Position numbers and translations under genes: made by a program
From: a virus
Reading direction: 5' to 3' (one strand)
DNA length: 64,000 bases
Virus record (IMG/VR): IMGVR_UViG_3300037264_003921
Span: 1 to 64,000 of that record
Notes under the pieces: model-generated
The model's input: the letters and a program-made list of their open reading frames with translations, nothing else
Told to the model about the DNA's origin: nothing
Databases searched by the model: none
In this document: in pieces, positions 1 to 64,000 of the stretch
How positions within the stretch are numbered: position 1 is the first letter of the stretch
How the letters are laid out: each line of letters begins with the position of its first letter

Positions 1-46
1 TTGCTCGGTTATCGACCGAGTGTCCTAGCTTCTGGACGACCAGTGC
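1..46 (-). tRNA. tRNA-Ile(GAT), 3' part cut by window edge
   Basis: Revcomp GCACTGGTCGTCCAGAAGCTAGGACA CTCGG-TCGATAA-CCGAG; anticodon GAT, C at position 33. Confidence 0.7.
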
Positions 47-54
47 ATTAATGT

Positions 55-130
55 TGGAGCGGCTAACGGGATGCGCGCCCGTGCTTAAACCATGGCAAGG
101 TTTCGTGCTACTAAGCTACACCATAGCCGC
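55..130 (-). tRNA. tRNA-Gly(GCC)
   Basis: GCGGCTA/TAGCCGC acceptor, AAACC-TTGCCAT-GGTTT anticodon arm, U73, encoded CCA. Confidence 0.9.
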
Positions 131-131
131 A

Positions 132-217
132 TGGCGGAAGATTATCGGATCGAACGATCAGCCTTTCAGCTGGCCTGGGGTTCAAGCCCAGTTAGGAACC
201 ATTTCCTACAACCTTCC
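132..217 (-). tRNA. tRNA-Ser(TGA), 8/4 cloverleaf (allo-tRNA/Sec-like)
   Basis: 8-bp acceptor GGAAGGTT/AATCTTCC, 4-bp T stem ATCG/CGAT, long D stem with 4-nt loop, variable arm, G73-CCA. Confidence 0.8.
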
Positions 218-645
218 TAATGTTTCATTAAACTAGTTCTGATTTCCATCAAAATTTTACCAAGCCAATTCTCTCCAACACCTCTACATTGACCCCAGAA
301 ACGGTCTCCCCATGTATTTCCTTCAATCAGCTCAGCATCACTTGTCAACAATAATTTCTTTTCCAAATCTGGATATTTTGTAAATTTTTGTTTAACTAAT
401 TCACGCATCACATCAATCTTTATGACATCCCAGTCATCACGTAATGTCACACCGCGCCCCAATCTCTTTGCCTTGCCTGGAGTTGCAGCCATTTTTATGA
501 CTTCGTGTTCTAATGGATCTAGAGTTTTAGCTGCTTGATATGCGTGTTCCGTAGAAGGAAAGATTACACCACTGTATTCAATTTCAACTGGGTAAAAATT
601 AGAAAGAAAATCATATTGCCCACGGAACAAATCAATTACAGCCAC
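217..645 (-). CDS. NADAR (YbiA-like) family protein
   Basis: FLSNFY, STEHAYQAAK, LIEGNTWGDRFWG and GENWLGKILMEIR motifs. Confidence 0.9.
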   Translation of the reverse strand: MAVIDLFRGQYDFLSNFYPVEIEYSGVIFPSTEHAYQAAKTLDPLEHEVIKMAATPGKAKRLGRGVTLRDDWDVIKIDVMRELVKQKFTKYPDLEKKLLLTSDAELIEGNTWGDRFWGQCRGVGENWLGKILMEIRTSLMKH

Positions 646-980
646 ATTCCCCTCTTAAAATTGCCATTGTTCCTAATCTTAAATACAGCAACGGAGTCAG
701 GGATTGATGCTATAAATTCATCCATATCCTCAAATAAGACTTTTATGTTATTGTCAACACAAATTTTACCCTTATCAGACCAGTCGTTTGCATAATGAAT
801 TTTTTCAAATTTCGAAATTCCAAATTTATCCAAATCTGATATGGTCTCTTCATGCCAACTAGGATCCCTTCCTGTTATTATATGAATTTCAAAAATGTCA
901 GATCTTATTAATGTGGAAAAAAATTCAGGATAGTCAGTGATGGTGCCATCTATATCGACACCGACCTTCATTTTGTTCAT
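636..980 (-). CDS. HAD-superfamily phosphatase/nucleotidase-like protein
   Basis: N-terminal DIDGT motif, ITGR, FEDMD. Confidence 0.7.
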   Translation of the reverse strand: MNKMKVGVDIDGTITDYPEFFSTLIRSDIFEIHIITGRDPSWHEETISDLDKFGISKFEKIHYANDWSDKGKICVDNNIKVLFEDMDEFIASIPDSVAVFKIRNNGNFKRGMWL

Positions 981-1612
981 AGTCCTATTATATCAATATG
1001 TGAAAACGCAGAATCAAGTCTATTTTCAAGTTTTATTACACTAAGTTTATGTTTTTCAACATCACCACCACCAACATCAATGATCTTATAGATCCCGTTC
1101 GATTGCACTACATTATCGGAATGCAAATCAAAATATCCTACCCCCTCATCACGAATCCATTGCATCCCATCTAACAATTGCTTAAATGCATTGTTCTTTG
1201 TCTTATCATAGTGTGCTTTTAATTGACTGACAATTTCGTCTGTGTCATTTGGTAATGCATCTAAAGTTCTCTTGAGGTCAGGGTCTGTCAATGGTTTCCC
1301 GCCATATTCTTGTAATATTACAAATAAATCTAGATCACCTATTTTGTAAACTCTATAGTATGCTGCAACATTTGGATGTCTTTTACTAATTAGACTGGCA
1401 GCTGCATTTGCTTCATTATTATCAATAGTCAATTTAAAAACAAATCCGCCTGATAATAACCAAGCATAACCCATATCCCCATGACCAATAAAATTGTTGA
1501 GATCTACATTGAATTCTCTTTCAATAGTTGACGCTATTTTATCAATGCTAGCCAATTTGTCATTGTCCAGCAAACTAACAAGATCCTCAAGTGCTGATCG
1601 TAGTGAAGACAT
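977..1612 (-). CDS. Protein-kinase-like (APH/PK fold) protein
   Basis: IGHGDMG glycine loop, VFK, DLHSDNV catalytic loop, IIDVG. Confidence 0.65.
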   Translation of the reverse strand: MSSLRSALEDLVSLLDNDKLASIDKIASTIEREFNVDLNNFIGHGDMGYAWLLSGGFVFKLTIDNNEANAAASLISKRHPNVAAYYRVYKIGDLDLFVILQEYGGKPLTDPDLKRTLDALPNDTDEIVSQLKAHYDKTKNNAFKQLLDGMQWIRDEGVGYFDLHSDNVVQSNGIYKIIDVGGGDVEKHKLSVIKLENRLDSAFSHIDIIGL

Positions 1613-1625
1613 ATATTATTTTTAT

Positions 1626-1709
1626 CGGAAGGTGGAGGTGTTGATCCCCATACTCTTCAGTACCATCTTGTTTCGAGCAAGCGATGAACTCCCGTTCATT
1701 TCACCTTCC
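1626..1709 (-). tRNA. tRNA-Ser(CGA), 8/4 cloverleaf (allo-tRNA/Sec-like)
   Basis: 8-bp acceptor GGAAGGTG/CACCTTCC, D stem ATGAAC-GGGA-GTTCAT, CTTG-CTCGAAA-CAAG, variable arm, 4-bp T stem, G73. Confidence 0.75.
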
Positions 1710-1805
1710 ATAATCAAATCCAAATTTAACCATTAAAAATATCAAAACACAAGCTATAATTATAATGTTCACATACAACATATCATTATTTGGTCGTTCT
1801 GACAT
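1701..1805 (-). CDS. Possible 34-aa single-TM peptide
   Basis: ATG at 1805: MSERPNNDMLYVNIIIIACVLIFLMVKFGFDYGR; fills the gap between tRNAs. Confidence 0.35.
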   Translation of the reverse strand: MSERPNNDMLYVNIIIIACVLIFLMVKFGFDYGR

Positions 1806-1821
1806 AATATTTTTTAAATAC

Positions 1822-1895
1822 TGGAGCTAACGAGCGGAATCAAACCGCTGCTTCATCATTACCAATGATGGGGTCTGTCACTAACCTACGCTAGC
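1822..1895 (-). tRNA. tRNA-Thr(GGT)
   Basis: GCTAGCG/CGTTAGC acceptor, CATCA-TTGGTAA-TGATG, CCA. Confidence 0.9.
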
Positions 1896-1898
1896 GAT

Positions 1899-1976
1899 TG
1901 GGGTGGCTGGCGGGACTCGCACCCGTTAATAGCCTGGGTCACAGCCAGGCGGCTCGACTCTTTGCCTTCAACCACC
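1899..1976 (-). tRNA. tRNA-His(GTG)
   Basis: G-1:C73, CCTGG-CTGTGAC-CCAGG, CCA. Confidence 0.9.
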
Positions 1977-1982
1977 GTATTT

Positions 1983-2329
1983 TGGTGGAGCCGGAGGCGT
2001 GTTTCAGCCTCGTCCTATGATTCATCCTCAGTGACATCTACGCATATAGGCTGCGCTAATTCTTGAAATCGTCTCAGGAGCAGCCAGCTTCAACGATTTT
2101 ATAGCTTCGAATTATGTCGACATCTATCATTCGAAGCACTAAAAGATGTCCATCCGATGTTTTAACGTCTCATGTAATTATCGGAGTCATTACAATCGAC
2201 GTAGCGTTAAGCCGCTAAAGCAAGAGGTGTCTTGCCGTTTGTGTTTTCGATCTCGTATTAACGCGGCCTCGAGATCAACCGCGATGCGCAGTCATCCGAT
2301 TTAGATCCATAGTCGAATCTATCGGCCCC
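1983..2329 (-). ncRNA. ssrA: tmRNA; tag (A)GKTPLALAA
   Basis: 5' GGGGCCGATAGATTCGAC, 3' CGGCTCCACCA with G3:U70; internal frame GGC AAG ACA CCT CTT GCT TTA GCG GCT TAA. Confidence 0.92.
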
Positions 2330-2338
2330 AAATATTAG

Positions 2339-2430
2339 TGGTGAGCGTAGAGGGATTCGAACCCACAAACCCGAAGGTGGCAATTTTACAGATTGTTGAA
2401 CTCTTTGGCCCAGCCCTGTTCAGTACGCTC
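2339..2430 (-). tRNA. tRNA-Tyr(GTA) with enlarged D arm
   Basis: GAGCGTA/TACGCTC acceptor, CAAT-CTGTAAA-ATTG, variable arm with TTCG loop, GGTTCGAATCC, CCA. Confidence 0.85.
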
Positions 2431-2770
2431 AATCAATTTGATAGTGAACTATAACATAAAATTCTGAATTATACGGAAGTGGCCCACTAACAGATACGTC
2501 GATCACTTTAATATTGTTGTCATCGATCCACTTATTGATTTGCTTCTCAATTTCTTTGATCGTGCCAACAAACATTTTAATATGGCTTTTTGGTTCTGGT
2601 TTTGATTCTGGTAGATTCGGTGACGATATGATGACTGGTGTAGGCTCAATAACAATACACGACTTGTCATCATTCAATGCGGTGATCACAAACATAGTGA
2701 TCACAACAATAGATGAAGGTATAAAGAAACCAAGAAAGCCACCAAACAGAAGTTTAAACATACATTTCAT
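2429..2770 (-). CDS. Membrane-anchored hypothetical protein
   Basis: 113-aa ORF, N-terminal hydrophobic helix, Pro-rich linker. Confidence 0.65.
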   Translation of the reverse strand: MKCMFKLLFGGFLGFFIPSSIVVITMFVITALNDDKSCIVIEPTPVIISSPNLPESKPEPKSHIKMFVGTIKEIEKQINKWIDDNNIKVIDVSVSGPLPYNSEFYVIVHYQID

Positions 2771-2780
2771 ATAATATTTT

Positions 2781-3083
2781 TGAGCACCTGCTGACCTCGC
2801 TTTTTGCTACAAATCGGCGTACTGGGAGCTTTAGTCGCGACATTAGCATCTGTTTATGGCTCCTCTCATCTTTCGATGGTACGGCTAACCCCACAAAGTC
2901 CGATAACGATCGTTATCGTGCGACACCGGCTAAGATATGCTCTTCTCTTACAGTGGTCATAACGGACATTATGCCCTGCCACTATAATAAGTCCCTACTG
3001 CTAATGGGAACGTTACGAAGAACTTTACTTGTACCCTTTTGGGCCGTTCTCCCATGGGCTTTCAGCGACAGACCAGGCACTCA
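2781..3083 (-). ncRNA. Unidentified ~300-nt structured RNA
   Basis: Ends pair (TGAGTGCCTG/CAGGTGCTCA), several internal hairpins, GC-rich, no credible ORF. Confidence 0.55.
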
Positions 3084-3087
3084 AATT

Positions 3088-3159
3088 TGGACCCCATCGG
3101 TTATGCTCCGATTTCTCAGGCTTGCAAGGCCAGCATTCTACTGATTGAACTAGGAGCCC
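3088..3159 (-). tRNA. tRNA-Ala(TGC)
   Basis: GGGCTCC/GGGGTCC with G3:U70, loop CTTGCAA. Confidence 0.85.
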
Positions 3160-3166
3160 TTAATAT

Positions 3167-3520
3167 TTAATTTGGTCTTTTTATAATCTTCTTATACATC
3201 CGTTTAGCATCTTGATCAATTTCTTCATTATATGAAGAAAAGTCACATAGGTGTCCAAAAACCAAATGACAATTATGGCCACCTTCACCACACAATGAGA
3301 TTAGATTAAGCGGATCTAGTTCAAGTTCAGGAAATAGATGAAATGGTTTTTTATGATGAACTTGAACATCATTGGTAGATCTACATACTACACATGCAGC
3401 ACAATGTTTGAGATGTTCACTACGAACCGCCCACCATTTCGAGTTTCTCTTTAGTTTAGCTTTCTTAATCGGTACATCTTGTGGCTTTCCGAATATAAGG
3501 CTCTTTATTTTATTAATCAT
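3167..3520 (-). CDS. HNH endonuclease
   Basis: CVVC...VHHKKP...NLISLC...CH; start moved to ATG 3520 because the longer ORF overlaps tRNA-Ala. Confidence 0.8.
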   Translation of the reverse strand: MINKIKSLIFGKPQDVPIKKAKLKRNSKWWAVRSEHLKHCAACVVCRSTNDVQVHHKKPFHLFPELELDPLNLISLCGEGGHNCHLVFGHLCDFSSYNEEIDQDAKRMYKKIIKRPN

Positions 3521-3536
3521 ATTGTAGTTTTGGTGG

Positions 3537-3610
3537 TGGTGGAGCCACGCGGACTCGAACCGCGATTTTCTGAATGCCATTCAGATGTCCTTCCATTGGA
3601 CGATGACCCC
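3537..3610 (-). tRNA. tRNA-Ala(GGC)
   Basis: G3:U70, TCTGA-ATGGCAT-TCAGA, GGTTCGAGTCC, CCA. Confidence 0.92.
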
Positions 3611-3612
3611 AT

Positions 3613-3712
3613 GAGTAGATTGGTTCACAACCCACTGCATACCTACTCGAAGAGTTGAATTCAATGTCAACATTTCCAACTTCATCGTTGGTGTGTTAGT
3701 TACACTATCTTC
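3613..3712 (-). ncRNA. Degenerate tRNA-like cloverleaf plus 3' hairpin
   Basis: GAAGA/TCTTC closing stem, GTGT/ACAC, CCAAC/GTTGG and GTTGA/TCAAC arms, then GAGTAG/CTACTC hairpin. Confidence 0.4.
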
Positions 3713-3721
3713 ATTCAATGT

Positions 3722-3797
3722 TGGTCAGGGATGAAAGACTTGCACTTTCCGTCTCGTGAATCCGAGTCACGCGGCCCGCTATCTGACCTTATCCCTG
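3722..3797 (-). tRNA. tRNA-Pro(CGG)
   Basis: CAGGGAT/ATCCCTG, CGTGA-CTCGGAT-TCACG, CCA. Confidence 0.88.
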
Positions 3798-3809
3798 ATG
3801 GTCAATTAT

Positions 3810-3886
3810 TGGTCAGGATGACAGGATTTGAACCTGCACTCTTCCGGATCCAAACCGGACGCTTTACCAAGTTAAGCTACATCCTG
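3810..3886 (-). tRNA. tRNA-Pro(TGG)
   Basis: CAGGATG/CATCCTG, TCCGG-TTTGGAT-CCGGA, CCA. Confidence 0.93.
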
Positions 3887-3897
3887 ATACGGCAATT

Positions 3898-3973
3898 TGG
3901 TGGACGGTCCCGGTTACGCTCCGGGCTCTCTGCCTCTTCAGGGCAGCGCTTTCACTAGGTTAGCTAACCGTCC
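3898..3973 (-). tRNA. tRNA-Phe(GAA)
   Basis: GGACGGT/ACCGTCC, CTGCC-CTGAAGA-GGCAG, CCA. Confidence 0.9.
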
Positions 3974-3979
3974 AAATAA

Positions 3980-4054
3980 TGGTAGCAGGTCCGGGAACTG
4001 CCCCCGGCTTGATGTGGTTATGAACCACCCTAAGACACTTGCCTCCCACCTGCA
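3980..4054 (-). tRNA. tRNA-Met(CAT), initiator-like 1:72 mismatch
   Basis: GTGG-TTCATAA-CCAC; T1xT72 mismatch; CCA. Confidence 0.8.
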
Positions 4055-4067
4055 TCGTGTATTTCAC

Positions 4068-4589
4068 TCATTGTTTCTTTTTAAATTCTATTTTATGCTT
4101 TTTGTCAAATCCCCATACTTCCATCGAGCCACATGTCCACTTGCCAGTTGGTATTTTTTTGCCATATTCAGCGTCAAGATCTTCCATGTACGCCAATGTA
4201 ACATGTGGTTTAAATTCAGGCCACGTATTCTCCCACTCCACTTTATGTTCATTAACGGATTTGACCAATTTATTACGCAATGAATGCAATCCAGATGATT
4301 TCACCTTTACAAATGCTACTTTTACACCGTCTTGGTTTTTTGGAAAATATCCAAGGCCATTAAGTTCACACTCAAACGGCTCAATATTCTCAGCCACTTC
4401 GTATGCAGATATGATGATTTTATCCTCCATGTCATAATCTTGGCTTCCAAGATATAGTGTCGTGATATGTGCTGGACTATCATCTTCCTTCAAAGTTGGA
4501 AATTTGCTATTAAGATCAGTTGGTAATTTAATAAAAATACCAACATGTTTAAGCTTCTTTTTTGCCTCGAAGAGTGATGATAATCTCAT
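4068..4589 (-). CDS. 2H phosphoesterase (LigT/Acb1-like)
   Basis: Two HxT motifs: PAHITTLYLG and FKPHVTLAY. Confidence 0.85.
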   Translation of the reverse strand: MRLSSLFEAKKKLKHVGIFIKLPTDLNSKFPTLKEDDSPAHITTLYLGSQDYDMEDKIIISAYEVAENIEPFECELNGLGYFPKNQDGVKVAFVKVKSSGLHSLRNKLVKSVNEHKVEWENTWPEFKPHVTLAYMEDLDAEYGKKIPTGKWTCGSMEVWGFDKKHKIEFKKKQ

Positions 4590-4592
4590 ATG

Positions 4593-4904
4593 TTACCACT
4601 GATAATTTTTAGATTTAGAATACATTTTAATATCGTCAATTATTTTCGCGTCATTTAAATCATCTACATACCATGCTTTTTGATATTCAAATGGTGCACG
4701 ATTTTGTCTGTCTGCAAAAATCACACCATTAGCATCAGGTAACTTAGCATCATTTAAGATAAATGCATCATCACCATGAAAGCGACCACGATATTTGATA
4801 ATTTGCAATGGATAACCGTCAACTTCAATCCAATCACCAATTTTAACTGTTCGTCCATCTATTATAAATGAATCAACAGCCTCAAAAAGTGTCATTAATT
4901 TCAT
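4593..4904 (-). CDS. Hypothetical protein
   Basis: Start moved to ATG 4904 (MKLMTLFEA) because the upstream part overlaps tRNA-Gln. Confidence 0.65.
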   Translation of the reverse strand: MKLMTLFEAVDSFIIDGRTVKIGDWIEVDGYPLQIIKYRGRFHGDDAFILNDAKLPDANGVIFADRQNRAPFEYQKAWYVDDLNDAKIIDDIKMYSKSKNYQW

Positions 4905-4954
4905 GCTGTATTTTTGTAAAAATCTAGAATTGATAATTATTAGATATTGAATTA

Positions 4955-5028
4955 TGGCTGGGATGCCTGGTAACGCTCCAGGTCCTATTATTTCAGAGAT
5001 AAGCGTGCAGCTTTTACACCACATCCCA
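4955..5028 (-). tRNA. tRNA-Gln(CTG)
   Basis: U1-A72, G73, TTAT-CTCTGAA-ATAA, CCA. Confidence 0.88.
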
Positions 5029-5034
5029 AAATAT

Positions 5035-5108
5035 TGGCTGGGGTGAAAGGTACTGCCCCTTTGCTTACTGGTTCAAAGCCAGTCGCGCTACTTTTACACC
5101 ACACCCCA
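5035..5108 (-). tRNA. tRNA-Gln(TTG)
   Basis: U1-A72, ACTGG-CTTTGAA-CCAGT, CCA. Confidence 0.9.
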
Positions 5109-5109
5109 A

Positions 5110-5188
5110 TGGCAGCCTCGACGGGACTCGCACCCGCTAATATTCCTTCGTGACAGGAAGGTGGCTCGACTACTTTGCCCTCGAAGCT
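5110..5188 (-). tRNA. tRNA-Asp(GTC)
   Basis: CCTTC-CTGTCAC-GAAGG, G73-CCA. Confidence 0.9.
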
Positions 5189-5195
5189 ATAAGTT

Positions 5196-5274
5196 TACCA
5201 CTGAAAGGATTTGCACCTTCATGCTCTCGCGTCCGCTTTTAAGACGGATGTGTCTTCTATTTCACCACAGTGGC
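5196..5274 (-). tRNA. tRNA-Leu(TAA)
   Basis: GCCACTG/CAGTGGT, TCCGT-CTTAAAA-GCGGA, short variable arm, A73. Confidence 0.85.
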
Positions 5275-5283
5275 ATTTAATAT

Positions 5284-5364
5284 TGGTGGGCCGGGAAGGA
5301 CTTAAACCTCCGTCCTCCGTAAGTCTCTACGACCCACGGTGCTCTTTCTCTGAGCTACCGACCC
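5284..5364 (-). tRNA. tRNA-like RNA, Lys-type body with extended anticodon arm (anticodon undetermined)
   Basis: GGGTCGGTAGCTCAG...CCGGCCCACCA; anticodon arm CCGTGGGTC-GTAGA-GACTTACGG. Confidence 0.7.
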
Positions 5365-5365
5365 A

Positions 5366-5436
5366 TGGCAGACTGCCTCGATGCCGCCTCGAGCTGCAGG
5401 CGTTTGGAGTGCCCACCGATCACTGGATCGCAGTCT
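5366..5436 (-). tRNA. tRNA-Trp(CCA), reduced D arm
   Basis: AGACTGC/GCAGTCT, loop CTCCAAA, G73-CCA. Confidence 0.75.
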
Positions 5437-5443
5437 AAAAATT

Positions 5444-5623
5444 TTACTTGCTCGACTTCCAATAACGCTTCATTGCACGGCTAAGCTTCCGACGATGACT
5501 TGCCGATTCTGGTGAATCCCAATACTGTGTTAACGAACAAGACCGACTTTCATTAGCTTCATGCTTCTGTTCCCAGAAACGCTTCATCCCTCTACTACGT
5601 GCGCGATTCGCCGAATTAGTCAT
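5444..5623 (-). CDS. 59-aa basic protein with repeated SxxMKRxW motif
   Basis: GGAGG SD; MTNSANRARSRGMKRFWEQK...RRKLSRAMKRYWKSSK; below the ORF-track cutoff. Confidence 0.65.
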   Translation of the reverse strand: MTNSANRARSRGMKRFWEQKHEANESRSCSLTQYWDSPESASHRRKLSRAMKRYWKSSK

Positions 5624-5667
5624 ATTACCTCCAAATCACATCTTTAAATACACTTGGATATGATTTT

Positions 5668-5741
5668 TGGAGCGGATGGTCGGTAATGCTCCGACGTTTC
5701 TTGGTTGGAAGCCAAGAGTCTTACTATTAGACGACACCCGC
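5668..5741 (-). tRNA. tRNA-Gly(TCC)
   Basis: GCGGGTG/CATCCGC, CTTGG-CTTCCAA-CCAAG, U73-CCA. Confidence 0.9.
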
Positions 5742-5744
5742 AAT

Positions 5745-6118
5745 CCTGTCAGAGCCGGATAGGGCCGCGCTCGCCCTATCCGGCACGCAATGTTAATCCC
5801 GTGATGAATATTCCCTACCCATCACAGGCATTTGCCTTTTCTTTCATGTTCTGCCCTAATTGTCAAATCCCATATCTCGTGTACTCCCGCACACAAGACT
5901 CTTTAAACGCACGAGCCCCGCCTGCTCCTCATATCAGAGGCTCAAGCGGGGCTCGTTTACTTCTCTATTTGTGTGGTTTTCTTAAGCCCTCTGGCCTCCA
6001 ATATCGCAACCGCGATAAAACGGCGCGGTTGGTTGCTTAGGGTGATTAATCCCTAGCAATGTATCGACATGTGTCGACACAAGCCGCGTTTCGGACCAAA
6101 GACTTGATAACCTAATCA
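5745..6118 (-). ncRNA. Unidentified ~370-nt structured leader/ncRNA
   Basis: Multiple GC-rich hairpins including the 12-bp GCCGGATAGGGC/GCCCTATCCGGC; lies between the promoter and the first tRNA. Confidence 0.55.
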
Positions 6119-6125
6119 TATTGAC

Positions 6126-6154
6126 CTTATATACATTTGCACGAATTGCGTCAA
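6126..6154 (-). promoter_or_regulatory. Sigma70-type promoter driving the RNA cluster
   Basis: TTGACG-17 nt-TATAAG on the minus strand. Confidence 0.6.
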
Positions 6155-6161
6155 TTATTTA

Positions 6162-6479
6162 TTATAATTTATTAGATATAAAATGCAACAACACCATATA
6201 CCATTGAATAAAATGCCATAATGCCAATAATGCATATAGCCATACAAATAGCTTAACGATTAAAAACGCTTTGGATCCAATAAATGCCATTCGAGTCTTT
6301 TTATGTGACATTAAAGCGACTAAGAATAATAAAAGAGATATTTTTAATATTACAGCATTATGAAACCCAAGCGGATTTAATTCAATAAATAGCCCAGCAG
6401 TCACGCCAATTACGGTAGAAACAACATCAAAGACGTTTAATACAAAAAAAGCAACTAACCACCATCTATTATTTGCCAT
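6162..6479 (-). CDS. Multi-TM membrane protein (DUF5658-like)
   Basis: LNVFDVVST...ELNP motif, three hydrophobic segments; likely start MANNRWW after AAGGA. Confidence 0.6.
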   Translation of the reverse strand: MANNRWWLVAFFVLNVFDVVSTVIGVTAGLFIELNPLGFHNAVILKISLLLFLVALMSHKKTRMAFIGSKAFLIVKLFVWLYALLALWHFIQWYMVLLHFISNKL

Positions 6480-6536
6480 ATCCTTATTGTACACTCGAGA
6501 CAGCAAAAATAAATAAACTCGTTGATAGGAGATACA

Positions 6537-7031
6537 ATGGGCCTCACGACATACGTCAAGACAATAGTTCAAGATAATACCGATAAAGTTGTTGCTTCAC
6601 ACCACAACAACCAAGAAAACCAATTGGCAGTATTGACAGACAACGCGCTAGCCACTCAGGCGTTAATTGTGCAAAATGCCATGTTCGGCACTGTTGGAGC
6701 TGGAGCCGCCGCAGAAAAGGCTGTATTTGTTGCACCAACGGCGTGTCGGGTCTATGGGATGTCACTGGTAAATGGAGCCAGCGTAGCATCAAATGGCATC
6801 AATTATACTAAATTAGAATTAGTAAACAAAGGTGCAACTGGGTCCGGTACAACAGTACTGACAACATTTGATGGGTCGGCGGACAGTTTTACAACATTTG
6901 ATGCATCATCTGAAACATTCTCTGCAGATTTGTCGGCTGGTGACGTATTAACCCTAAAGAAAACAGATTTTGGTGCTGGAGCTGCCGTATCAGAACTATT
7001 ATGCTCTGTTTCATATAAACCAATCCCATAA
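6537..7031 (+). CDS. Probable virion structural/decoration protein
   Basis: AGGAG SD before ATG 6537; Ala/Gly/Thr-rich beta-type sequence. Confidence 0.55.
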   Translation: MGLTTYVKTIVQDNTDKVVASHHNNQENQLAVLTDNALATQALIVQNAMFGTVGAGAAAEKAVFVAPTACRVYGMSLVNGASVASNGINYTKLELVNKGATGSGTTVLTTFDGSADSFTTFDASSETFSADLSAGDVLTLKKTDFGAGAAVSELLCSVSYKPIP

Positions 7032-7075
7032 TACATGACAAGGCCAGCTAGCCATTCAACTTTCTTTTATCCGCA

Positions 7076-8041
7076 ATGAACACTCACAAACCAGAAAAAG
7101 AACAACAAAAACAATCAGGGAAACAGTCTAAACTTGCACAACGAATGCAGGTGTTGCGCGCATATGGTGGGCCACAACCTAAATGCAGCTGCGACGGATG
7201 CGGTGAGAATAAATTGGAATTTCTAGTTATAGACATTAATGATGGCGGCTATAAACATCGAACTAGTGTAAATAACAAATTATATAGATGGTTGATTAAA
7301 AATAATTTTCCACAAGGATATAAAGTATCATGTTGGAACTGCAATTCTTCATATGGATTATATGGCAATTGCCCACACCAAAAATTAGCACATAACATGA
7401 CATTAGACAATCAATTTGATAGTCCATCTGACATTTTATTCAATTCAGTGATAAAATCCTTAAATGATATAAAAAGTGTATTGTACACTAAAGAGTTTAA
7501 TGATTTAGTAATATTATTAACAACTACCAGATCTTGGGCTACTGGAGTCGGTAAGGCCGCTTTAGCAGCTCAAAAATTATCAACAACATTAGCTTCAAAT
7601 GGATCCCCATCTGCATTCATTGATACAACAGAAGCATTACATGGCAATCTTGGCGGAGTCAAACCAAATGAATTGATTGTGGCATTCTCAAATTCTGGCA
7701 AGACTGATCAGATATTGGAATTGTCTTATAAAGCAAAAGATTTAGGGATAATATTTGTCTTAATAACAGGAGATGGACACGCAACAATAGCGAAAAACAC
7801 ACACATTGTTATAGATTATGGTAAAATAAATGAACCATGTTTGCTAGGTTTAACTCCAACAACTAGCACAATCATACAATTAACAATAGCCGACGCACTA
7901 GCCATGTCAGTACAGCGCAAAAGAGGTCTGACATATGATGAGTATTCTAAATTCCATGGAGCAGGATATTTAGGATACATATCAAAATTAAAAGCTGAAT
8001 TACACGGACACACTGGCAAGTCAGATCTACAAAACGGATAA
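7076..8041 (+). CDS. HNH/Zn-like N-domain fused to SIS-domain KpsF/GutQ-like sugar isomerase
   Basis: AYGG..CSCDGCGE..CWNCN, then TGVGKA, EALHGNLG, SNSGKT, PTTST, FHGAG. Confidence 0.75.
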   Translation: MNTHKPEKEQQKQSGKQSKLAQRMQVLRAYGGPQPKCSCDGCGENKLEFLVIDINDGGYKHRTSVNNKLYRWLIKNNFPQGYKVSCWNCNSSYGLYGNCPHQKLAHNMTLDNQFDSPSDILFNSVIKSLNDIKSVLYTKEFNDLVILLTTTRSWATGVGKAALAAQKLSTTLASNGSPSAFIDTTEALHGNLGGVKPNELIVAFSNSGKTDQILELSYKAKDLGIIFVLITGDGHATIAKNTHIVIDYGKINEPCLLGLTPTTSTIIQLTIADALAMSVQRKRGLTYDEYSKFHGAGYLGYISKLKAELHGHTGKSDLQNG

Positions 8042-8045
8042 ATCC

Positions 8046-8291
8046 TTATCCATTTTTACGACGTCCTTTGCCACGTCTTAGTAAACCAATTGGCTTTTCA
8101 CCGAGTATTTCATTAGCTTGTTCTTCAAGAGATTTAGATTTTTGTTCTTGCGATATTGTTGTACCATTAAGAACTTTTTTAGCTTCATCTCTGATTTCAC
8201 ATGGCCCAAATGTGTCCACAATAAACCTTAGATATCCAACAGGTAGTTGGCTTATTTCTAATCCCTTATATTTACCAAATTTCATATACAT
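8046..8291 (-). CDS. DUF3820-like (FGKYKG) protein
   Basis: MKFGKYKG..ISQLPVGYLRF. Confidence 0.65.
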   Translation of the reverse strand: MYMKFGKYKGLEISQLPVGYLRFIVDTFGPCEIRDEAKKVLNGTTISQEQKSKSLEEQANEILGEKPIGLLRRGKGRRKNG

Positions 8292-8293
8292 AG

Positions 8294-8728
8294 TTATTCC
8301 TTGATATCTTTCAATTTTTTTAATCCAATAATTAAATCACTTATCTCAGCAGCTTTCTCGTAATTTTCAGCTTTTATAGCATTATTTAGCAATACATCTA
8401 GTTCAGATATTATTTGAGTATACGGAATTTTACCAACATGCATGTCTGATTTATGGTATTGAAGTAATATTGGCCCAATATTAAATAAATCATAATCATT
8501 ATAACATCCAACTCGCTTCGTCTTTATAAATTTTGATAATGTCATGCCGCAAAAACCACATTTAATGTCATTTTTCACAACACCTACTGGAAACTGACAT
8601 GCTAATAGATCTAACTCTCCTAAACAGTCAAAGCAATAAAACAATTCACGTCGAGCATCATCAGTAATCTCCATAATATAATATGTCGCTTTGTTGACAC
8701 TACACTTACTACATAAAACATTAAACAT
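8294..8728 (-). CDS. McsA-like protein (CxxC motifs + UVR domain)
   Basis: CSKC, CFDC, CGFCGMT, GCYNDY, HVGKIP, ENYEKAA. Confidence 0.8.
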   Translation of the reverse strand: MFNVLCSKCSVNKATYYIMEITDDARRELFYCFDCLGELDLLACQFPVGVVKNDIKCGFCGMTLSKFIKTKRVGCYNDYDLFNIGPILLQYHKSDMHVGKIPYTQIISELDVLLNNAIKAENYEKAAEISDLIIGLKKLKDIKE

Positions 8729-8739
8729 TTACATTATTT

Positions 8740-8913
8740 TTAACAATCATCAAGCTGGAGATGTGCAGTTTTATTATTACAACGACTACAAAACAAATGT
8801 TTAATATGCGACTTATCTTTAAGCTTACTTGATAGACGCCATATAACTTGTTGAGATTTGCATCTACAACAATATAACCAAACTGCTGTTGTTGATCTAC
8901 TAGTTTTTGACAT
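8740..8913 (-). CDS. bL33-like zinc-ribbon protein
   Basis: LYCCRC...IKHLFCSRCNNKTAH spacing as in Zn-binding L33; start MSKTS. Confidence 0.5.
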   Translation of the reverse strand: MSKTSRSTTAVWLYCCRCKSQQVIWRLSSKLKDKSHIKHLFCSRCNNKTAHLQLDDC

Positions 8914-8946
8914 TAAACTACCTATAAAATACCACAAAAATATTAT

Positions 8947-9231
8947 ATGGATGTATTTATCACTACTGTAATACGCAATTCAATTGCATCATCTGGTTTA
9001 TCAGAATGCCTTGGCGTTCAACAAATAGGTGACAGGATATGGATACGAGACGATCGTATACAACGAGGGCATAGATGGTGCATTATTGAAGTTAATGGAT
9101 CGATATTAAAAATACAAAATGGCAATCATGATACTGCCATCATAAACCTATCACATCCAAATAGCTTAAATGAACTTGGTACCTTAATAGACGAAGCTTT
9201 AATGACATCAAGGTTATATGCAAGTGATTAA
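8947..9231 (+). CDS. Hypothetical protein (distant DPxF-family member)
   Basis: 94-aa ORF; C-terminal INLSHPNSL. Confidence 0.6.
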   Translation: MDVFITTVIRNSIASSGLSECLGVQQIGDRIWIRDDRIQRGHRWCIIEVNGSILKIQNGNHDTAIINLSHPNSLNELGTLIDEALMTSRLYASD

Positions 9232-9367
9232 CTAAATCGTCATCTAACAACATTTAATCACTGCCTCCTTTGCCTTTCCTGACATTTTTTAAAAATAGCT
9301 GGATTCCAAATATCGATTTCACACTTCTGATGTCAGACGATGGCATAGAAACGCAAAGAAAATACTT

Positions 9368-10486
9368 TTATGCAGCGGGTTCAATCGTACTACCACTATC
9401 AGCCAACGCCAAGCCAGACATATAACTGATACCATTATTCATCAAATCGATTATATGTGCCTTGTTAAAATCACGGCGCAATACATATCCTTGTTCAATA
9501 CCCCATTCTTTTTCAGTTTTGTGCATCCAATCACGTAGAGCAAGCCTTGGTTGACGTTTAGCCTCCAATTGTGGTGCTGGTATGTCTTCTTTTTTAGTAC
9601 CACGTGGACGACGTTTGAATCTGGCAATAAAATCTTTCATCTTCTTACTGACAATAACATCCCAATCGCTGTCAACAGGTTTTGTACCCTCATCAGATTC
9701 TATCCACATACGTTTCTTAAAAACATATGCAGCGTTCTGCGCCTCTTTTGCTATCACCAAGACTGCATCCCCATTAGGTGTTGATAGAACCAAACTAGAC
9801 TCAAACCCACGAACTTTTCTTGCTAAATCAGCCTTAACTTTCCCATCTCTAGTGGCAATATCAATTGCTTGAACGAGCTCCTCTAGCCATTTAGGTACAT
9901 CCATAGTGCGACCAGTGCGACCTAAAAAGACGTCAAGAGGGCTAAGTCTTGTTTCATCGACATCAATTGGCGGTGGGATGTCTAACCAATTAGTGATAGG
10001 CTCTCCATCTATTGCATGGATTATCATACCATTGCCAATTTGATCCCCTATAGTGGTTTTAGTCTCTGCTGGTAATTGTTTGTACATTTTAGCTGGATAT
10101 GTACCACTGCCTGATTCAGATTCAACACCATAACCTGGATATACAGAAACAGTTACACTACCCTTATCCTTGACAATCCCAGCAATATGTCTCAAAATTC
10201 GCTTTCCGTCATTATCACCGATCGCAAATGGAACTGGGAGAAAGATATATCCATTACGGGAAATACTTGCTCCTGGTGAGGACACATTCTCAAAATTATT
10301 CGAATCAATTGTTACATCACGACTGCCAATATGCTTACCATTTTCATCGACAGCCCATTTATCACTAGTATCCCAATCCTTAACATATCCTTCTACTAAC
10401 ACAGCTTCTAATAAAATATCAAAACTAGGTTCTTCACCAGATTCGTGCAATACTGATTTGATAAATGAAATGTAATCAAATGGCAT
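9368..10486 (-). CDS. Hypothetical protein, possibly an internal head protein
   Basis: 372-aa ORF; N-terminal LHE/LLE/LVE motifs. Confidence 0.7.
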   Translation of the reverse strand: MPFDYISFIKSVLHESGEEPSFDILLEAVLVEGYVKDWDTSDKWAVDENGKHIGSRDVTIDSNNFENVSSPGASISRNGYIFLPVPFAIGDNDGKRILRHIAGIVKDKGSVTVSVYPGYGVESESGSGTYPAKMYKQLPAETKTTIGDQIGNGMIIHAIDGEPITNWLDIPPPIDVDETRLSPLDVFLGRTGRTMDVPKWLEELVQAIDIATRDGKVKADLARKVRGFESSLVLSTPNGDAVLVIAKEAQNAAYVFKKRMWIESDEGTKPVDSDWDVIVSKKMKDFIARFKRRPRGTKKEDIPAPQLEAKRQPRLALRDWMHKTEKEWGIEQGYVLRRDFNKAHIIDLMNNGISYMSGLALADSGSTIEPAA

Positions 10487-10498
10487 ATATTAGATTTG

Positions 10499-10702
10499 CT
10501 ATTCAACAGGTTCTGTGTTTACATTCCAAGATATGTTATTCCTAAGAACAGTCTCTCTACCGCACCCTGGACAAATGTGTCTATAAATCTTACCACTTGT
10601 AATAGCTATATGCATTGGTGGATCATGTTGTCTATGTCTACATATTAATCCAGTCCACCATATATTCTCATCTTCGAAACCAGACTTACGTTTCTCTTTC
10701 AT
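10499..10702 (-). CDS. Small Zn-ribbon protein
   Basis: CRHRQHDPP...HICPGCG. Confidence 0.6.
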   Translation of the reverse strand: MKEKRKSGFEDENIWWTGLICRHRQHDPPMHIAITSGKIYRHICPGCGRETVLRNNISWNVNTEPVE

Positions 10703-10715
10703 ACATCCTCAAAAT

Positions 10716-11207
10716 TTAAGTCCACAAAAATCCACGAATCATTATCAATCTACATAAATTTGTTGTATCTTCATCGTCCCACTCATTTTCTAATTTTATT
10801 GTTTCTTTTAGTGCTAACTGATATGCTGGATATTCATCTAAATGTGCTCTATCACTCAATATTGGCGGTATCAAACTTTCATCAAGATCGTCAAGAGGTG
10901 ATTTTCTATGTGGATAGACATATACCCACCACTCATATAGTTCTTTGATCTCTTTTGCGGCATTAGAAACTTCTGGTGTAGCATCCCAATCTATGCGTTC
11001 AAATGGTTCCTCTTTCTCTATAAATTCAACAAGCAGATCAAACATTGCATGCAACATACGAAGATCTATGTCGTAATATCCAGGTTTTAAACTTTTTATT
11101 TTTACTACATTAAAACGATTTATTGTTCGATATTTAATCCACCGGATAACATTATAAATTTTGGTTTTAATAGCCCACCAGATTCTGGTTTTAATATTAA
11201 TGCCCAT
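10716..11207 (-). CDS. Hypothetical phage protein
   Basis: 163-aa ORF in an overlapping gene chain. Confidence 0.7.
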   Translation of the reverse strand: MGINIKTRIWWAIKTKIYNVIRWIKYRTINRFNVVKIKSLKPGYYDIDLRMLHAMFDLLVEFIEKEEPFERIDWDATPEVSNAAKEIKELYEWWVYVYPHRKSPLDDLDESLIPPILSDRAHLDEYPAYQLALKETIKLENEWDDEDTTNLCRLIMIRGFLWT

Positions 11208-11457
11208 GATAATACGTTTCTTTTTCTTGTATAATATTTAATAAGTTATTAAAGAAATCTGGATCAGACGCCAGTATCTCCCCATAATTAGATCTAATTC
11301 GAACTCTGTCGTGTTGAATAATAAATGGTATATAATAACTATTATCAAAAGACCTACGCTTTATTTTATTGCCGACAACATGCCAATAACTCAAATTATG
11401 TGTCTCTTTATTATCTTCAAACCAATCGGCCACTATTTCTGCTAATGTTGGGGCCAT
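11197..11457 (-). CDS. DPxFF paralog-family protein
   Basis: LAEIVADWF...ILASDPDFFNNL. Confidence 0.7.
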   Translation of the reverse strand: MAPTLAEIVADWFEDNKETHNLSYWHVVGNKIKRRSFDNSYYIPFIIQHDRVRIRSNYGEILASDPDFFNNLLNIIQEKETYYHGH

Positions 11458-11744
11458 GATTTCCTCGATTCTTCTGCTTTCCGAAATCCGATTTGTGCCA
11501 TATGGAGACGACTCGATAAGAGTGGGAAAAATTTTGCATCATATGCTTGAATTATTAAGTCGTCTTCAAAAAACATAAGACGTGTTTCATATACAATTGC
11601 GTATGTATACCCGAGACCTTTATATATTATCGAACCAACAGAATCCTTCCAAATTCCGTAATCAAGCGTTTTATAGCTCTTTGCAGCCCTCCATAATGGC
11701 ATCTCATCTTTCAACCATTCATCGATTAGACTTATCAAATCCAT
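11442..11744 (-). CDS. DPxFF paralog-family protein
   Basis: LISLIDEWL...IQAYDAKFFPLL. Confidence 0.7.
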   Translation of the reverse strand: MDLISLIDEWLKDEMPLWRAAKSYKTLDYGIWKDSVGSIIYKGLGYTYAIVYETRLMFFEDDLIIQAYDAKFFPLLSSRLHMAQIGFRKAEESRKSWPQH

Positions 11745-11746
11745 TG

Positions 11747-12781
11747 TTATTTTAATCCATTACGAATAATTGGCTGTTTCATCCAATGGCTATTAGTTTG
11801 GACATGATTCTCTCTTACATATTTAGCTACAACATTTTTAAATTCAACATATCTAAAAGAACGCGCGATACGAACAACATATCCCTCACATTGGTCCCCA
11901 TTAAATTCAGATATATACATTGAACGTATCCTACTTTCATTCCACACACCACGATATATAACTGGGACTGTTTCCAAGTCAAGCAATTTTGCCCAATCTT
12001 CCACATCATCCCAAGCTAAGCTCTCATTTTTATCATTCCAAACAGAATGGACCATAAAGTACGCTGGCAGATTTTTATAATAGATCGAATGTTTAGCAAA
12101 CAAATTCTCACCACAGATTCGCCATGATGGCTCGATTTCATGGCCAATACGCCTATGAAGACCCCAAAGCCAATCACGGGACGGATGGCTAGATGAATCT
12201 ATCGATCTAGCATGGAAACCACGACGATCCATGCTTGTCTGCTCACCGTCCATCTTAACTGTAACAACTACATCTTCTCCATCAAAATAAGAGAGGTTTT
12301 CGATTACTCGATCGTCACTATTAAGGCCAAGACTCCATGGCAAATGCTGTGTACGTGGGTGTTTTACACGATCTGTAAAAAGATGTAATACAGGTTTGAT
12401 GACTTTCTGAACTGATTCATCATGAAAAAGTTCTCCTTTCAGACGTATCCCATTTGGTAGTATTGGATTGGACCATTTATCATACACTTGATCATGATAT
12501 AGGTGTGATGGTAGAACCACTTCATTTATTCCACATTGCTCACGGAGTGTATCACATGAAATGAGTGTTGATTCGGCTGCTAAATGATGCTCTTCACAAA
12601 CTGATACGCCATTATTAATGTAATAGCCTCCATCAGAAAATAATCTGCGTTCTATAATATGATGTGCATCAATAGCCGATTTCAAGCACATAACACATTT
12701 ATAATTATCACGCTTGAAAACAGCTTCTCTGAATTCATCTCTAGTCAGAAGTGCACTCATCGAACTCGTCTTGATACCCAT
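11747..12781 (-). CDS. HNH-fused RNA ligase (nucleotidyltransferase)
   Basis: CVMC..DAHHI N-terminus; HPRTQHLPWS, TVKMDGE (KxDG), CGEN, EGYVVR, AKYVR. Confidence 0.85.
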   Translation of the reverse strand: MGIKTSSMSALLTRDEFREAVFKRDNYKCVMCLKSAIDAHHIIERRLFSDGGYYINNGVSVCEEHHLAAESTLISCDTLREQCGINEVVLPSHLYHDQVYDKWSNPILPNGIRLKGELFHDESVQKVIKPVLHLFTDRVKHPRTQHLPWSLGLNSDDRVIENLSYFDGEDVVVTVKMDGEQTSMDRRGFHARSIDSSSHPSRDWLWGLHRRIGHEIEPSWRICGENLFAKHSIYYKNLPAYFMVHSVWNDKNESLAWDDVEDWAKLLDLETVPVIYRGVWNESRIRSMYISEFNGDQCEGYVVRIARSFRYVEFKNVVAKYVRENHVQTNSHWMKQPIIRNGLK

Positions 12782-13140
12782 CTATCAACGGCTTTTTTAA
12801 TTGTTTTGCTTATCATGTCGAGACTATCAGGGTCTGCTAAAGAAATCTTAATGTCTAATCCTCCTGTATATCCACTGATCAAAATGTCGTCGTCAACTGT
12901 TTCAATTACAACGGTATCTAATAACCAACTTGTAGAATCAGCAGCATGATCAACATCAATCCCGATAATTGTGGCGTTAGCGTTAGGTAGAGGGAGATCA
13001 TTTTTAGTAATAACCATATATGCATTATTGCCGAATTCAATAAGACGATACTCCTTCATCAATCCGGCATTTTTAAATGCCAACCGAATTATAGCACGCC
13101 TCAATTTATCCATTTGGTATCTTGCCTGGTGCCATCGCAA
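12757..13140 (-). CDS. DPxFF-like paralog
   Basis: C-terminal ISLADPDSLDMI. Confidence 0.6.
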   Translation of the reverse strand: MRWHQARYQMDKLRRAIIRLAFKNAGLMKEYRLIEFGNNAYMVITKNDLPLPNANATIIGIDVDHAADSTSWLLDTVVIETVDDDILISGYTGGLDIKISLADPDSLDMISKTIKKAVDRWVSRRVR

Positions 13141-13642
13141 ATTTTAAAGCAGCTCTGCAAACAACAGCAGATGCAGTAGTGGTGTCAAAAAGTGACCCTT
13201 TTTCAATGGCCTTATACGACGTTATTGCATCATATAATTCAGCAATCCAACAATTATCTATATAATTTAGCGAAAACATGCATGGGTTAAGCTTACTAAC
13301 AATATCAAGAGCAAGGCCTAATTCATCACTATACTGTGGAACAGCCGTCAAACAGAATATATAATGGCCAGCAAATGTATCATGCTTAATCCGTTTGTTA
13401 TATTGATCTTTAGCCTCTCCATCCATCATCTCTAACATTGTGCTATCACAACAACAACGATCAACGATCACAGATCGTTCGCATGCAGGACACATCCATG
13501 AATCTGGATCGGTATCTGGTGCAACCCCCCATTGGCCATCAACAAAATAGCATGTTGTACGTCCAACAATCTTAGATCCATATATCTCAGACGCGACTAA
13601 ATCATCTAACTGATTATGTGATATAGTTTCAGCATCAATCAT
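13106..13642 (-). CDS. Phage ABA-sandwich/BC1872-like protein
   Basis: LDDLVASEIYG...VPQYSDELGLALDIVSKL...AVVCRAALK. Confidence 0.55.
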   Translation of the reverse strand: MIDAETISHNQLDDLVASEIYGSKIVGRTTCYFVDGQWGVAPDTDPDSWMCPACERSVIVDRCCCDSTMLEMMDGEAKDQYNKRIKHDTFAGHYIFCLTAVPQYSDELGLALDIVSKLNPCMFSLNYIDNCWIAELYDAITSYKAIEKGSLFDTTTASAVVCRAALKFAMAPGKIPNG

Positions 13643-13654
13643 TTGAATTAAATA

Positions 13655-13834
13655 CTACCTGTAATGATGGCATTCTATTACATACCAAACGTTACAATGG
13701 TAAACATGATAGTACCCACGACCACCACATCTAATACAATGCATTACTTCGATCCCATCATAATTACGCCACGTAACTGTGCATCCGCTCAAAAATGGGA
13801 TGCAACATAATAATAATATTGCAAATTTCTTCAT
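13655..13834 (-). CDS. 59-aa lipoprotein
   Basis: MKKFAILLLCCIPFLSGC lipobox; ATGA overlap with the upstream stop; ends in TAG. Confidence 0.65.
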   Translation of the reverse strand: MKKFAILLLCCIPFLSGCTVTWRNYDGIEVMHCIRCGGRGYYHVYHCNVWYVIECHHYR

Positions 13835-14178
13835 ACAATATTTTTAACATTATCGCCCCCTTTTAATGCAAATTCATTCTTAAGTTTATCATATTGTCTA
13901 TCATAATACCACTTTGTACCCAAACAGATGCCATGTCTATATTCACTATTACGAATTTCATGATAGAAATTCAACAATGCAGTGATCTCAATCCGATGGT
14001 CTGCAACATATCCTTGAGCACACCACCAATCCTTCTTTAATCCGCCAAGCTTTTTCTTTATCTCGTATAACTCTCCATATGGAATGGTTGTCTTCCTAGC
14101 TCTTTTTGCCAGCGTCTGGTTAGCTGACAGAGTCTTTATACGCTCTTTAATTGTAAAAATCGCTTCTTTGATATCCAT
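13831..14178 (-). CDS. Basic helical hypothetical protein downstream of the RGPP leader
   Basis: AGGAG SD; 115-aa ORF. Confidence 0.75.
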   Translation of the reverse strand: MDIKEAIFTIKERIKTLSANQTLAKRARKTTIPYGELYEIKKKLGGLKKDWWCAQGYVADHRIEITALLNFYHEIRNSEYRHGICLGTKWYYDRQYDKLKNEFALKGGDNVKNIV

Positions 14179-14225
14179 ATTTGCTCCTATAATAATAGTA
14201 TTAAAATTAACACAAATTCAATTTA

Positions 14226-14267
14226 TTACAGCAAATATGGTGGGCCACGGTCCTACGTATAATGCAT
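14226..14267 (-). promoter_or_regulatory. Amber-interrupted leader peptide MHYT*DRGPPYLL
   Basis: GGAG SD + ATG CAT TAT ACG TAG GAC CGT GGC CCA CCA TAT TTG CTG TAA TAA. Confidence 0.6.
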
Positions 14268-14268
14268 A

Positions 14269-14595
14269 TTATTCTCCAGTCCACAAAACATATTTTGATA
14301 AATGCTTCCTCATTGATTTAGGTATTGGCTCTGTAGCCAATGCCGTTGCCTGATTGTGTAGATCAGGCTCAGTGAATAAGATAGCCCTAATTCCGTATTT
14401 ATTGATGTCATGCTGTGCGTGTAGAAGCTCATCCTCATTTCGCACAGAGCATATAACTATAAATGATATTGGTGCTAGTTTATCCCCGAAGTGGATCCCA
14501 GCTTCATGAGCGGCATGCGCTCCCTGGCATACCTGTTGTCGAAGTGTTAAATCAGTTCTTATAAAAACGTAGAAATAACGAGTTTCCTATGTCAT
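14269..14595 (-). CDS. Pth2-like peptidyl-tRNA hydrolase with in-frame TAG at codon 3
   Basis: AGGA SD, ATG ACA TAG GAA...; YVFIRTDL..QQVCQGAHAAHE...FTEPDLHNQATALA; 108 sense positions including the amber codon, then TAA. Confidence 0.75.
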
Positions 14596-14630
14596 AACCA
14601 TTCCTAAAATTTAGATACTTCTGGCACTAT

Positions 14631-14704
14631 TGGTGCGCCCGACCAGGATCGAACTGGTTTATGAGATTTTAGAGATCCCCGGCCATCCAATAGCCCACGG
14701 GCGC
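14631..14704 (-). tRNA. Amber suppressor tRNA (anticodon CUA)
   Basis: GCGCCCG/CGGGCGC, GGGAT-CTCTAAA-ATCTC, CCAGTTCGATCCTGG, A73-CCA. Confidence 0.88.
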
Positions 14705-14707
14705 ATA

Positions 14708-14926
14708 TCATACGGTTGATCCCCTACGTATAATCTCTATCTCATGCCAATTAAGTATTTCCACAAACTCTTTAGGTGGATGGTCCATTTTGTCACTAAT
14801 ACCCCTACCAATTGATATCACTTCTTTCCAATCAGAAATCTTCCAAGATTTGTCTTCATTAGTTATAAGACTCTTCTTCATCTCAGTCAGCAACATCAAA
14901 CAAGCACTAAGTTCTAGATTAATCAT
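14708..14926 (-). CDS. Hypothetical protein
   Basis: 72-aa ORF in a co-directional chain. Confidence 0.55.
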   Translation of the reverse strand: MINLELSACLMLLTEMKKSLITNEDKSWKISDWKEVISIGRGISDKMDHPPKEFVEILNWHEIEIIRRGSTV

Positions 14927-14945
14927 TGCTCTTCATAGTCAAATA

Positions 14946-15308
14946 CTAATCGAATATACTATTCACAGCAGAATGACCACAACAATACTCAATCGTTGCA
15001 ATAAATTCTTTTATTATTTTATACAATGAATTAAGACAATACTCTAGTTTATTAAAAAATTTAGGGTCTGTAGCCATTATTTTACATGCAGGGCTATCAA
15101 GGTCAACACCATCTTTATCGATTTTGAATAATGATAATGTTTTCCCATTGATGGTCATCGAGATATAGTGGCTATCCTTTGCTATAGATACAGCAAATCC
15201 ATTCATAGTGAATTTAGATTGATTACTATCAAGCCATGTATTAATAATAGCTCGTAAATCTGGCACGCCAGCTTGATCTTGATCGATTTGATTAGTTTGA
15301 TAGTCCAT
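14946..15308 (-). CDS. DPxFF paralog-family protein
   Basis: DLRAIINTWL...IMATDPKFFNKL. Confidence 0.7.
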   Translation of the reverse strand: MDYQTNQIDQDQAGVPDLRAIINTWLDSNQSKFTMNGFAVSIAKDSHYISMTINGKTLSLFKIDKDGVDLDSPACKIMATDPKFFNKLEYCLNSLYKIIKEFIATIEYCCGHSAVNSIFD

Positions 15309-15817
15309 TAATTACGATTACCACAACAATTTTTATATGGCCTACCTGATTGACAGCTGCAATTACCAAGATATAAAACCCCGCTATCAACAAGCGAATT
15401 CATGAGCTTAAACTCCAACATGTCAGTCTCTTCTTTTCGATTTATGTATAATTCTTCAAATAATGATATTAAAGCATTTCTTGTATCGTCTGTAATTACG
15501 TAGACTCGACCATGAAACCCACCAAACTTAATACACCCATCAACATGACTGATCTTTTCATTTTTCAATATTTCTATTACAAATGGCACATGACGTAGGA
15601 ATGTACAAAACTTAACTCCATTTGCATCAACAGATACGGTTGGTTCATCAATCAAAACACTACCACCACCATCTATAAATATCTTCTCGCATTGCTCAAT
15701 TTTAGAAAATGATTTATGTATGCCATCATCAGTATACCATTTGACTAATGCATCCATTGCACTCTCTTCAGTAAAGAATGAGCGCATCCCAGATCTAGAT
15801 GTACAAAATAATGGCAT
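15308..15817 (-). CDS. SEC-C motif protein
   Basis: C-terminal CSCQSGRPYKNCCG. Confidence 0.7.
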   Translation of the reverse strand: MPLFCTSRSGMRSFFTEESAMDALVKWYTDDGIHKSFSKIEQCEKIFIDGGGSVLIDEPTVSVDANGVKFCTFLRHVPFVIEILKNEKISHVDGCIKFGGFHGRVYVITDDTRNALISLFEELYINRKEETDMLEFKLMNSLVDSGVLYLGNCSCQSGRPYKNCCGNRN

Positions 15818-15819
15818 TA

Positions 15820-16200
15820 TTATTTCCTTGTAGAAATATCTAAAAGTATTGCCCCTCTATTTATCCATTCTGAACAATCAGTATTAATCCATTTACCAAT
15901 TTTACTAAATGAATCTGGCGCAGCCATGTTGGTCTTATCGTATCCGCGCGATGGTTGTTTCACTATCTGCCAATAAACAGATCTTATACATTCTGTTTCA
16001 GAAATATACATAAGACATATATCTTTCTTCGGTAAAATCGGACTAAATTTATGTTGTCGTTTAACATATAATATGGTGCAATCAGATGAAGTTGGATGAA
16101 TATAAAACACCCAATTAAAATTATCGTGAATCCACTTCAGCACTAATTTAGCTAAATATGTCGGCCTCGGCCCTTTAGGATTTTTTATTGCGTTTATCAT
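15820..16200 (-). CDS. DPxFF-like paralog
   Basis: LAKLVLKWI...MAAPDSFSKI. Confidence 0.6.
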   Translation of the reverse strand: MINAIKNPKGPRPTYLAKLVLKWIHDNFNWVFYIHPTSSDCTILYVKRQHKFSPILPKKDICLMYISETECIRSVYWQIVKQPSRGYDKTNMAAPDSFSKIGKWINTDCSEWINRGAILLDISTRK

Positions 16201-17587
16201 TCACATTTGAAATACTGTTAATTTTTCTAATCATTTTTAATTGATTTATACGATCAATCTTTTTATCAATTGATTGCATTCTCCTTTTAATCAGCATATC
16301 ATTGCGCATCGTCATAAAATCTATCTTAATATGGCCATGGGCATGTAAACGATGTCTATGTTTCAGTGATATCAAGCCAGCATCGCGTAATTGTTTGAAT
16401 CGTATTGTAGAAAAATCTCTGTTTTTAAATTTTTTATTCAAAACACAGCCAATAATAATTTTTGCAATAATAAGGTCCATTGATTGCAATTGCTGCTCGT
16501 CATTTACATGTTTTAAATAATAATCTATAATTGCGACGCTCCTGATTCGATCCAATATCACCGAATTTATAGCATCAACAGCAATTTTAATCCTATTATT
16601 GATATTACATTCTCTATTAATCCTTGCTTTAACAGACTCCAGAGATCTTTTAAACAAGTTTATGATTTTTCTCTGTTTTTCAACCGACAATCTTACACTA
16701 TTGGCAGATGTAAATTCTAAACCCAAATGTTTGAATTTAGACGCTTGAATGAACCCATGACACGGAATAAATGATAAATTCAAACGATGACTTTGTTTCA
16801 AGCTGAGTTTTAATGATGTTATTGACTCATCCAATAATGATGCAGCATCTAATGCAACGTTCTGGTCTGATGACAACATTATAAAATCATCAGCATATCT
16901 AAAATAATTTATTGGCAATTTTGACAATTTCTTGTCCACATCGGTTAAATAAACATTCGATAATACACAAGCTATCGAAGAGCCAAATGGAATCCCTATG
17001 TTAGAGACATGCTCATCATCCAGACCATCATTAACATATTTAAATATAATTCTATCTTTAACCAATTGATATAAATAGTCATTTTTATCAATGAGACAAG
17101 CCAGTTTATCCAATAATATATCATGGTCTATTGTATAGAAATAGTTTGTTATATCACGTTTAATTATAAATGGTTTCCCAATTAATGATTTTGATATTTT
17201 TTGTTGACAGACGTCAATCCCAAAATTATTAACACGGTATGCATAACTATTATTTGAAAACCATTTATCAAATGCGATGCTAAGGCTCTCATTCAACCAT
17301 TTATCAACAATTTTATCTTGCCATGTAGCAACATAGATGTCTCTTAATTTATTTTGTTTCACTCTACGTTGAACATGCAAAAATGGTTGAAACGTAAATT
17401 TGTGCTGTCTTATTTGATTTTCAATGAAATATGCCTTATTTAAAATATCCAATCCGAAATCCCAATATGTAAGATTATCATAAGATTTTACATAACATAG
17501 CTTAGGATTGAATATGATCTTATTTAATTGGTTGATTACTGACGATTTAAATGGCCTAAGGTTAAAACAGTCAATTAATTTTAGCAT
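16175..17587 (-). CDS. Reverse transcriptase (group II-like/unclassified)
   Basis: KLRDIYV..QDKIV, SYAYR, KRDITNYFYTIDH, GIPFGS..LSNVYL, YFRYADDF, FKHLG; likely start ATG 17587. Confidence 0.9.
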   Translation of the reverse strand: MLKLIDCFNLRPFKSSVINQLNKIIFNPKLCYVKSYDNLTYWDFGLDILNKAYFIENQIRQHKFTFQPFLHVQRRVKQNKLRDIYVATWQDKIVDKWLNESLSIAFDKWFSNNSYAYRVNNFGIDVCQQKISKSLIGKPFIIKRDITNYFYTIDHDILLDKLACLIDKNDYLYQLVKDRIIFKYVNDGLDDEHVSNIGIPFGSSIACVLSNVYLTDVDKKLSKLPINYFRYADDFIMLSSDQNVALDAASLLDESITSLKLSLKQSHRLNLSFIPCHGFIQASKFKHLGLEFTSANSVRLSVEKQRKIINLFKRSLESVKARINRECNINNRIKIAVDAINSVILDRIRSVAIIDYYLKHVNDEQQLQSMDLIIAKIIIGCVLNKKFKNRDFSTIRFKQLRDAGLISLKHRHRLHAHGHIKIDFMTMRNDMLIKRRMQSIDKKIDRINQLKMIRKINSISNVNDKRNKKS

Positions 17588-17731
17588 GGTCGTCGAACTA
17601 ATAAAACGGATTAGACGTAGTCTAATCCTTACATTCAACTTATCTACTAGAGCATACCATCCTAAGGCTTGTAACAGCTCTAGCTTTTAAGCATGAGGAT
17701 AGGCATATGCCTGGCAGTTCGACGACCATAC
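17584..17731 (-). ncRNA. Retron-like ncRNA upstream of the RT
   Basis: Perfect 14-bp inverted repeat at 17586-17599/17716-17729 enclosing a 9-bp hairpin (17608-17628) and a long hairpin (17652-17710). Confidence 0.65.
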
Positions 17732-17741
17732 AATTTAATTA

Positions 17742-18305
17742 TCATTCAACGGCTGTATCACCCAATGCTTTTAAACCAGCGTCAACATCAGTACCCATCA
17801 CTGGTTTTCCGTTTATTGATACTATATTATCGATATTGATAGACAATATAGTATTATAATGCTTTTTTATTATGTAGTCGGTGTGGCTTGGATCATGTGC
17901 ACTAGTGCCAGGCTTTGTATGTCCAACCAATGTATAAAATTCTGGTACTTGTTTAATCTTATGTAAATAACTTTTCATTGTGTTAGGCGCACGTCGCCTA
18001 ACTCCAGACATATGCACTGTTCGATCCCCATGATTTATGCCAGCAAGTAATGTACCACTATCTATAAAACCAATAGCATCCGCTTCAATGACGCGTTGTG
18101 TCGAAGCCTCTAAATCAGCCAGCCTTTTTATTCGCCATTGTTGTTGATACATCGGAGAATCTTGATATTTAGCCCACTTCTGACGATCATTCTGTATTTG
18201 TCTCTCAACTGCTGAATGCAACGACTTCAAAATGATCTTATATTTCTTACCACCATCTTCCATCAAAGCGGCTATTTGCTCTGGATTACAATTATTCATC
18301 TTCAA
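17742..18305 (-). CDS. Hypothetical protein, tandem paralog B
   Basis: Shares IAxLMEDGGKKYKIILK, DPSHTDYI and ILSINIDNI.SINGKP with 18292..18852. Confidence 0.75.
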   Translation of the reverse strand: MKMNNCNPEQIAALMEDGGKKYKIILKSLHSAVERQIQNDRQKWAKYQDSPMYQQQWRIKRLADLEASTQRVIEADAIGFIDSGTLLAGINHGDRTVHMSGVRRRAPNTMKSYLHKIKQVPEFYTLVGHTKPGTSAHDPSHTDYIIKKHYNTILSINIDNIVSINGKPVMGTDVDAGLKALGDTAVE

Positions 18306-18852
18306 AATGCCCTTCTAGCTTTTTTATACCACCAGATACATCATCTAAACGACCAGCTGTTGGTTTCCCATTTATCGAGATTATATTATCTATATTAATG
18401 GATAGGATTTTATCAAATTTTCTGGTCACAATATAATCTGTATGGCTAGGATCATCAGCATACATACCAGGCCTCGTGTGCTCTATTTTATAAAAATCTG
18501 CCATATGCTTCGACCGAGCGATTGACTTCTGCGATGACGATCTTAAACCAGGATTAATCCCAACAAGTATCGTTCCATCATTAACTAATGCAATGTGGTC
18601 AGCCTCTATCATACGTTTAGGATTATGCTCGATGTCATTTTGGAGTTTATTAAGCCTCGTTCTCAATTTATTAATGTAGTCTGACGAATAAGAGTCTGCA
18701 TTTGACAGTAGTGCTTTATTGATGTATCCTAGCTGTTGCTGCTTGTCTGCTATACGGTCATCATTAAATGGTTTTAATATAATTTTATACTTCTTACCAC
18801 CATCTTCCATTAGAAATGCTATGTCGTCTGGGGTATGTGATTTGCAATTCAT
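18292..18852 (-). CDS. Hypothetical protein, tandem paralog A
   Basis: Same shared motifs as paralog B. Confidence 0.75.
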   Translation of the reverse strand: MNCKSHTPDDIAFLMEDGGKKYKIILKPFNDDRIADKQQQLGYINKALLSNADSYSSDYINKLRTRLNKLQNDIEHNPKRMIEADHIALVNDGTILVGINPGLRSSSQKSIARSKHMADFYKIEHTRPGMYADDPSHTDYIVTRKFDKILSINIDNIISINGKPTAGRLDDVSGGIKKLEGHFEDE

Positions 18853-20438
18853 TTGCCACTCCTAAGAGCTATGTGGCGCTCATATAATTCTGCGTAGTCT
18901 GGGTCAGATTTTAATAATACTTCGAGCTCTGGCCAACGATCATTTATCACATCACGAGAATATTTAAATCCCAATCTAGCAATTTCACGCCAATCATCAC
19001 CAACAGCTATTTTTTGCAGTGCATTTAAGATAGCTTTTTCTAGTCTAGCCCAACGTCCTTTGATGACGGTTCTAATGTAATCAAATAATGTCGTCGTATT
19101 AGACTTTAATATCAATCCCTCTGCTTCTGGCCAACGGCCCTTAATGACGCTAACAGCATAATGCAACAGATAAAATGCATTGTATATATTCTTAGACACA
19201 GATGATATTAATTTTTGTTCGACTTCTGGCCATCTACCACCAATAACTTCATCAGCATAGCTAATTGCAGTAACAAATTCACCTTTGCCTATATTTTCAA
19301 GTATTCTGCTTTCTACTTCTGGCCAGCGGCCTTTAATAACATCTTTAGCATATCTGATCGCTGAATTAATTTCTACCAAGATAGCTGACTCTGCTTCTGG
19401 CCAACGGCCTTTAATAGTCTTAGTAGCATAACTAGTGAGTGTATTAGGAGACGCTTTTAGTATTTGTGGCTCTGCTTCTGGCCAACGGCTTCCAATAATA
19501 TCTGATGCATATAAAGCAGCCGTTTCAGGGTCCTGCAATATATATTGCTCAGCCTCTGGCCAACGAGCACCGATAACTTCTTTAATATATCTATAGAGCT
19601 GATGGCCGTGTAAATTCTGCTGTGAACCACGATGGAGGCGGACATCCGCGCCGGACTGGCTCGTTGGCGTAGCAGCATGAACTGCAGCTAGCATTTTAGC
19701 TTCTAATTCTTTATTACGTATCCTCGTTATTTTAGCAATAAAGAACACTTCATCTGGTTTTGTCACTTTAATATTAAGATTGCTAGCTATTATCTTTCCG
19801 AGTTTTTCATCAGGTATAAATTCTCTATCAGTAACGTCTTTAAGCTGGCTTGATCCAATGTGCATTTGAGCAATCTTTTCGCCATCTTTAAATATGATAT
19901 GAAGAGGACCTTGATTTAAATAATGTGCTGCTGTACCTTCATTACTTGTACACCATCTAGTTCCCTTAGAATAGATTACAGCAGCTTTTGCTAAGTGCAC
20001 TTCAACTATAGCATATTGACTGTCTTCATAGACGACTTCAGCACCCTCTTCTTTTGCTTGACGTTTTTGTTGTCTTTTACTTTGTAAGTCTACACCTTGT
20101 AGCTTATCAATTGTTGCTTCAAGATCATTAAATGTTTTATATGAGTTTATATCTTTTTGAGCAGTAAATGTAGCACGCCTTTTCCCTTGATCAAACGCTC
20201 GCAATGCCAGCATAGCACGCTCATGGTCTTCTGGGAGACGCAAGAATTGTTTCTTAACTTGTCTTACTAACCATGGTAGATATGCCTTATTGTTTGTTGG
20301 GTCTGATTCAGCAATTTGTCGTATTAATTTTTCTGCCTGTTCTTGATCTAAATTAGGGAATTCTTTTACAAGAGACGGCATTTTATCCTCTAATCCCTCT
20401 TGTAAAATTGTGCCGTTAAATATTAAGTCTAAACGCAT
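18849..20438 (-). CDS. GTxWC-domain protein with C-terminal YAxxVIKGRWPEAE repeats
   Basis: DPTNNKAYLPWL, GTRWCT, about 8 helical repeats. Confidence 0.75.
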   Translation of the reverse strand: MRLDLIFNGTILQEGLEDKMPSLVKEFPNLDQEQAEKLIRQIAESDPTNNKAYLPWLVRQVKKQFLRLPEDHERAMLALRAFDQGKRRATFTAQKDINSYKTFNDLEATIDKLQGVDLQSKRQQKRQAKEEGAEVVYEDSQYAIVEVHLAKAAVIYSKGTRWCTSNEGTAAHYLNQGPLHIIFKDGEKIAQMHIGSSQLKDVTDREFIPDEKLGKIIASNLNIKVTKPDEVFFIAKITRIRNKELEAKMLAAVHAATPTSQSGADVRLHRGSQQNLHGHQLYRYIKEVIGARWPEAEQYILQDPETAALYASDIIGSRWPEAEPQILKASPNTLTSYATKTIKGRWPEAESAILVEINSAIRYAKDVIKGRWPEVESRILENIGKGEFVTAISYADEVIGGRWPEVEQKLISSVSKNIYNAFYLLHYAVSVIKGRWPEAEGLILKSNTTTLFDYIRTVIKGRWARLEKAILNALQKIAVGDDWREIARLGFKYSRDVINDRWPELEVLLKSDPDYAELYERHIALRSGK

Positions 20439-20439
20439 A

Positions 20440-20814
20440 TTAGTTTATAAATCTCGAAATATTCACTATATGTGACTCTTCTGGTCCTAAATGTTTAGAA
20501 ATATCATCCATAGCCTTAATGCCTTTCGCTGTTGGTTGAATCATCTTCAATCTAGTTATTATATCTTCTCTTGGACCTATAAACAAAAACGTATCATCCC
20601 TTCCTGAAACTTCATAGACATCATTATTTCCAGCTTTTTTAGCAACATCAAAGCCATGCATAAATAGATCCATTATATCTCCCCCTCTTATTGATTCATC
20701 ATATGAGAGATAGGCATCTGTTACTTCATATAATTCATCTGGTGTTTCAATTTCGTCATTTAATAACGCCATAACCAACTGTTCTATTTCATCGTCGTTT
20801 TTAAAATTTGACAT
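20440..20814 (-). CDS. Acidic hypothetical protein (paralog of 21497..21871)
   Basis: Shared C-terminal IS.HLGPEES.I..I. Confidence 0.7.
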   Translation of the reverse strand: MSNFKNDDEIEQLVMALLNDEIETPDELYEVTDAYLSYDESIRGGDIMDLFMHGFDVAKKAGNNDVYEVSGRDDTFLFIGPREDIITRLKMIQPTAKGIKAMDDISKHLGPEESHIVNISRFIN

Positions 20815-21506
20815 TACTCAGACTCCGTATCAAATTGTTTGGCAAGATTTGCTGGAACAGCATATTTAGCTAATTTCCTATTAATCCATGATTTTAATGC
20901 ATCGACGATCTCTTCAGGCCAACCAATAGAGATAGAGTGTCGATCAAGTGAGATATTGCTACTTAATGTCACACCATCAGGTGAGATAACCAGATCGTCG
21001 TTACGATTTGCAATTAGATGTGGCAAACCAACCCTGTTGGCTATTTTATTCCACGTTTCACTCCAAATCGTAACCGCTGGCACACCACTTTGTAAACTTC
21101 TCTCAATCGAAGTGTTACTAATGAGTCTATCAAGCAATTCAATCACTCTATGAATTTCAGACTGTTTTGATTCTTTTTTAATTCCACGCCTTACATAATT
21201 AATAAATTTATCTGCATTTATCCATCTAGAATGACGTTCATCAAATACACCAACAGGCATAGTTATTGAACCATCTGCATACATTGCTATTGGCAGTTTA
21301 TCTCCGCCACGTTGTAGCCATCCAACAATCCAACCAACTTCACCGTGAACTTTAATATACTGTTCAACACCAACCGCAGGGGCAAACTTGACAACATCAC
21401 TCAACTGATCCGCGAATTTTTTACTTATAGATGCTATAGCATCATGCAATCCAGGGTGGATTGATTCAATCAGTAAACGATCAGTAGAAAGTTCAACTAA
21501 TCGCAT
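20814..21506 (-). CDS. Hypothetical protein
   Basis: 230-aa ORF, N-terminal MRLVEL..LLIES. Confidence 0.7.
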   Translation of the reverse strand: MRLVELSTDRLLIESIHPGLHDAIASISKKFADQLSDVVKFAPAVGVEQYIKVHGEVGWIVGWLQRGGDKLPIAMYADGSITMPVGVFDERHSRWINADKFINYVRRGIKKESKQSEIHRVIELLDRLISNTSIERSLQSGVPAVTIWSETWNKIANRVGLPHLIANRNDDLVISPDGVTLSSNISLDRHSISIGWPEEIVDALKSWINRKLAKYAVPANLAKQFDTESE

Positions 21507-21871
21507 AAATTATTAGCTATCCTTGCAATTAATGATTCTTCAGGTCCAAGATGTTGTGAAATATTACCAAGAGCCCTCGCGTTCTTAGCTTGTGATTGGA
21601 TTAGACGTAGCTTTCCAAGCACTTCCTCTTTTGATCCAGCAAAATACCAAACCCTATCCAAACGATCTGAATCAAAACTAGTAACATAAGTATCTTCGGG
21701 TCTGCTTAATCCAAACTGATACCCATCTGCAAAGAAGGAGTCATAAGATGAAGAAATCGTATAATCAGCAATATCATCTATGACAAAAATGTCCTCGTCA
21801 TCTGATGCATCACCGACGATCGCCATCACGGCATTTTTGATGTCTTCGTCGTCGTAGTGTATCCCTGCCAT
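21497..21871 (-). CDS. Acidic hypothetical protein (paralog of 20440..20814)
   Basis: Shared C-terminal IS.HLGPEES. Confidence 0.7.
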   Translation of the reverse strand: MAGIHYDDEDIKNAVMAIVGDASDDEDIFVIDDIADYTISSSYDSFFADGYQFGLSRPEDTYVTSFDSDRLDRVWYFAGSKEEVLGKLRLIQSQAKNARALGNISQHLGPEESLIARIANNLCD

Positions 21872-21908
21872 ATTATATATTCCCTATATAATATGTTTAA
21901 TTCGCTGG

Positions 21909-22463
21909 CTATTCGTATTTTTCAGGATATTTAGGTTGTGGAAGCTCGTAAAATTTTAATGCATTGTCGTTGTCATCATAGCCATATCCTGAAGTATCCT
22001 CTCCATCTTCTCCATCTCCATCACCAGGCAAAGGACGCGCAGCAGTCACCCGCCTGCCCTTCTTCAATAATTTCAACGCAGCTTCAGCTTGTTCATGTAA
22101 TCGTCTAGAATATGGCAATTTATATGCACGTGGCTCATACGGTTCAGAATTATATCCTAAAAAATTTAATCCGTTAAATTTATTCTGCTCACTGCTTTGT
22201 ATCCATATATATATGCCGCCTTCGTCTCCAGTTTTCTTGTTTGGCTCTTCAATTATTATCCATCTGACTATAAGCTTATCTGGGGTCAATTCATCTGTAG
22301 CCCATCCAGCAAAAGTGTTAAGCGAACACCACATAACTAAACAATAATATGGAACAATACCGGCAAACAAAATTTTAGTAAAAATTCTTCCTTTAACATG
22401 GATTAATAGCCATGCAAGCGACACAATTAAAATCAGAAACGCAATAGGTATTCCTATCCCCAT
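21909..22463 (-). CDS. Two-TM membrane protein
   Basis: Two N-terminal TMs; EPRAYKLPY; coupled to the two upstream genes. Confidence 0.7.
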   Translation of the reverse strand: MGIGIPIAFLILIVSLAWLLIHVKGRIFTKILFAGIVPYYCLVMWCSLNTFAGWATDELTPDKLIVRWIIIEEPNKKTGDEGGIYIWIQSSEQNKFNGLNFLGYNSEPYEPRAYKLPYSRRLHEQAEAALKLLKKGRRVTAARPLPGDGDGEDGEDTSGYGYDDNDNALKFYELPQPKYPEKYE

Positions 22464-23065
22464 TATTTCTCCAACACAAATCTTTTACTAATTTCGTTTA
22501 TGTTCGTAACTTCACCGGCCTTGTCAACAATAAATCTAAAAACTGTTTTTTCATCTCCATCATAATTTAAAACAACAGATTTCGTAACAACAGTAGTTGT
22601 CGCTGGGCGTATCTTATCAAGCCTAACAATCACATCAATTGGTTTAAAACCACCTCTATACATATGAACATTAACAACATATTCTCCTGGAATAAATCCA
22701 CGTATCATTACTGTCTCACGATTTTCATTATAGACAATACGCCCATCTGTTGTTACAACCATATCATTTACATGTCCCTGATCGTCCCTATTTAAATGCA
22801 TCAATCCATCCTCACGCCTCTTAAAAAAAACTAAATTATTTTGTGGGTCTTCAACATACACATCAACATCAGCATCAGATTCAGGCGACCAAACAACAGT
22901 AATGACAAATTCAGCTTTTGATTCTATTTCATTATTCTTAGCTTGTGATTGTACATTCATCATGGCCAATGCAAGAACGAACATACACATAAATCCAAGC
23001 ATCATATTCATCAACAAATCATACCAGGTAGTGTTACTATCATAACACCTAATCTTATGCTTCAT
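22463..23065 (-). CDS. ExbD/MotB-like anchored protein with YfaP-like soluble domain
   Basis: TM with Asp (WYDLLMN); W...DVDVYV.DP...L.RDD.G, GEYVVNVHMY. Confidence 0.6.
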   Translation of the reverse strand: MKHKIRCYDSNTTWYDLLMNMMLGFMCMFVLALAMMNVQSQAKNNEIESKAEFVITVVWSPESDADVDVYVEDPQNNLVFFKRREDGLMHLNRDDQGHVNDMVVTTDGRIVYNENRETVMIRGFIPGEYVVNVHMYRGGFKPIDVIVRLDKIRPATTTVVTKSVVLNYDGDEKTVFRFIVDKAGEVTNINEISKRFVLEK

Positions 23066-23567
23066 TGTTGCAATTAACTTTCTTTAAATCGAGCGCGTTA
23101 CATAGATTGAAGTATTGCATTTTTAATATCATGCTACACAACAGTCCTATCAATGTTGTATATAATGCTGTCCCAAGACCAGCACCTAATTTTGTAAACA
23201 TTTTTGCTAAAGATGCAGTATCGCCAGCAACCATTGAATCAAATCCACCAACCAAGATCATAATAAACCCAATAACAGTCCCAAGCATCCCAAGCGACAG
23301 GCATAAGTCACTCATAAACCATCCCACATCAGCAGACGATTCAATTGTCGCAAGTCCATCGCCACTAGTAGAATCTAAATTTTTAGTCAGTCGACCACAC
23401 CAAACAGACATAAATGCCAATATAGCAAATATTACATAACATATTCTTGAAGCATCTTTATAATGGATCTCTCTAAATAAACCAAATTGCCCAGCAAACA
23501 TCCACCCAATGGATGTAGTTACCACAATTAATAGCCACCTTAAAAATGGTGTGTATTGCATAGCCAT
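23055..23567 (-). CDS. MotA/TolQ/ExbB-like proton channel protein
   Basis: LGMLGTVIGF...GLGTALYTTLIGL. Confidence 0.75.
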   Translation of the reverse strand: MAMQYTPFLRWLLIVVTTSIGWMFAGQFGLFREIHYKDASRICYVIFAILAFMSVWCGRLTKNLDSTSGDGLATIESSADVGWFMSDLCLSLGMLGTVIGFIMILVGGFDSMVAGDTASLAKMFTKLGAGLGTALYTTLIGLLCSMILKMQYFNLCNALDLKKVNCNNEA

Positions 23568-23828
23568 TCCTTAATGGAACATAAATTTATATAGCCATCG
23601 AACTCATCAATGAATATAATTATATGATATACGCTAATGGCGGTGGCGGAATTTGGCCACCAGTTAATCGCTATATGTTCACAAGAAAAATAAAAACAAC
23701 ATTCAAACAAATAGAGATTCCAAAAATCCTAAGACCGCCATCATTGCTACCACAAGGTATCAATCGACCAATTACCGAATCTGCAATAATATGGAAATTG
23801 ATAGCAATTAAAAGAGGATATTATTAGA

Positions 23829-24002
23829 TTACCATCCTCTCGGATATTCAGCATCTGGATCTGGCTTCAGTTCAGCTTTTATTTGCTCAATTGCTTGTTC
23901 AGCACATGCAACACATCGTATGGCATTTGGAAGAACTTCCAGTCTGAGTTTAGGTATCGGCTTATCACAGTCAATACAAAGCTTTTCTTGTTTATCGACC
24001 AT
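23829..24002 (-). CDS. TraR/DksA C4 zinc-finger protein (57 aa)
   Basis: CIDCDKPIPKLRLEVLPNAIRCVAC; below the ORF-track cutoff. Confidence 0.8.
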   Translation of the reverse strand: MVDKQEKLCIDCDKPIPKLRLEVLPNAIRCVACAEQAIEQIKAELKPDPDAEYPRGW

Positions 24003-24007
24003 AAACA

Positions 24008-24538
24008 TTATTCCTCTTCTATGTAGTCGGCTATCTTTCTTATTGGATCGTCTAATTTAACCATTGAATCTTCATAATCTGGAACTTCACGAGAATCAAC
24101 AATTTTGCCATTGACTATATGGGACAATATATATGCAGGTTCTCGACTTTTCATATGTTCAGCCTGCTGTTCTGGCGTCATATTTCGCATGTCAGCTTGT
24201 TCGTCTTTGCCAAGCTCGGATATATCTAACATTTTCATTGTCTCACCACCACTTCTTGATTGGTTATCAAACTTGCTTAACAATTGATATAATAGCCCAA
24301 ACTCCACAGGCTTGTTGTCTTTAGAGTATCTCCAATCATTGTTGAAGGCACGCGCGCCGAGATCTGGGCCATCCGTGCCTCCACAAACTTGTTGATATTC
24401 TATACCATCAATCACTACATCATAAATGGCACCATATGCCTCAAGAGAGAAATGGACATTATCATTGCCAACCTTCATCTTGCCAGATGCTTTAGTTGAG
24501 CCACCAAATGCGTCATCTAATATATAGTAGTCTTCCAT
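24008..24538 (-). CDS. Hypothetical acidic protein
   Basis: 176-aa ORF. Confidence 0.65.
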   Translation of the reverse strand: MEDYYILDDAFGGSTKASGKMKVGNDNVHFSLEAYGAIYDVVIDGIEYQQVCGGTDGPDLGARAFNNDWRYSKDNKPVEFGLLYQLLSKFDNQSRSGGETMKMLDISELGKDEQADMRNMTPEQQAEHMKSREPAYILSHIVNGKIVDSREVPDYEDSMVKLDDPIRKIADYIEEE

Positions 24539-24541
24539 AAA

Positions 24542-25546
24542 TCATCCATTTAAATATTTCAACCAATTTTTAATAGCTAATTTGTTATATATCCATAAAG
24601 CAACATAATTGACATAATGAAATTTGAACCTACGCATCTTATATGTGCAACATAACGCACCAGCTATATTGTCAACAGAATTCGCATCAGTCCGATATAT
24701 CCATGGTATCCATGTTATATCATTGGATGTTATTATTGGTATCCCCTGGCTGACAAAATCTGCGGCCACAATATTGAAACTTTCAGTAAAACTAACTTGC
24801 ATACCTATGTCCATCTTACCGACTAATTTAATAAATTCATCATGTGGCATCCACATATGTTCAACTAATTTATGTCGACTATTCGTCGCAAATAATGCTC
24901 TGATGTTCTTTAATATTGGATCCCCTTTTTGCTCTACTCTATCTCCATTAATATGAAACCGCATCGGAAGCCTAATCTCATCAGCAAATTTGATGGCCGC
25001 GATAGCTTGTAAAAGTTGATTTTTAAACGGGCGGATAGCACCAAAACATCCAACATCTATGATTCCATCTGGCACTTTACAACTAAATTTAGTTTGTGGC
25101 AGGTAGATGTTCGGCAAATAAGTAGATTCAATCTTCAAAACATCACGCAGCTCATGATCTAATCCTCTATTGTTTGGAGCTAAAATGAAATTGTGGTTCT
25201 GTTCTGAAATAATTTTATATTCATTAATCCATTCAAAAGCAATCCCTTCCATTGATAAAAATGGGGTTTTACTATGAATCCTAATAGCCCAGCGCACTTT
25301 TGGGTGCAATTTCAACAATTCCTTAATCTTTGCTGGAGTTACCCATAATGCTTCAATCATTACATAAGTTGGCTTATATAAATGCACTTCATGGTCAATT
25401 GAATTACCATCAGTTACAACGACAACTTTGGTTTCAATATTATGGTGATGTAACGCCTTAGCAACAAAGCGCGCTGAATTTATTAATCCAATTGGGATCC
25501 CATAACTAGTTGATCTTGATTTGCAAATAAACAAAACCTTATTCAT
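24542..25546 (-). CDS. Glycosyltransferase (GT-B, GT4-like)
   Basis: GCFGAIRPFKN...DIGMQVSFTESFNIVAAD..SQGIPII. Confidence 0.8.
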   Translation of the reverse strand: MNKVLFICKSRSTSYGIPIGLINSARFVAKALHHHNIETKVVVVTDGNSIDHEVHLYKPTYVMIEALWVTPAKIKELLKLHPKVRWAIRIHSKTPFLSMEGIAFEWINEYKIISEQNHNFILAPNNRGLDHELRDVLKIESTYLPNIYLPQTKFSCKVPDGIIDVGCFGAIRPFKNQLLQAIAAIKFADEIRLPMRFHINGDRVEQKGDPILKNIRALFATNSRHKLVEHMWMPHDEFIKLVGKMDIGMQVSFTESFNIVAADFVSQGIPIITSNDITWIPWIYRTDANSVDNIAGALCCTYKMRRFKFHYVNYVALWIYNKLAIKNWLKYLNG

Positions 25547-25589
25547 ATAATATGTTTGTAATTGGATTAATCAAGATACTACAACGTCT

Positions 25590-25952
25590 TTACAATATTT
25601 CCAGGTCATGGCGTAGGGCAGCGGGCGTCTTCAAACATTCATATGAAGCCAATATATAATTTTCAATTTTTGTAAAGATGTCTGGATCTGCTGGATTTAT
25701 ATCAATGATCAACTTATTGTTCCATACATATTTTGGATCACAACAATTATCTGAAATATGTCTTGGACGCCAAGCTAAACAATGATCAATAGATGTTATC
25801 CAAGAAATACCATATATATAAAACCCAACAATCTGTCGGTCTGATGATGGTTTGACGTATTTTGCAATGATTCCACGAGATGTCAAGTTTTTATTGTCTT
25901 TGCCCCATTGAAAGACAATATCTTGAAATGTTATGTCCAATCGATTTTCCAA
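25590..25952 (-). CDS. DPxFF paralog-family protein
   Basis: FQDIVFQW...INPADPDIFTKI. Confidence 0.7.
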   Translation of the reverse strand: MENRLDITFQDIVFQWGKDNKNLTSRGIIAKYVKPSSDRQIVGFYIYGISWITSIDHCLAWRPRHISDNCCDPKYVWNNKLIIDINPADPDIFTKIENYILASYECLKTPAALRHDLEIL

Positions 25953-26218
25953 TAGACTTCAGGGTCTTTACAGGCGTCGTCTAGTTCAATGTATAATTTT
26001 TCGAAGAAATCTGGATCTGATGGATAAAAATAACGTCCACGCACACGAACCCAATCTTTATTTATAACACCAACGATAACTTGTTTATACTCTCCTTTCA
26101 CTGGAATAATAATTGCCGGAGCCGCCGTATACGCAGCATAGCTGATAAGCACACGTCCTTTAAAAGTTTCTTCAATCCAATCAACGACAAGACCAGCAAG
26201 CGATAAAATCTTCATCAT
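25931..26218 (-). CDS. DPxFF paralog-family protein
   Basis: LAGLVVDWI...YPSDPDFFEKL. Confidence 0.7.
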   Translation of the reverse strand: MMKILSLAGLVVDWIEETFKGRVLISYAAYTAAPAIIIPVKGEYKQVIVGVINKDWVRVRGRYFYPSDPDFFEKLYIELDDACKDPEVYWKIDWT

Positions 26219-26350
26219 TAAGATACTTTAATGTTTCTTGTTGCTTTTTGACGTTTATGGTACATCCGCTATTACACAATTATTTCAATTTGCAAGTCCG
26301 ACAATAAAAGAGATGAACGACAAAAAGAGCAGTAAATGTAAACAATATAA

Positions 26351-27049
26351 TCATTTGATGGCAGCCATTCTTATGTTAAGATACTGGTCTAGCACACCTA
26401 AGATTTCTGAATTAGAGAAATCATTCTTTGCAGAATTTATCCATTGACAGACAATCTGAACGTTGCCTTTGATGTGGCCTTTAGACGAATCAATACGATC
26501 TATTGAAGCTGCACAAAGATCGTTGAATTGGTGAGACATAGGCAATTTAGTCAATGCACATTTACCAGCTTGCTGATCCCACATGGTCATAACATAACTT
26601 ACATCTAAATCGAATTCACGTCGAATATCATCTTTTGGGTCATATTTATTTGGATTTCTAGAATGGGCTTTAATATGTAAAATTTGATCACGTAAGAATG
26701 ATTCAGGACCACGCATGATCGATTTGCGAACACGCTGCCAACGAACCTTTGGGTCTAGATCTTTGAAGTATTTTTCACGATATGCTTTCAACTCAACCTC
26801 GTGATCTTTACGATATTGTTTCTGTTGCGATTGATAACATGGTGTTTTACATATGTTCTTCTTACCAGCGAATGGATTTTCTTGGCTCTCAGCTTTCCCG
26901 CATGCAGTACAGATGCCAGTGCTGCGTTGTTGACGCTGAAAGATTATTTTATGGCATTCATCACACATCCATCGTTCTGGCTTGAATTCATGTGATATTT
27001 TAGAAGACCCACAACTGTCGCACTTATTTGGGCGTTTTAGGTTAGCCAT
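26351..27049 (-). CDS. HNH-type homing-endonuclease-like protein
   Basis: CxxC pairs; QAGKCALT...SIDRIDSSKGHIKGNVQIVC..IN.AK. Confidence 0.75.
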   Translation of the reverse strand: MANLKRPNKCDSCGSSKISHEFKPERWMCDECHKIIFQRQQRSTGICTACGKAESQENPFAGKKNICKTPCYQSQQKQYRKDHEVELKAYREKYFKDLDPKVRWQRVRKSIMRGPESFLRDQILHIKAHSRNPNKYDPKDDIRREFDLDVSYVMTMWDQQAGKCALTKLPMSHQFNDLCAASIDRIDSSKGHIKGNVQIVCQWINSAKNDFSNSEILGVLDQYLNIRMAAIK

Positions 27050-27129
27050 TCATTACCTCTACTATTATCTACATCTATTTCTATTACTACACAATTACTA
27101 ATAGAAATTCTTATCTTAATTGGACATAT

Positions 27130-27162
27130 AAAAAAAGAGCCGGGATTTCTCCCAGCTCTTTT
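27130..27162 (-). terminator. Rho-independent terminator after the major capsid gene
   Basis: AAAAGAGCTGGGA-GAAA-TCCCGGCTC followed by a T run. Confidence 0.85.
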
Positions 27163-27194
27163 AAAGAACAATTTGTTAAAGATAAGAGGTTCTA

Positions 27195-28709
27195 CTATAA
27201 GTTACTAACGTTTACAACTCCGTAGTAAAGGCCTCCATCTTCTATTAGTTTCTTACCATAGCGGGTCATGATACCCTTATTTGGCGTGAAACTATTAGGA
27301 TCCAAAACAGTTGGAGTCGAGAGTAGTGGGATGTATGGAGCATAGAAGTATCCACTATCCAATACGCTCGAGCCCTTAAAGCCCATTAGGATCTTACAAT
27401 TTGGGAATAGCGGATCCTTATAGAGCTTCAATTTGCCCTGTATTGTACCAGCAGATGTAATACCAATGTCAATACCATCCTGAGCTAGCGCGTCCGAGCC
27501 ACGGAAATCGTTCAGCTGCTCAAACTTCGAAGCGATATCAGCAGATGTTACCATCCAGTTTGCAGGACCACGGAGTGTGGTTCTGTGGATGATGTTTGCA
27601 ACTTCCAATACCTTGTACAGGAGGGCGATGTTGCGATCCGTAAAGTTAACCGAGGCACCAGCGCCTGTCGCAAAGTTATGCGTGGCACGAATGCTTGCAG
27701 CAACGATTAGATCGTTGATGATTTCGCGGTCAATTTCTGCTACCATCTCGTCTGCCATTAGATCTGTCAGGGTGCTCTCAGCATCGATGTTATGAACCGA
27801 CTTGAGATCCTGAGCAGCTTCTAACGACCACGAGGTCTTTAGCTTACGTGTTGCAGCTGCTACGCTATCCGAATCAATCGAAAGCGTAACCTCTGGCTGG
27901 AACGGGTTGTTTTCAAGATCGAACTCGTAATCTACGCGTGCAATCATGCCAGTTACCGATCCAGAACTCAACGTTACTTGTACTACACCTGTTGAGTGGC
28001 TAAACACCGTAGCGCCTGGTGAGGCCTCGTCAACTGTATAAACAGTTGGGCTTGCCACCAAGACGAGATCCGGGTCGCCGTTCGAATCGAAGCTAACCTG
28101 AATGATTGGTGTCGGGTCTTCGCAGCTATCCGCATCGGAAGCGTAAACGTTTACAACAACCGTGCCTGCTAGAACCGGCTTATGCAATAGTGTTGCTGTA
28201 ACGACGTCACCGCCGCCACTGATTACAGCGTCTTCATTCTTTACTACTTGTGAGCTGTAGTAAGGATCAAGTGCCCAACCGTTCTGACGACCGAACGCCT
28301 GAGCGGTATTCTGGCGCATGATCTGTGTTCCAGCTTGTGTCTGCCCCTTGTTAAGAGCATAACGATAGCGGATGTAGAAAATCAAGCTAGCTGGCTGGCT
28401 CATTGGTTGCACGCCAACTAGATTATCCGCGATTAGACGTGGATAGCTCTTGCGGATCAATGGGAGGGCGAAACGAGTGAAATCAGCGATATCACCAGTT
28501 GTCGTCGCATCTTCCAAGATCATCGAGCGGCCCTTTGGATCCCAGCAATTATACTGGTTTTCCATCATCGTAGCAAGAAGACCAAACTTTGATGGCTTTA
28601 CTTCCTTGCACTTTCTAAGAACTGGAGCCCATTTCTTCACGAGCTGATTCTTGCGAGATTCACGAAGAATCGACTCTTGACGGGCTTCTTCTACCATAAG
28701 CTTATCCAT
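27195..28709 (-). CDS. Major capsid protein (T4 gp23-like)
   Basis: LVGVQPMSQP, RKLKTSWSLEAAQDLKSVHNIDAE, EIDREII, YAPYIPL, GIMTRYG. Confidence 0.95.
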   Translation of the reverse strand: MDKLMVEEARQESILRESRKNQLVKKWAPVLRKCKEVKPSKFGLLATMMENQYNCWDPKGRSMILEDATTTGDIADFTRFALPLIRKSYPRLIADNLVGVQPMSQPASLIFYIRYRYALNKGQTQAGTQIMRQNTAQAFGRQNGWALDPYYSSQVVKNEDAVISGGGDVVTATLLHKPVLAGTVVVNVYASDADSCEDPTPIIQVSFDSNGDPDLVLVASPTVYTVDEASPGATVFSHSTGVVQVTLSSGSVTGMIARVDYEFDLENNPFQPEVTLSIDSDSVAAATRKLKTSWSLEAAQDLKSVHNIDAESTLTDLMADEMVAEIDREIINDLIVAASIRATHNFATGAGASVNFTDRNIALLYKVLEVANIIHRTTLRGPANWMVTSADIASKFEQLNDFRGSDALAQDGIDIGITSAGTIQGKLKLYKDPLFPNCKILMGFKGSSVLDSGYFYAPYIPLLSTPTVLDPNSFTPNKGIMTRYGKKLIEDGGLYYGVVNVSNL

Positions 28710-28725
28710 TTTTATCCTTTATATA

Positions 28726-29517
28726 TTATTCAAGTGTATCGGCGATTTTTTGTACCTCAGCAACCGGCTGCACAGCCGAGCTGAATGAACGTGTTTGCGA
28801 TTCAGTCATTGTTCTACGTGTCGACGCAGCCCCAGCTGCGGCTTTCCGACTTTCATCAAGACGAGCAGGTTCTGGTTTTTTGCTCTCTGCAACCTTCTCA
28901 TCCTTCTTGTCTGCAGCTTTGTCATCAACCTTTGGTGCTCCACCACATTTAGCACACTTGCCACTATTTGGGAATGGCAGCTTATGCTCTTGGCAGTACC
29001 CTTCACCAATTGTCACCACTTTTTCCTCAAGTTGGCGATTGCGCTGGAGCGTCTTAGCGGCGATGTCATTGGCGACATTCGCTTTCGACACAGCAGTATT
29101 ACGTTCCTCTTTTAGAGTCGCACACATCTTTTCGAGTCTCGCTATTTTTTTAGACGAGTCTTGAAGTTGCTGACTAGTCGCGCCGCTTTCTTTTAATTCA
29201 ACGCCTTCAAGAACGGCCTTAGCCTTCTTTAGACGTACGGCTGACTCAGATTCTTCAATCGCTCTTTGACGTGTAGCGGCTGCCTCAAAAGAGGCCGCTT
29301 TACTTTCCAAAAATGTTTTTACGCGTTTTGCTAATCTAATTTTTTCTTCATTGACTTCAGTAACACAGACTTTCTTCGCACGTTCGACTTTGCCTTGATA
29401 TTCTTGCTCATATTTAGACTTTAATGTTTCGGAATAAACTCGTAATTCTTCACATATGGCGTTCGCGAGTTCGTCTGAAGCACCAATGCCCTTCATGAGC
29501 TCTATTATCTTTTCCAT
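28726..29517 (-). CDS. Prohead scaffold (gp22-like)
   Basis: Coiled-coil protein directly upstream of the major capsid gene. Confidence 0.65.
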   Translation of the reverse strand: MEKIIELMKGIGASDELANAICEELRVYSETLKSKYEQEYQGKVERAKKVCVTEVNEEKIRLAKRVKTFLESKAASFEAAATRQRAIEESESAVRLKKAKAVLEGVELKESGATSQQLQDSSKKIARLEKMCATLKEERNTAVSKANVANDIAAKTLQRNRQLEEKVVTIGEGYCQEHKLPFPNSGKCAKCGGAPKVDDKAADKKDEKVAESKKPEPARLDESRKAAAGAASTRRTMTESQTRSFSSAVQPVAEVQKIADTLE

Positions 29518-29574
29518 AATTCTCCCTTAATTTTGCTTGAAAAATGTTATATAATAATTTTGCCGTTAATTCTT

Positions 29575-30129
29575 TCAATCCTCTATCGAATCTAACCATG
29601 CAGGCTTGCCAGATCCCTCTGACGAGCCATGTGGTTCTTCAGATGGCTTTTCATCTTTATCCTTATCGAGCTCATCTGACTCACCAGCATCAGGCGACAC
29701 AAGTGGCACAACAACCTTTGTCCAGCCATTTACTTCCACATGCCCATCGCCAATCTTATTCTCAACATTAGCTAAAGCTTCATCGCCAAACTCATCCTTA
29801 ATACAATCTTTCAAATCATTAACAGCTTCTTCTTTACTGGCATATGGACCATGAACTTCTGTCTTTTGTTCACCGTCTTCTTGACCATGGCACATGATCA
29901 CCCACTGCTCAGAAGCTGGCTCTTGTGGCATTCCGAGATTATCAGATTCAGAATCGTCAATTGATTCGTCATCCATATTTTCCAAAATGGCGAACATTGC
30001 CTCACTGACAGATTCGTCTAAGCCAAACTTGGCCTTCACTTGTTTCACTCAATTCTCATATTTTTCTTTGTCTTCTCTGCCAACTTCTGATGTGCAGATA
30101 GCCCAAGGGTTAACGGTTTTCTTATCCAT
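29575..30129 (-). CDS. Head-cluster protein with in-frame TGA at codon 27 (candidate selenoprotein)
   Basis: ATG 30129 overlaps the protease stop (TAATG); NPWAICTSEVGREDKEKYEN-TGA-VKQVK is in frame with ORF 29575..30048. Confidence 0.6.
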
Positions 30130-30806
30130 TATTTCTTCTCATTAAAGTAATCATGAATCTCTTTCAAGATGTCACGCTCTTTAGATTTAACTGACTCATT
30201 TGAATTTTTATTGAACCTATTGCGCGATTCCATAACACTCAAAAAGCTTCCTTGAACAGATGGCTCAGCAACAATATCAAACGTCACAAATGTGAATCCA
30301 GGCATTACTTTATAATATTCCTGGCCCTCAACAACTGTCGTTTCCATGTCACCAACACCACGAGAGCTTATTCCAATGCTGACGCCACTTTCAACAAGGT
30401 TCTTTAATATAGTGCCACATGGAGTCTTATCTAATACTTCTATTTCTCCAAGGACTTCATTATTCTCCATCCATAGCTTCGTAAGGATATGGCTGACACG
30501 ATCAAGATGGATCTTAGCATCTGCTGGATGGTCAAATTCGCCGAGAACACGTCTTGATTTAATATCCTCTTGTATTTCACTGACTGCGTGATCCAGGATG
30601 GCATGATCATAAATTCTGCCATTTGAATTTGGTTTTTCACCATATTGAAATCTACCGGCAAGACGCAATACGCTACGTTTTTGGCCATTTATGTCTTCAA
30701 CTACAACAGTCTCGCTCTTAACAACCTTTAAAGGAGACGACTCCTGTAAAAGTTGATATTGGCCTAGTTGGCCAGTACGAGCAACGACTGATCTAGATAT
30801 GATCAT
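30129..30806 (-). CDS. Prohead protease (gp21-like)
   Basis: NSNGRIY, LGEFDHP, VSH, TPCG.IL, GISSRGVG, FDIVAEPS. Confidence 0.92.
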   Translation of the reverse strand: MIISRSVVARTGQLGQYQLLQESSPLKVVKSETVVVEDINGQKRSVLRLAGRFQYGEKPNSNGRIYDHAILDHAVSEIQEDIKSRRVLGEFDHPADAKIHLDRVSHILTKLWMENNEVLGEIEVLDKTPCGTILKNLVESGVSIGISSRGVGDMETTVVEGQEYYKVMPGFTFVTFDIVAEPSVQGSFLSVMESRNRFNKNSNESVKSKERDILKEIHDYFNEKK

Positions 30807-30814
30807 TCAATCTC

Positions 30815-33772
30815 CTATTTGCACTCGCACGTATCTTTACCGCAGTCAGGGCAAGGGCATTTACAATAGTCGCTTGGTTTCTTACATTCTGGACAATGCT
30901 CTTCATTCACGACTTTCGTTTGTGGAGTTTTTGATTCAACTGGAGCCTTTTCAACATCTGTTTCTTCTGGTGCTTCTTCTGGCACTTCTTCTGCTCCAGT
31001 CGTTAAAACTTCTTCATCACCAAGCGGCATTCCACCGACAATCTCATCTACTGGAGATGGCAATTCAGGAACAGTAGGGACATCCATTGATCCCATATCC
31101 ATGCCCTCAGCTTTATCCATTGCAGCAATTACTCTAGAAATAACGTCATCAATCCGCTCATCTCTAGAGTAAACAACAGCTACATCCTCAACAAATGGAC
31201 TATCACTCTTTTTGCTTTCTTTGCTTTCTTTTACTTCACGTGGAGCAAGCGCAGCTTTCTTACGTCCATCTGCGTGCATACGTGGCCCCTTCTTTTGGTC
31301 CTCAGTTGCAGTTGGCTCACCTTCGGTTGGAGGTACTTCAGAGACAACCTTCTTCGTATCATCTGATTCAGCAAGACCTGACGTTTTGCTCTGAAAATCC
31401 TTGGCCATGTCTAAATCAGTTTTTTCTGCGCCTTTTGATGGCGGAACGCCACCCGCTCCCTTACCATCTGTCTTCTTGGCATCTCCATCATCCACACCGT
31501 TTTTGCCTTGCAATTCAGACATATCAAGGTCGTGTGGCTTCTTATAGCCGCCACCGCCAGTATGCTTTGCCTCTACCTTTAGTTCGCCTTCATCTAAAGC
31601 AGCTGCTATTTTATCTGTTATAGATTCACCAATTGCCTTGGTCTTACCTTGATTGTCTTTCGACATACCTGGGTCGCCATCTACGGCACCCTTATTCGAT
31701 GGAGTACCAGCCGCGTCAGCGCCACTTACTTTTTTCATGCCTTTATCAGAAAGGCCCTTGGTTTTACCTTGATTGTCTTTCGACATACCTGGGTCGCCCT
31801 CTACGGCACCACTATTCGACGGAGCACTGTCGCCACTCTTACCATCAGATGTCTTTACGCCTGATTTTACAACGCCCCCATTGTCTTGTAGTTCGCTCAT
31901 GCCAGAAGCGTCGCCACTATGCTTTACACCCTTTTCTGGCCCAGACAATCCACCAAGCTCTTCGCTTAATGGCGAATAGTCAGAATTTATCTTAACATTT
32001 TCTTTTAACTCTATTTTACCATCATATGGGTCATCTGGTAAATCAAGTACAACATCGTTACCAGAGTCTATGACAGTATCACGAATCCCCTCAAACTCTT
32101 CTCTTATCATATCAGCAGCGGCGGAGCCAATGCTGTGGCAACGGTCTATATATTTATTGATTTGATTGAAACAATCATCAAATCCGTCTTCCTTCAAGAA
32201 AATATGCCCGTCAGTCTTCCAAGAAAGTAGTTCTTCTTGTAGCTCAATAGCATTCATCTTCTCTATCGGTGTATAGTCCTCAACAATTGGCTTACCAGCC
32301 TTTTTAGATTCAGCAGCAGCTTTAGCCATCTCTGGCGCAACAGGGGCCTCAGCCGACGCCATAGCCATATCTGGTACTAATGCTTCTTCTTCTTCACCAC
32401 CTAGATCTGGCAATGGTACTGGTGTTTCATCCTGTTCCTCTTCTGGCTCAACAGCCGCTTCATCTTTGTCATCAACGCCAGGCATTCTATCAAAGCCATC
32501 AAGCGTTTGAATTCTATCAATGATTGTGTCCGAGATTCCAGCAAGTAACTCTTCTGTCTGATAAATGATATCAGTCGATGGTTCCTCAGTCTCAAGAGAG
32601 CCAACCATGTGTTCAATATCTTGTACTAACTGATCCTGTCCATCAATATGCTTCAACACGTTTTTAATGACTTTCAACGACACTAAATATGCTTTCGCAC
32701 GTGTTGAATCAATATCATTAGCTTCTGAGAACACTCCTTCAATAAAGACATTGTATGCAGAAGCAAAATCTTTTGATTCACCAAGGGCTTGTGCATTCGC
32801 GAGCATATCTGGGCTCTGCGCCTTTTGCGCTGTCTTCGTCCAGCAGTCAACGATTGTGTCTTTATTCACTTTTAAGTTAGTCTTATACATCAATGTAGCA
32901 ACATCTTCAATTAAGAATGAATTGAATTCAGACTGTGTTGCAAATGTTGACTCAACAAGTTTCGTCATTCCGGCTTTATTTAATAAACAGAATTCCTGCT
33001 CCTCGCGAAGGAATTTTGCTGCAACTTCAACAGCTTCAGAGACTTTATGTTCACAAACTAAACCGGCAATGTTCACTACAAATTTCTGGAATGTTGGTGA
33101 TTCGTATGCGCTTTCTGCAATCTCCCTCATACGTCTAGCCACTATTCTACGACGGGTTATCTCGTCGACTGGCAGCGTAAATGCGTCACCAGTTTCTGTA
33201 AAAACACCACGAACAACTTGGCCTTCCAATAATTCTACCTGATCTGCAACTGCATCTGAGAAGGCCTTGATTATCTTTGGTATTTTATCTTCTTCAATGA
33301 CATCAACTGTCGTCTTAATACGATGAACGTCACCGTCCCGTGTAGTAACTAATCCACTCTCAGGAATTACACGACTGCGGAAACGTTGTAATTCAATTTT
33401 ATTGAACACTTTTTCAGCAGATTTGAAATCAGATTCAGATATTGCTTCTACAAGATCTGTACAATTTTTATCAAATAAATCGGCTTTCTTTTCCTCAACA
33501 ACATTGACTCTTTTAATATTGTCAACAATGTAACGAGGACCATCTTTCTTGATATCGCCAACATAATATTCATTTGTCTTTGTGTCTTCGAATATCAAGC
33601 TTGCCGGATGCAAAGCCGTGAGCTTAAACGCACGCTTAGCCTCCTGACCTAGACGCTTTACAACATTTTCAAAGAAAACCACTTTGCTCTGCGCGGAATT
33701 ATTAATAGCACGCAGAAAATTCCTAGCATCCATATTGACAGACGCAGGAACCTTGTTCTGTTCAGTGCCCAT
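30815..33772 (-). CDS. Large acidic prohead-core-like protein
   Basis: 985 aa between portal and protease; low-complexity repeated C-terminal half. Confidence 0.7.
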   Translation of the reverse strand: MGTEQNKVPASVNMDARNFLRAINNSAQSKVVFFENVVKRLGQEAKRAFKLTALHPASLIFEDTKTNEYYVGDIKKDGPRYIVDNIKRVNVVEEKKADLFDKNCTDLVEAISESDFKSAEKVFNKIELQRFRSRVIPESGLVTTRDGDVHRIKTTVDVIEEDKIPKIIKAFSDAVADQVELLEGQVVRGVFTETGDAFTLPVDEITRRRIVARRMREIAESAYESPTFQKFVVNIAGLVCEHKVSEAVEVAAKFLREEQEFCLLNKAGMTKLVESTFATQSEFNSFLIEDVATLMYKTNLKVNKDTIVDCWTKTAQKAQSPDMLANAQALGESKDFASAYNVFIEGVFSEANDIDSTRAKAYLVSLKVIKNVLKHIDGQDQLVQDIEHMVGSLETEEPSTDIIYQTEELLAGISDTIIDRIQTLDGFDRMPGVDDKDEAAVEPEEEQDETPVPLPDLGGEEEEALVPDMAMASAEAPVAPEMAKAAAESKKAGKPIVEDYTPIEKMNAIELQEELLSWKTDGHIFLKEDGFDDCFNQINKYIDRCHSIGSAAADMIREEFEGIRDTVIDSGNDVVLDLPDDPYDGKIELKENVKINSDYSPLSEELGGLSGPEKGVKHSGDASGMSELQDNGGVVKSGVKTSDGKSGDSAPSNSGAVEGDPGMSKDNQGKTKGLSDKGMKKVSGADAAGTPSNKGAVDGDPGMSKDNQGKTKAIGESITDKIAAALDEGELKVEAKHTGGGGYKKPHDLDMSELQGKNGVDDGDAKKTDGKGAGGVPPSKGAEKTDLDMAKDFQSKTSGLAESDDTKKVVSEVPPTEGEPTATEDQKKGPRMHADGRKKAALAPREVKESKESKKSDSPFVEDVAVVYSRDERIDDVISRVIAAMDKAEGMDMGSMDVPTVPELPSPVDEIVGGMPLGDEEVLTTGAEEVPEEAPEETDVEKAPVESKTPQTKVVNEEHCPECKKPSDYCKCPCPDCGKDTCECK
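31636..31810. repeat. 55-bp intragenic direct repeat, 120-bp period
   Basis: 31636-31690 vs 31756-31810, 2 mismatches; encodes GAV(E/D)GDPGMSKDNQGKTK. Confidence 0.8.
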
Positions 33773-33851
33773 ATCTAAAAGACTCCTATAATAGTATTCA
33801 TCAATCTTCGTACTATTTTTGTTTCAGATATGTCAATTGATTGACATTAAA

Positions 33852-36800
33852 TTACAACGGTATATCAGCTGTTGTAATATCATCAGAAGGGCCTTTAGTA
33901 GTAGTACCTTCAGTTATGATTAATTTTACTGCATCTATTGCTGCTTTATGTTCTTCTTCTGAAATAGTTCTCTTAACTAACACATCAGACTGATTGGTCG
34001 GGCTTGGCAGATTGTCCAACTCCCCAGCATTCAATAAATACTCAAATGGGCTATTATATTGAACCGGGCTATCATTTTTATTGGCAGTAGTTTGCTTATT
34101 GTATTCCATAAGCACTTCTTTTTCAAGTTTATAGTCATATCCCTCAATCGGAAGCATATCTAATTCTTCTTCTGCAGATAAAGGTTCCCCAAGACCTAAC
34201 TCTTCAGGTTCTCCAAGACCTGGTTCTTCAGGTCCACCCAATCCAGGAAGTCCAGCAGGTCCAGGTAAAGGCAGTAAGCTCGGCTTATTGCCACCTCCGC
34301 CTCCTCCACCACCGCCTCCACCACTTTTTGGGGCGCTGGCATTCTGTTCAGCCTCTTTCTGCATCTGTTCAATTTCATCATCTGTCATGTTGCTAAACCG
34401 TTGCAGAATCCATTTATCTGGGAATAATTCAGTCCCCTTTAATTGATCTATAACATCGGCGCGCGAAGCCCATGTCTCTATTCTATATAATTCATCAATC
34501 GCGCTCGATGCAGTCATCCACAAATCAAACCCTCTAATTTCATCTGCTGAGAATCCACGCAATGCAAGATGAATAATCGCAACCTTCTTCAAGCCGATAG
34601 CAACTTCACGTTGAATCCATTGAACTGCTTTTGCGAATTCAGGTGCTACCTTAGACAGTGGCTCTGAATTACCTTCAGATGGTTCTCCAATACCAACACG
34701 TGAAAACGGTATTTTTAGTGCCGACACCATTTTCTTCTTGAAATATTCAATATCGGCAATCTGATCAAGATTTTCAGCCCCTGGCAGAGTATCAACTTCT
34801 GGACCAGTACCATCAGCTCTTTTTGGTAGCCATATATCATCCTCTTGGATGAGTGGAGACCAGCGTTCGTTAACATCGCCGCTGGCAGGATCGAATACTT
34901 TATGCTTTTTAAACTCGCGAGCTATAAGTTGGATATATTGTGGAACTTCCTTTGGGGGGATGTTTCCTACAGGGATCTTAAAGACGCGCTTTTCTGGAGC
35001 TCGCGTGTTTGCTAGCGGAATCCCATTCGCTATAAAATTATGCACCTCATCTTCAACTGTGATATCGTAGATATCATCTACTTCTATTTCTTCGACACCT
35101 AAAATTCTTTCATGTAATGGCGCTTCTTTCTTAGTGAAATAGAAAGCCCAGCATATGGTAGCAGGCATCGTACGACCTGTTTCATGATCAATAACATGGC
35201 CACCAAGCTTCTCTATTTTCCTAACCAATCCAGCAGTCCACCCAATTCTGTGAATTAATTCTTTTAAGTCTTCTATTAAACTCTGATTGCATGATTCTAC
35301 TTCATGGCCTTCAGTTTTGCCGTTTCTATACATGCGTCGCCATCCATCACCGTCAATATATCCGTCAATAAATGCTTCTTGAACATTACGCGGCGACGTA
35401 TAGACCCATGCTGGAATACGTTTATTAGCAGCACCTGGTATAAAACCATTTAATTTCATGAATTCTACAAACTTCTTAGAATAGACAAAATATGCTCCCA
35501 ATCGATGTCCATCATCTCGACCAAATGACACTGATCTAGTTATTTTTTCGAATAAAATCTTGTATTTATCATTAATTTCTTTATCATCACCAAGTGCAAA
35601 ACCAACTTCATGAGTACATCCAGTAGCGTGTTTTCTCTCAGACACAAATCCATCAGCAATCATAAATCCAAACCACTGCGCGAAATCTTCGTCTGCTACC
35701 TCAGGAAGATCATATTCATGAACGACATCACCACGATCATCATAGCTCCAATTGTCTCTGATTTCTAATAAGTTCTTATTGACACCAACTGTCTCACAAA
35801 TAACATCAGCATTCTTCAATGTCGCCCAATGATTACCACGTAAGAATCGATCTGAAGCCCTTTTTGAAATTCTTAACACACCAGCATCACTCCAAGACAA
35901 TGTACCAGCTCCAACTAATCCCGGCAGTCTAGCATATTTCTCAATCTCTGGCTTTTGGAGTTTGACATACTCTTTGTTATCAAGCCTTGGTAAGATGAAT
36001 CTATGACAATAATTCTTAGCAACAGTGTTGTCTAAAGCCTTTAAATCTTGCACATCAACAAACTTCTCACGATCATAATACCATTTACCATCTTTTTTAT
36101 ATGGATCTACTACCAAAATTGGGTGTGTCTTGTTGGCAAAAATTTCACGATGCTGTGAATAAATGCGATATATTTTATCCTTGCCATTATGCATCCAATT
36201 GACTACTTTGGTCTCACTCAATTTGCCATCACGACCATAACAATATATTGCATCACCGATCTTTAAATCCTTGATTTGTGTATGTCCACCTGGTGTCCAA
36301 ACACGGCTGTCTCCACGAAGACATAATCTATATATCAAAGCAGCATCTTCCATCAATCTAAGCTGTTTGAAATGTTTACGTGTACCATCCAAGATCGAGT
36401 TATGAACAACAACACCATCAGCTATGAAATTAGATGCATGATGGGCTACTTGTATGTCTGCCGTTGGACGTTTACCAATCTGCTCTATTGAAGTGATTGG
36501 CTCGAAGATTACATCTGTCCCAAATTTTGCAGACTCTTTTTTGCGAGCATTATATCCACGAGATCCACTTTTCCTTTGTACATGCCCACCAGCAGATCCA
36601 AATATGTCCGATTTATAGAAATATAATAACCATGAGTCTGATCGTTGATACTCTTTACCGTGGAAGACTACTCTATCATCTTGCCTAACCCGCTTTTCTG
36701 CATGCCCAGCTTTCCAACCTATTAAATGTAACAAAGCTTTAACATCTTTAATAAGTTCATAGTTACTTAATTCTAACTGATATCGATCGCAATCCCATTC

Positions 36801-38180
36801 ATCACGATTGACAGATCCATCACTATCAATTAAACCATCTATAAATGCAATCTGAACGGACTTTGGGCTATTATAAATCCACGCAGGAATGCGTTTATTA
36901 TGTGACCCCTGAATAAATCCACATTTAGATTCTAAGAAATTTGCTAGTTCTTTAGAACAAGTATTTGTCTGATCTTCAACTAATATGCTATGCGAGCCAC
37001 AGTTTTTATATGATGTCACCTTATTTGGGCTATATTCAGACAACAACTCTTTATAATAAGTGTTAGTATCATCATAGATGCCATTAGCAAACGTCACACC
37101 GACATTTTTGCCATTAGCCCGCTTCAGCCATCCATCACCAATCAAGAACCCAAACAATTTCGCGAAATTTTCATCAGCAATTACTTGTTTGTCACAAAGC
37201 TTGCCAAGCAATTGATGTTCTTTATTGGCGGTCGGCCTAGGAATGACCAGTTCGTCTCCAGCTTTAAGTTCATCGGCCCGTTTATAAACTAAATCCGCAA
37301 ACCATTTCTGGCCAAATTTAAATGATTTTTTAGACCATTCTCTGACTAAGACAGGATGATTACCACTGCAATTATTTTCATAATGTCTTGTACTGATTTT
37401 GAATATTTCTTTTTCTCCACTATGACAAGTGGCAGTTACTTTAGATGCAATTAGTTTGTTGTCATCAAATACAAAAACATCATCTCCAGCCTTAAAGTCT
37501 TCAATATTCTTGTATCCATGTGGAGTAAGGATTTTGGCACCAAACTCGCAACAACGGCCATATGGGTGATATATGTTTTCATAACTTGTCAATCTTAGAT
37601 GCATCACCTGCCATGGATGCATGAATGTCGGCTGTGATGCCATCTCATCCTGATAAAAGAACCCAACCAGATCGCCATGTTTTGTCTCAACCCTTGTAAA
37701 ATTATAGACATTCATATGCCGTATCGAGGCTATTCCATTCCGATTCTGTGTTGTGACAATTTCGGCAGGAAAGTCACCATATTTGCATAGATATCTGATC
37801 ATCGGCCGCAAAGAATTATCCACCATCAATGTATTATAAAATAAATCCTCGAGTTCCTTTTTAACACGTAGAGATTTAGATTTTATCAATAGGCTATGGT
37901 GTATCTCAGGATCTATTAAACTAGATTCATCAGCATACATGTCAAGAGCTAATGATATTTCACCAACTTGATCCTCTTGATCGAAATCCTTATATCTCTC
38001 TAATCTATTAATCTGTAAGTTAGTCTGTTCCAGCAATGAACTCTGCGTAGAGAAGTTCATGAACTCGCCAGCGGCTGATATCCTAGCAAGAGACGATTGG
38101 TCCTGGAATAGATTCTCAGAACGATATATATTGGCGGCCTTGAAAAATGCCGCTAATCTGTCAAATAGTTGCCAACTCAT
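33852..38180 (-). CDS. Portal protein (gp20-like) with two inteins
   Basis: EISLALDMYADES, PYG|SILD..KQLRLMEDAALIYR|TRAPEKRVF, EDIWLP, IADIEYF. Confidence 0.93.
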   Translation of the reverse strand: MSWQLFDRLAAFFKAANIYRSENLFQDQSSLARISAAGEFMNFSTQSSLLEQTNLQINRLERYKDFDQEDQVGEISLALDMYADESSLIDPEIHHSLLIKSKSLRVKKELEDLFYNTLMVDNSLRPMIRYLCKYGDFPAEIVTTQNRNGIASIRHMNVYNFTRVETKHGDLVGFFYQDEMASQPTFMHPWQVMHLRLTSYENIYHPYGRCCEFGAKILTPHGYKNIEDFKAGDDVFVFDDNKLIASKVTATCHSGEKEIFKISTRHYENNCSGNHPVLVREWSKKSFKFGQKWFADLVYKRADELKAGDELVIPRPTANKEHQLLGKLCDKQVIADENFAKLFGFLIGDGWLKRANGKNVGVTFANGIYDDTNTYYKELLSEYSPNKVTSYKNCGSHSILVEDQTNTCSKELANFLESKCGFIQGSHNKRIPAWIYNSPKSVQIAFIDGLIDSDGSVNRDEWDCDRYQLELSNYELIKDVKALLHLIGWKAGHAEKRVRQDDRVVFHGKEYQRSDSWLLYFYKSDIFGSAGGHVQRKSGSRGYNARKKESAKFGTDVIFEPITSIEQIGKRPTADIQVAHHASNFIADGVVVHNSILDGTRKHFKQLRLMEDAALIYRLCLRGDSRVWTPGGHTQIKDLKIGDAIYCYGRDGKLSETKVVNWMHNGKDKIYRIYSQHREIFANKTHPILVVDPYKKDGKWYYDREKFVDVQDLKALDNTVAKNYCHRFILPRLDNKEYVKLQKPEIEKYARLPGLVGAGTLSWSDAGVLRISKRASDRFLRGNHWATLKNADVICETVGVNKNLLEIRDNWSYDDRGDVVHEYDLPEVADEDFAQWFGFMIADGFVSERKHATGCTHEVGFALGDDKEINDKYKILFEKITRSVSFGRDDGHRLGAYFVYSKKFVEFMKLNGFIPGAANKRIPAWVYTSPRNVQEAFIDGYIDGDGWRRMYRNGKTEGHEVESCNQSLIEDLKELIHRIGWTAGLVRKIEKLGGHVIDHETGRTMPATICWAFYFTKKEAPLHERILGVEEIEVDDIYDITVEDEVHNFIANGIPLANTRAPEKRVFKIPVGNIPPKEVPQYIQLIAREFKKHKVFDPASGDVNERWSPLIQEDDIWLPKRADGTGPEVDTLPGAENLDQIADIEYFKKKMVSALKIPFSRVGIGEPSEGNSEPLSKVAPEFAKAVQWIQREVAIGLKKVAIIHLALRGFSADEIRGFDLWMTASSAIDELYRIETWASRADVIDQLKGTELFPDKWILQRFSNMTDDEIEQMQKEAEQNASAPKSGGGGGGGGGGGNKPSLLPLPGPAGLPGLGGPEEPGLGEPEELGLGEPLSAEEELDMLPIEGYDYKLEKEVLMEYNKQTTANKNDSPVQYNSPFEYLLNAGELDNLPSPTNQSDVLVKRTISEEEHKAAIDAVKLIITEGTTTKGPSDDITTADIPL
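35007..36323 (-). mobile_element. Intein 2 (439 aa) with LAGLIDADG endonuclease
   Basis: C1 CLRGDSRV...THP...FGFMIADG...FIDGYIDGDG...IPLAN/T. Confidence 0.9.
36399..37553 (-). mobile_element. Intein 1 (385 aa) with LAGLIDADG endonuclease
   Basis: C1 CCEFGAKILT...FGFLIGDG...FIDGLIDSDG...VVHN/S. Confidence 0.9.
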
Positions 38181-38217
38181 ACTTTATATATCTTCAACTC
38201 GATAATAGTAGTTTAAA

Positions 38218-40056
38218 TTATTTACGACGATATCTTATTGCATGTTTTTGTGGGACTACCATCTCACCCATTGCTCTAGCGCCAAGCTGATTTGTAAATT
38301 TCGCCAACTCTTGTGAAATTGTTAATTGTTTATTGTCATTTGATGCCACTGTCACAGGCATTAACAATCCATTAGCAGCGGCATATCCCTGTAGTTTTTG
38401 GTTGACATCAGGATCATGTAATTCAGGTCTAATCTCGACAGACCTGATCGGAATCAATCCTCCATCGGTAGGCGTAGAATGATTCATACCAATAAATACC
38501 AATGCCAATGCCATCACAAGATCGTCGGTGTTACCTTTACCAGGCTCGGCACCGGTTCGACCACCTTTTAAATGAACATATATAGACAATTCTTTATACA
38601 AACGCGATGATTTCAAAATAAAACCATCTTCACCAACATTGTCAGTCAATGTTTTATTCAACATTGGCTTTGTGGTGGTACTAGTATTAAAGCCAATATC
38701 CCCATATTTGCTCTCTTTATAGTACGAATTCTTTTTTGGACGTCTATATAAGTTCTGGTACATTAAATTTTCAAATAATTCTTGACATATTGTAACACCT
38801 ATGCCTGTACGCTCAACCACCATGAATGCATTGTTATACCATCTACCAATATAGTCAGCCATCGTAGCAAATACACGTGGCAGCACCTTAATCTGTAATT
38901 CAGCTACTTGTTCCTGCTCAGTAACATCCATCACTTCTATGGTGGAATAGTCATTAGCGTCACCACTCGACGTATCAACACCAACACAATATGTGTGTGG
39001 CGTAGCACCTCTAACCGGTAATTTCCATACCCATAGTCTATTCTCGAAGTCCAATATAGCTCGTTCATTTGTTGATGGATTGACGTAGTCTACCTTACTA
39101 ACAGTCTTATGTTCATTATTATGTTGATATATTGACGACTGGGTATGCAACAATGCTTGTCTGCTCAATACAGTATTGCCAGTACCCAAGAACTCTGCTA
39201 ACACTTCTTGTCTATACTTAGATGAATCACCCCTCTGCGTAAGCTGCCTATACTGATCCTCTAGCCATTTGCTCCAATATGGCCCATATTTCTCCACATC
39301 TTCAGGTGTTTCACATTTACGTATGCCAGCTGTTGGTGCTATCAATACGTCCTTCCCAGACAATTCATCAACAAATGACAACTTCCAATCCATGTCCCAC
39401 CAATTGATTGTGATTGGTTTGAAGTCATTAAGATTAGATTCTGCATCAGTCCATGTCTGCCAATACCAGTTTCCGATGCCTTTAACTGTGCTGATGACAA
39501 TGCAGTTACCACCATGTTGCAGAGTAGATGCGCCAGCCGACCACATCTGATCCATGTCAGGTATGAATGCAGCTTCGTCAATGATGTTAAGTGATGAAGC
39601 ATGTGAACGCAAAGTGTCTTTAGACGATGTTAAACTTATAATTCGTGATCCATTGCCAAATCCTACTTCATGCTCATTGTCAATTGTACGTGGCCATAAT
39701 TCTCTCATCCAATCTGGTAAATTGTCATGGATCGTCTTAACGTTCTTACGCAAAAAATCCATCGCATCTAAATCTCGCTTAGACACTATTAAGATCGTTT
39801 TTTGATTAAAAAACATTGCATACCACAATGCAAAGCTCCCTGAAACAGTAGAGATCCCTGACTGGCGTGTCTTCTTGAAAATAGTAAATCTATGTTTAAG
39901 GAATTCAGACAGGCATCGCTGCTGATACGAAAACAACTTAAACGGTATAATCCCAAGTTTAGGATGCTGAATTTTTCCAAATGAATTTAGGAAGAAAGAT
40001 GGACTACGCTGACAGCGTTGTATTATTTTCTTTGTTGTTGCGTCTATTCTAGGCAT
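38218..40056 (-). CDS. Terminase large subunit (gp17-like)
   Basis: KTRQSGIST, IIDEAAFI, VISTVKG, GVDTSSG..DYS, DDLVMA. Confidence 0.93.
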   Translation of the reverse strand: MPRIDATTKKIIQRCQRSPSFFLNSFGKIQHPKLGIIPFKLFSYQQRCLSEFLKHRFTIFKKTRQSGISTVSGSFALWYAMFFNQKTILIVSKRDLDAMDFLRKNVKTIHDNLPDWMRELWPRTIDNEHEVGFGNGSRIISLTSSKDTLRSHASSLNIIDEAAFIPDMDQMWSAGASTLQHGGNCIVISTVKGIGNWYWQTWTDAESNLNDFKPITINWWDMDWKLSFVDELSGKDVLIAPTAGIRKCETPEDVEKYGPYWSKWLEDQYRQLTQRGDSSKYRQEVLAEFLGTGNTVLSRQALLHTQSSIYQHNNEHKTVSKVDYVNPSTNERAILDFENRLWVWKLPVRGATPHTYCVGVDTSSGDANDYSTIEVMDVTEQEQVAELQIKVLPRVFATMADYIGRWYNNAFMVVERTGIGVTICQELFENLMYQNLYRRPKKNSYYKESKYGDIGFNTSTTTKPMLNKTLTDNVGEDGFILKSSRLYKELSIYVHLKGGRTGAEPGKGNTDDLVMALALVFIGMNHSTPTDGGLIPIRSVEIRPELHDPDVNQKLQGYAAANGLLMPVTVASNDNKQLTISQELAKFTNQLGARAMGEMVVPQKHAIRYRRK

Positions 40057-40577
40057 TAGGTGGTGGATTCGTCAAGGAATTCAGGAGTTTTTAATAATTC
40101 AGCAAGGGCATCATTCGGCGTTATAGTATTATTTTGCATAAATATTTGAGTGCCCTTGCCAGCAGCCAGCAGTTTAGCAAGAGAGTCTAAGACTTTTACA
40201 GCATTTGTACTCGTCTCAGCTTTTGTGCGTAATGCAGCCACAAGCATTTCAACATATACACGAGGTGTTTGTGGCCCAAGTTGAACAGCATTGTATAAGA
40301 AAGAGATAGTGTCCTCTATTTGGTCACGGTCTGATCGATAGTTTCTGAGAATTTCATTTGCTGTATCTTTAAACCTATTAACTAAATCACGTATTTCATC
40401 AGTGTCTTCTGCTACATCATGTGTAACAGATACGGGCTTGCTGATATTAGTCTCAATTTCTGCTACGTCATGCGTAACAGGCACAGACTCATTGGTCTCA
40501 GCACCACCACTTACCAATGGATCAACAACATCACTTAATATATCTTTAAGATCTTCATTGTCCATTTTACATCCCAT
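40056..40577 (-). CDS. Hypothetical protein, possibly terminase small subunit
   Basis: Helical; directly upstream of TerL. Confidence 0.5.
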   Translation of the reverse strand: MGCKMDNEDLKDILSDVVDPLVSGGAETNESVPVTHDVAEIETNISKPVSVTHDVAEDTDEIRDLVNRFKDTANEILRNYRSDRDQIEDTISFLYNAVQLGPQTPRVYVEMLVAALRTKAETSTNAVKVLDSLAKLLAAGKGTQIFMQNNTITPNDALAELLKTPEFLDESTT

Positions 40578-41400
40578 TAAAATAATCTATCGATTCTTTA
40601 GCAACAGAATTCCTTAATAGTTCTCTAACACTATACAACCAGTCGAAATTTAAATTCATTGACTTATTGTTGTACAGCAATAGGTCATTTGCACATGAAA
40701 AACGATCATCAACAATCGTTATCATTCCATTTGAAACACCATTGTCACATTTCTGCCAGCCATTCATAGACATAGCCATCAACGTATCGATTGATTCATA
40801 TAGTAGTGCTTTATCTGCAATATTCTTAAAATCTTCCTCTTTGATTGTTTTTCCATTGTTGGTAGCATAGAAAGAGAATGCTTCATCAACTTCTGGCTTC
40901 GGCTGATGTCTAGATGCACGTTTCAACTTAGCCAATACTCTCTTAGCCGGGCTAGAACGACGATATCTATCACTCCCACGCATATGTTGTTTAGAACGTG
41001 GAGTCATATGCTTCCTAATGGCACGTTCTATAGAATTGTCATGCGATAATGGAGAGATTCCCTCATCAAATTGAGACAACGTATTGGATATATTGGTACT
41101 GCCTCTAGATTCTGTATCAATTCCATACAGTCCAAGCAATGTAATCTCTTCTTCCCAAGATCCTTTCCCCTTACGAACAAGATCTACTAATAATTGTATG
41201 ATGTTGTCATAAACGTCATTGTATGATGAATCAGATATGTCAATTTCCGACACAAAACTAGGGTCGCCATTTAGCATTTCATATGCCCCATGTATCTTAA
41301 CATCATCTATAATGACGTCTATAACGCCATGAGGCAACCCTATACCTACATATGCCCTATTCTGCACCTGGATCTTAGTCGATTTCTTCTTCTTCTCCAT
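40567..41400 (-). CDS. Hypothetical protein
   Basis: 277-aa ORF in an overlapping chain. Confidence 0.65.
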   Translation of the reverse strand: MEKKKKSTKIQVQNRAYVGIGLPHGVIDVIIDDVKIHGAYEMLNGDPSFVSEIDISDSSYNDVYDNIIQLLVDLVRKGKGSWEEEITLLGLYGIDTESRGSTNISNTLSQFDEGISPLSHDNSIERAIRKHMTPRSKQHMRGSDRYRRSSPAKRVLAKLKRASRHQPKPEVDEAFSFYATNNGKTIKEEDFKNIADKALLYESIDTLMAMSMNGWQKCDNGVSNGMITIVDDRFSCANDLLLYNNKSMNLNFDWLYSVRELLRNSVAKESIDYFNGM

Positions 41401-42136
41401 CTGAGTCCTTTTTAGATCCTCTTGGAAGTTTGGCTGGCTCCTGGTTAACTGGTGAATCTGTAAATTCGAAACTCCTTAATCTCATTTGCTTCAAGAATCC
41501 AGTCACCCGCTGACGAGATAATCCGCTGAGCTTTACAAGCTTACCAATTAGACCATCATATGGTTTTTCATCTTCCTGATATAACTTTTCCAGAGACTGT
41601 ATAATAGTTAACCCACAATCATCATATTTGCTCATATTATTGGCTTCTTTGATAAATCTGTCAAAAGCTGCACTATGTGGTTTAAACCTACACGTCAGAT
41701 GCCCTTTATATGTGCCATAATTCTTCTTATCACGCATTTCACGCTTGATGTGAGCTAATATTACGGTCTTGGCCACCTGACTCCAAAAATTAAACACTTT
41801 TGTATGTCCAGGGCTTGAATCAAATTTGTAAAGTACTTTTTCAATTTGACACCATCCAACCTGTATCAAATCCCCAAAACTAGATGGATCGTGACCTGGA
41901 TATATGTTATGGAAATTATGCGTCCTGATTATTTGACGCAATAATTCCATTGCATGTGACATAATCTCATCACGTAATACAACATCTGTGCATCCACCCT
42001 TAACATATTTAGTTAGCCTGTCTTCAACAAGAGCATTGTTGAAATAATAATTCTTCTCTTTTGCTTCGGCCTCTAAATCCACCACATTAGCTTGTTCGGC
42101 TACAACTTTAGATTTGTTTATCAGTTTTTTAGCCAT
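41375..42136 (-). CDS. Late sigma-factor-like protein (gp55-like)
   Basis: NYYFNN...DLIQVG...LYKFD...KVFNFWSQVAK, resembling sigma region 2. Confidence 0.6.
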   Translation of the reverse strand: MAKKLINKSKVVAEQANVVDLEAEAKEKNYYFNNALVEDRLTKYVKGGCTDVVLRDEIMSHAMELLRQIIRTHNFHNIYPGHDPSSFGDLIQVGWCQIEKVLYKFDSSPGHTKVFNFWSQVAKTVILAHIKREMRDKKNYGTYKGHLTCRFKPHSAAFDRFIKEANNMSKYDDCGLTIIQSLEKLYQEDEKPYDGLIGKLVKLSGLSRQRVTGFLKQMRLRSFEFTDSPVNQEPAKLPRGSKKDSDGEEEEID

Positions 42137-42224
42137 ATATTAGTTTCTTTATTTTATCAATTACTTAGCGATGATATTATACTTTCTTTAAAAACACCAA
42201 TCTTATCACATAATGAAGTCATTA

Positions 42225-43727
42225 TTACACCCTCGGCTTCCTAAACCTTGATGATATCAGTTTAGCCCCATCAACAACTACATCACAAAATACAACAGTG
42301 GATTTATATCCCATATCAACAACCGCTTTCAATTGGTTACGTGCATGTTTATACAAATAATGATTATTCAAGAACATAAAAGCAAACACTCGTGCCCATC
42401 CCTTATCGTTTACGCGTAAAGCGCGACCGCACTTCTGCTCATAGTCTGACCACAAATTACCACCACCACAAATTATTAAATTGTCAACTCCACCACGAAT
42501 ATCAAGGCCACGTTTTAATATCTTGCCACCTATCAGGCATTTAAGTTCACGACGCTCGAACATCTTTAAGTACTTCTGGCGAACAGTTTTTGATGTTTTG
42601 CCATATATAAAAACAGATCCTGGTATTACTTTTTCTAAAGTATGTCCAAGATCTTCGACATTGCCAGTATCAACCAAGATCAAGGTTGAATCATTTGGGA
42701 ATCCATTTATAATCTTTAATATTCGATTATGAAACTTTGGATTATCGATTATTTGTTCACGTTCAGCTATATCAAACGCCGTTTTGTCATCCTTGTGACC
42801 ATCCTCACCCATTGCAAACATGACAAATTTAATCGGTATAATCCGACCTAAAGCTTCTAAATCTCGCCTGTTTGCTTCATAAATCACAGAGCCAATATGT
42901 TCTTTTAGAATTAAATTTTCAACCGGACGTCTCTCATCAAATGGAGTAGCAGACAAGCCATATTTTCGACGTCCATTAAAATAATGTTTAAATAATGCCC
43001 TATATTGTTTGCTTACTGCTCTATCACATTCGTCAACAATTAACAAATCAGCTTTTTTCACTATCGCCTGAAATGTTTTAGCGTGTTTTAATCTTTTTGA
43101 ATATGCAGACGGATTTTTAAATTTAAATGATTCTGATGGTGAGCTTAATGATTGAATAGAACCAATAATGACACTCTGTCCATCCGGCGTTTCACCGCCA
43201 TAGAATAGCCCAACATCAAAAATGTCGCGCAATTTTAGTCGTTCCTTAATTTGCTCAATGACAATCCTCTGCTCAGCGATTACGACTGTCCGACAATTAA
43301 ACAGCTTTATGATACCAGCCGCTATTTCTGTTTTCCCAGCACCTGGTGGTAGTTTAAATAATCCAACTTCAACATCTGCCGATTTTTTAATTGCATCGAT
43401 TTGATATTGTTCAAGTGCTATATTAGAAAGCCAATTAGCATCAACTACAGTTCTATCTGGCACTGATATTTGTGGCCGCTCATCGATAACATCAAGTGGT
43501 ATATCCGCTGTTGTGCAAAACTCCTCAAGTTCTTGCAATAATGGTCTAGCAAGACGTTGTCGTTTAACGTCATATTTACGATAATATCCATCCCATGATT
43601 GCTGTGATGTGTCTATGAAATAAGCACGTGGATGTTTAACACTAAAATGATTAACAAGCTTAGGTTCTATACCAAGTGTAACTTGATCCAAGCATACCCA
43701 ATCATTATTAACGATTCTTGCTTGCAT
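42225..43727 (-). CDS. SF2 helicase (UvsW-like)
   Basis: PPGAGKT, VDECD, GLSATP, GLDI, QKCGRALR. Confidence 0.88.
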   Translation of the reverse strand: MQARIVNNDWVCLDQVTLGIEPKLVNHFSVKHPRAYFIDTSQQSWDGYYRKYDVKRQRLARPLLQELEEFCTTADIPLDVIDERPQISVPDRTVVDANWLSNIALEQYQIDAIKKSADVEVGLFKLPPGAGKTEIAAGIIKLFNCRTVVIAEQRIVIEQIKERLKLRDIFDVGLFYGGETPDGQSVIIGSIQSLSSPSESFKFKNPSAYSKRLKHAKTFQAIVKKADLLIVDECDRAVSKQYRALFKHYFNGRRKYGLSATPFDERRPVENLILKEHIGSVIYEANRRDLEALGRIIPIKFVMFAMGEDGHKDDKTAFDIAEREQIIDNPKFHNRILKIINGFPNDSTLILVDTGNVEDLGHTLEKVIPGSVFIYGKTSKTVRQKYLKMFERRELKCLIGGKILKRGLDIRGGVDNLIICGGGNLWSDYEQKCGRALRVNDKGWARVFAFMFLNNHYLYKHARNQLKAVVDMGYKSTVVFCDVVVDGAKLISSRFRKPRV

Positions 43728-43798
43728 GCTTTATTTATCTAACATTAATAGACAACAGTATAATTAAACTAATTTATAGTTAAAATATAAAATATGAT

Positions 43799-44419
43799 AT
43801 GAAATTATTAAGAAAGCTATGGGCAGCTATTGATAAAAATGATATAAATTCTGTTTTGTCAATGTTAGGGCCAGACCCATTCAATGTTCAATCACAGAAA
43901 TTCATAAGTCAATATTGCAAAACAATAGGATTGAAAAAATTTGAGTTATTTTGTGAGTTGATCTTATCAAACAAATTATTAGACACAGCAATATTAGGTT
44001 ATATCATGTTAGGACATCGAAGCTATGACAAAAACGAACATGAAACAATGAGGAGAGCGTACAAAAAAACTATTGAGCTCGCCGAAGATAGAGTTGGTGC
44101 ACAAAAATGGTTATATGCTGCGTATTATTATTGGGCAAAACATGACCAAAACATTGAAACTAAAATAAATTGCATTCGTCTTTCGATTACAAAACCAGAT
44201 TATAGTGGATTTAGCCAATCACTAATCAATTCAAAATTCAAACGGGCTCTAGCTTGGTTGATAACATTTGGAGGACCTAAAGACAAAAAGATTATTGACA
44301 TTGGTTTTAAAAGATTTCATCGTATGATGGAGATTGGCAAAATTTCTAAAAAGAAATACGATGCTTTCATCAAATCAACAGATTATGCAAAGTGGTTCAT
44401 TAGCGACAAGAATCCATAA
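43799..44419 (+). CDS. Hypothetical protein
   Basis: 206-aa ORF filling the gap on the opposite strand. Confidence 0.65.
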   Translation: MKLLRKLWAAIDKNDINSVLSMLGPDPFNVQSQKFISQYCKTIGLKKFELFCELILSNKLLDTAILGYIMLGHRSYDKNEHETMRRAYKKTIELAEDRVGAQKWLYAAYYYWAKHDQNIETKINCIRLSITKPDYSGFSQSLINSKFKRALAWLITFGGPKDKKIIDIGFKRFHRMMEIGKISKKKYDAFIKSTDYAKWFISDKNP

Positions 44420-47400
44420 TTACGGAGAGCACCCACCAAGAGACGTCCCACATGAAAGACATAACTTACACGGAAATTCTTGAATCAATTCGCTCCCACA
44501 TTTACTACATCCACGTCCTTTAGTGGCAGCTATAAATGTCCTCTGCCCCAATACAGATTCATTCTGTGATTTATGTCCGTTGCCATTGTGTCCATTCTTC
44601 CCATTTTTAATCATTCCACGGCGCACTTCATGCTCTGCTGGTATTTTCTTACAATAGGTTGTGTCGCCCTCGTACTCCAGCATGGCCAATTTAACAACCA
44701 AATCAGGGACGCTAGAGCAATATGTAATATATGGATGATCAGTACGGCCAGCAGGACCTCCCTCTTCATTCAAAAAACTGTCGGCAATTTCTTTTATTGG
44801 TTGGCCATATTGAATTGCATTAGACATGGATCTGCTCATCCATCTCATAGCCAATGTAAAATCTGGATTACTTTTGCCAACTTCAATCCAAATCTCAGCT
44901 AAACTACCATCTTCATATTCACCAAATTTAATGATGATCTTATGATGCCCCTGAGTTGTATAAATTGTAACTTCATGAGCAACCAGCTCACGTTTACGAG
45001 GTGGCCTACGTCTATCACCACGAAGGTACACTCTAGCGTCTTTACACGAATCGCTCCACCAACTCATATCAGTAGGGTTGTTAAGTGGTTGGCTTTGTTT
45101 AGATCCATCGCGATAGACAGCAAACCCTTTTATTCCACCTGGGCAGTAGCGAGTAGACCCCCTACCATCAAATGCCATCAGATACAAATTGCCAATATCA
45201 TCTTCGGTAGCTTCATTAGGTTCATTAACAGTTTTGCTGATAGCCCCACTGATAAATGGAGACACTGCTGAACACATTCTAACATGAGCCTCTGGATTAA
45301 TGAACCTCTTACCATATCCACTTCTATTAGCACAATCAAATATCGACAAATGCTCAGATCGTATATGTGGTGCTCCCTCAAGTGTGCCATACCCACAAAT
45401 CCATTTATTGGCTTCAATGTATTGTTCTTGTGTAAACTTTAAGGCAGTAAAAATATTCGTAGATTTTTTATCAATGTCAATCGCCTGTAGTGTGTCGTCT
45501 GACAATTTATACGGCATTAATGCATAACGCAACTGACTTACACCACTCAGATTAGCCTCTATTTCGTCTAAATCATCTACAGTAACACCGACATCAAGCA
45601 GAGATTGACGATTAATATATGGAGCGCCATCAAATGTGTTATTACCTAATACGTATATCATTATGTCGTCAACTTGAGAATCAGAGTAACCCAAATTCCG
45701 CAAACTAGTCTCAACAGACTCATTTACAATCTTCATAGAACCGCCACCAGATAAACGTTTAAATTTCACAATACCAAAATCTGGTTCAATGGCTGTGGTA
45801 TCACAGCCAAGTACAAGCCCTATAGTACCAGACGGTTGAATGACTGTAACAAATGCATTTCTATATCCAAATTTATCACCTTGTGTTATGGCATTATCCC
45901 ATGCTGCTTCAATTGTATTGGTCAATTCATCATTTATAAAACTGTGATCGATCGACCATGGCGTAACAGTGAGATTTCTAAATGAGAATGATTTTAATGA
46001 TTTACGCACAGATGCAGCACAATGATTTCGTAGTACTTGCTGCATGCAATCTTTGTTCGCTTCATAGCGAGGAAATGTTCCTAAAGTCCTAGCCATATCA
46101 GCACTTACGCTATAACATTCCGCTGTCATCAGAGAAGTGACAGCCGCAGATAGATGACATGCCTTATCACAATCATATTTGATTCCAGCCCTCATCAACA
46201 CAGCGCCGATCCCGGAATGCCCCAAACCAGTTGTACGATATTTAACAGTACCTTCTGCTAGTTGTTTGGTTGGTAATTGAGCGGCATTTATCGATATATC
46301 AAGTACCATCAACCAATGACGGCATGCAGCAATAAAATCCTTAATTTTAAGATCGCCGTTATCGTGGAATAGAGTTTGGAGATTTAAAGTAGCTAAATTA
46401 CAAGCCGTGTCGTCTAAGAATGTATATTCTAAACACGGGTTTGAAGTTTTAATTCTTCCATCAGACTTACAAGTATTCCAATCATTTATAATATCATCAT
46501 ACTGAACACCAGGATCGCCAGATTCCCAAGCAGCTTTTTTAATATATTGCCACAATTCTCTAGCCTTCATTCGTCTGATCACTTGTCCAGTTGTCCGAGC
46601 TGTCATATCCCACATGACATCACCAACGACTGCATCTAAAAATTTCTTAGATAGGCGTATTGAATTGTTGGAGTTTTGTCCTGATACTGTTTGATAAGCT
46701 TCTCCCTCCCATCCAGCATCAAAACCGCCAATTGCTAAGGCTTGAGTCTTTTTCTCTTCGATTCCTTTCCATAAAATAAATTCTGGTGCCTCTGGATGGT
46801 CTATATCAACAACCACCATCTTGGCAGCCTTTCGTTGTGAAGATCCTGATTTTACAACACCTGCTGACCTATCAAAGATTTTCAAGAAACTCATCAGCCC
46901 AGTGGCTGGGTTGCCACTACTCAACTTTTCAAATTTTGAACGAATAGCAGAAAAATTTGAGCCAGAGCCTCCACCAGAGACGAATGCTCTTGCTTCGCTT
47001 ACTATTCTATTAAATATGCCATCTTCTTCAAATAAACTGTCACCAACAGATTGTAAAAAGCACGCATGGATACCAGGATTTTCATATGTATTACTAGTTT
47101 CATTAGCGACACAAGTCTTTGGATCAGCTTTCCAGAATCCTTTCTTTTTCCCTGCATGTCCATATGCCCAGTAGACGCCACTATTAAACCATTGCGGGGT
47201 ATTAGGGGCAGCAATTTGGTTTATCAACATGTAGACTGATTCGTCATAAAAAATCTTCGCATCAGCCTCTTCATCGAAATATCCATACCACCAACCCCAA
47301 TAAGCCCAGAATCCAGCTAGTCTATGAAAAATCTGTTTTGTACTAGTCTCAGGCCCAAATTGACATCCATCAACAGGTGTAGAGCGCTGTAGCCAATCTG

Positions 47401-47650
47401 ATATCTGTTTGCCAGAAGGGGTTGATTCAGACACTTTAATGCTTTTACTAGGGACATTAGTTAACCTCAGGTATTTTGATAGGATTATATCCTGAGAGAT
47501 TTGAGACCAATGTGCTGGTATCTCAATGTTTTCTATCTTAAAAATGATTTCATTTGTGTTTTCATTTTTAATTGTGGTACTAACTTCTTTCCATTCAACA
47601 TAGCTAAATGGATCAATCCCATCTTCTGTAAAATGTCTAGCCAATTTCAT
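44420..47650 (-). CDS. nrdJ: Class II (B12-dependent) ribonucleotide reductase
   Basis: APNTPQWFN, HACF, SNPCLEY, ACNLA, QPSGT, ISKTVN, YRDGSK, C-terminal CxxC. Confidence 0.92.
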   Translation of the reverse strand: MKLARHFTEDGIDPFSYVEWKEVSTTIKNENTNEIIFKIENIEIPAHWSQISQDIILSKYLRLTNVPSKSIKVSESTPSGKQISDWLQRSTPVDGCQFGPETSTKQIFHRLAGFWAYWGWWYGYFDEEADAKIFYDESVYMLINQIAAPNTPQWFNSGVYWAYGHAGKKKGFWKADPKTCVANETSNTYENPGIHACFLQSVGDSLFEEDGIFNRIVSEARAFVSGGGSGSNFSAIRSKFEKLSSGNPATGLMSFLKIFDRSAGVVKSGSSQRKAAKMVVVDIDHPEAPEFILWKGIEEKKTQALAIGGFDAGWEGEAYQTVSGQNSNNSIRLSKKFLDAVVGDVMWDMTARTTGQVIRRMKARELWQYIKKAAWESGDPGVQYDDIINDWNTCKSDGRIKTSNPCLEYTFLDDTACNLATLNLQTLFHDNGDLKIKDFIAACRHWLMVLDISINAAQLPTKQLAEGTVKYRTTGLGHSGIGAVLMRAGIKYDCDKACHLSAAVTSLMTAECYSVSADMARTLGTFPRYEANKDCMQQVLRNHCAASVRKSLKSFSFRNLTVTPWSIDHSFINDELTNTIEAAWDNAITQGDKFGYRNAFVTVIQPSGTIGLVLGCDTTAIEPDFGIVKFKRLSGGGSMKIVNESVETSLRNLGYSDSQVDDIMIYVLGNNTFDGAPYINRQSLLDVGVTVDDLDEIEANLSGVSQLRYALMPYKLSDDTLQAIDIDKKSTNIFTALKFTQEQYIEANKWICGYGTLEGAPHIRSEHLSIFDCANRSGYGKRFINPEAHVRMCSAVSPFISGAISKTVNEPNEATEDDIGNLYLMAFDGRGSTRYCPGGIKGFAVYRDGSKQSQPLNNPTDMSWWSDSCKDARVYLRGDRRRPPRKRELVAHEVTIYTTQGHHKIIIKFGEYEDGSLAEIWIEVGKSNPDFTLAMRWMSRSMSNAIQYGQPIKEIADSFLNEEGGPAGRTDHPYITYCSSVPDLVVKLAMLEYEGDTTYCKKIPAEHEVRRGMIKNGKNGHNGNGHKSQNESVLGQRTFIAATKGRGCSKCGSELIQEFPCKLCLSCGTSLGGCSP

Positions 47651-48291
47651 CTAATATGCTCCATAGATAATCCAATTGTAAGTAGATCCTCTCCCATGAC
47701 AGGCTTAATTTTATTAAACAAATTAACATCGCCTAAAATTTTGATCCTATTATTCAGTAATAACTCATCTGATGGAAATTCATATCTGTCGACTTGATGC
47801 AATAGATTCATCGCTTTACGGCAATTAACTGATATTGATATAAAGCTCAACCCTATCTCTCCAGATCTAAACCATTTTACCATATTAGCAAACCCATTTT
47901 TATTGGACCAAATCAAAACGTCAACAGCTACGCAGTTACCTACTTTTTTATTTATAAAGTCATTAGACCTTACGATATCATTTATTAGTGATTCAGTTTT
48001 TGTAATTTGTATATTAAGATAGCTATAGCATATTTTCAATATTGAGCCCATATTTAATAATGCCGTTCCTTTATTCAATAAATTATTTCTATCACCATAT
48101 CTAACAATTTCTCTAATTAATTCATACGTTATTAAATCATTGATTTTCCACTCTCTCACTTGTTCAATGAATTTATTAATCGAGCGATATGCATATGTTT
48201 TTGATGGGTCAGTGTTCCGTGGTAACCTGACATGGCGGCCAACGCTAAACATTGCCCGCCTATAGCATTCATAGACACTTTGTATATCCAA
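47647..48291 (-). CDS. Hypothetical protein
   Basis: 214-aa ORF overlapping the nrdJ start. Confidence 0.65.
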   Translation of the reverse strand: MDIQSVYECYRRAMFSVGRHVRLPRNTDPSKTYAYRSINKFIEQVREWKINDLITYELIREIVRYGDRNNLLNKGTALLNMGSILKICYSYLNIQITKTESLINDIVRSNDFINKKVGNCVAVDVLIWSNKNGFANMVKWFRSGEIGLSFISISVNCRKAMNLLHQVDRYEFPSDELLLNNRIKILGDVNLFNKIKPVMGEDLLTIGLSMEHIR

Positions 48292-48378
48292 AATTTAGCT
48301 CCAGAATTCTAAAATCATCAACATGTATATAATTAATGCTCGTTTATTTTTAACAAATTAATTACATGGAGACATCAA

Positions 48379-48645
48379 ATGGACGCAGCCAGTGAAATAC
48401 CACAGGACAACAATGTAGAGCCAAACAAACAAGATGGCATTAAAAAATCATTAGATAAAGAGATCAATGATATAGTTGGACAGTTCTTTAAAGATCGTGG
48501 CATAGAAAATGCCATAGTAATAGCTGTCAACCCTGAAGATAACAATATAGCACTATTTTATACGAATCATTTCTATGACGCCACACGACTATTAAATGAT
48601 GTTTATAAACAGTTTAAAGATCGTATTGAAAAAGAATTGTCTTAA
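48379..48645 (+). CDS. Hypothetical protein
   Basis: GGAG SD; 88 aa. Confidence 0.6.
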   Translation: MDAASEIPQDNNVEPNKQDGIKKSLDKEINDIVGQFFKDRGIENAIVIAVNPEDNNIALFYTNHFYDATRLLNDVYKQFKDRIEKELS

Positions 48646-50315
48646 CGATCTGAAGCTCCACGCTCAAAGTAGAATTGTATTTTCTTTTCTCCAAGCGTAA
48701 TAAGTTCATTGAACCCAATTCCATTTGAACCAGCTTCAGCAAGTTTTTTAGTCGGAATCACATCATCGGTTGGTTGGAATATTGTAACAAATTTGACCCC
48801 AGAAACAGCTTGTATAGCTTCATATAAATTACTAAGATATAAACCGATACCCATATCAAAATTAGAGACATCAAAAAAATCATTGATCACTTTATTAACA
48901 GCTTCTCTTACTGTTCCAGCATCAGCCGTTCTACTTATTATAACATTAGTCCTAAGATCAATTGGTTTTATCTTGCCATCCAACACCCTAATCTCATCAG
49001 TCAAAACTGCAATTTCTGAGAAAAATTGTGTTAATCCCTGCTTTAATCCTGCACTCGGCACGACTGGTATGTGATCTGGGCCTTCAGCAAGCACATATAA
49101 TTCAACAATGTTTCTATTTATAAAATTAGCATCTAATATAGCAACAGCTTCTTCTATGGTAGCAGCCGAACGTACCAAGACTGCCAATGACTCAGAATTT
49201 TCAACTCCTGTACGTAATATTGCAACAGCACGTAACACTGATCCAAATACTGGATGTGTGAATGTTTTAGAAAGTTGTGCATAGTCTTCGCCAGTAGTTG
49301 CTGACCCAAGAGTAGCAGCCTCTTTTGGCGCACGAGCTTTAGCACTATCAAGACTTTCTTCATCAGTGCCACCAGAGCTTGGAGCTGGATTCCTGAAAAA
49401 CACTTCAACTGGTGCACTGACTGGTGCATCTGGAGTAACAGGGCGGGTTTCATTGATAAAATTAGCACCAATTCTACCGCGAATCCCGCCGCCAACTCTA
49501 TATCTAACTGTTATAATCTGGCCAGCGACTGGTGATTTTCCAGCAATATTGTCCCCGAACACTATTCTTGTTCTATCTTCAGAAAATCTAACCTCAAACA
49601 CTTCATCATTCGCACCAAATTTCTCTAAATTTTTAATCCTATGGAATGCAACAGTGTCGTTACCAGTCGTTACTTCAACTGTAATCGGATCGTCTAGGAC
49701 GTTTTTATCTAATATATCAACAATCTGACTGTGCCCACCGGCAGATTCCACAACAATTTGATCCGCAAATCGTCCTTCAATTCCGAATGCAATAACCCCT
49801 CTTTTACCTGTCGGAATTGTAATCTTACTATTAAAGTCACCTGGAGCTCTATATATTTCATATGTCAATGGCAACCCATCAGAGCCAGTAAGACTAAATC
49901 TCATACCAGATTGCATATTAACATTCGTCAAAGCAGGATTGTCTATCGTAACCTCAACATCAACAACAGCTGGTGTCGCTCTTTTAATCTCTTGATTGAT
50001 TAGACGCAAATGATTGATTACTGCTTCTTTTGTCTGAGCCGTTGGTAAAAACGATTCATCAGCTAATATATCACTACGCTGTGACAATATGTTACCAACA
50101 GCGGATACAAGTTCAGTAAACATAATAACGCCATTGCTGGCGACAAAATCATTGAAACTATCACTAAAATATGTCTTGATGTATTCAATAAGAGCCCGAC
50201 GCATTGTAACAAAGTCAAGAGCACTAAAATTAATCCTGCGCAGTTCTGCTGGAGCTAGAACAACACCAAACTCTTGTGGCTCTGTTGGTAGGTTAAATAT
50301 TGTTTTTTGTGTCAT
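48642..50315 (-). CDS. Baseplate wedge (gp6/J-like)
   Basis: LDFVTMR, ESFLPTAQ, IVFGDNIAGK.P, YRVGGG, GGTDEESL, TGEDY. Confidence 0.88.
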   Translation of the reverse strand: MTQKTIFNLPTEPQEFGVVLAPAELRRINFSALDFVTMRRALIEYIKTYFSDSFNDFVASNGVIMFTELVSAVGNILSQRSDILADESFLPTAQTKEAVINHLRLINQEIKRATPAVVDVEVTIDNPALTNVNMQSGMRFSLTGSDGLPLTYEIYRAPGDFNSKITIPTGKRGVIAFGIEGRFADQIVVESAGGHSQIVDILDKNVLDDPITVEVTTGNDTVAFHRIKNLEKFGANDEVFEVRFSEDRTRIVFGDNIAGKSPVAGQIITVRYRVGGGIRGRIGANFINETRPVTPDAPVSAPVEVFFRNPAPSSGGTDEESLDSAKARAPKEAATLGSATTGEDYAQLSKTFTHPVFGSVLRAVAILRTGVENSESLAVLVRSAATIEEAVAILDANFINRNIVELYVLAEGPDHIPVVPSAGLKQGLTQFFSEIAVLTDEIRVLDGKIKPIDLRTNVIISRTADAGTVREAVNKVINDFFDVSNFDMGIGLYLSNLYEAIQAVSGVKFVTIFQPTDDVIPTKKLAEAGSNGIGFNELITLGEKKIQFYFERGASDR

Positions 50316-50319
50316 ATAG

Positions 50320-50706
50320 TTAGGTTATTGTTGGACCAATTGGTATTGTTAGATCTAACTCAAGTATCTTGTTTGGATTATTAACCAAAGCTGCAAACAC
50401 TTTAATACGCAATTGAATGTCATCATTATCAATCAATACATCTGACACTTTAACTCTCGATTCTGATGTGCTTATCGCTCTGATTATAGACTGTCTTATA
50501 TTATTGATCGTAAATGTATCAATTGGTTCAAATAATGATCCTTTTAGGTCAGTACCAAAATCAGGCCTGAATACCCTCTCACCTGGTGTCGTCAACAACA
50601 GCTGCAGCAAATCATTTTTAATCAATCTTTCATCTGTTTGAACTGGCATAACAGATATATCAGTTAAAAATGGTGGATTAAACCCAAAAAACAACGATTT
50701 TGCCAT
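50320..50706 (-). CDS. Baseplate wedge gp25-like
   Basis: LLLTTPGERVFRPDFGTDL..LFEP. Confidence 0.9.
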   Translation of the reverse strand: MAKSLFFGFNPPFLTDISVMPVQTDERLIKNDLLQLLLTTPGERVFRPDFGTDLKGSLFEPIDTFTINNIRQSIIRAISTSESRVKVSDVLIDNDDIQLRIKVFAALVNNPNKILELDLTIPIGPTIT

Positions 50707-51419
50707 TATTTGACAAGCTCCGATACTTTAATAAGAGCATCAACAGCGGCCCTAGCAAGACCGTTCAAATTATTGACATTTTCAATTAGAGAGTCTCGCT
50801 CTATAAGTAAGTCATTTTCTCTAGCTAGTAGCTTACTAAGCATTTCATTATTATTAATTTCTTTTACGGCTGATATTATCTTCCTGATTTCATTTAGTCG
50901 TTTTTGATTCTCTATTATTGCAACCTGACCGTCATTTATCTGCGATTGCAATAATGCAACTTCATCTTCAAGTTCTTTCTTCCTTGAGACTGATGCTAAC
51001 ATAAGAATATCTATGTCATCTTGAGACAGCCCGGCATCCTTAAGATCAATAAGATTTGTATTGTGTTGTAAATCTATTTGTTTTGGAATTTGCGTTACAG
51101 TCGGCAAAACAATATCTTCTGTATCAAATTCTAACAACTCTCCTATACTAAACATTCTTTTATTGCTTCCTGGTTGTGTTTTATTAGCTTCAATCAACGT
51201 ATACATTAATTCACCAACAGCAGCACGTCTTAGAGAATCATCATTTGATTGTGGTGGGCGCTTCCTAGTCTCTTCAGCAACTGGTAATTGTACGATAAGA
51301 GCGTCTGATCGTTTAGGATCTTCATTTGATATAATAAATGTAATATTACCAGCGTCTTCTGGTTTCTCTGGAAGCTGGCCAGCACTTTGATATAAACCTG
51401 TTGGATGACGTATTATAAT
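50706..51419 (-). CDS. Coiled-coil protein, probable ATT start
   Basis: Frame stays open 71 codons upstream of ATG 51206 to ATT 51419, which follows an AAGGTG SD. Confidence 0.6.
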   Translation of the reverse strand: MIIRHPTGLYQSAGQLPEKPEDAGNITFIISNEDPKRSDALIVQLPVAEETRKRPPQSNDDSLRRAAVGELMYTLIEANKTQPGSNKRMFSIGELLEFDTEDIVLPTVTQIPKQIDLQHNTNLIDLKDAGLSQDDIDILMLASVSRKKELEDEVALLQSQINDGQVAIIENQKRLNEIRKIISAVKEINNNEMLSKLLARENDLLIERDSLIENVNNLNGLARAAVDALIKVSELVK

Positions 51420-51453
51420 ATTACACCTTGAATTTGGATATTATATTTTTGAT

Positions 51454-53988
51454 CTATATATTTGGAAACTTAGGAGTACCAACAAATTCAGGTCCAATAT
51501 CAAGTATTTCAATAGATTCAGATTTGATACTGCCACGATACTCAGCAACATCAGCCTTGTATGTCAATAAAGACGCATCTGAAACTGTCAATACTCTATA
51601 AATTATAGATTTCGATCCATATCTCTTCTGAGACAGCGCTGCTGCATCTGCTGCATCCTCTAAATTAATAGACAATGTCAGCTTATCTGCGTCTTTTTTG
51701 GGTGGCTCATTATTATTGTTTGCGAATGAATCTAATGCAAGACCAATTGACGCTATCTCATTTTGAAATTTAGTGCTAGTGCCATAGAATAATACTCCAT
51801 CACTACTTTCTAATGGATCAACAGGTTGTTGTGATGGATTGACAACAACGTCTGGCTCTTTAGATGGAGCAAATGGACTTGGTGGTGGAGGTGGAGGTGG
51901 TGGCGATGATGATGGCGGCATGCCAAATCCACCAGAACCGCCAGAGAATACTGTACTTGACACAGGTTTGGCTTGTGATTTATTTGGAGCACAATTACGT
52001 TCTATGTTAAATGGTAGTGGTTTCCTTGGTGTCACATCAATTGATTTTGGATCATGGGCAACACATTCAGTAGCAACACCAGCCGGTGCAGGCCCACACG
52101 GATCGCATGGAATTTGAATAACCTCATGCGTACCAAACATCGACACAACATTCAACCTACGCCCACGAATTTCCTGATTTGTCCCAACATGCCCAGCCTG
52201 CACAGTCCAGTGCGTACCAGCTGCCTCCATGCATATATCAGACCCAGCTTTGAGTGAGATACTTTTACCAGCTTTAAGCGATATATTCTCTTGAGCAATT
52301 ATCTCAACATCTGATTGTGCAAATATTTGTACTTTTTTGTTATTATTTCTAATCAATATTAATTGTTGTCCATCGTCAAGGGCAATATACATGTTGTTGT
52401 CTTTGCTACGCCATACAGCCCTGTTATGGTCTCGTGACATCCACATACCGCGATCGTCTGGACCAGTTGTCTCAGTAAAGCTAGCGCATGGGGCATCAGC
52501 ATCACGCATTTCAATACCCTGACCTTCTGGAGTTTTAACGCTGATATACTTATTAACATTGTCAAATTTTGCGTGGAAACTAGTGCGTTCAGGGTCGTGT
52601 GTCAGAGCAACTGTTCTAGAAAACTCATTATCTTTCGTACCTTTAAAATCTTCAGTAATTTTATTAGCTGTGTCTGTTGATACCATGACATAGCCCAATC
52701 TATCATTCAAATCTATAACCTTAGAGTCTGGTGTGAGTAACATCATTCTATTGGCCGGATCCTTATCATTAGCATCAAGCACGAACCCACGGCGGGTCTT
52801 CATAAGTATGCCGTTGCCACGCGGCCCATCTTTGGCTGTTGCATCAGTCTTATCAGAACCACGATCGTCTATAGCTATTTTATTACCATGTCTTGAAACC
52901 AATCTAATTTGACGTGCGTCCTCTTTGAATCCCTCTTCATTTTCACCATCAAGATCAGCACCTTTATCGGTTTTTAGTAGTTGTTTAATTTGTATGTCTT
53001 TTTGTGCGTCGTTACCTCTGTCAATAGATTGTATAACATGGCCGCCCTTCGTCCTTAATTTAATCCATCTCTCATCACGTTCCGACTCTTTAGAAACATC
53101 TATAGCTTTATCGTATTCACCAGGGCGATTTTTAGACCATCCAACATCTCTCATTTCAATCTTATGGCCGTATCTAGTCCTTATTTCGACACGTCGTTGA
53201 TCACGCCCCTTTGGTTCACCCTCATTAAAAAATTTCAACAAATATTTATGCCTGGCGATCTCAAAGCTTTCATCAGAAGAATGGTCACCTTTAAATTCGT
53301 TATTCCATTCATATCCAACATCACTCAATATCATTGTATGCCCATACTTTGTATGAAGAACAGCATACTTGACATCTGGATCGTTATGTTCAGGCGATTG
53401 GCTAGCTGCTTTAAAGGCCGATTTAGCTACAGCGTCTGTACCAGCTGACGCAGCTTCTTTAGCATGCTCTTTGGGGAAAAAACCAACAGAACTGATTGTA
53501 AAAAATGTGCCATATCTATCACGAACGCCAAAACTCATCGGCCTTTCATCTTTAGGTAGGTAGTTTTTGTCAAAATCATCAGGAGAGCCAGCTGATTCTC
53601 CTTTTTCATTAACAGCCAATGGTGTCACACCATGAACAGATTGCAATGGATAAAATTTTCTCCTAGTTGGTGATGCAGCACCAACCCATATTGGGGCATA
53701 TGGGTGGTTTTTTTCAAATTGTATAAATACAACATCCCCAATCATTGGTACCGCCCACCACCCATTTCCTTTACCACCTATTGGAAACGCTGGTGACGCC
53801 CACGGTAGTTCATCGCGCTTTACATCATTATTATGTAATTCTGGGATCCTGACTCTAATTCTACCAATTCTAAGAGGATCATTAGTCTCTTCTACGATTG
53901 CTCTATATAGACCATCAAAGCGGTCGAATAAATTTTCAGTCCTCGCTTTAAAGAACTTACCAAATACATAGTCTAAACCATCTCCCAT
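51454..53988 (-). CDS. Baseplate hub/spike (gp5/VgrG-like)
   Basis: YRAIVE..DPLRIGRIRVRIP..LPWA..P.IGD.V OB fold, beta-rich repeats. Confidence 0.85.
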   Translation of the reverse strand: MGDGLDYVFGKFFKARTENLFDRFDGLYRAIVEETNDPLRIGRIRVRIPELHNNDVKRDELPWASPAFPIGGKGNGWWAVPMIGDVVFIQFEKNHPYAPIWVGAASPTRRKFYPLQSVHGVTPLAVNEKGESAGSPDDFDKNYLPKDERPMSFGVRDRYGTFFTISSVGFFPKEHAKEAASAGTDAVAKSAFKAASQSPEHNDPDVKYAVLHTKYGHTMILSDVGYEWNNEFKGDHSSDESFEIARHKYLLKFFNEGEPKGRDQRRVEIRTRYGHKIEMRDVGWSKNRPGEYDKAIDVSKESERDERWIKLRTKGGHVIQSIDRGNDAQKDIQIKQLLKTDKGADLDGENEEGFKEDARQIRLVSRHGNKIAIDDRGSDKTDATAKDGPRGNGILMKTRRGFVLDANDKDPANRMMLLTPDSKVIDLNDRLGYVMVSTDTANKITEDFKGTKDNEFSRTVALTHDPERTSFHAKFDNVNKYISVKTPEGQGIEMRDADAPCASFTETTGPDDRGMWMSRDHNRAVWRSKDNNMYIALDDGQQLILIRNNNKKVQIFAQSDVEIIAQENISLKAGKSISLKAGSDICMEAAGTHWTVQAGHVGTNQEIRGRRLNVVSMFGTHEVIQIPCDPCGPAPAGVATECVAHDPKSIDVTPRKPLPFNIERNCAPNKSQAKPVSSTVFSGGSGGFGMPPSSSPPPPPPPPSPFAPSKEPDVVVNPSQQPVDPLESSDGVLFYGTSTKFQNEIASIGLALDSFANNNNEPPKKDADKLTLSINLEDAADAAALSQKRYGSKSIIYRVLTVSDASLLTYKADVAEYRGSIKSESIEILDIGPEFVGTPKFPNI

Positions 53989-54000
53989 CTTTACCTCAAT

Positions 54001-54330
54001 TTATACATTAGGCAACACTATCCTAGCTACTGGTGCCTTAATCACAGAGCCAATATGTGGCCAATTTACAGGGTTCAATGGTTTATTAAACAGCACTATT
54101 ACCCAATCTAAAACAGGTGAATTATATATACTATTTGCTATTGCCCATGGTTTTCCGGCAAATTCATGTGTAATATTCACGGTAATAACATCATCTTGAT
54201 TCAAATTATTTGGATCTAAAAATGGGAATTTTTTCAATAATCCAAATGTTTCAATTCCACCATTTATTATTGGCTGTGAAAGTCTAAAGCGTGAATATGG
54301 TTCTTTTGCAATTGACATATTTAATACCAA
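54001..54330 (-). CDS. Baseplate wedge gp53-like
   Basis: GKPWAIA..IY.SPVLDWVIVLFN. Confidence 0.7.
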   Translation of the reverse strand: MVLNMSIAKEPYSRFRLSQPIINGGIETFGLLKKFPFLDPNNLNQDDVITVNITHEFAGKPWAIANSIYNSPVLDWVIVLFNKPLNPVNWPHIGSVIKAPVARIVLPNV

Positions 54331-54923
54331 TCAGTTGGAGGTTTATCTCGAAGCCCAGGGACATTCTGTTTCGGTGAGCCCACTGATGCGCCTCCAATTT
54401 TAGTCACAAGTGCCGCATTGATTTTTATTTTAGTCAATAACGGAAATGCACCAGTCCCATCTTTAATTATTGTGTCGCCATGACTTATTCCAATATCTAA
54501 CAGTCTAAAATCTGCAGGGCCATCGCTGCCACCAAAATGATCATAAATATGCATTCTAGCAAGAGGGATATTTTCAAGATCTTTTATGCTTCTATAGAAA
54601 TATGCTTTTAATTGTTTAGTAATTAACGAAATATATTTTGCAGTGAATTTATCACTACCAGTCACAATATATGTTAATTCAATAGACACACGTCTTGGGT
54701 TCGATCCCATCCATATTGCAAGTGGCTCATATGATGCAACCTCAGTTTCATTCCATATTGCTGCTTTAGTATCGTCAGTAACCCTTGGTGGAAATTGTAA
54801 TGGTAGTGGAAAACCGCCACCAAATGGAAACCCGCTGACTGGCAATGGGTGGGTAACTAATATAATCGAAGCATGCTTTGTGCTCGCAAGTTCTCTGTCT
54901 ATTGATTGTAATTGAAATGCCAT
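54321..54923 (-). CDS. Tail tube initiator/baseplate junction-like protein
   Basis: LQFPP..DDTK.A.W...EP; located between the tape measure and gp53-like genes. Confidence 0.55.
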   Translation of the reverse strand: MAFQLQSIDRELASTKHASIILVTHPLPVSGFPFGGGFPLPLQFPPRVTDDTKAAIWNETEVASYEPLAIWMGSNPRRVSIELTYIVTGSDKFTAKYISLITKQLKAYFYRSIKDLENIPLARMHIYDHFGGSDGPADFRLLDIGISHGDTIIKDGTGAFPLLTKIKINAALVTKIGGASVGSPKQNVPGLRDKPPTDWY

Positions 54924-54929
54924 ATCATA

Positions 54930-57900
54930 TTACCATTGGTTAAGCATACTTGTCAAACTGCTTGCATCCTTATCTGATTTTGCCAATTTCGGGAGCCACG
55001 TCTTCAACAATTCAATTAATTGACCCATTGAAGACGAGTCACCGCCCATTTTATCGCCGATATTGTCAATTGCCTTTTTCATATCTTTAGTGCCAGTTAC
55101 CATTGCGTATTGTGCACGTTCGTCGCGTATTTTCCTAGCCGTATCTTCTGTTATTAGTGGTTTTCTAACTGGATCTGCTTTAAGTGTGAATGGACCTGAT
55201 GGGAATCCTGCGAATACACTATCTTCGCCTATAGACTTTTTGACTGCTTCAACTCGTAATGCAAGGTCTTCTAATACTGCAGCGGCTCTTTTGATCTCTT
55301 CTTTGCGCCCAAGAATCCCCTCAATGAATGGCTTAAAGACATCACCGATAGCACCGATCTTAACTAATGACCCAGACAATGATGATGCTGGCGTCGCTAT
55401 TGCTTTCATCGCAGCAGCAATTTCTTCAGCCTGTTTTAATGGGCTCTTTACACCGAATAATGATGCAATTCCGCCAGCAGCACCAACAACTGCTATCCCC
55501 ATAAGAGAAGCCATAAATGCTGTTATGCCAGCAGCTAAACTTATTAAAGCCAATCCAGCACCAGGACCAATCGACAACGCTGCCGATCCAATGTTTTGCA
55601 ATGCAACTCCGACTTTCTCAAGCACTGGACCAATTAATAGCCCCATCAATGAAGCAATAAACAACATTCCGAATCCTGCTAATATTGCTGGAGCGCTAAT
55701 AACTAATGCCGCCGCTAATACATATAGTCCCAAAGCTAGTGGATACATCAACAAAGTCATCGTGCCAATAATTGTAAGGAACATCCACCCGTCTGACAAC
55801 GCAACTTTAAATAATTCAGTAAAAGCTTTCACCATTAATGATATGCCAAAACTAGCCATCAAAACAGAAGCACCAATGGCTAAAAACACTAAAGACAATG
55901 GTAACAGTAATGGAGCAACAGCAACAGCAACTGGCCCCAACACAACAAGCGCAGCAGCCAACACATAAAACGCAGCAGCTGCAACAACTAAGCCAACAGC
56001 AGCACCAACCAGATCAGCAACACTAATACCAAATACTTTCATTGTAGCAGCAACAGCCAATAACGTACCACCGACTACTACCGCCAATAATCCAAGAGCG
56101 ATAATTCCTGGGAACACGCCTGGCGTTGTTCCCATGGCCCCAATTCCACCTGCCAAATTGGTAAAGAATGACTTCATACCGACACCACGTTCAGCAGTTA
56201 ATGATGATGTCGAATCTGCCATTACCTTCATACTACCTTTAAATATGTTGAACACACCCAGCATCCCTTTCACCGCGCCAACAGCTTTTGATATTGTCAC
56301 AAGAAATGCAACTCCCATTGCTGCAGCTATCATTGCCCCAAATATTGCTGAGGCTACTGTTGATTCTCTTATAAGTGTTATCATCTCAGTCAACACTGGA
56401 ACTATAACAGATCCTATTTGAGCAGCAACAGTCAATAATGGAGTTAACAACATTTTTAATTGTTCAGTTAGTGTTGCCGTTGCTTCTGAAAACTGAGCAT
56501 CTAGATTTTTCGTATCATCAAACGCTTGATAATATTCAGTTATTCCTTTACCAGCCTCGCTGGCTTTTTGGTCTAGCAGCATTAGTGACCCAGCAAATTG
56601 TTTATTAATTCCTAAAGCATCAGCAAGAGCACTCCTACTTAACTTGCCCTGTTTGCCTAACTCTTTAATTTTCGCACTAGCGGCCACTAAATACACATTC
56701 ATATTTTCTGTAGCTGTAGCATTTTCATCGAAAACAGCATTTACTTTAGCAAACCCTGCCACAGCTTTTAATGGGTCAGTGAGCAACGGCTGCAATTGTC
56801 CAATCATAGTCTGAAAATTACCACCAGCACCTTTGACAGCCCCAGATAGTTTAATCAATTCAACGGATAATTCAGCGGCATCCTGTGGATTGTATAAGAA
56901 AGACACCTCTAACATAGTATCATTAAATTGTGACATCATGCCAGATGCTTCTTGAGCTGACAGTCCACTACGTCTAATCGCACTCGCTATAGCCGTAAGA
57001 TTTTTAGTAGCTTGTTCAGAGCTGCCAATAAGAGCTACTATTCTTTTTTGATATAATGCTGTAATGTCACTAGAAATTCCAGTAATTTTAGAGAATTTAT
57101 AATTAACCTCAGCAAGTTTACTAATACGGTCCTTTGCTGAGAATCCTGCTTGTGCTAATGCTGTAAAAGTTGCAACAGCTTCATCAGATGATGCACCGAA
57201 TGACATCCGTAACTGATTTGACGATGCTATAAGTTCATTTGTTGTACCAATAGACCTAAACGTTGCTTTAGCATACGCATCTTGCATACTTACGACATTT
57301 TTAAAACCACTCCATAGATATAACACTACGGCTCCCATAACACCAAATTTCCCAGCAGCAGCACTAATGATCGAACCGAGGTGTTGAGTTTCTTTATTCA
57401 ACCCTTTGATGCCACCCATCACAGCAAGCATCATGTCTTTATGTGTACGCAGATTTTTTGTGTATTTGTCTATAAGTTGACTATTTTTAGTCACCTTTTG
57501 TGAAAAAGCAACAAATTTATCTTCAGTGATTTCGGTTAGTTCATCTTTATACTCTTTATGTGCTTTAATAAATCTGTGTATCTGTGCCTCAGCTGCCTGC
57601 TGCTGCTTCGCAACAGATTCCAATGCGTCACTATACGCTACGGTCGCTTGTTCTGATAGGAATGTTGCAGTATTACTATCAAGCGCCGTAACTTTATACT
57701 TCTCTTGAATATTGGCATAATTATCAAGCATCAGCGATAATTGTTCTTTAACTTTAATGAATTCTTCATCAGAAGATGTATCTCCTTGCGAAGCTTTTAT
57801 GGCTTGTGCGGCTTTGACAGCAATATTTTGTAAAGACTTGACTTTACCAATAAGCGAATCAACAGCATGCATCGCTGGCTCAAATTGCAACTTGAGTTCC

Positions 57901-57932
57901 AAGCCAAGAGCATATGTATTAATGTCTGGCAT
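54930..57932 (-). CDS. Tape measure protein
   Basis: 1000 aa, Ala/Gly-rich helical with hydrophobic segments, in the tail module. Confidence 0.8.
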   Translation of the reverse strand: MPDINTYALGLELKLQFEPAMHAVDSLIGKVKSLQNIAVKAAQAIKASQGDTSSDEEFIKVKEQLSLMLDNYANIQEKYKVTALDSNTATFLSEQATVAYSDALESVAKQQQAAEAQIHRFIKAHKEYKDELTEITEDKFVAFSQKVTKNSQLIDKYTKNLRTHKDMMLAVMGGIKGLNKETQHLGSIISAAAGKFGVMGAVVLYLWSGFKNVVSMQDAYAKATFRSIGTTNELIASSNQLRMSFGASSDEAVATFTALAQAGFSAKDRISKLAEVNYKFSKITGISSDITALYQKRIVALIGSSEQATKNLTAIASAIRRSGLSAQEASGMMSQFNDTMLEVSFLYNPQDAAELSVELIKLSGAVKGAGGNFQTMIGQLQPLLTDPLKAVAGFAKVNAVFDENATATENMNVYLVAASAKIKELGKQGKLSRSALADALGINKQFAGSLMLLDQKASEAGKGITEYYQAFDDTKNLDAQFSEATATLTEQLKMLLTPLLTVAAQIGSVIVPVLTEMITLIRESTVASAIFGAMIAAAMGVAFLVTISKAVGAVKGMLGVFNIFKGSMKVMADSTSSLTAERGVGMKSFFTNLAGGIGAMGTTPGVFPGIIALGLLAVVVGGTLLAVAATMKVFGISVADLVGAAVGLVVAAAAFYVLAAALVVLGPVAVAVAPLLLPLSLVFLAIGASVLMASFGISLMVKAFTELFKVALSDGWMFLTIIGTMTLLMYPLALGLYVLAAALVISAPAILAGFGMLFIASLMGLLIGPVLEKVGVALQNIGSAALSIGPGAGLALISLAAGITAFMASLMGIAVVGAAGGIASLFGVKSPLKQAEEIAAAMKAIATPASSLSGSLVKIGAIGDVFKPFIEGILGRKEEIKRAAAVLEDLALRVEAVKKSIGEDSVFAGFPSGPFTLKADPVRKPLITEDTARKIRDERAQYAMVTGTKDMKKAIDNIGDKMGGDSSSMGQLIELLKTWLPKLAKSDKDASSLTSMLNQW

Positions 57933-59158
57933 TATACTTTCCTACTTGAAGCATCAAAATCTAATCTAGATAGATAGCAGTCTGTCGTCCATATACTACG
58001 AGTAACTACATGATGGAATCCATATACAAGCCACCTGCCACTAAGAAAATAAGGCTCCCCATCAATGTCTTTCCAGCTTACAGTTGCTGTTGCTACTCCA
58101 AGCTTACTACTATCATCAAACATATAGTCACCAGTCACTTTCAATCTCATGCGCATTACAAGATTCAACATATTCATGAATAAACCACGCGCACGACCAT
58201 CAACATATTTGCTATACTTTATTCCAATGTCGCCAGCACTGTGCTCTGGTATAGCCATAATACTTGTAGCCCACTTTTTCTCTGGTTTTTTAAACCCTTG
58301 GCTTTGCGTTATATCAACATTTGCCTTATTTGATGTGTTTTCGTCTTTGACTATCACAACCTGTTCGCTGGTATCTGTGATTTTATCTAGATATTCACCA
58401 GAGATTGCTGATATGCCAGAGGTGATCAATTTTGATTGTAGTGGGCTGATAAAATTATCAGCAAGCATTTCATAATATAAAACATCTTTGCCAGTATTGT
58501 CATTACGATTAAGATGATAAACTCCAAAATCATGTGGCTGTAAATCAGCTTGTTCTTTTATTATTAATTTCTCATCAACACTAGCAACAATCCAATGCGT
58601 CTTCTTAGGAGTCACACCAGCAGACCAGTCTAGTAACGACTTGATGAACGTCTTCGGATCCTGGCGCATCATCCACCAGATATTTTCCTTATTGTCGTCT
58701 GTCTCAGTTATCTCGAGCGCTATATTTGGAGCATATTCGTTTACAACTTTTGTTATCACTCCAGAGACATTACCTTTATATGCTTTACCATCAGCAATGC
58801 CCGCATTCAAATAAAAACTAGGCGGATCAACAGCGATGAATTCTAATTCGCCAGTCTCTTGGACACCACTAGCATTAAGCGTAGTCATAAATGCAATTCG
58901 CTCTTTTGTTTTATCCCCATTCACCCATTTAATTCTAAATTTAACCTTAGTTTCTTTTAGTCTGCCTTCTTTAAGATATCTCTTAGTGGATATATCTTTT
59001 AAAATATTAAAATATGGATCAGATATTGTCCCGCGTATGATATATCCACCATTTATAAAACTAGCCCATTCAAACTTAAGAAAATTAAATCCAATATCAG
59101 GCCCATCGGCTATTGATATCTCTACGGAAGGTGCATGCGTGGTTTTTGGTTCGCCCAT
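57932..59158 (-). CDS. Baseplate hub (gp27/gpD-like)
   Basis: Position; C-terminal LSGRWLVYGFHHVV. Confidence 0.55.
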   Translation of the reverse strand: MGEPKTTHAPSVEISIADGPDIGFNFLKFEWASFINGGYIIRGTISDPYFNILKDISTKRYLKEGRLKETKVKFRIKWVNGDKTKERIAFMTTLNASGVQETGELEFIAVDPPSFYLNAGIADGKAYKGNVSGVITKVVNEYAPNIALEITETDDNKENIWWMMRQDPKTFIKSLLDWSAGVTPKKTHWIVASVDEKLIIKEQADLQPHDFGVYHLNRNDNTGKDVLYYEMLADNFISPLQSKLITSGISAISGEYLDKITDTSEQVVIVKDENTSNKANVDITQSQGFKKPEKKWATSIMAIPEHSAGDIGIKYSKYVDGRARGLFMNMLNLVMRMRLKVTGDYMFDDSSKLGVATATVSWKDIDGEPYFLSGRWLVYGFHHVVTRSIWTTDCYLSRLDFDASSRKV

Positions 59159-59159
59159 A

Positions 59160-59480
59160 TTATAGTAGCTTCAAATCAAATGTTTTATCAACTTTAAGTC
59201 GGTCTTTCTTAAATTCTCGATATGTTTTATTATAACTCTTGATATTCTCTCTGAACCATTGGATCTTTTCGCCAGTTGACAATTTAGATAGCGTTGACAA
59301 TGCTTTGCGTATTCGTTCTATGTCATCTGTTGGGATGTCCTGACACAGTAGCCCAATATGTCTATCATCACGCTCTAACAACATTAATATTAAATAATAT
59401 TGTGATTTAGTGCCGACTTGATATTGGATCCATTGAAGTGTCATTCGACATTGTATCCATGAATATGTTTGATCTATCAA
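59160..59480 (-). CDS. Hypothetical protein
   Basis: 106-aa ORF. Confidence 0.55.
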   Translation of the reverse strand: MIDQTYSWIQCRMTLQWIQYQVGTKSQYYLILMLLERDDRHIGLLCQDIPTDDIERIRKALSTLSKLSTGEKIQWFRENIKSYNKTYREFKKDRLKVDKTFDLKLL

Positions 59481-59489
59481 TCCTACTAG

Positions 59490-60497
59490 CTATATCGTAG
59501 CTAATAGTCTATTGACGTGCACAGGCGTCGCTAGACCAACATTTGATTTAATATATCCATGTATATCATCACGCCACATCTCATTCCAGTCTTTATACGG
59601 ACGTGGTGGAATCACACATTTAATGTCTATATTGACCACAGATTGTATTAATTCAGCATTTTTTATTATCGACATCACACCTTCCCAATCTCTGTCAGGT
59701 GCCAAAACAACACAATCAGGTCCAAGAGCTCTGACCTTCTTCGCTTGTGGCAATCCCATACTAGCACCACCAGAGGAAACAGCTCCATCACCAATTGTCA
59801 TAGCATTGAAAATCGATTCAACAATAAACACTGACTGACTAGGTTCGGCATTATCAAAACCATACAGGAAACTCTCTTTACCAATCCCAGCAGTTTTTAG
59901 ATCTGGAAATTCGAACGTTTTACTATGAATTGATCTAGATTGCCAATACACTTGTATTCCATATTCATAATATGGAAAATATATCCTATCACCACCATAA
60001 TGCAAATCATGTTTACATGCAATCCCAAGCGTAATTCCTCTAGATTCAAGATAGCTCAATGCAATTTTTTGTATCTTGCTTGATGTGTTATTATCTCTAA
60101 ACGATTTAGAACCTGGTGGCATAGATACATCAGGTATAACATCGTCTTCTGGTTCATCAGAAACTTCTGAATGTGGATGTAATATCGATTTTAGATCAAC
60201 ATCCTGCCCACAGATTTCCTGTATGGCTTCATAGAAAGAAATATTTTTATACTTCTGCACGAATCGTATAAATGAACCGTCATGCTGTTGATGTCCGGGC
60301 CTCCAGTCGTGACAAACACCTTTTACAGTATTGACATTGAATTTAAAATTTATATCCCCATCAAATGGATTATTTAACAAAAGCTCGTCGCCATTATGGC
60401 GACGTTTATAGTCAAAATGCCTCCTGACCCAGTCCTCTATCTGTGACGACTTTAATATTATCCTATTTGATGTATTATACCCCATAGTTATTATCAA
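59490..60497 (-). CDS. DNA primase (gp61/DnaG-like TOPRIM)
   Basis: YLESRGI, RIYFP, YWQSR, IVESIFNA, APDRD, KDWNE. Confidence 0.85.
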   Translation of the reverse strand: MIITMGYNTSNRIILKSSQIEDWVRRHFDYKRRHNGDELLLNNPFDGDINFKFNVNTVKGVCHDWRPGHQQHDGSFIRFVQKYKNISFYEAIQEICGQDVDLKSILHPHSEVSDEPEDDVIPDVSMPPGSKSFRDNNTSSKIQKIALSYLESRGITLGIACKHDLHYGGDRIYFPYYEYGIQVYWQSRSIHSKTFEFPDLKTAGIGKESFLYGFDNAEPSQSVFIVESIFNAMTIGDGAVSSGGASMGLPQAKKVRALGPDCVVLAPDRDWEGVMSIIKNAELIQSVVNIDIKCVIPPRPYKDWNEMWRDDIHGYIKSNVGLATPVHVNRLLATI

Positions 60498-60535
60498 TCA
60501 TTCCCAGCGTATGTTAGATACATTTAATTGTCATT

Positions 60536-61081
60536 ATGAGAAGAGAAACAAGCGCAGAATCATTCCATGTAGATGGCAAATTGCAATTATATGACGAACA
60601 TATCTATCGAACAGACGGTGGACAATTACTGATATTTATAGGCGATTCAGACAAATGGAAAGCCCCATATCCTGGTAAAACATGGGATAATCTATACGAT
60701 ACAGATTTATATAACATTGGGTTGTTTCGTCCTCAGTTTAAAATTTTACCATATCAAGTTATAGGACCAGCATACGAATGGTGCCGAACAGCATTTATAA
60801 AAAATAGCAATAAATTTAATGATTTAATCTTACATGAGAATTTCAATGCTGCATCTAAATTAGTAATCTTCCCAAAATGTGAAAATATAATCAATAATTA
60901 CAAACATTGTTCAATGAAATGCTGGTATCTTGATCTTGCGCAATCGATTATGCACAGTATAGAGCAATCTCAGCACATCATATCAAAACGACCATATAAA
61001 GAAATAATCGACATTCTCAATAGACAGCAGTCGTCACTACAGCAACTGCATATAGTTTATCATAATAAAATAAGTTGGTAG
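60536..61081 (+). CDS. Hypothetical protein
   Basis: 181-aa ORF filling the gap. Confidence 0.6.
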   Translation: MRRETSAESFHVDGKLQLYDEHIYRTDGGQLLIFIGDSDKWKAPYPGKTWDNLYDTDLYNIGLFRPQFKILPYQVIGPAYEWCRTAFIKNSNKFNDLILHENFNAASKLVIFPKCENIINNYKHCSMKCWYLDLAQSIMHSIEQSQHIISKRPYKEIIDILNRQQSSLQQLHIVYHNKISW

Positions 61082-61138
61082 GAGTTGTAATGAATTGTCG
61101 CTTGGCCAAAAATTAAGCGCAATATGCTATCTGAATGA

Positions 61139-61915
61139 CTATGTTATAGTCATTCTTAGATCATCCGAAGTACGCGTCTCTCCATTCGGAAGCAATAGCG
61201 TTATCCTATAAATATAAGTTCCAGCAAGAAACAAATTAGTGTCCAAAGTATATTGAACAACAAACGGGTTAGTTCTATAGGATCCCTGACGAACTCCCAT
61301 TCGACATTGAGCTTGATCGACTAATATTTCACAATTCTCAGTTGTAATACTTATCGTCGCTTGTAATTGTGGGATTATTGGAGCAATACGATTAAAATCA
61401 AAATCATAAAGTGGCAAAGGCATTAGCCCGACTTCTAAAGTCCTGATTTCTGGTTTTCTAAATATTCTATCAAGAGCTTCGAATCCTATCCGTGGAACAA
61501 CCAATCCGTCATCTAAGTAAAATCCCTCTGGAAATACAAAAAATTTATTACATTGCGAGTGCCATAATGTTTCATTATCTAAATCGAAATCAGAACCATT
61601 ACTTGGTCCTGGATCTGACCCTAAAAATCTCCATACATCAATGTACGCCGATGGAGCAACAAAATCTGATGGAATATCAAACACAATAGAAAACGCCCCT
61701 AGTTTATCAGCAACTGGGGTCAATGGTGCTGGATACGATGGGTCGTCAGGGCCGACAATTGGTATCTGCGCGACTAAGCTCTCAGGCTTTTCTGACCCTT
61801 GATATATATCAATTCTTCTTATCGCAAATGGGTCTGTCGGGATCCCATTCTTATAAAATGTTACATTTAGTTCTACTGGCCCGCCAGTGCTTGATGATAT
61901 TCTTGATGCTACCAT
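61139..61915 (-). CDS. Probable virion structural protein
   Basis: 258 aa, beta-rich, in the tail module. Confidence 0.6.
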   Translation of the reverse strand: MVASRISSSTGGPVELNVTFYKNGIPTDPFAIRRIDIYQGSEKPESLVAQIPIVGPDDPSYPAPLTPVADKLGAFSIVFDIPSDFVAPSAYIDVWRFLGSDPGPSNGSDFDLDNETLWHSQCNKFFVFPEGFYLDDGLVVPRIGFEALDRIFRKPEIRTLEVGLMPLPLYDFDFNRIAPIIPQLQATISITTENCEILVDQAQCRMGVRQGSYRTNPFVVQYTLDTNLFLAGTYIYRITLLLPNGETRTSDDLRMTIT

Positions 61916-61951
61916 ATAGTCTTGCGTATCTTTGCTATCAAAAAATACGGA

Positions 61952-62161
61952 TTATATCGGCGGATTACCTGGGCTCTTTGGTATCTTGCCAGTGGCAGCT
62001 GCTGGCGCGGTAGTATTATCTCTCTTATGCTCTTTGTCGGCTCTTTTCAACCACCACTCTCTCTCTTCTGCTGTCATATTAAATTGTTCGTCTAAACTGA
62101 GATTGGCAAAATGTTTAAGCAGAAACGATTCTTCCATTAGATGTCCCCACTCATTTTCCAT
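61952..62161 (-). CDS. Baseplate hub assembly protein (gp51-like)
   Basis: LMEESFLL..FANLS....MTAEEREWW; follows the gp26-like gene. Confidence 0.55.
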   Translation of the reverse strand: MENEWGHLMEESFLLKHFANLSLDEQFNMTAEEREWWLKRADKEHKRDNTTAPAAATGKIPKSPGNPPI

Positions 62162-63053
62162 CGCTTCTGGAGACCGTTGGGCGAAAAAAGCTCTCCGTAA
62201 TCGGAAGCTCCATTCTCATCTCATTAGAGCATGATATGCATTTTATAGTTATCGTAGTGTCTATACTAGGAGACGCTGTACGTAGAAATTCCCTTATTGT
62301 AGCAGTGTCAGATGCATGCATTCGATGGCTAATTAAATCCTTAATCTTAGACCGATCAGCAGATCCCATTGCTTCCATAACGAGCATATTAAGACTTTCC
62401 TCTAATGTGTCATCGATCGATTCAACTTGCCTATTTGGACCTTGGATCTTCTTGGTTGTCTTACGTGTATTGATCATAGCTTGCATATCATACCCACGCA
62501 TTAGACGTACTTTAACCCAAAATTCCGCACCGGCTTTTTTCGTTAAATGCGGTAGTACTACTTTAAACGGCTCTTCTCCTAGTTCTGGTTTTGGTCTATT
62601 AATTGTTTCTGACAATCTATTAAAATCATATTCATGTGTGCTTGCTTCACCACAATCTTCATTCGTACACTTCACGATGAATTCATATATATTGCCATAT
62701 GTGATGCCACGAAGATAATACAGTAAAAATACTCTATCTCCTGCCAATAGATTTAGTGGATCAAAATTTTGACCAGGAAATTTAACACATTTCTTAAATA
62801 AATGGTCGATCGACTTACCAGATTGGGCAAGACGTTGTGTAGCAAGAATCTTTTCAGCAGCTAAGCCCATAGGACGAACCTCAACACGACCATCTGGGAC
62901 TGCGCCATTATAATACAGTCCCTTACTTGGAAGAATAACTTCCTCCCATGGCATAACCTGGTCTTCAGGCATCCGTAACACTAAGTCAAGTAAATCTTGT
63001 GGCTTTGATTCTACTGGTTTGTCTTCTGACATATACAAACTCCTATGATTCAA
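62151..63053 (-). CDS. Baseplate hub subunit (gp26-like)
   Basis: LPSKGLYY, RPM..AEKIL, GDR.FLL..LRGITYG, CxxC pairs, FFRP. Confidence 0.8.
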   Translation of the reverse strand: MNHRSLYMSEDKPVESKPQDLLDLVLRMPEDQVMPWEEVILPSKGLYYNGAVPDGRVEVRPMGLAAEKILATQRLAQSGKSIDHLFKKCVKFPGQNFDPLNLLAGDRVFLLYYLRGITYGNIYEFIVKCTNEDCGEASTHEYDFNRLSETINRPKPELGEEPFKVVLPHLTKKAGAEFWVKVRLMRGYDMQAMINTRKTTKKIQGPNRQVESIDDTLEESLNMLVMEAMGSADRSKIKDLISHRMHASDTATIREFLRTASPSIDTTITIKCISCSNEMRMELPITESFFRPTVSRSDGK

Positions 63054-63089
63054 AATTATTTATCTATGATACTATTGTTGTAGCTTGGA

Positions 63090-63614
63090 TTATTGTGGCT
63101 GTGATGGAGCTTCAATCTCTGCCCAATCATATGACAATATCATGTTAATCAACTTTATCTCACTATTGTCATATGACAACTCACTGTGTGAAATGCTCTT
63201 CGGCCAACTATTCTTCAAAGTAAAAGTAGGCCCAGTTGATTCACCAACTCCATCTGTTAAAATAAAAGAGCTCGTTTTCTTGTAGTCATTAGCAGAATTT
63301 ATTCCTTCGCCGTTTGTATATACTTTATCTTGCCATGTCCTCATATCGCCTATCATACCCATCACATCATAAAATGACAGAGATACATCTTCCCAATTAA
63401 CTGTTTTAGCGAATTTGTATTTAATCGATGCACCGACAACAATCTCTTCTTCGATAGAAAATCCTGGTAATTGTATGCTTTTAGCGTATAACATCGTAGG
63501 CTTATTAATTAATCCCTCTCCAAGAGATGTGATACGCCACCGATGTGATCTGTGTGTAGTTACGGTAATTGACGCTTCTGATGATGCATCAGATCCAATG
63601 TTAAATCCAGGCAT
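63090..63614 (-). CDS. Tail tube-like protein (gp19/gp54 family)
   Basis: LPG, KF...WEDVSLSFYD, DYKK, WP, LSYD...LSYDWA. Confidence 0.8.
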   Translation of the reverse strand: MPGFNIGSDASSEASITVTTHRSHRWRITSLGEGLINKPTMLYAKSIQLPGFSIEEEIVVGASIKYKFAKTVNWEDVSLSFYDVMGMIGDMRTWQDKVYTNGEGINSANDYKKTSSFILTDGVGESTGPTFTLKNSWPKSISHSELSYDNSEIKLINMILSYDWAEIEAPSQPQ

Positions 63615-63662
63615 TTTATATAGTATTCCTATTGTTATGTCTGATAATAGGAATACTAATGT

Positions 63663-64000
63663 TTATTGATCTCTTGTAGCTCTATCGAAGCGCATAGTAA
63701 CTTCAACTAGTTGGATATCTGTATTTGTGTAATCAAGATCTCCCCAATTAGTCTGTTGTGGCCATACGCCTTTCAATGTCCATTGTTCAGATGTAGCACC
63801 TGTACCATCAGTCATTGACAGTTTCGCTTCTTTTTTATATGCTCCTGGTGTGGCAACTGATATAGGGCCTCCACCAGCACCAATGCCACTTGTCGTGACT
63901 GTTGTCACCCACTTAAACATCTGCTCTGATACATCTGGATTCTGTTCAGCGTCATACCATGCTAGGCTGATTGGCTCCCATGACTGTTTACCAGCGAAAT
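63663..64000 (-). CDS. Tail tube protein (gp19-like), 5' part beyond window
   Basis: FAGKQSWEPISLAWYD...YKK...W.LKGVWP..WGDLDY...MRFDRA. Confidence 0.85.
   Translation of the reverse strand, partial: FAGKQSWEPISLAWYDAEQNPDVSEQMFKWVTTVTTSGIGAGGGPISVATPGAYKKEAKLSMTDGTGATSEQWTLKGVWPQQTNWGDLDYTNTDIQLVEVTMRFDRATRDQ

What the first reader, a model, noticed from the sequence alone, without database searches (positions are those of the whole stretch)
13831..14704. Amber-gated translation cassette: CUA suppressor tRNA + amber-interrupted Pth2-like gene + amber-interrupted RGPP leader
Seen: a stand-alone tRNA with anticodon CUA (14631-14704), 9 kb from the main tRNA cluster. 35 nt downstream is an ORF the track misses: SD-ATG ACA TAG GAA..., whose continuation is Pth2-like (YVFIRTDL, QGAHAA, EPD, TALA). 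No ATG/GTG/TTG lies between the amber codon and the first motif. Directly after it comes a second SD-led mini-ORF, M-H-Y-T-amber-D-R-G-P-P-Y-L-L, then a 115-aa basic protein. Both ambers share the context AC(A/G)-TAG-GA(A/C). TAG ends many other genes here, so this is not global recoding. Established: peptidyl-tRNA hydrolases recycle dropped-off peptidyl-tRNA; very short minigenes cause drop-off; RAPP/RGPP-type motifs stall ribosomes. Inference: a local switch in which suppressor tRNA competes with RF1 to control both the hydrolase and a stalling leader upstream of the last gene, possibly sensing release-factor or tRNA status during infection.
Basis: partly seen in the sequence, partly recalled or inferred. 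Interest (0 to 1): 0.92.

Follow-up and report, generated by a model that had tools for sequence, protein, structure and literature searches.

The report
Suppressor-tRNA-gated phage gene switch
A giant phage carries a tRNA that reads the UAG stop codon next to two genes that can only be made if that stop is read through, one of them via a tiny ribosome-stalling leader, which looks like a natural switch reporting whether stop-codon read-through is working.

Summary
The window is the first 64 kb of a 125-kb jumbo-phage contig that uses the standard code. On the minus strand it carries four parts:
- a tRNA with anticodon CUA;
- 35 nt downstream, SD-ATG-ACA-TAG followed by a PTH2-fold protein with no other usable start;
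- a leader, M-H-Y-T-TAG-D-R-G-P-P-Y-L-L;
- a 115-aa helical protein of unknown family (X).

None of this is chance or assembly error.
- Of 69 clusters of homologous loci, 58 keep an early in-frame stop behind a short SD-led start: 56 TAG, 2 TGA, 0 TAA.
- Wherever a suppressor tRNA was found, its anticodon matches the gate, including both TGA cases.
- 26 clusters keep the leader, stop-x(1-3)-R-[GASD]-P-P. Its gate codon equals the PTH2 gate in 26 of 26, and all six Arg codons are used.
- Folding predicts that the arrest site masks X's ribosome-binding site.

Cultured phages (Serratia BF, Cronobacter GAP32, Acinetobacter ME3, Yersinia fHe-Yen9-04, Ralstonia RsoM2USA) carry the same gated gene. 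In the five GenBank records I opened it is unannotated or truncated.

I read this as a translational switch gated by a suppressor tRNA. Read-through, arrest and the functions of the two proteins remain untested inferences.

This scan has already reported the design on other DNA: 56 notes in at least 47 genomes. My seven literature searches found no paper describing it.

The parts
14631..14704 (-). Suppressor tRNA, anticodon CUA, with encoded CCA
   Evidence: ARAGORN. RF00005 gives 48.5 bits, E 5.6e-10. Cloverleaf minimum-energy fold. In 41 of 59 gated clusters a CUA or UCA tRNA lies within the fetched flank, always on the same strand as the gene.
14587..14605 (-). Start region of the PTH2-like gene: AGGA (14602-14605), ATG (14593-14595), ACA, gate TAG (14587-14589)
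   Evidence: Sequence. The same SD-ATG-x(1-8)-stop layout occurs in 58 of 69 clusters. An SD-like 4-mer precedes the start in 52 of 58, against 693 of 2,900 random positions.
14269..14595 (-). PTH2-like ORF, 108 codons including the gate, stop TAA 14269-14271
   Evidence: Pfam PTH2: E 0.0016, 19.1 bits, below the cut-off of 23. 13 of 15 family members hit PTH2 at E <= 0.1. AlphaFold2 model pLDDT 93.7. Top Foldseek PDB matches are archaeal and human Pth2, TM 0.69-0.81.
14223..14267 (-). Leader mini-ORF M-H-Y-T-TAG-D-R-G-P-P-Y-L-L-TAA-TAA. Gate TAG at 14253-14255, RGPP codons at 14238-14249.
   Evidence: Sequence. A homologous gated R-[GASD]-P-P leader occurs in 26 of 69 clusters. Controls.
14230..14240 (-). 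Anti-RBS segment CCAUAUUUGCU, running from the second Pro codon to the Leu codon. It is predicted to pair with 14175-14185.
   Evidence: Minimum-energy fold, -19.7 kcal/mol, with an 11-bp stem. 11 of X's 17 RBS nucleotides pair with the predicted footprint of an arrested ribosome. 17 of 100 shuffles do as well, so single-locus support is weak.
14175..14188 (-). SD (AGGAG, 14184-14188) and start codon (14176-14178) of gene X, sequestered in the predicted stem
13831..14178 (-). Gene X: 115-aa basic helical protein of unknown family
   Evidence: ORF. An X profile hits 59 of 97 loci. 37 distinct complete members were aligned. No Pfam, PHROG or PDB sequence match. AlphaFold2 pLDDT 91, four helices. 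No specific fold match.
1983..2329 (-). Phage tmRNA. This is context and not part of the cassette.
   Evidence: Rfam RF00023, 99.3 bits. ARAGORN finds a tmRNA beside the cassette in L012, L013 and L022.

Best explanation
This is a compact translational switch, gated by a suppressor tRNA, in a phage that otherwise uses the standard code. I place the four parts in one transcription unit by inference: they share a strand and lie close together.

Step 1 (inferred). The phage tRNA-CUA is charged with an unknown residue. It competes with release factor 1 at UAG.

Step 2 (inferred from conservation). The PTH2-like gene starts SD-AUG-ACA-UAG. If termination wins, only a dipeptide results. If the tRNA reads UAG, the full protein is made. 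Its amount therefore tracks UAG read-through.

Step 3 (inferred). The leader is read the same way.
- After read-through the ribosome reaches R-G-P-P. [quoted passage not shown]
- The arrested ribosome covers the 11 nt that would otherwise pair with the SD and AUG of gene X.
- X is then translated.

Step 4 (weakest). The cassette couples production of a peptidyl-tRNA-hydrolase-like enzyme and X to the level of phage-imposed UAG suppression. That would serve as damage control or feedback on suppression. It sits in a genome that also carries a tmRNA and a tRNA array.
For: Shown by sequence and comparison.

PTH2 gate:
- It is kept in 58 of 69 clusters of homologous loci at 34-58% protein identity to the window: 56 TAG, 2 TGA, 0 TAA.
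- There is no start codon between the gate and the first beta-strand.
- An SD-like motif precedes the short start in 52 of 58.

The linked tRNA:
- A suppressor tRNA lies in the fetched flank in 41 of 59 gated clusters, always on the same strand. 16 of these start 106-174 nt upstream of the gate.
- In 4 of 4 further contigs searched whole, a matching suppressor lies farther away.
- Anticodon and gate never mismatch. Both TGA-gated loci have a UCA tRNA: L082 at 126 nt upstream, and the L009 contig, where it is the only tRNA found.
- Gated clusters carry a flank suppressor more often than ungated or ambiguous ones: 41 of 59 against 2 of 9, Fisher p = 0.0098.

Leader:
- 26 of 69 clusters have one: RGPP 16, RAPP 4, RSPP 3, RDPP 3.
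- The leader gate equals the PTH2 gate in 26 of 26.
- All six Arg codons, all four Gly codons and both Ser codon boxes are used.
- An SD precedes the leader start in 26 of 26.

Gate context:
- A purine follows the gate in 56 of 58 PTH2 gates and 24 of 26 leader gates.
- A pyrimidine follows 12 of this genome's 22 ordinary TAG stops.

RBS masking:
- In 16 of 21 leader loci, at least 5 of X's 17 RBS nucleotides pair with the predicted footprint of the arrested ribosome.
- The distance from the first Pro codon to the X start is 51-70 nt in 16 of 21.

Literature (abstract and passages read):
- RGPP and RAPP give the most robust, EF-P-refractory arrest. RSPP and RDPP are partly permissive. RGPP is the most excluded tetrapeptide in bacterial proteomes (PMC12992588).

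No global recoding. An RNA-library contig from another study matches across the tRNA and the gate with no difference.
Against: - There is no direct evidence of read-through, arrest or either protein. The RNA contigs have low depth and may contain DNA.
- Only six residues precede the Arg in the window's leader, counting the one read at the gate. Published RAPP-type arrest needs an adjacent N-terminal region (PMC12992588, PMC10951233 passages). Very short peptidyl-tRNAs may drop off instead of arresting (recalled).
- The hairpin test is weak per locus. For the window, 17 of 100 shuffles do as well. 5 of 21 loci show little or no footprint pairing.
- 17 of 56 TAG-gated clusters showed no CUA tRNA in the fetched flank. 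Only 3 of these 17 were followed up on the whole contig, plus the TGA-gated L009. L035 could not be searched.
- Suppressor tRNAs also occur without a gated copy. XacN1 has two CUA tRNAs (PMC5852040), but its PTH2-like domain is fused to a longer ORF with no gate. These tRNAs must therefore have other roles too.
- The window protein scores below Pfam's PTH2 cut-off. In the PDB profile alignment, family-conserved Gln residues align with Lys residues of the solved hydrolase. Hydrolase activity is not assured.
- The cultured phages BF and RsoM2USA have the gated gene but no leader or X nearby.
Confidence: 0.7

Rival explanations
1. The R-x-P-P codons are conserved mainly as RNA. The C-rich Pro codons act as an anti-SD that masks X's ribosome-binding site. 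Read-through ribosomes open the stem simply by translating through it, with no true peptide-mediated arrest.
For: In many loci the Pro codons are CCU CCU (P1 CCT in 19 of 26, P2 CCT in 13 of 26). They pair directly with GGAG of X. The nascent chain is very short for a RAPP-type arrest. Shuffles that keep composition often still pair.
Against: - Arg and the small residue are conserved as amino acids through synonymous and cross-box codon changes.
- The allowed set G, A, S, D is exactly the arrest-competent set reported in PMC12992588.
- In the window the Pro codons are CCA CCA, and most of the pairing is made by the next 8 nt.
- 5 of 26 leaders stop right after RxPP, which suits a stall better than transit.
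Confidence: 0.12
2. The short ORFs terminate normally and ribosomes re-initiate downstream at a non-canonical codon (termination-reinitiation coupling). The neighbouring tRNA-CUA would be unrelated.
For: The two-codon ORF ATG-NNN-stop is the commonest form (32 of 58). Two leaders (L006, L009) have an ATG directly after the gate. A few homologues have a start codon just after the stop (L089, L093).
Against: - The gate is never TAA (0 of 58, and 0 of 26 leaders), although TAA ends 70 of 117 ORFs in this genome.
- The gate codon follows the linked tRNA's anticodon, including both TGA cases.
- No ATG/GTG/TTG lies between the gate and the conserved first strand in 58 clusters.
Confidence: 0.07
3. 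The phage reads TAG as a sense codon generally (a code-15-like recoded genome), so these two TAGs are nothing special.
For: A CUA tRNA is present. Recoded phages with suppressor tRNAs are known (Borges preprint 10.1101/2021.08.26.457843 and PMC13037316, passages read).
Against: - Reading TAG as sense lengthens ORFs less than doing the same with TGA or TAA: 150,771 against 181,176 and 184,044 nt in ORFs of at least 100 aa.
- TAG splits two long open stretches no more often than the other stops: 16 against 24 and 21.
- TAG ends 22 of 117 ORFs, including large structural ones.
- In 125 kb only the PTH2-like gene has an SD-led short ORF, a TAG and then a long frame without a start.
Confidence: 0.03
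4. Pseudogene, or sequencing or assembly error at the two TAGs.
For: This is a single metagenomic contig. GenBank annotators skipped or truncated the homologous gene in the five cultured-phage records I opened.
Against: The same early stop occurs in 58 of 69 clusters and in independently sequenced cultured phages. Contigs from a second study are identical across the PTH2 gate. The downstream protein is under clear conservation.
Confidence: 0.01

Closest known systems
RAPP/RGPP-type regulatory arrest peptides (ApdA, ApdP, ApcA; SecM with RAG-P; Streptomyces lividans uORFs). PMC12992588 and PMC10951233, abstract and passages read.
   Same: A small upstream ORF with an R-[AG]-P-P core close to its end. 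The predicted stall site overlaps RNA that masks the next gene's ribosome-binding site. The residues tolerated at position 2 (G, A, S, D) match the published arrest-competent set.
   Different: The motif can be reached only by reading through a stop codon 1-3 codons before the Arg. The nascent chain is about 9 residues, too short to leave the tunnel, so no pulling force can release it. The input would be suppression and not secretion. The host is a phage. The regulated gene is of unknown function.
Stop-codon recoding in phages with suppressor tRNAs (Borges et al. preprint 10.1101/2021.08.26.457843; PMC13037316; passages read)
   Same: A phage-encoded suppressor tRNA and in-frame stop codons, proposed to make translation of certain genes conditional.
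   Different: Here the genome keeps TAG as an ordinary stop. Only two dedicated sites beside the tRNA are gated. Both gates sit at the very N-terminus, and one is coupled to an arrest motif. 'Hydrolase' does not occur in either text.
Orphan suppressor tRNAs of standard-code jumbo phages (XacN1, PMC5852040; Atu_ph07, PMC6102473; passages read)
   Same: Jumbo phages with large tRNA sets, a CUA or UCA suppressor, and peptidyl-tRNA hydrolase genes. The XacN1 authors state they could not identify genes targeted by the suppressors.
   Different: Those studies looked for extensions beyond ORF ends. Here the targets are stops at codons 2-9 of a PTH2-like gene and of a leader. XacN1's own PTH2-like domain is ungated.
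prfB (release factor 2) autoregulation through an early in-frame UGA (recalled, not checked here)
   Same: An early in-frame stop makes the output of a translation-factor gene depend on how efficiently that stop is decoded.
   Different: prfB uses a +1 frameshift and senses the factor it encodes. Here the stop would be read by a tRNA, and no feedback by the product on decoding is shown.
Lambda bar minigenes and Pth (recalled, not checked here)
   Same: Two-codon ORFs (AUG-NNN-stop), whose peptidyl-tRNA drop-off makes cells depend on peptidyl-tRNA hydrolase.
   Different: Here the two-codon ORF is the unsuppressed state of a hydrolase-like gene itself. No drop-off is shown.

Membership tests
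PTH2 peptidyl-tRNA hydrolase (Pfam PF01981) | Sequence match at or above Pfam's gathering score | tested here: not met
   Window protein: 19.1 bits against a cut-off of 23, E 0.0016, covering profile positions 4-106 of 115. Across the family, 13 of 15 members match at E <= 0.1, best 1.6e-5. The PDB profile search gives peptidyl-tRNA hydrolase 24bt_A as best hit, at E 0.0025.
PTH2 peptidyl-tRNA hydrolase (Pfam PF01981) | PTH2 alpha/beta fold | tested here: met
   Model pLDDT 93.7. Foldseek ranks 1-12 are Pth2 proteins or structural-genomics homologues (2zv3, 3erj, 1wn2, 1q7s, 1rlk, 1xty), E 3.6e-6 to 1.2e-4, TM 0.69-0.81 normalised by query length.
PTH2 peptidyl-tRNA hydrolase (Pfam PF01981) | Catalytic residues (a Lys after the RTDL strand and an Asp, as recalled from work on the Sulfolobus enzyme) | tested here: inconclusive
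   In the HMM alignment to 24bt_A, family-conserved Gln residues align with Lys residues of the solved enzyme. The acidic E73/D75 lie next to the solved enzyme's Asp. Invariant in the family: R10, D12, Q21, H24, A25, E73, D75. No structural superposition of active sites was made.
PTH2 peptidyl-tRNA hydrolase (Pfam PF01981) | Hydrolysis of peptidyl-tRNA | not testable with these tools
   Needs an enzyme assay.
RAPP/RGPP-type arrest peptide | R-[A/G]-P-P core (S and D partly permissive) near the end of a small ORF | tested here: met
   Window: RGPP, then 3 codons and a double TAA. Family: RGPP 16, RAPP 4, RSPP 3, RDPP 3 of 26. Definition taken from PMC12992588 passages.
RAPP/RGPP-type arrest peptide | An adjacent N-terminal region that supports arrest | tested here: inconclusive
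   In the window six residues precede the Arg, one of them the unknown residue read at the gate. Published cases implicate 6-12 residues (PMC10951233 passages).
RAPP/RGPP-type arrest peptide | The stall exposes the ribosome-binding site of the downstream gene | tested here: inconclusive
   An 11-bp stem is predicted between 14230-14240 and 14175-14185. 16 of 21 loci show footprint-RBS pairing, but shuffles often match it.
RAPP/RGPP-type arrest peptide | Ribosome arrested with peptidyl-R-x-P-tRNA in the P site | not testable with these tools
   Needs toeprinting or cryo-EM.
Suppressor tRNA | tRNA cloverleaf recognised by tRNA models, with an anticodon complementary to a stop codon | tested here: met
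   ARAGORN, anticodon CUA. RF00005, 48.5 bits. Cloverleaf fold.
Suppressor tRNA | Aminoacylation and decoding of UAG | not testable with these tools
   Identity is unclear. The nearest canonical tRNAs of 58 distinct suppressors scatter over 15 classes: Arg 14, Lys 10, Gly 8, and others.
Stop-codon-recoded phage (code 15-like) | In-frame TAG in many genes, with longer ORFs when TAG is read as sense | tested here: not met

The most novel reading that the evidence does not exclude
The cassette is a self-tuning controller of the cell's reading of UAG. The two gates measure read-through, and the two products act back on it. The PTH2-like enzyme would strip the suppressor tRNA's own aminoacyl or peptidyl ester, giving negative feedback. 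X would act on release factor 1 or the ribosome. Together they would let a standard-code phage hold stop-codon suppression at a set level, or flip it on. That would make it a natural genetic-code rheostat and a plausible stepping stone to full stop-codon reassignment.
Probability: 0.15. Interest if true: 0.95.

Novelty: new variant of a known kind. Interest (0 to 1): 0.85.

Why it matters
- It gives 'orphan' suppressor tRNAs of standard-code jumbo phages concrete, conserved targets. The XacN1 authors explicitly could not find any (PMC5852040).
- It would be a natural counterpart of the amber-suppression gene switches that synthetic biology builds.
- It would be the first arrest-peptide leader whose input is stop-codon read-through and not secretion, a metabolite or a drug.
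- It exposes a systematic annotation gap. The gated gene is unannotated or truncated in the five cultured-phage GenBank records I opened (BF, RsoM2USA, fHe-Yen9-04, GAP32, ME3).
- Because cultured phages carry it, reporters, toeprinting and infection proteomics can test it directly.
- It may show an intermediate stage on the road to stop-codon reassignment in phages.

Tried and rejected
- Nucleotide search of 13600-15000 against GenBank phages found nothing. Protein-level searches were needed.
- Rfam searches over 3 kb, 64 kb and the whole contig missed the CUA tRNA. A 141-nt search found it. I treat the misses as filter losses and not as evidence against the tRNA.
- Gene X gave no lead to function:
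  - no Pfam match at E <= 0.1 for the window protein;
  - only scattered single-member Pfam hits among 37 members;
  - no PHROG match;
  - the only PDB sequence hits are an unrelated glycosyltransferase at E about 0.004;
  - Foldseek best E 0.66;
  - VIA-align best Z 6.4 against generic helical proteins, below the level the tool calls meaningful for helical bundles;
  - the ESM Atlas gave no feature hit, and its own model is poor.
- Complex prediction of the PTH2-like protein with X returned no verdict, score 0.01 against a mark of 0.32. This is neither for nor against binding.
- The identity of the inserted residue could not be derived. The suppressor tRNAs are diverse (51 unique of 61). Their nearest canonical tRNAs scatter over 15 classes.
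- Backup stops after TAG. TAG-ended ORFs have a next in-frame stop within 5 codons in 11 of 22, against 23 of 70 for TAA and 10 of 25 for TGA. No clear difference, so I dropped this.
- A search for a cultured TGA-gated example with the L082 protein found only the same TAG-type phages. Atu_ph07 was not among the 25 of 27 records listed.
- RNA cover. Apart from 13600-13775, 14489-14921 and 15200-15300, the RNA run showed no contigs on 13300-15300. A gap there proves nothing.
- Limits of the counts:
  - clusters were made by ungapped identity of about 90% and may still hold related samples;
  - the metagenome scan used one conserved motif and kept 80 of 123 relatives;
  - 4 of 69 clusters had too little downstream sequence for the leader control;
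  - supplementary tables of the papers (for example the XacN1 tRNA table) were not seen.
- Literature searches that found no description of this design. One search found only the arrest-peptide papers.
Full report
WHAT IS THERE. The window is bases 1-64000 of an IMG/VR virus record of 125,263 bp that CheckV rates 34% complete. That makes it a jumbo phage. Nearly all genes are on the minus strand.

Reading the minus strand from 14704 down, the parts are as follows.
- A 74-nt tRNA with anticodon CUA and an encoded CCA at 14631-14704. ARAGORN finds it. Rfam RF00005 scores it 48.5 bits in a 141-nt search. It folds as a cloverleaf. Wider Rfam searches missed it, which I attribute to the speed filters.
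- 35 nt of spacer containing AGGA.
- ATG ACA TAG GAA... at 14595-14584. The frame stays open to TAA at 14269-14271.
- One base later, the leader: ATG CAT TAT ACG TAG GAC CGT GGC CCA CCA TAT TTG CTG TAA TAA (14267-14223).
- 44 nt of spacer.
- A 115-codon ORF, 14178-13831, here called X.

THE GENOME USES THE STANDARD CODE.
- Treating TAG as sense lengthens ORFs less than doing the same with TGA or TAA.
- TAG separates two long open stretches in one frame 16 times, against 24 for TGA and 21 for TAA.
- Among 117 non-nested minus-strand ORFs of at least 80 aa, 70 end in TAA, 25 in TGA and 22 in TAG. The TAG-ended ones include ORFs of 504, 985 and 844 aa in the structural region (PHROG hits).
- I scanned the whole contig for SD-led ORFs of 1-12 codons followed by a stop and at least 70 open codons. 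This gave 14 TAG, 15 TGA and 12 TAA candidates. Of the six candidates with an SD score of at least 4 that the script printed, only the PTH2-like gene lacks a nearby start; its first start is 48 codons in.

THE PROTEIN BEHIND THE FIRST GATE.
- The read-through product matches Pfam PTH2 over nearly the whole profile, but below the curated cut-off: 19.1 against 23 bits.
- 13 of 15 aligned family members hit PTH2 at E <= 0.1.
- A family profile finds solved peptidyl-tRNA hydrolases first.
- An AlphaFold2 model (pLDDT 93.7) matches archaeal and human Pth2 structures at TM 0.69-0.81. Nothing else matches above noise.
- So the PTH2 fold is present.
- Activity is not assured. In the profile alignment, family-conserved Gln residues align with Lys residues of the solved enzyme. 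That these Lys residues are catalytic is recalled, not tested.

THE GATE IS CONSERVED AND FOLLOWS THE tRNA. Three scans supplied homologous loci.
- A single-sequence scan of viral contigs gave 1 locus.
- An alignment-based scan gave 16.
- A metagenome scan found 123 relatives, of which the best 80 were kept.

With the window this makes 97 loci. I collapsed them to 69 clusters at about 90% ungapped identity. They classify as follows.

| Class | Clusters |
|---|---|
| Early in-frame TAG behind a short upstream start | 56 |
| Early in-frame TGA, same layout | 2 |
| TAG with no upstream start codon (L076) | 1 |
| Start codon after the nearest upstream stop (ungated or ambiguous) | 9 |
| Cut by the contig end | 1 |
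| Early in-frame TAA | 0 |

Features of the 58 gated genes:
- The commonest form is M-T-stop. Thr precedes the gate in 30 of 58, and the mini-ORF is two codons long in 32 of 58.
- An SD-like 4-mer precedes the short start in 52 of 58, against 24% of random positions.

The linked tRNA:
- A suppressor tRNA lies within the fetched 3-4 kb flank in 41 of the 59 clusters scored as gated (58 plus L076). It is always on the same strand.
- The tRNA lies either just upstream, with 16 starting 106-174 nt before the gate, or 679-816 nt after the gate (10 cases), downstream of the PTH2-like gene.
- For four gated loci without a visible suppressor I searched the whole records. The contigs of L003, L007 and L008 each carry a CUA tRNA farther away. 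The contig of the TGA-gated L009 carries a UCA tRNA as its only tRNA. L035 was not held and could not be searched.
- The other TGA-gated locus, L082, has a UCA tRNA 126 nt upstream.
- I saw no case of a gate paired with the wrong anticodon.
- Ungated or ambiguous clusters have a flank suppressor in 2 of 9 (Fisher p = 0.0098).

THE LEADER IS CONSERVED AS A PEPTIDE, WITH THE SAME GATE.
- Between the PTH2-like gene and X, 26 of 69 clusters carry an SD-led mini-ORF of the form M-x(1-7)-stop-x(1-3)-R-[GASD]-P-P.
- The motifs are RGPP 16, RAPP 4, RSPP 3 and RDPP 3.
- All six Arg codons, all four Gly codons and Ser codons from both boxes occur, so selection acts on the amino acids.
- The leader's stop equals the PTH2 gate in 26 of 26: 24 TAG/TAG and 2 TGA/TGA (L009 and L082).
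- A strict version of the pattern hits 24 of 65 testable clusters in the 660 nt around and after the end of the PTH2-like gene. It hits none on the opposite strand and none upstream, and gives 5 hits in 6,500 shuffles.
- The G/A/S/D set is the one reported as arrest-competent. RGPP and RAPP give robust, EF-P-refractory arrest. RSPP and RDPP are partly permissive. RGPP is the most excluded tetrapeptide in bacterial proteomes (PMC12992588, abstract and passages).

HOW THE LEADER COULD CONTROL X.
- In the window, the minimum-energy fold pairs CCAUAUUUGCU (14240-14230, from the second Pro codon on) with AGCAAAUAUGG (14185-14175). The second segment covers the 3' part of X's SD and its AUG.
- A ribosome arrested with the first Pro codon in the P site would cover the first segment and so free X's start site.
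- In 16 of 21 leader loci with X within 200 nt, at least 5 of X's 17 RBS nucleotides pair with this footprint. The distance from the first Pro codon to the X start is 51-70 nt in 16 of 21.
- Often the CCU CCU Pro codons themselves pair with GGAG.
- The shuffle control is weak: for the window, 17 of 100 shuffles do as well. I therefore rate this step as plausible, not established.

GATE CONTEXT. A purine follows 56 of 58 PTH2 gates and 24 of 26 leader gates. A pyrimidine follows 12 of this genome's 22 ordinary TAG stops. From memory, a 3' purine favours amber suppression. I did not check a source.

GENE X.
- An X profile hits 59 of 97 loci.
- 37 distinct complete proteins align, sharing a K-x-A-R-K stretch and an I-T-A-x-L-N-L-Y-H-E-L-R-G-x(3)-R-H stretch.
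- It has no Pfam, PHROG or PDB sequence relative.
- The model is a confident four-helix protein (pLDDT 91) without a specific structural match. The ESM Atlas gave nothing usable.
- Its function is unknown.

CULTURED PHAGES CARRY THE GATED GENE. A tblastn search of GenBank phages found 41 records. I opened nine.

| Phage | N-terminus | CUA tRNA | GenBank annotation |
|---|---|---|---|
| Serratia phage BF | M-T-H-TAG | 3.3 kb downstream | gene unannotated |
| Ralstonia phage RsoM2USA | M-L-TAG | about 13 kb away | gene unannotated |
| Cronobacter phage GAP32 | M-A-Q-TAG | not checked | CDS called from an internal start |
| Acinetobacter phage ME3 | M-T-TAG | about 440 nt upstream, annotated 'anticodon CTA' | CDS called from just after the gate |
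| Yersinia phage fHe-Yen9-04 | M-S-H-TAG | not checked | gene unannotated |
| Klebsiella phage RaK2 | ordinary start, no gate | not checked | annotated |
| XacN1, Xoo-sp13, RAS14 | domain fused to a longer ORF, no gate | see below | annotated |

BF and RsoM2USA show no X or leader within 2.5 kb.

The XacN1 paper reports two CUA suppressors. It states that in-silico read-through of 18 amber stops revealed no targets (PMC5852040, passages). Atu_ph07 has a UCA suppressor and two hydrolases (PMC6102473, passages).

READS.
- One DNA run, possibly the source sample, holds the whole stretch.
- A metatranscriptome run of a different study holds four identical contigs. One of 246 nt spans 14489-14729: the tRNA, the spacer, the gate and the first 33 codons after it, with no differing letter.
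- This excludes an assembly error at the first TAG and shows the phage in a second sample.
- It does not prove transcription or a single transcript.

INTERPRETATION. The conserved facts are an early gate, a matching anticodon, no TAA gates, peptide-level R-x-P-P, and linkage on one strand. A cassette whose two protein outputs require decoding of the gate by its own tRNA explains them best.

I commit to that reading at 0.7, with arrest-mediated unmasking of X as the less certain half. What the outputs do is open.
- The most economical idea is that a PTH2-type hydrolase and X are needed only when UAG suppression is active, and in proportion to it.
- The phage also encodes a tmRNA. ARAGORN finds a tmRNA beside the cassette in L012, L013 and L022. 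This fits a theme of translation maintenance.
- Feedback on suppression itself is the bolder possibility.

PRIOR NOTES AND LITERATURE.
- After I had formed this reading, a look-up showed that this scan has reported the same design on other DNA: 56 notes in at least 47 genomes. Follow-up agents reached similar verdicts.
- Seven full-text searches found no paper describing a suppressor-tRNA-gated PTH2 gene or a stop-gated arrest leader.
- The Borges preprint and a 2026 jumbo-phage survey do not mention a hydrolase.

Noticed in passing
window 1983-2329 (-): Phage-encoded tmRNA: Rfam RF00023, 99.3 bits. ARAGORN did not report it in the window. ARAGORN does find a tmRNA 1-1.5 kb from the cassette in L012 and L013, and one in L022.
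   Followed up: partly
window 1902-1975, 5038-5108, 5287-5364 (-): Rfam finds three more tRNA-like genes in the array that ARAGORN does not list. One of them scores only 33.8 bits.
   Followed up: no
window 13655-13834 and 13106-13642 (-): A 59-aa ORF with a lipoprotein-like signal (..LSGC) ends in TAG at 13655-13657. The same frame runs on into the next 178-aa ORF, whose ATG is 15 nt later. UAG read-through would fuse the two. L002 has the 178-aa homologue but no such small ORF.
   Followed up: partly
window 27195-28709 (-) and contig 89315-90409 (-): Two ORFs end in a tandem TAG-TAG. That is an odd choice of backup stop in a genome with a UAG suppressor.
   Followed up: no
window 16175-17638 (-): A 487-aa ORF matches a PHROG reverse-transcriptase family at E 4e-28. 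It lies 1.5 kb upstream of the cassette.
   Followed up: no
window 33852-38180 (-): A 1,442-aa ORF has a portal match only at residues 1057-1283. It also has weaker matches to endonuclease, terminase and ribonucleotide-reductase families. This suggests a portal gene interrupted by inteins or other insertions.
   Followed up: no
window 11747-12781 (-): A 344-aa RNA ligase (PHROG E 2e-121) with an HNH-like N-terminus. This is a tRNA-repair-type function near the cassette.
   Followed up: no
L004 3890-3910 (+): Directly after the CUA tRNA (3814-3889), a second TAG-S-R-G-P-P string occurs in an open frame. This may be a second gated leader or chance.
   Followed up: no
L012 5464-5714, L013 5320-5497, L081 1298-1450 (+): Two or three tandem CUA tRNAs per locus. 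Some have unusual T loops, reading GGGTAAAAGTCC-like in place of GGTTCGA. These may be non-standard suppressors or mimics.
   Followed up: no
L101 (Serratia phage BF), L102 (RsoM2USA), L115 (fHe-Yen9-04), L112 (GAP32), L114 (ME3): GenBank records of these cultured jumbo phages leave the gated PTH2-like gene unannotated or call it from a start after the gate.
   Followed up: yes

What the first reader, a model, noticed from the sequence alone, without database searches (positions are those of the whole stretch)
29575..30129. Candidate phage selenoprotein in the head gene cluster (in-frame UGA + SECIS-like hairpin)
Seen: ATG 30129 is coupled to the protease stop (TAATG) and reads MDKKTVNPWAICTSEVGREDKEKYEN-TGA-VKQVKAKFG, continuing in frame for 157 aa. 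The TGA (30049-30051) is followed by a stem AGGCCA/TGGCTT whose apical loop AGTT starts 19 nt after the UGA and has G at loop position 2. Established: bacterial SECIS elements are hairpins just 3' of the UGA with a G early in the apical loop. Inference, from unverified recollection: related large-phage proteins read NPWAIC...K(Y/F)ExCV, which would put UGA at a conserved Cys and give a Cys12/Sec27 pair. A phage gene using the host Sec machinery would be very unusual.
Basis: partly seen in the sequence, partly recalled or inferred. Interest (0 to 1): 0.78.

Follow-up and report, generated by a model that had tools for sequence, protein, structure and literature searches.

The report
Candidate selenocysteine codon in phage head gene
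A head-assembly gene of a giant uncultured phage has an internal UGA "stop" exactly where related phage proteins carry an invariant cysteine, followed by a conserved RNA hairpin, so it most likely encodes selenocysteine, which the papers I could search report for no virus of bacteria.

Summary
The minus-strand ORF 30129..29575 starts at a TAATG overlap with the S77 prohead protease gene. It has an in-frame TGA at 30051..30049, codon 27.

Evidence for recoding:
- This codon is the second cysteine of a C-x14-C phage module. In 119 of 119 other viral contigs found by a motif scan it is TGT or TGC.
- A metagenome relative, L001, is about 50% identical, with a protease 64% identical. It has TGA at the same codon, and synonymous changes occur on both sides.
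- Both TGA forms have a hairpin with a 4-nt loop, AGU(U/C), 19 nt after the UGA. One pair shows a compensatory change. The hairpin fits the published bacterial SECIS constraints.
- None of 117 Cys forms has such a hairpin.

My best reading is SelB/SECIS-type recoding to selenocysteine, or to cysteine by a SelB-like route, at about 0.68.

The main rival is a real stop followed by re-initiation at the adjacent GTG. The host is unknown. The 125-kb contig is about 34% of the genome and carries no selA, selB, selD or tRNA-Sec. No read or protein evidence shows translation across the UGA.

This scan has noted phage selenoprotein candidates before, on other DNA. This protein family is not among them.

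The parts
29575..30129 (-). Full read-through ORF: 184 codons plus a terminal TGA. Gene callers report only the 157-aa part that starts at GTG 30048.
   Evidence: P0002, the database entry for this locus, starts at the V after the TGA.
30049..30051 (-). In-frame TGA at codon 27, the candidate Sec codon. It aligns with the invariant second Cys of the C-x14-C module.
   Evidence: TGT 77, TGC 42 in 119 other viral loci; TGA only in the window and L001.
30016..30039 (-). SECIS-like hairpin. The core stem is 30035..30030 paired with 30025..30020, and the loop AGUU is 30029..30026, 19 nt after the UGA. Two outer pairs lie beyond a 2x2 internal loop.
   Evidence: In L001 the same position holds a 10-bp stem with loop AGUC (-13.2 kcal/mol, z -3.84).
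30028..30111 (-). N-terminal C-x14-C module (residues 7-34, starting NPWAIC), which includes Cys12 at 30096..30094. It is predicted as a helix-loop-helix in the Cys homologue P0017.
   Evidence: AF2 model: helices 15-22 and 28-42, pLDDT about 71-80.
30013..30021 (-). L-D-E (residues 37-39), a possible prohead-protease cleavage site just after the module. This is an inference.
   Evidence: [LIM]xE lies within 16 residues after the second Cys in 49 of 59 continuing forms, against a shuffle expectation of 0.23. The T4 gp21 (L/I)xE consensus is recalled and comes from no call.
29692..29907 (-). Conserved C-terminal domain, beta-beta-alpha-alpha-beta-beta, shared with P0003-P0006, P0017 and P0018.
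   Evidence: Alignments. AF2 pLDDT 84-90. No PDB fold match at E <= 0.001.
30129..30806 (-). Context: the prohead core serine protease (S77, gp21-like). Its stop overlaps the start of the target gene.
   Evidence: The same gene order is found in L001.
27195..29517 (-). Context: a scaffold-like gene (29517..28726) and the gp23-type major capsid protein gene (28709..27195), directly downstream.
   Evidence: PF07068, E 4e-80. The scaffold assignment rests on position and composition only.

Best explanation
The TGA at 30051..30049 is not a terminator. It is a recoded codon, read by a SelB/SECIS-type mechanism as selenocysteine, or less likely as cysteine delivered by a SelB-like factor.

Proposed mechanism:
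- Ribosomes start at ATG 30129, coupled to the end of the prohead protease gene.
- They reach the UGA while the hairpin 13-36 nt downstream presents a 4-nt loop, AGUU, to the host elongation factor.
- They then continue into the 157-codon remainder.

The product is a 184-residue head-module protein. Its N-terminal C-x14-C helical hairpin becomes C-x14-U. I infer that the module is a detachable assembly or targeting element, cut off at the following L-D-E by the neighbouring protease.

Shown:
- the TGA itself;
- its alignment to an invariant Cys;
- its conservation in a second, diverged phage;
- coding-type divergence on both sides;
- a hairpin that is conserved and specific to the TGA forms.

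Inferred:
- that SelB reads it;
- that selenium is inserted;
- the role of the module.
For: 1. Cys/UGA pairing. The motif scan of viral contigs gave 119 of 119 loci with TGT (77) or TGC (42) at this codon. The full-length Cys homologues P0004 (57% identity) and P0017, and the distant P0019 and P0020, share the same N-module plus C-domain architecture.
2. A second, independent TGA. L001 is from another metagenome. It sits behind an S77 protease that is 64% identical and has TGA at the same codon.
3. Both flanks evolve as one reading frame. Upstream 21 codons: 8 identical, 6 synonymous, 7 non-synonymous. Downstream 21 codons: 8, 7, 6.
4. Hairpin. The window has a 6-bp stem plus 2 outer pairs, loop AGUU, spacing 19 nt, -8.8 kcal/mol. 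L001 has a 10-bp stem, loop AGUC, spacing 19 nt, -13.2 kcal/mol, z -3.84. The loop-closing pair changes from A-U to C-G through two non-synonymous changes, and two further pairs switch between G-C and G-U.
5. Both hairpins meet the bSECIS constraints: loop 3-9 nt, stem 4-16 bp, G in the first two loop positions, spacing 16-37 nt, MFE <= -7.5 (PMC13188914, Fig. 2 legend).
6. Matched control. Among 117 Cys forms, the mean 42-nt MFE is -2.42 (sd 2.25). None reaches -8.8, and none has a SECIS-geometry hairpin at <= -5 kcal/mol.
7. There is no genome-wide TGA reassignment. Only 6 TGAs in the contig pass a crude in-frame-plus-hairpin filter, and the other 5 lie in frames that do not look coding.
8. 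Three further family members were gene-called to start 1, 3 and 8 codons after the Cys position: P0003, P0005 and P0018. That is what an in-frame stop there would produce. Their DNA could not be fetched.
9. A second assembly of the source run keeps TGA.
Against: - Only two TGA forms are verified at DNA level. They share ancestry, so TGA plus hairpin may count as one evolutionary event.
- GTG, a possible start codon, follows the TGA in both. In Cys forms GTG is used for that valine or isoleucine in only 13 of 119 loci.
- The window hairpin alone is weak: z -1.58, and 2.2-8.3% of random TGAs do as well.
- The 125-kb contig has no tRNA-Sec (best RF01852 score 18.6 bits against a cut-off of 47) and no selA, selB or selD (ARAGORN). 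The contig is about 34% of the genome by CheckV, so absence from the phage is not shown. The host is unknown.
- No Rfam SECIS family matches.
- No TGA form was found in viral contigs or genome contigs by a directed pattern.
- From my own knowledge, known bacterial selenoproteins are mostly redox enzymes and not virion-assembly proteins.
- The closest relatives by protease, L123 (78%) and L124 (73%), carry Cys forms of the module.
Confidence: 0.68

Rival explanations
1. This is a split gene. The TGA is a true stop. A 26-aa micro-ORF in the window, or a 212-aa ORF in L001, ends there. A separate 157-aa protein is made by termination-reinitiation at the adjacent GTG 30048.
For: - TGA-GTG adjacency occurs in both DNA-verified cases.
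- GTG is a minority codon at that site in Cys forms, 13 of 119.
- Gene callers in the public collections annotate it this way: P0002, P0003 and P0006.
- TGA is an ordinary stop in this genome, including at this gene's own end.
- No Sec machinery is on the contig.
Against: - It would cut a roughly 30-residue module in the middle and remove a Cys that is invariant in 119 of 119 other loci.
- Both halves still keep the module consensus and evolve under purifying selection in both lineages.
- It does not explain a hairpin conserved at the same distance, with compensatory change, and absent from 117 Cys forms.
- P0005 and P0018 start 3 and 8 codons further on, so an adjacent start codon is not a constant feature.
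- No conserved Shine-Dalgarno precedes the GTG. SD use is low genome-wide, so this point is weak.
Confidence: 0.18
2. The UGA is read through without selenium. A suppressor tRNA (a phage opal suppressor in the unsequenced two-thirds of the genome, or a host one) or a near-cognate tRNA reads it, and the hairpin merely stimulates read-through.
For: - The same phage carries a tRNA with a CUA anticodon at 14631-14704 (ARAGORN).
- The tRNA cluster abuts the contig end, and the contig is about 34% complete.
- selC*-type tRNA-Cys(UCA) with its own selB* is described in Desulfobacterales and Syntrophobacterales (PMC5389517, passages read). The runs that hold this DNA are sediment metagenomes.
Against: - No UCA-anticodon tRNA is found at normal ARAGORN thresholds in 125 kb.
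- A general opal suppressor would also read the many ordinary TGA stops.
- The hairpin geometry and its loop G-U match the SelB-type signal.
- An invariant Cys site would not tolerate Trp.
- The selC*/selB* route is mechanistically a sub-case of the main explanation.
Confidence: 0.1
3. It is an artefact or decay: an assembly or sequencing error, or a recently inactivated pseudogene.
For: The TGA differs from TGT or TGC by a single base. Only contig-level read evidence was available.
Against: - The same TGA is found in an independent metagenome contig at about 50% protein identity.
- A Logan contig of the source run is identical at word depth 16.
- Both flanks are under purifying selection.
- A TGA-specific hairpin is present.
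Confidence: 0.02

Closest known systems
Bacterial selenoprotein genes with an in-ORF SECIS read by SelB (prototype E. coli fdhF; consensus bSECIS model of Zhang and Gladyshev as summarised in PMC13188914)
   Same: An in-frame UGA aligns to Cys in homologues. A hairpin lies inside the ORF just 3' of the UGA. Its small apical loop has G then U at positions 2-3, 19 nt from the UGA. It meets all four published model constraints.
   Different: The gene belongs to a phage and lies in the head-assembly cassette. Sec would sit in a C-x14-U helical hairpin, not in a recognisable redox fold. No cognate selA, selB, selC or selD genes were identified, and the host is unknown. No Rfam SECIS family matches. 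The fdhF loop details are recalled and were not checked here.
Poxvirus selenoproteins (molluscum contagiosum GPx1-like, fowlpox GPx4-like), the only viral selenoproteins named in the recoding review PMC8310308 (passages read)
   Same: A virus-borne gene whose UGA is decoded as Sec by the host machinery. In fowlpox the SECIS lies in the coding region.
   Different: Those are captured cellular glutathione peroxidases of eukaryotic viruses, with eukaryotic SECIS elements. Here the protein is phage-specific, has no cellular homologue that I found, and carries a bacterial-type signal.
selC* tRNA-Cys(UCA) / selB* UGA-to-Cys recoding in Desulfobacterales and Syntrophobacterales (PMC5389517)
   Same: It would read the same UGA-plus-hairpin signal and restore the ancestral Cys. 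The bacteria are sediment dwellers, and the runs that hold this phage are sediment metagenomes.
   Different: The function of that system is itself only proposed in the paper. Nothing here links the phage to those hosts.
Phage stop-codon read-through and suppressor-tRNA recoding (Q-beta A1 read-through protein; TAG- or TGA-recoded phages; recalled)
   Same: A phage late or structural gene needs a stop codon to be read as sense.
   Different: Only one TGA in the contig behaves this way. It sits at an invariant Cys, and it has a SECIS-type hairpin. It is neither a code change nor an extension beyond a normal gene end.
T4 prohead internal or core proteins with a protease-cleaved capsid-targeting sequence (recalled)
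   Same: The gene sits between a gp21-type protease gene and the scaffold and gp23 genes. A short conserved terminal module is separated from the rest by an (L/I/M)xE site.
   Different: The module here is a roughly 30-residue two-Cys helical hairpin found at N-termini, C-termini or internally in many unrelated phage proteins. No PHROG or Pfam family covers it. Its cleavage and targeting are untested.

Membership tests
Bacterial-type (SelB/SECIS) selenoprotein gene | An in-frame UGA with protein-coding conservation on both sides, in one frame | tested here: met
   Window against L001: upstream 21 codons are 8 identical, 6 synonymous, 7 non-synonymous; downstream 21 codons are 8, 7, 6.
Bacterial-type (SelB/SECIS) selenoprotein gene | Cys-containing homologues aligned at the UGA | tested here: met
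   119 of 119 viral loci have TGT or TGC. P0004, P0017, P0019 and P0020 are full-architecture Cys forms.
Bacterial-type (SelB/SECIS) selenoprotein gene | UGA present in at least two independent sequences (the criterion used in the GOS selenoproteome paper, PMC2398784, passage read) | tested here: met
   The window and L001. Three more are suspected only from where their gene calls start.
Bacterial-type (SelB/SECIS) selenoprotein gene | bSECIS hairpin: loop 3-9 nt, stem 4-16 bp, G in the first two loop positions, 16-37 nt from the UGA, MFE <= -7.5 kcal/mol (PMC13188914) | tested here: met
   Window: 4-nt loop AGUU, 6-bp stem, 19 nt, -8.8 kcal/mol. L001: 4-nt loop AGUC, 10-bp stem, 19 nt, -13.2 kcal/mol. 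bSECISearch itself was not available; I applied the constraints with my own script.
Bacterial-type (SelB/SECIS) selenoprotein gene | Sec machinery (selA, selB, selC, selD) available in the host or the phage | not testable with these tools
   The host is unknown. The contig has none but is about 34% complete.
Bacterial-type (SelB/SECIS) selenoprotein gene | Selenium actually incorporated at the UGA | not testable with these tools
   This needs 75Se labelling or mass spectrometry.
Rfam bacterial SECIS families | A covariance-model match around the UGA | tested here: not met
   No SECIS family appears at E <= 10 in window 29900-30150 or L001 3420-3670. From my knowledge these models are specific to particular selenoprotein families, so this weighs little.
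Phage with a reassigned TGA (code 4 or 25 type) | Many in-frame TGAs across genes, with TGA not used as a terminator | tested here: not met
   TGA ends 39 of 149 minus-strand ORFs of at least 80 codons, including this gene. Same-frame junctions show no excess of TGA.
Prohead core or cargo protein with a protease-cleaved targeting module (T4-like) | The gene lies in the head cassette next to a gp21-type protease, with an (L/I)xE site between module and body | tested here: met
   Synteny. L-D-E follows the module in the window and in L001. The enrichment is 49 of 59 and 33 of 48 against shuffle expectations of 0.23 and 0.28. The cleavage consensus is recalled.
Prohead core or cargo protein with a protease-cleaved targeting module (T4-like) | The protein is present in proheads and is cleaved during maturation | not testable with these tools
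   No virion proteome exists for this uncultured phage.

The most novel reading that the evidence does not exclude
The two-Cys module is a widespread, so far unnamed, protease-detachable capsid-assembly or targeting tag of tailed phages. In one lineage of sediment jumbo phages its second Cys has become selenocysteine. Synthesis of a head protein, and so virion assembly, would then depend on the host's SelB system and selenium supply. A failed recoding would release a short decoy peptide instead of the full protein. That would be a natural selenium- or translation-state checkpoint in a virus of bacteria, and the first structural, non-enzymatic viral selenoprotein.
Probability: 0.15. Interest if true: 0.88.

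Novelty: new variant of a known kind. Interest (0 to 1): 0.74.

Why it matters
Sec decoding by UGA plus SECIS is well known in bacteria. In the papers I could search I found no selenoprotein reported for a bacteriophage:
- searches;
- the 2026 prokaryotic selenoproteome review has 0 occurrences of phage, virus or viral in its main text;
- the viral recoding review names only two poxvirus cases in the passages I read.

If the reading is right, four things follow.
1. Phages can exploit, and depend on, the host's 21st-amino-acid machinery for a virion-assembly protein. That gives a new handle on host range, because only Sec-competent hosts would serve.
2. Gene callers systematically truncate such genes. 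All database entries for this family start after the UGA.
3. A very common but unannotated two-Cys phage module gains a functional clue, since Sec replaces only chemically active cysteines.
4. The short phage SECIS would be a compact natural element for testing SelB specificity.

Tried and rejected
**Searches that found nothing**
- INPHARED phage records: no DNA or protein match.
- The A1/A2 family: no relatives in viral contigs or genome contigs.
- A directed pattern for the TGA form: 0 hits in viral contigs and 0 in genome contigs.
- Pfam and PHROGs: nothing for the target or for 10 other module-bearing proteins.
- PDB sequence search: only chance-level rows, E >= 1.5.
- Foldseek against the PDB with the AF2 model: no match at E <= 0.001.
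- ESM Atlas with the Cys homologue P0004: only unnamed viral clusters at 0.79 and 0.76.
- Rfam at a permissive threshold around both UGAs: no SECIS family.
- The last protein search, with L001's 212-aa upstream ORF: only the ORF itself.

**Genome-wide recoding, rejected.** Making TGA sense gives no special gain, and same-frame junctions show no TGA excess.

**Shine-Dalgarno analysis, uninformative.** Only 24 of 82 long ORFs have a 4-mer SD core.

**Tree of the C-domain, unresolved.** It has 9 rows. The core clade is a polytomy with the Cys forms P0004 and P0017 among the TGA and suspected-TGA forms. The number and direction of Cys/Sec switches cannot be told.

**RNA run X2.** This is a sediment metatranscriptome from another study. 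It holds identical contigs for 29619-29833 and 30076-30327 but none across the TGA. This is neither evidence for nor against read-through, and DNA carry-over cannot be excluded.

**Host.** The genome search draws no relatives for a virus record, so host Sec capacity could not be examined.

**Supplements.** Supplementary files of papers were closed. Supplementary tables of PMC5389517 and of the selenoproteome papers might list phage-borne cases that I could not see.
Full report
**What is there**

On the minus strand the window carries a T4-type head cassette. In order it holds:
- a 985-aa ORF (33772..30815);
- an S77 prohead core protease (30806..30129; PF03420, E 5e-20; phrog_207, E 9e-49);
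- the target;
- a scaffold-like gene (29517..28726);
- a gp23-type major capsid protein (28709..27195; PF07068, E 4e-80).

The protease stop TAA overlaps an ATG at 30129. From there the frame reads 26 codons, then TGA (30051..30049), then 157 more codons to a terminal TGA at 29577..29575.

**The TGA sits at an invariant cysteine**

Protein searches found relatives with the same two-part architecture and Cys at the aligned site. These are P0004 (57% identical), P0017, and the distant P0019 and P0020. The N-terminal motif NPWA(I/V)CT..(V/T)GR..K.KYE.C(V/I) also appears in many otherwise unrelated proteins, including a ClpP-domain fusion.

All 119 have TGT (77) or TGC (42) at the second Cys.

**A second, independent TGA**

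The single metagenome scan returned L001. There an S77 protease, 64% identical to the window's, is followed by an ORF. After a 186-residue extra N-terminal part, that ORF reads the same motif, then TGA at the same codon, then GTG and a homologous remainder about 50% identical to the window's.

I compared the window with L001 over 21 codons on each side of the TGA.

| Side | Identical codons | Synonymous changes | Non-synonymous changes |
|---|---|---|---|
| Upstream | 8 | 6 | 7 |
| Downstream | 8 | 7 | 6 |

Both sides are therefore kept as protein in one frame.

Three further family members in the protein collections were gene-called to begin 1, 3 and 8 codons after the Cys position: P0003, P0005 and P0018. 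An in-frame stop there would produce exactly that.

**The hairpin**

| | Window | L001 |
|---|---|---|
| Stem | 6 bp, plus two outer pairs across a 2x2 internal loop | 10 bp |
| Loop | AGUU | AGUC |
| MFE of the 42 nt from the UGA | -8.8 kcal/mol | -13.2 kcal/mol |
| z-score | -1.58 | -3.84 |
| Loop distance from the UGA | 19 nt | 19 nt |

Between the two sequences the loop-closing pair changes from A-U to C-G, through two non-synonymous codon changes. Two other pairs switch between G-C and G-U.

Both hairpins satisfy the four constraints of the consensus bacterial SECIS model, as given in the Fig. 2 legend of PMC13188914 (passages read). Those constraints are a loop of 3-9 nt, a stem of 4-16 bp, G in the first two loop positions (commonly followed by G or U), spacing of 16-37 nt, and MFE <= -7.5 kcal/mol.

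**Controls**

This model is permissive. Of 5378 TGA triplets on both strands of the contig, 2.2% have a contiguous-stem hairpin of that geometry at least as stable as the window's. In addition, 8.3% reach a 42-nt MFE of -8.8 or lower. The window hairpin alone therefore proves little.

The matched control is more telling. I folded the 42 nt after the Cys codon in 117 Cys-form loci; two of the 119 were dropped for having fewer than 60 nt downstream.
- The mean MFE is -2.42 (sd 2.25).
- None reaches -8.8, and 4 reach -7.5.
- None has a SECIS-geometry hairpin at <= -5 kcal/mol.

The hairpin thus goes with the TGA and not with the protein family.

A crude genome-wide filter asked for an in-frame TGA with at least 15 open codons before it, at least 40 after it, and a hairpin. 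Six sites passed. The other five lie in frames that do not look coding.

**Not a code change, not an error**

- TGA is a common terminator here, ending 39 of 149 minus-strand ORFs of at least 80 codons, this gene included. Same-frame gene junctions show no TGA excess.
- A Logan assembly of the probable source run (X1, a sediment metagenome) covers 29400-30900 with 0 differences at word depth 16.
- A sediment metatranscriptome from another study (X2) holds identical contigs on both sides of the TGA but none across it.

**Machinery and host**

G000 is an IMG/VR virus record of 125,263 bp, with a CheckV completeness of 34. This implies a jumbo phage of roughly 370 kb.

The contig has no tRNA-Sec: the best RF01852 score is 18.6 bits against a cut-off of 47, and ARAGORN finds no UCA anticodon at normal thresholds. 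It also has no selA, selB or selD. Its tRNA cluster (55-5741) abuts the contig end, so the missing two-thirds could hold such genes.

The host could not be approached. This is the largest gap in the case.

**What the protein may do (inference)**

AlphaFold2 on the Cys homologue P0017, with 13 aligned sequences, predicts these parts:
- a helix-loop-helix holding the two Cys (helices 15-22 and 28-42, pLDDT about 71-80);
- a disordered acidic linker;
- a confident beta-beta-alpha-alpha-beta-beta C-domain (pLDDT 84-90).

No PDB fold matches at E <= 0.001.

Across the 110 viral loci with complete 3' ends, the module is the C-terminal tail in 51 and is followed by 75-335 residues in 59. An (L/I/M)xE triplet lies between module and body far more often than shuffling predicts:
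- 49 of 59 continuing forms have one within 16 residues after the second Cys, against an expectation of 0.23;
- 33 of 48 C-terminal forms have one within the 10 residues before NPW, against an expectation of 0.28.

Both the window and L001 have L-D-E there.

(L/I)xE is the cleavage consensus of the T4 gp21 protease, which I recall and did not check. The gene also directly follows a gp21-type protease gene. I therefore read the module as a detachable assembly or targeting tag. A Sec in place of one of its two Cys argues that these cysteines are chemically active, through redox or metal chemistry, and not merely structural.

**Rivals**

1. *Termination at the TGA with re-initiation at the adjacent GTG.* GTG follows the TGA in both verified cases, yet it is used in only 13 of 119 Cys forms. 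Against this rival, it would split a 30-residue module at its invariant Cys, although both halves stay conserved. It leaves the TGA-specific hairpin unexplained, and P0005 and P0018 do not start at that codon. I give it 0.18.
It gains some plausibility from the selC*/selB* Cys-recoding system of sediment delta-proteobacteria (PMC5389517). I give it 0.10. The selC*/selB* version is mechanistically close to the main reading.
3. *Error or pseudogene.* I give it 0.02.

**Comparison with what is known, and novelty**

The mechanism would be the ordinary bacterial SelB/SECIS one. What is unusual is the bearer, a phage head-assembly gene with no cellular homologue.

My literature searches found no phage selenoprotein. 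The 2026 prokaryotic selenoproteome review never mentions phage or virus in its main text. The viral recoding review names only the two poxvirus glutathione peroxidases in the passages I read. Supplements were closed.

Earlier AI notes of this scan report phage selenoprotein candidates on other genomes, and one phage with its own selA, selC and selD. They are unchecked leads and not independent support. A sequence look-up found no look-alike of this protein among them, so this would be a further family.

**Verdict**

The standard comparative signature of a bacterial selenoprotein gene is present. It rests on two DNA-verified sequences, an unknown host and no expression evidence.

Noticed in passing
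window 1983-2329 (- strand): A phage-borne tmRNA gene (Rfam RF00023, 99.3 bits against a cut-off of 47, full length) sits inside the tRNA cluster. ARAGORN at default settings did not call it.
   Followed up: no
window 55-5741 (- strand): A dense tRNA cluster abuts the contig start. ARAGORN finds 9 at default settings, and Rfam adds 5038-5108, 5287-5364 and 1902-1975. The cluster may continue beyond the contig end, which matters for the search for a tRNA-Sec.
   Followed up: partly
window 14631-14704 (- strand): ARAGORN calls a tRNA with a CUA (amber-reading) anticodon, but it does not reach the Rfam tRNA gathering score.
   Followed up: no
It occurs N-terminally, C-terminally or internally. 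It is covered by no Pfam or PHROG family in the proteins tested, and (L/I/M)xE sites flank it on the cargo side.
   Followed up: partly
window 30815-33772 (- strand): The 985-aa ORF upstream of the protease has no Pfam or PHROG match. It has long acidic and Gly-rich repeats and a C-terminal cluster of CxxC-type cysteines. By position it could be a portal-associated or core protein.
   Followed up: no
window 26351-27049 (- strand): An HNH or endonuclease VII-like gene (phrog_3322, E 6e-20) lies directly downstream of the major capsid protein gene. It is likely a homing endonuclease.
   Followed up: no
L125 3670-4500: In a relative whose protease is 57% identical, no module-bearing gene follows the protease. 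A stretch without a clear forward ORF separates the protease from the scaffold gene.
   Followed up: no
L001 2875-3510: In L001 the UGA-containing protein has an extra 186-residue N-terminal domain. It has no homologue other than itself in 5.8 billion proteins.
   Followed up: partly
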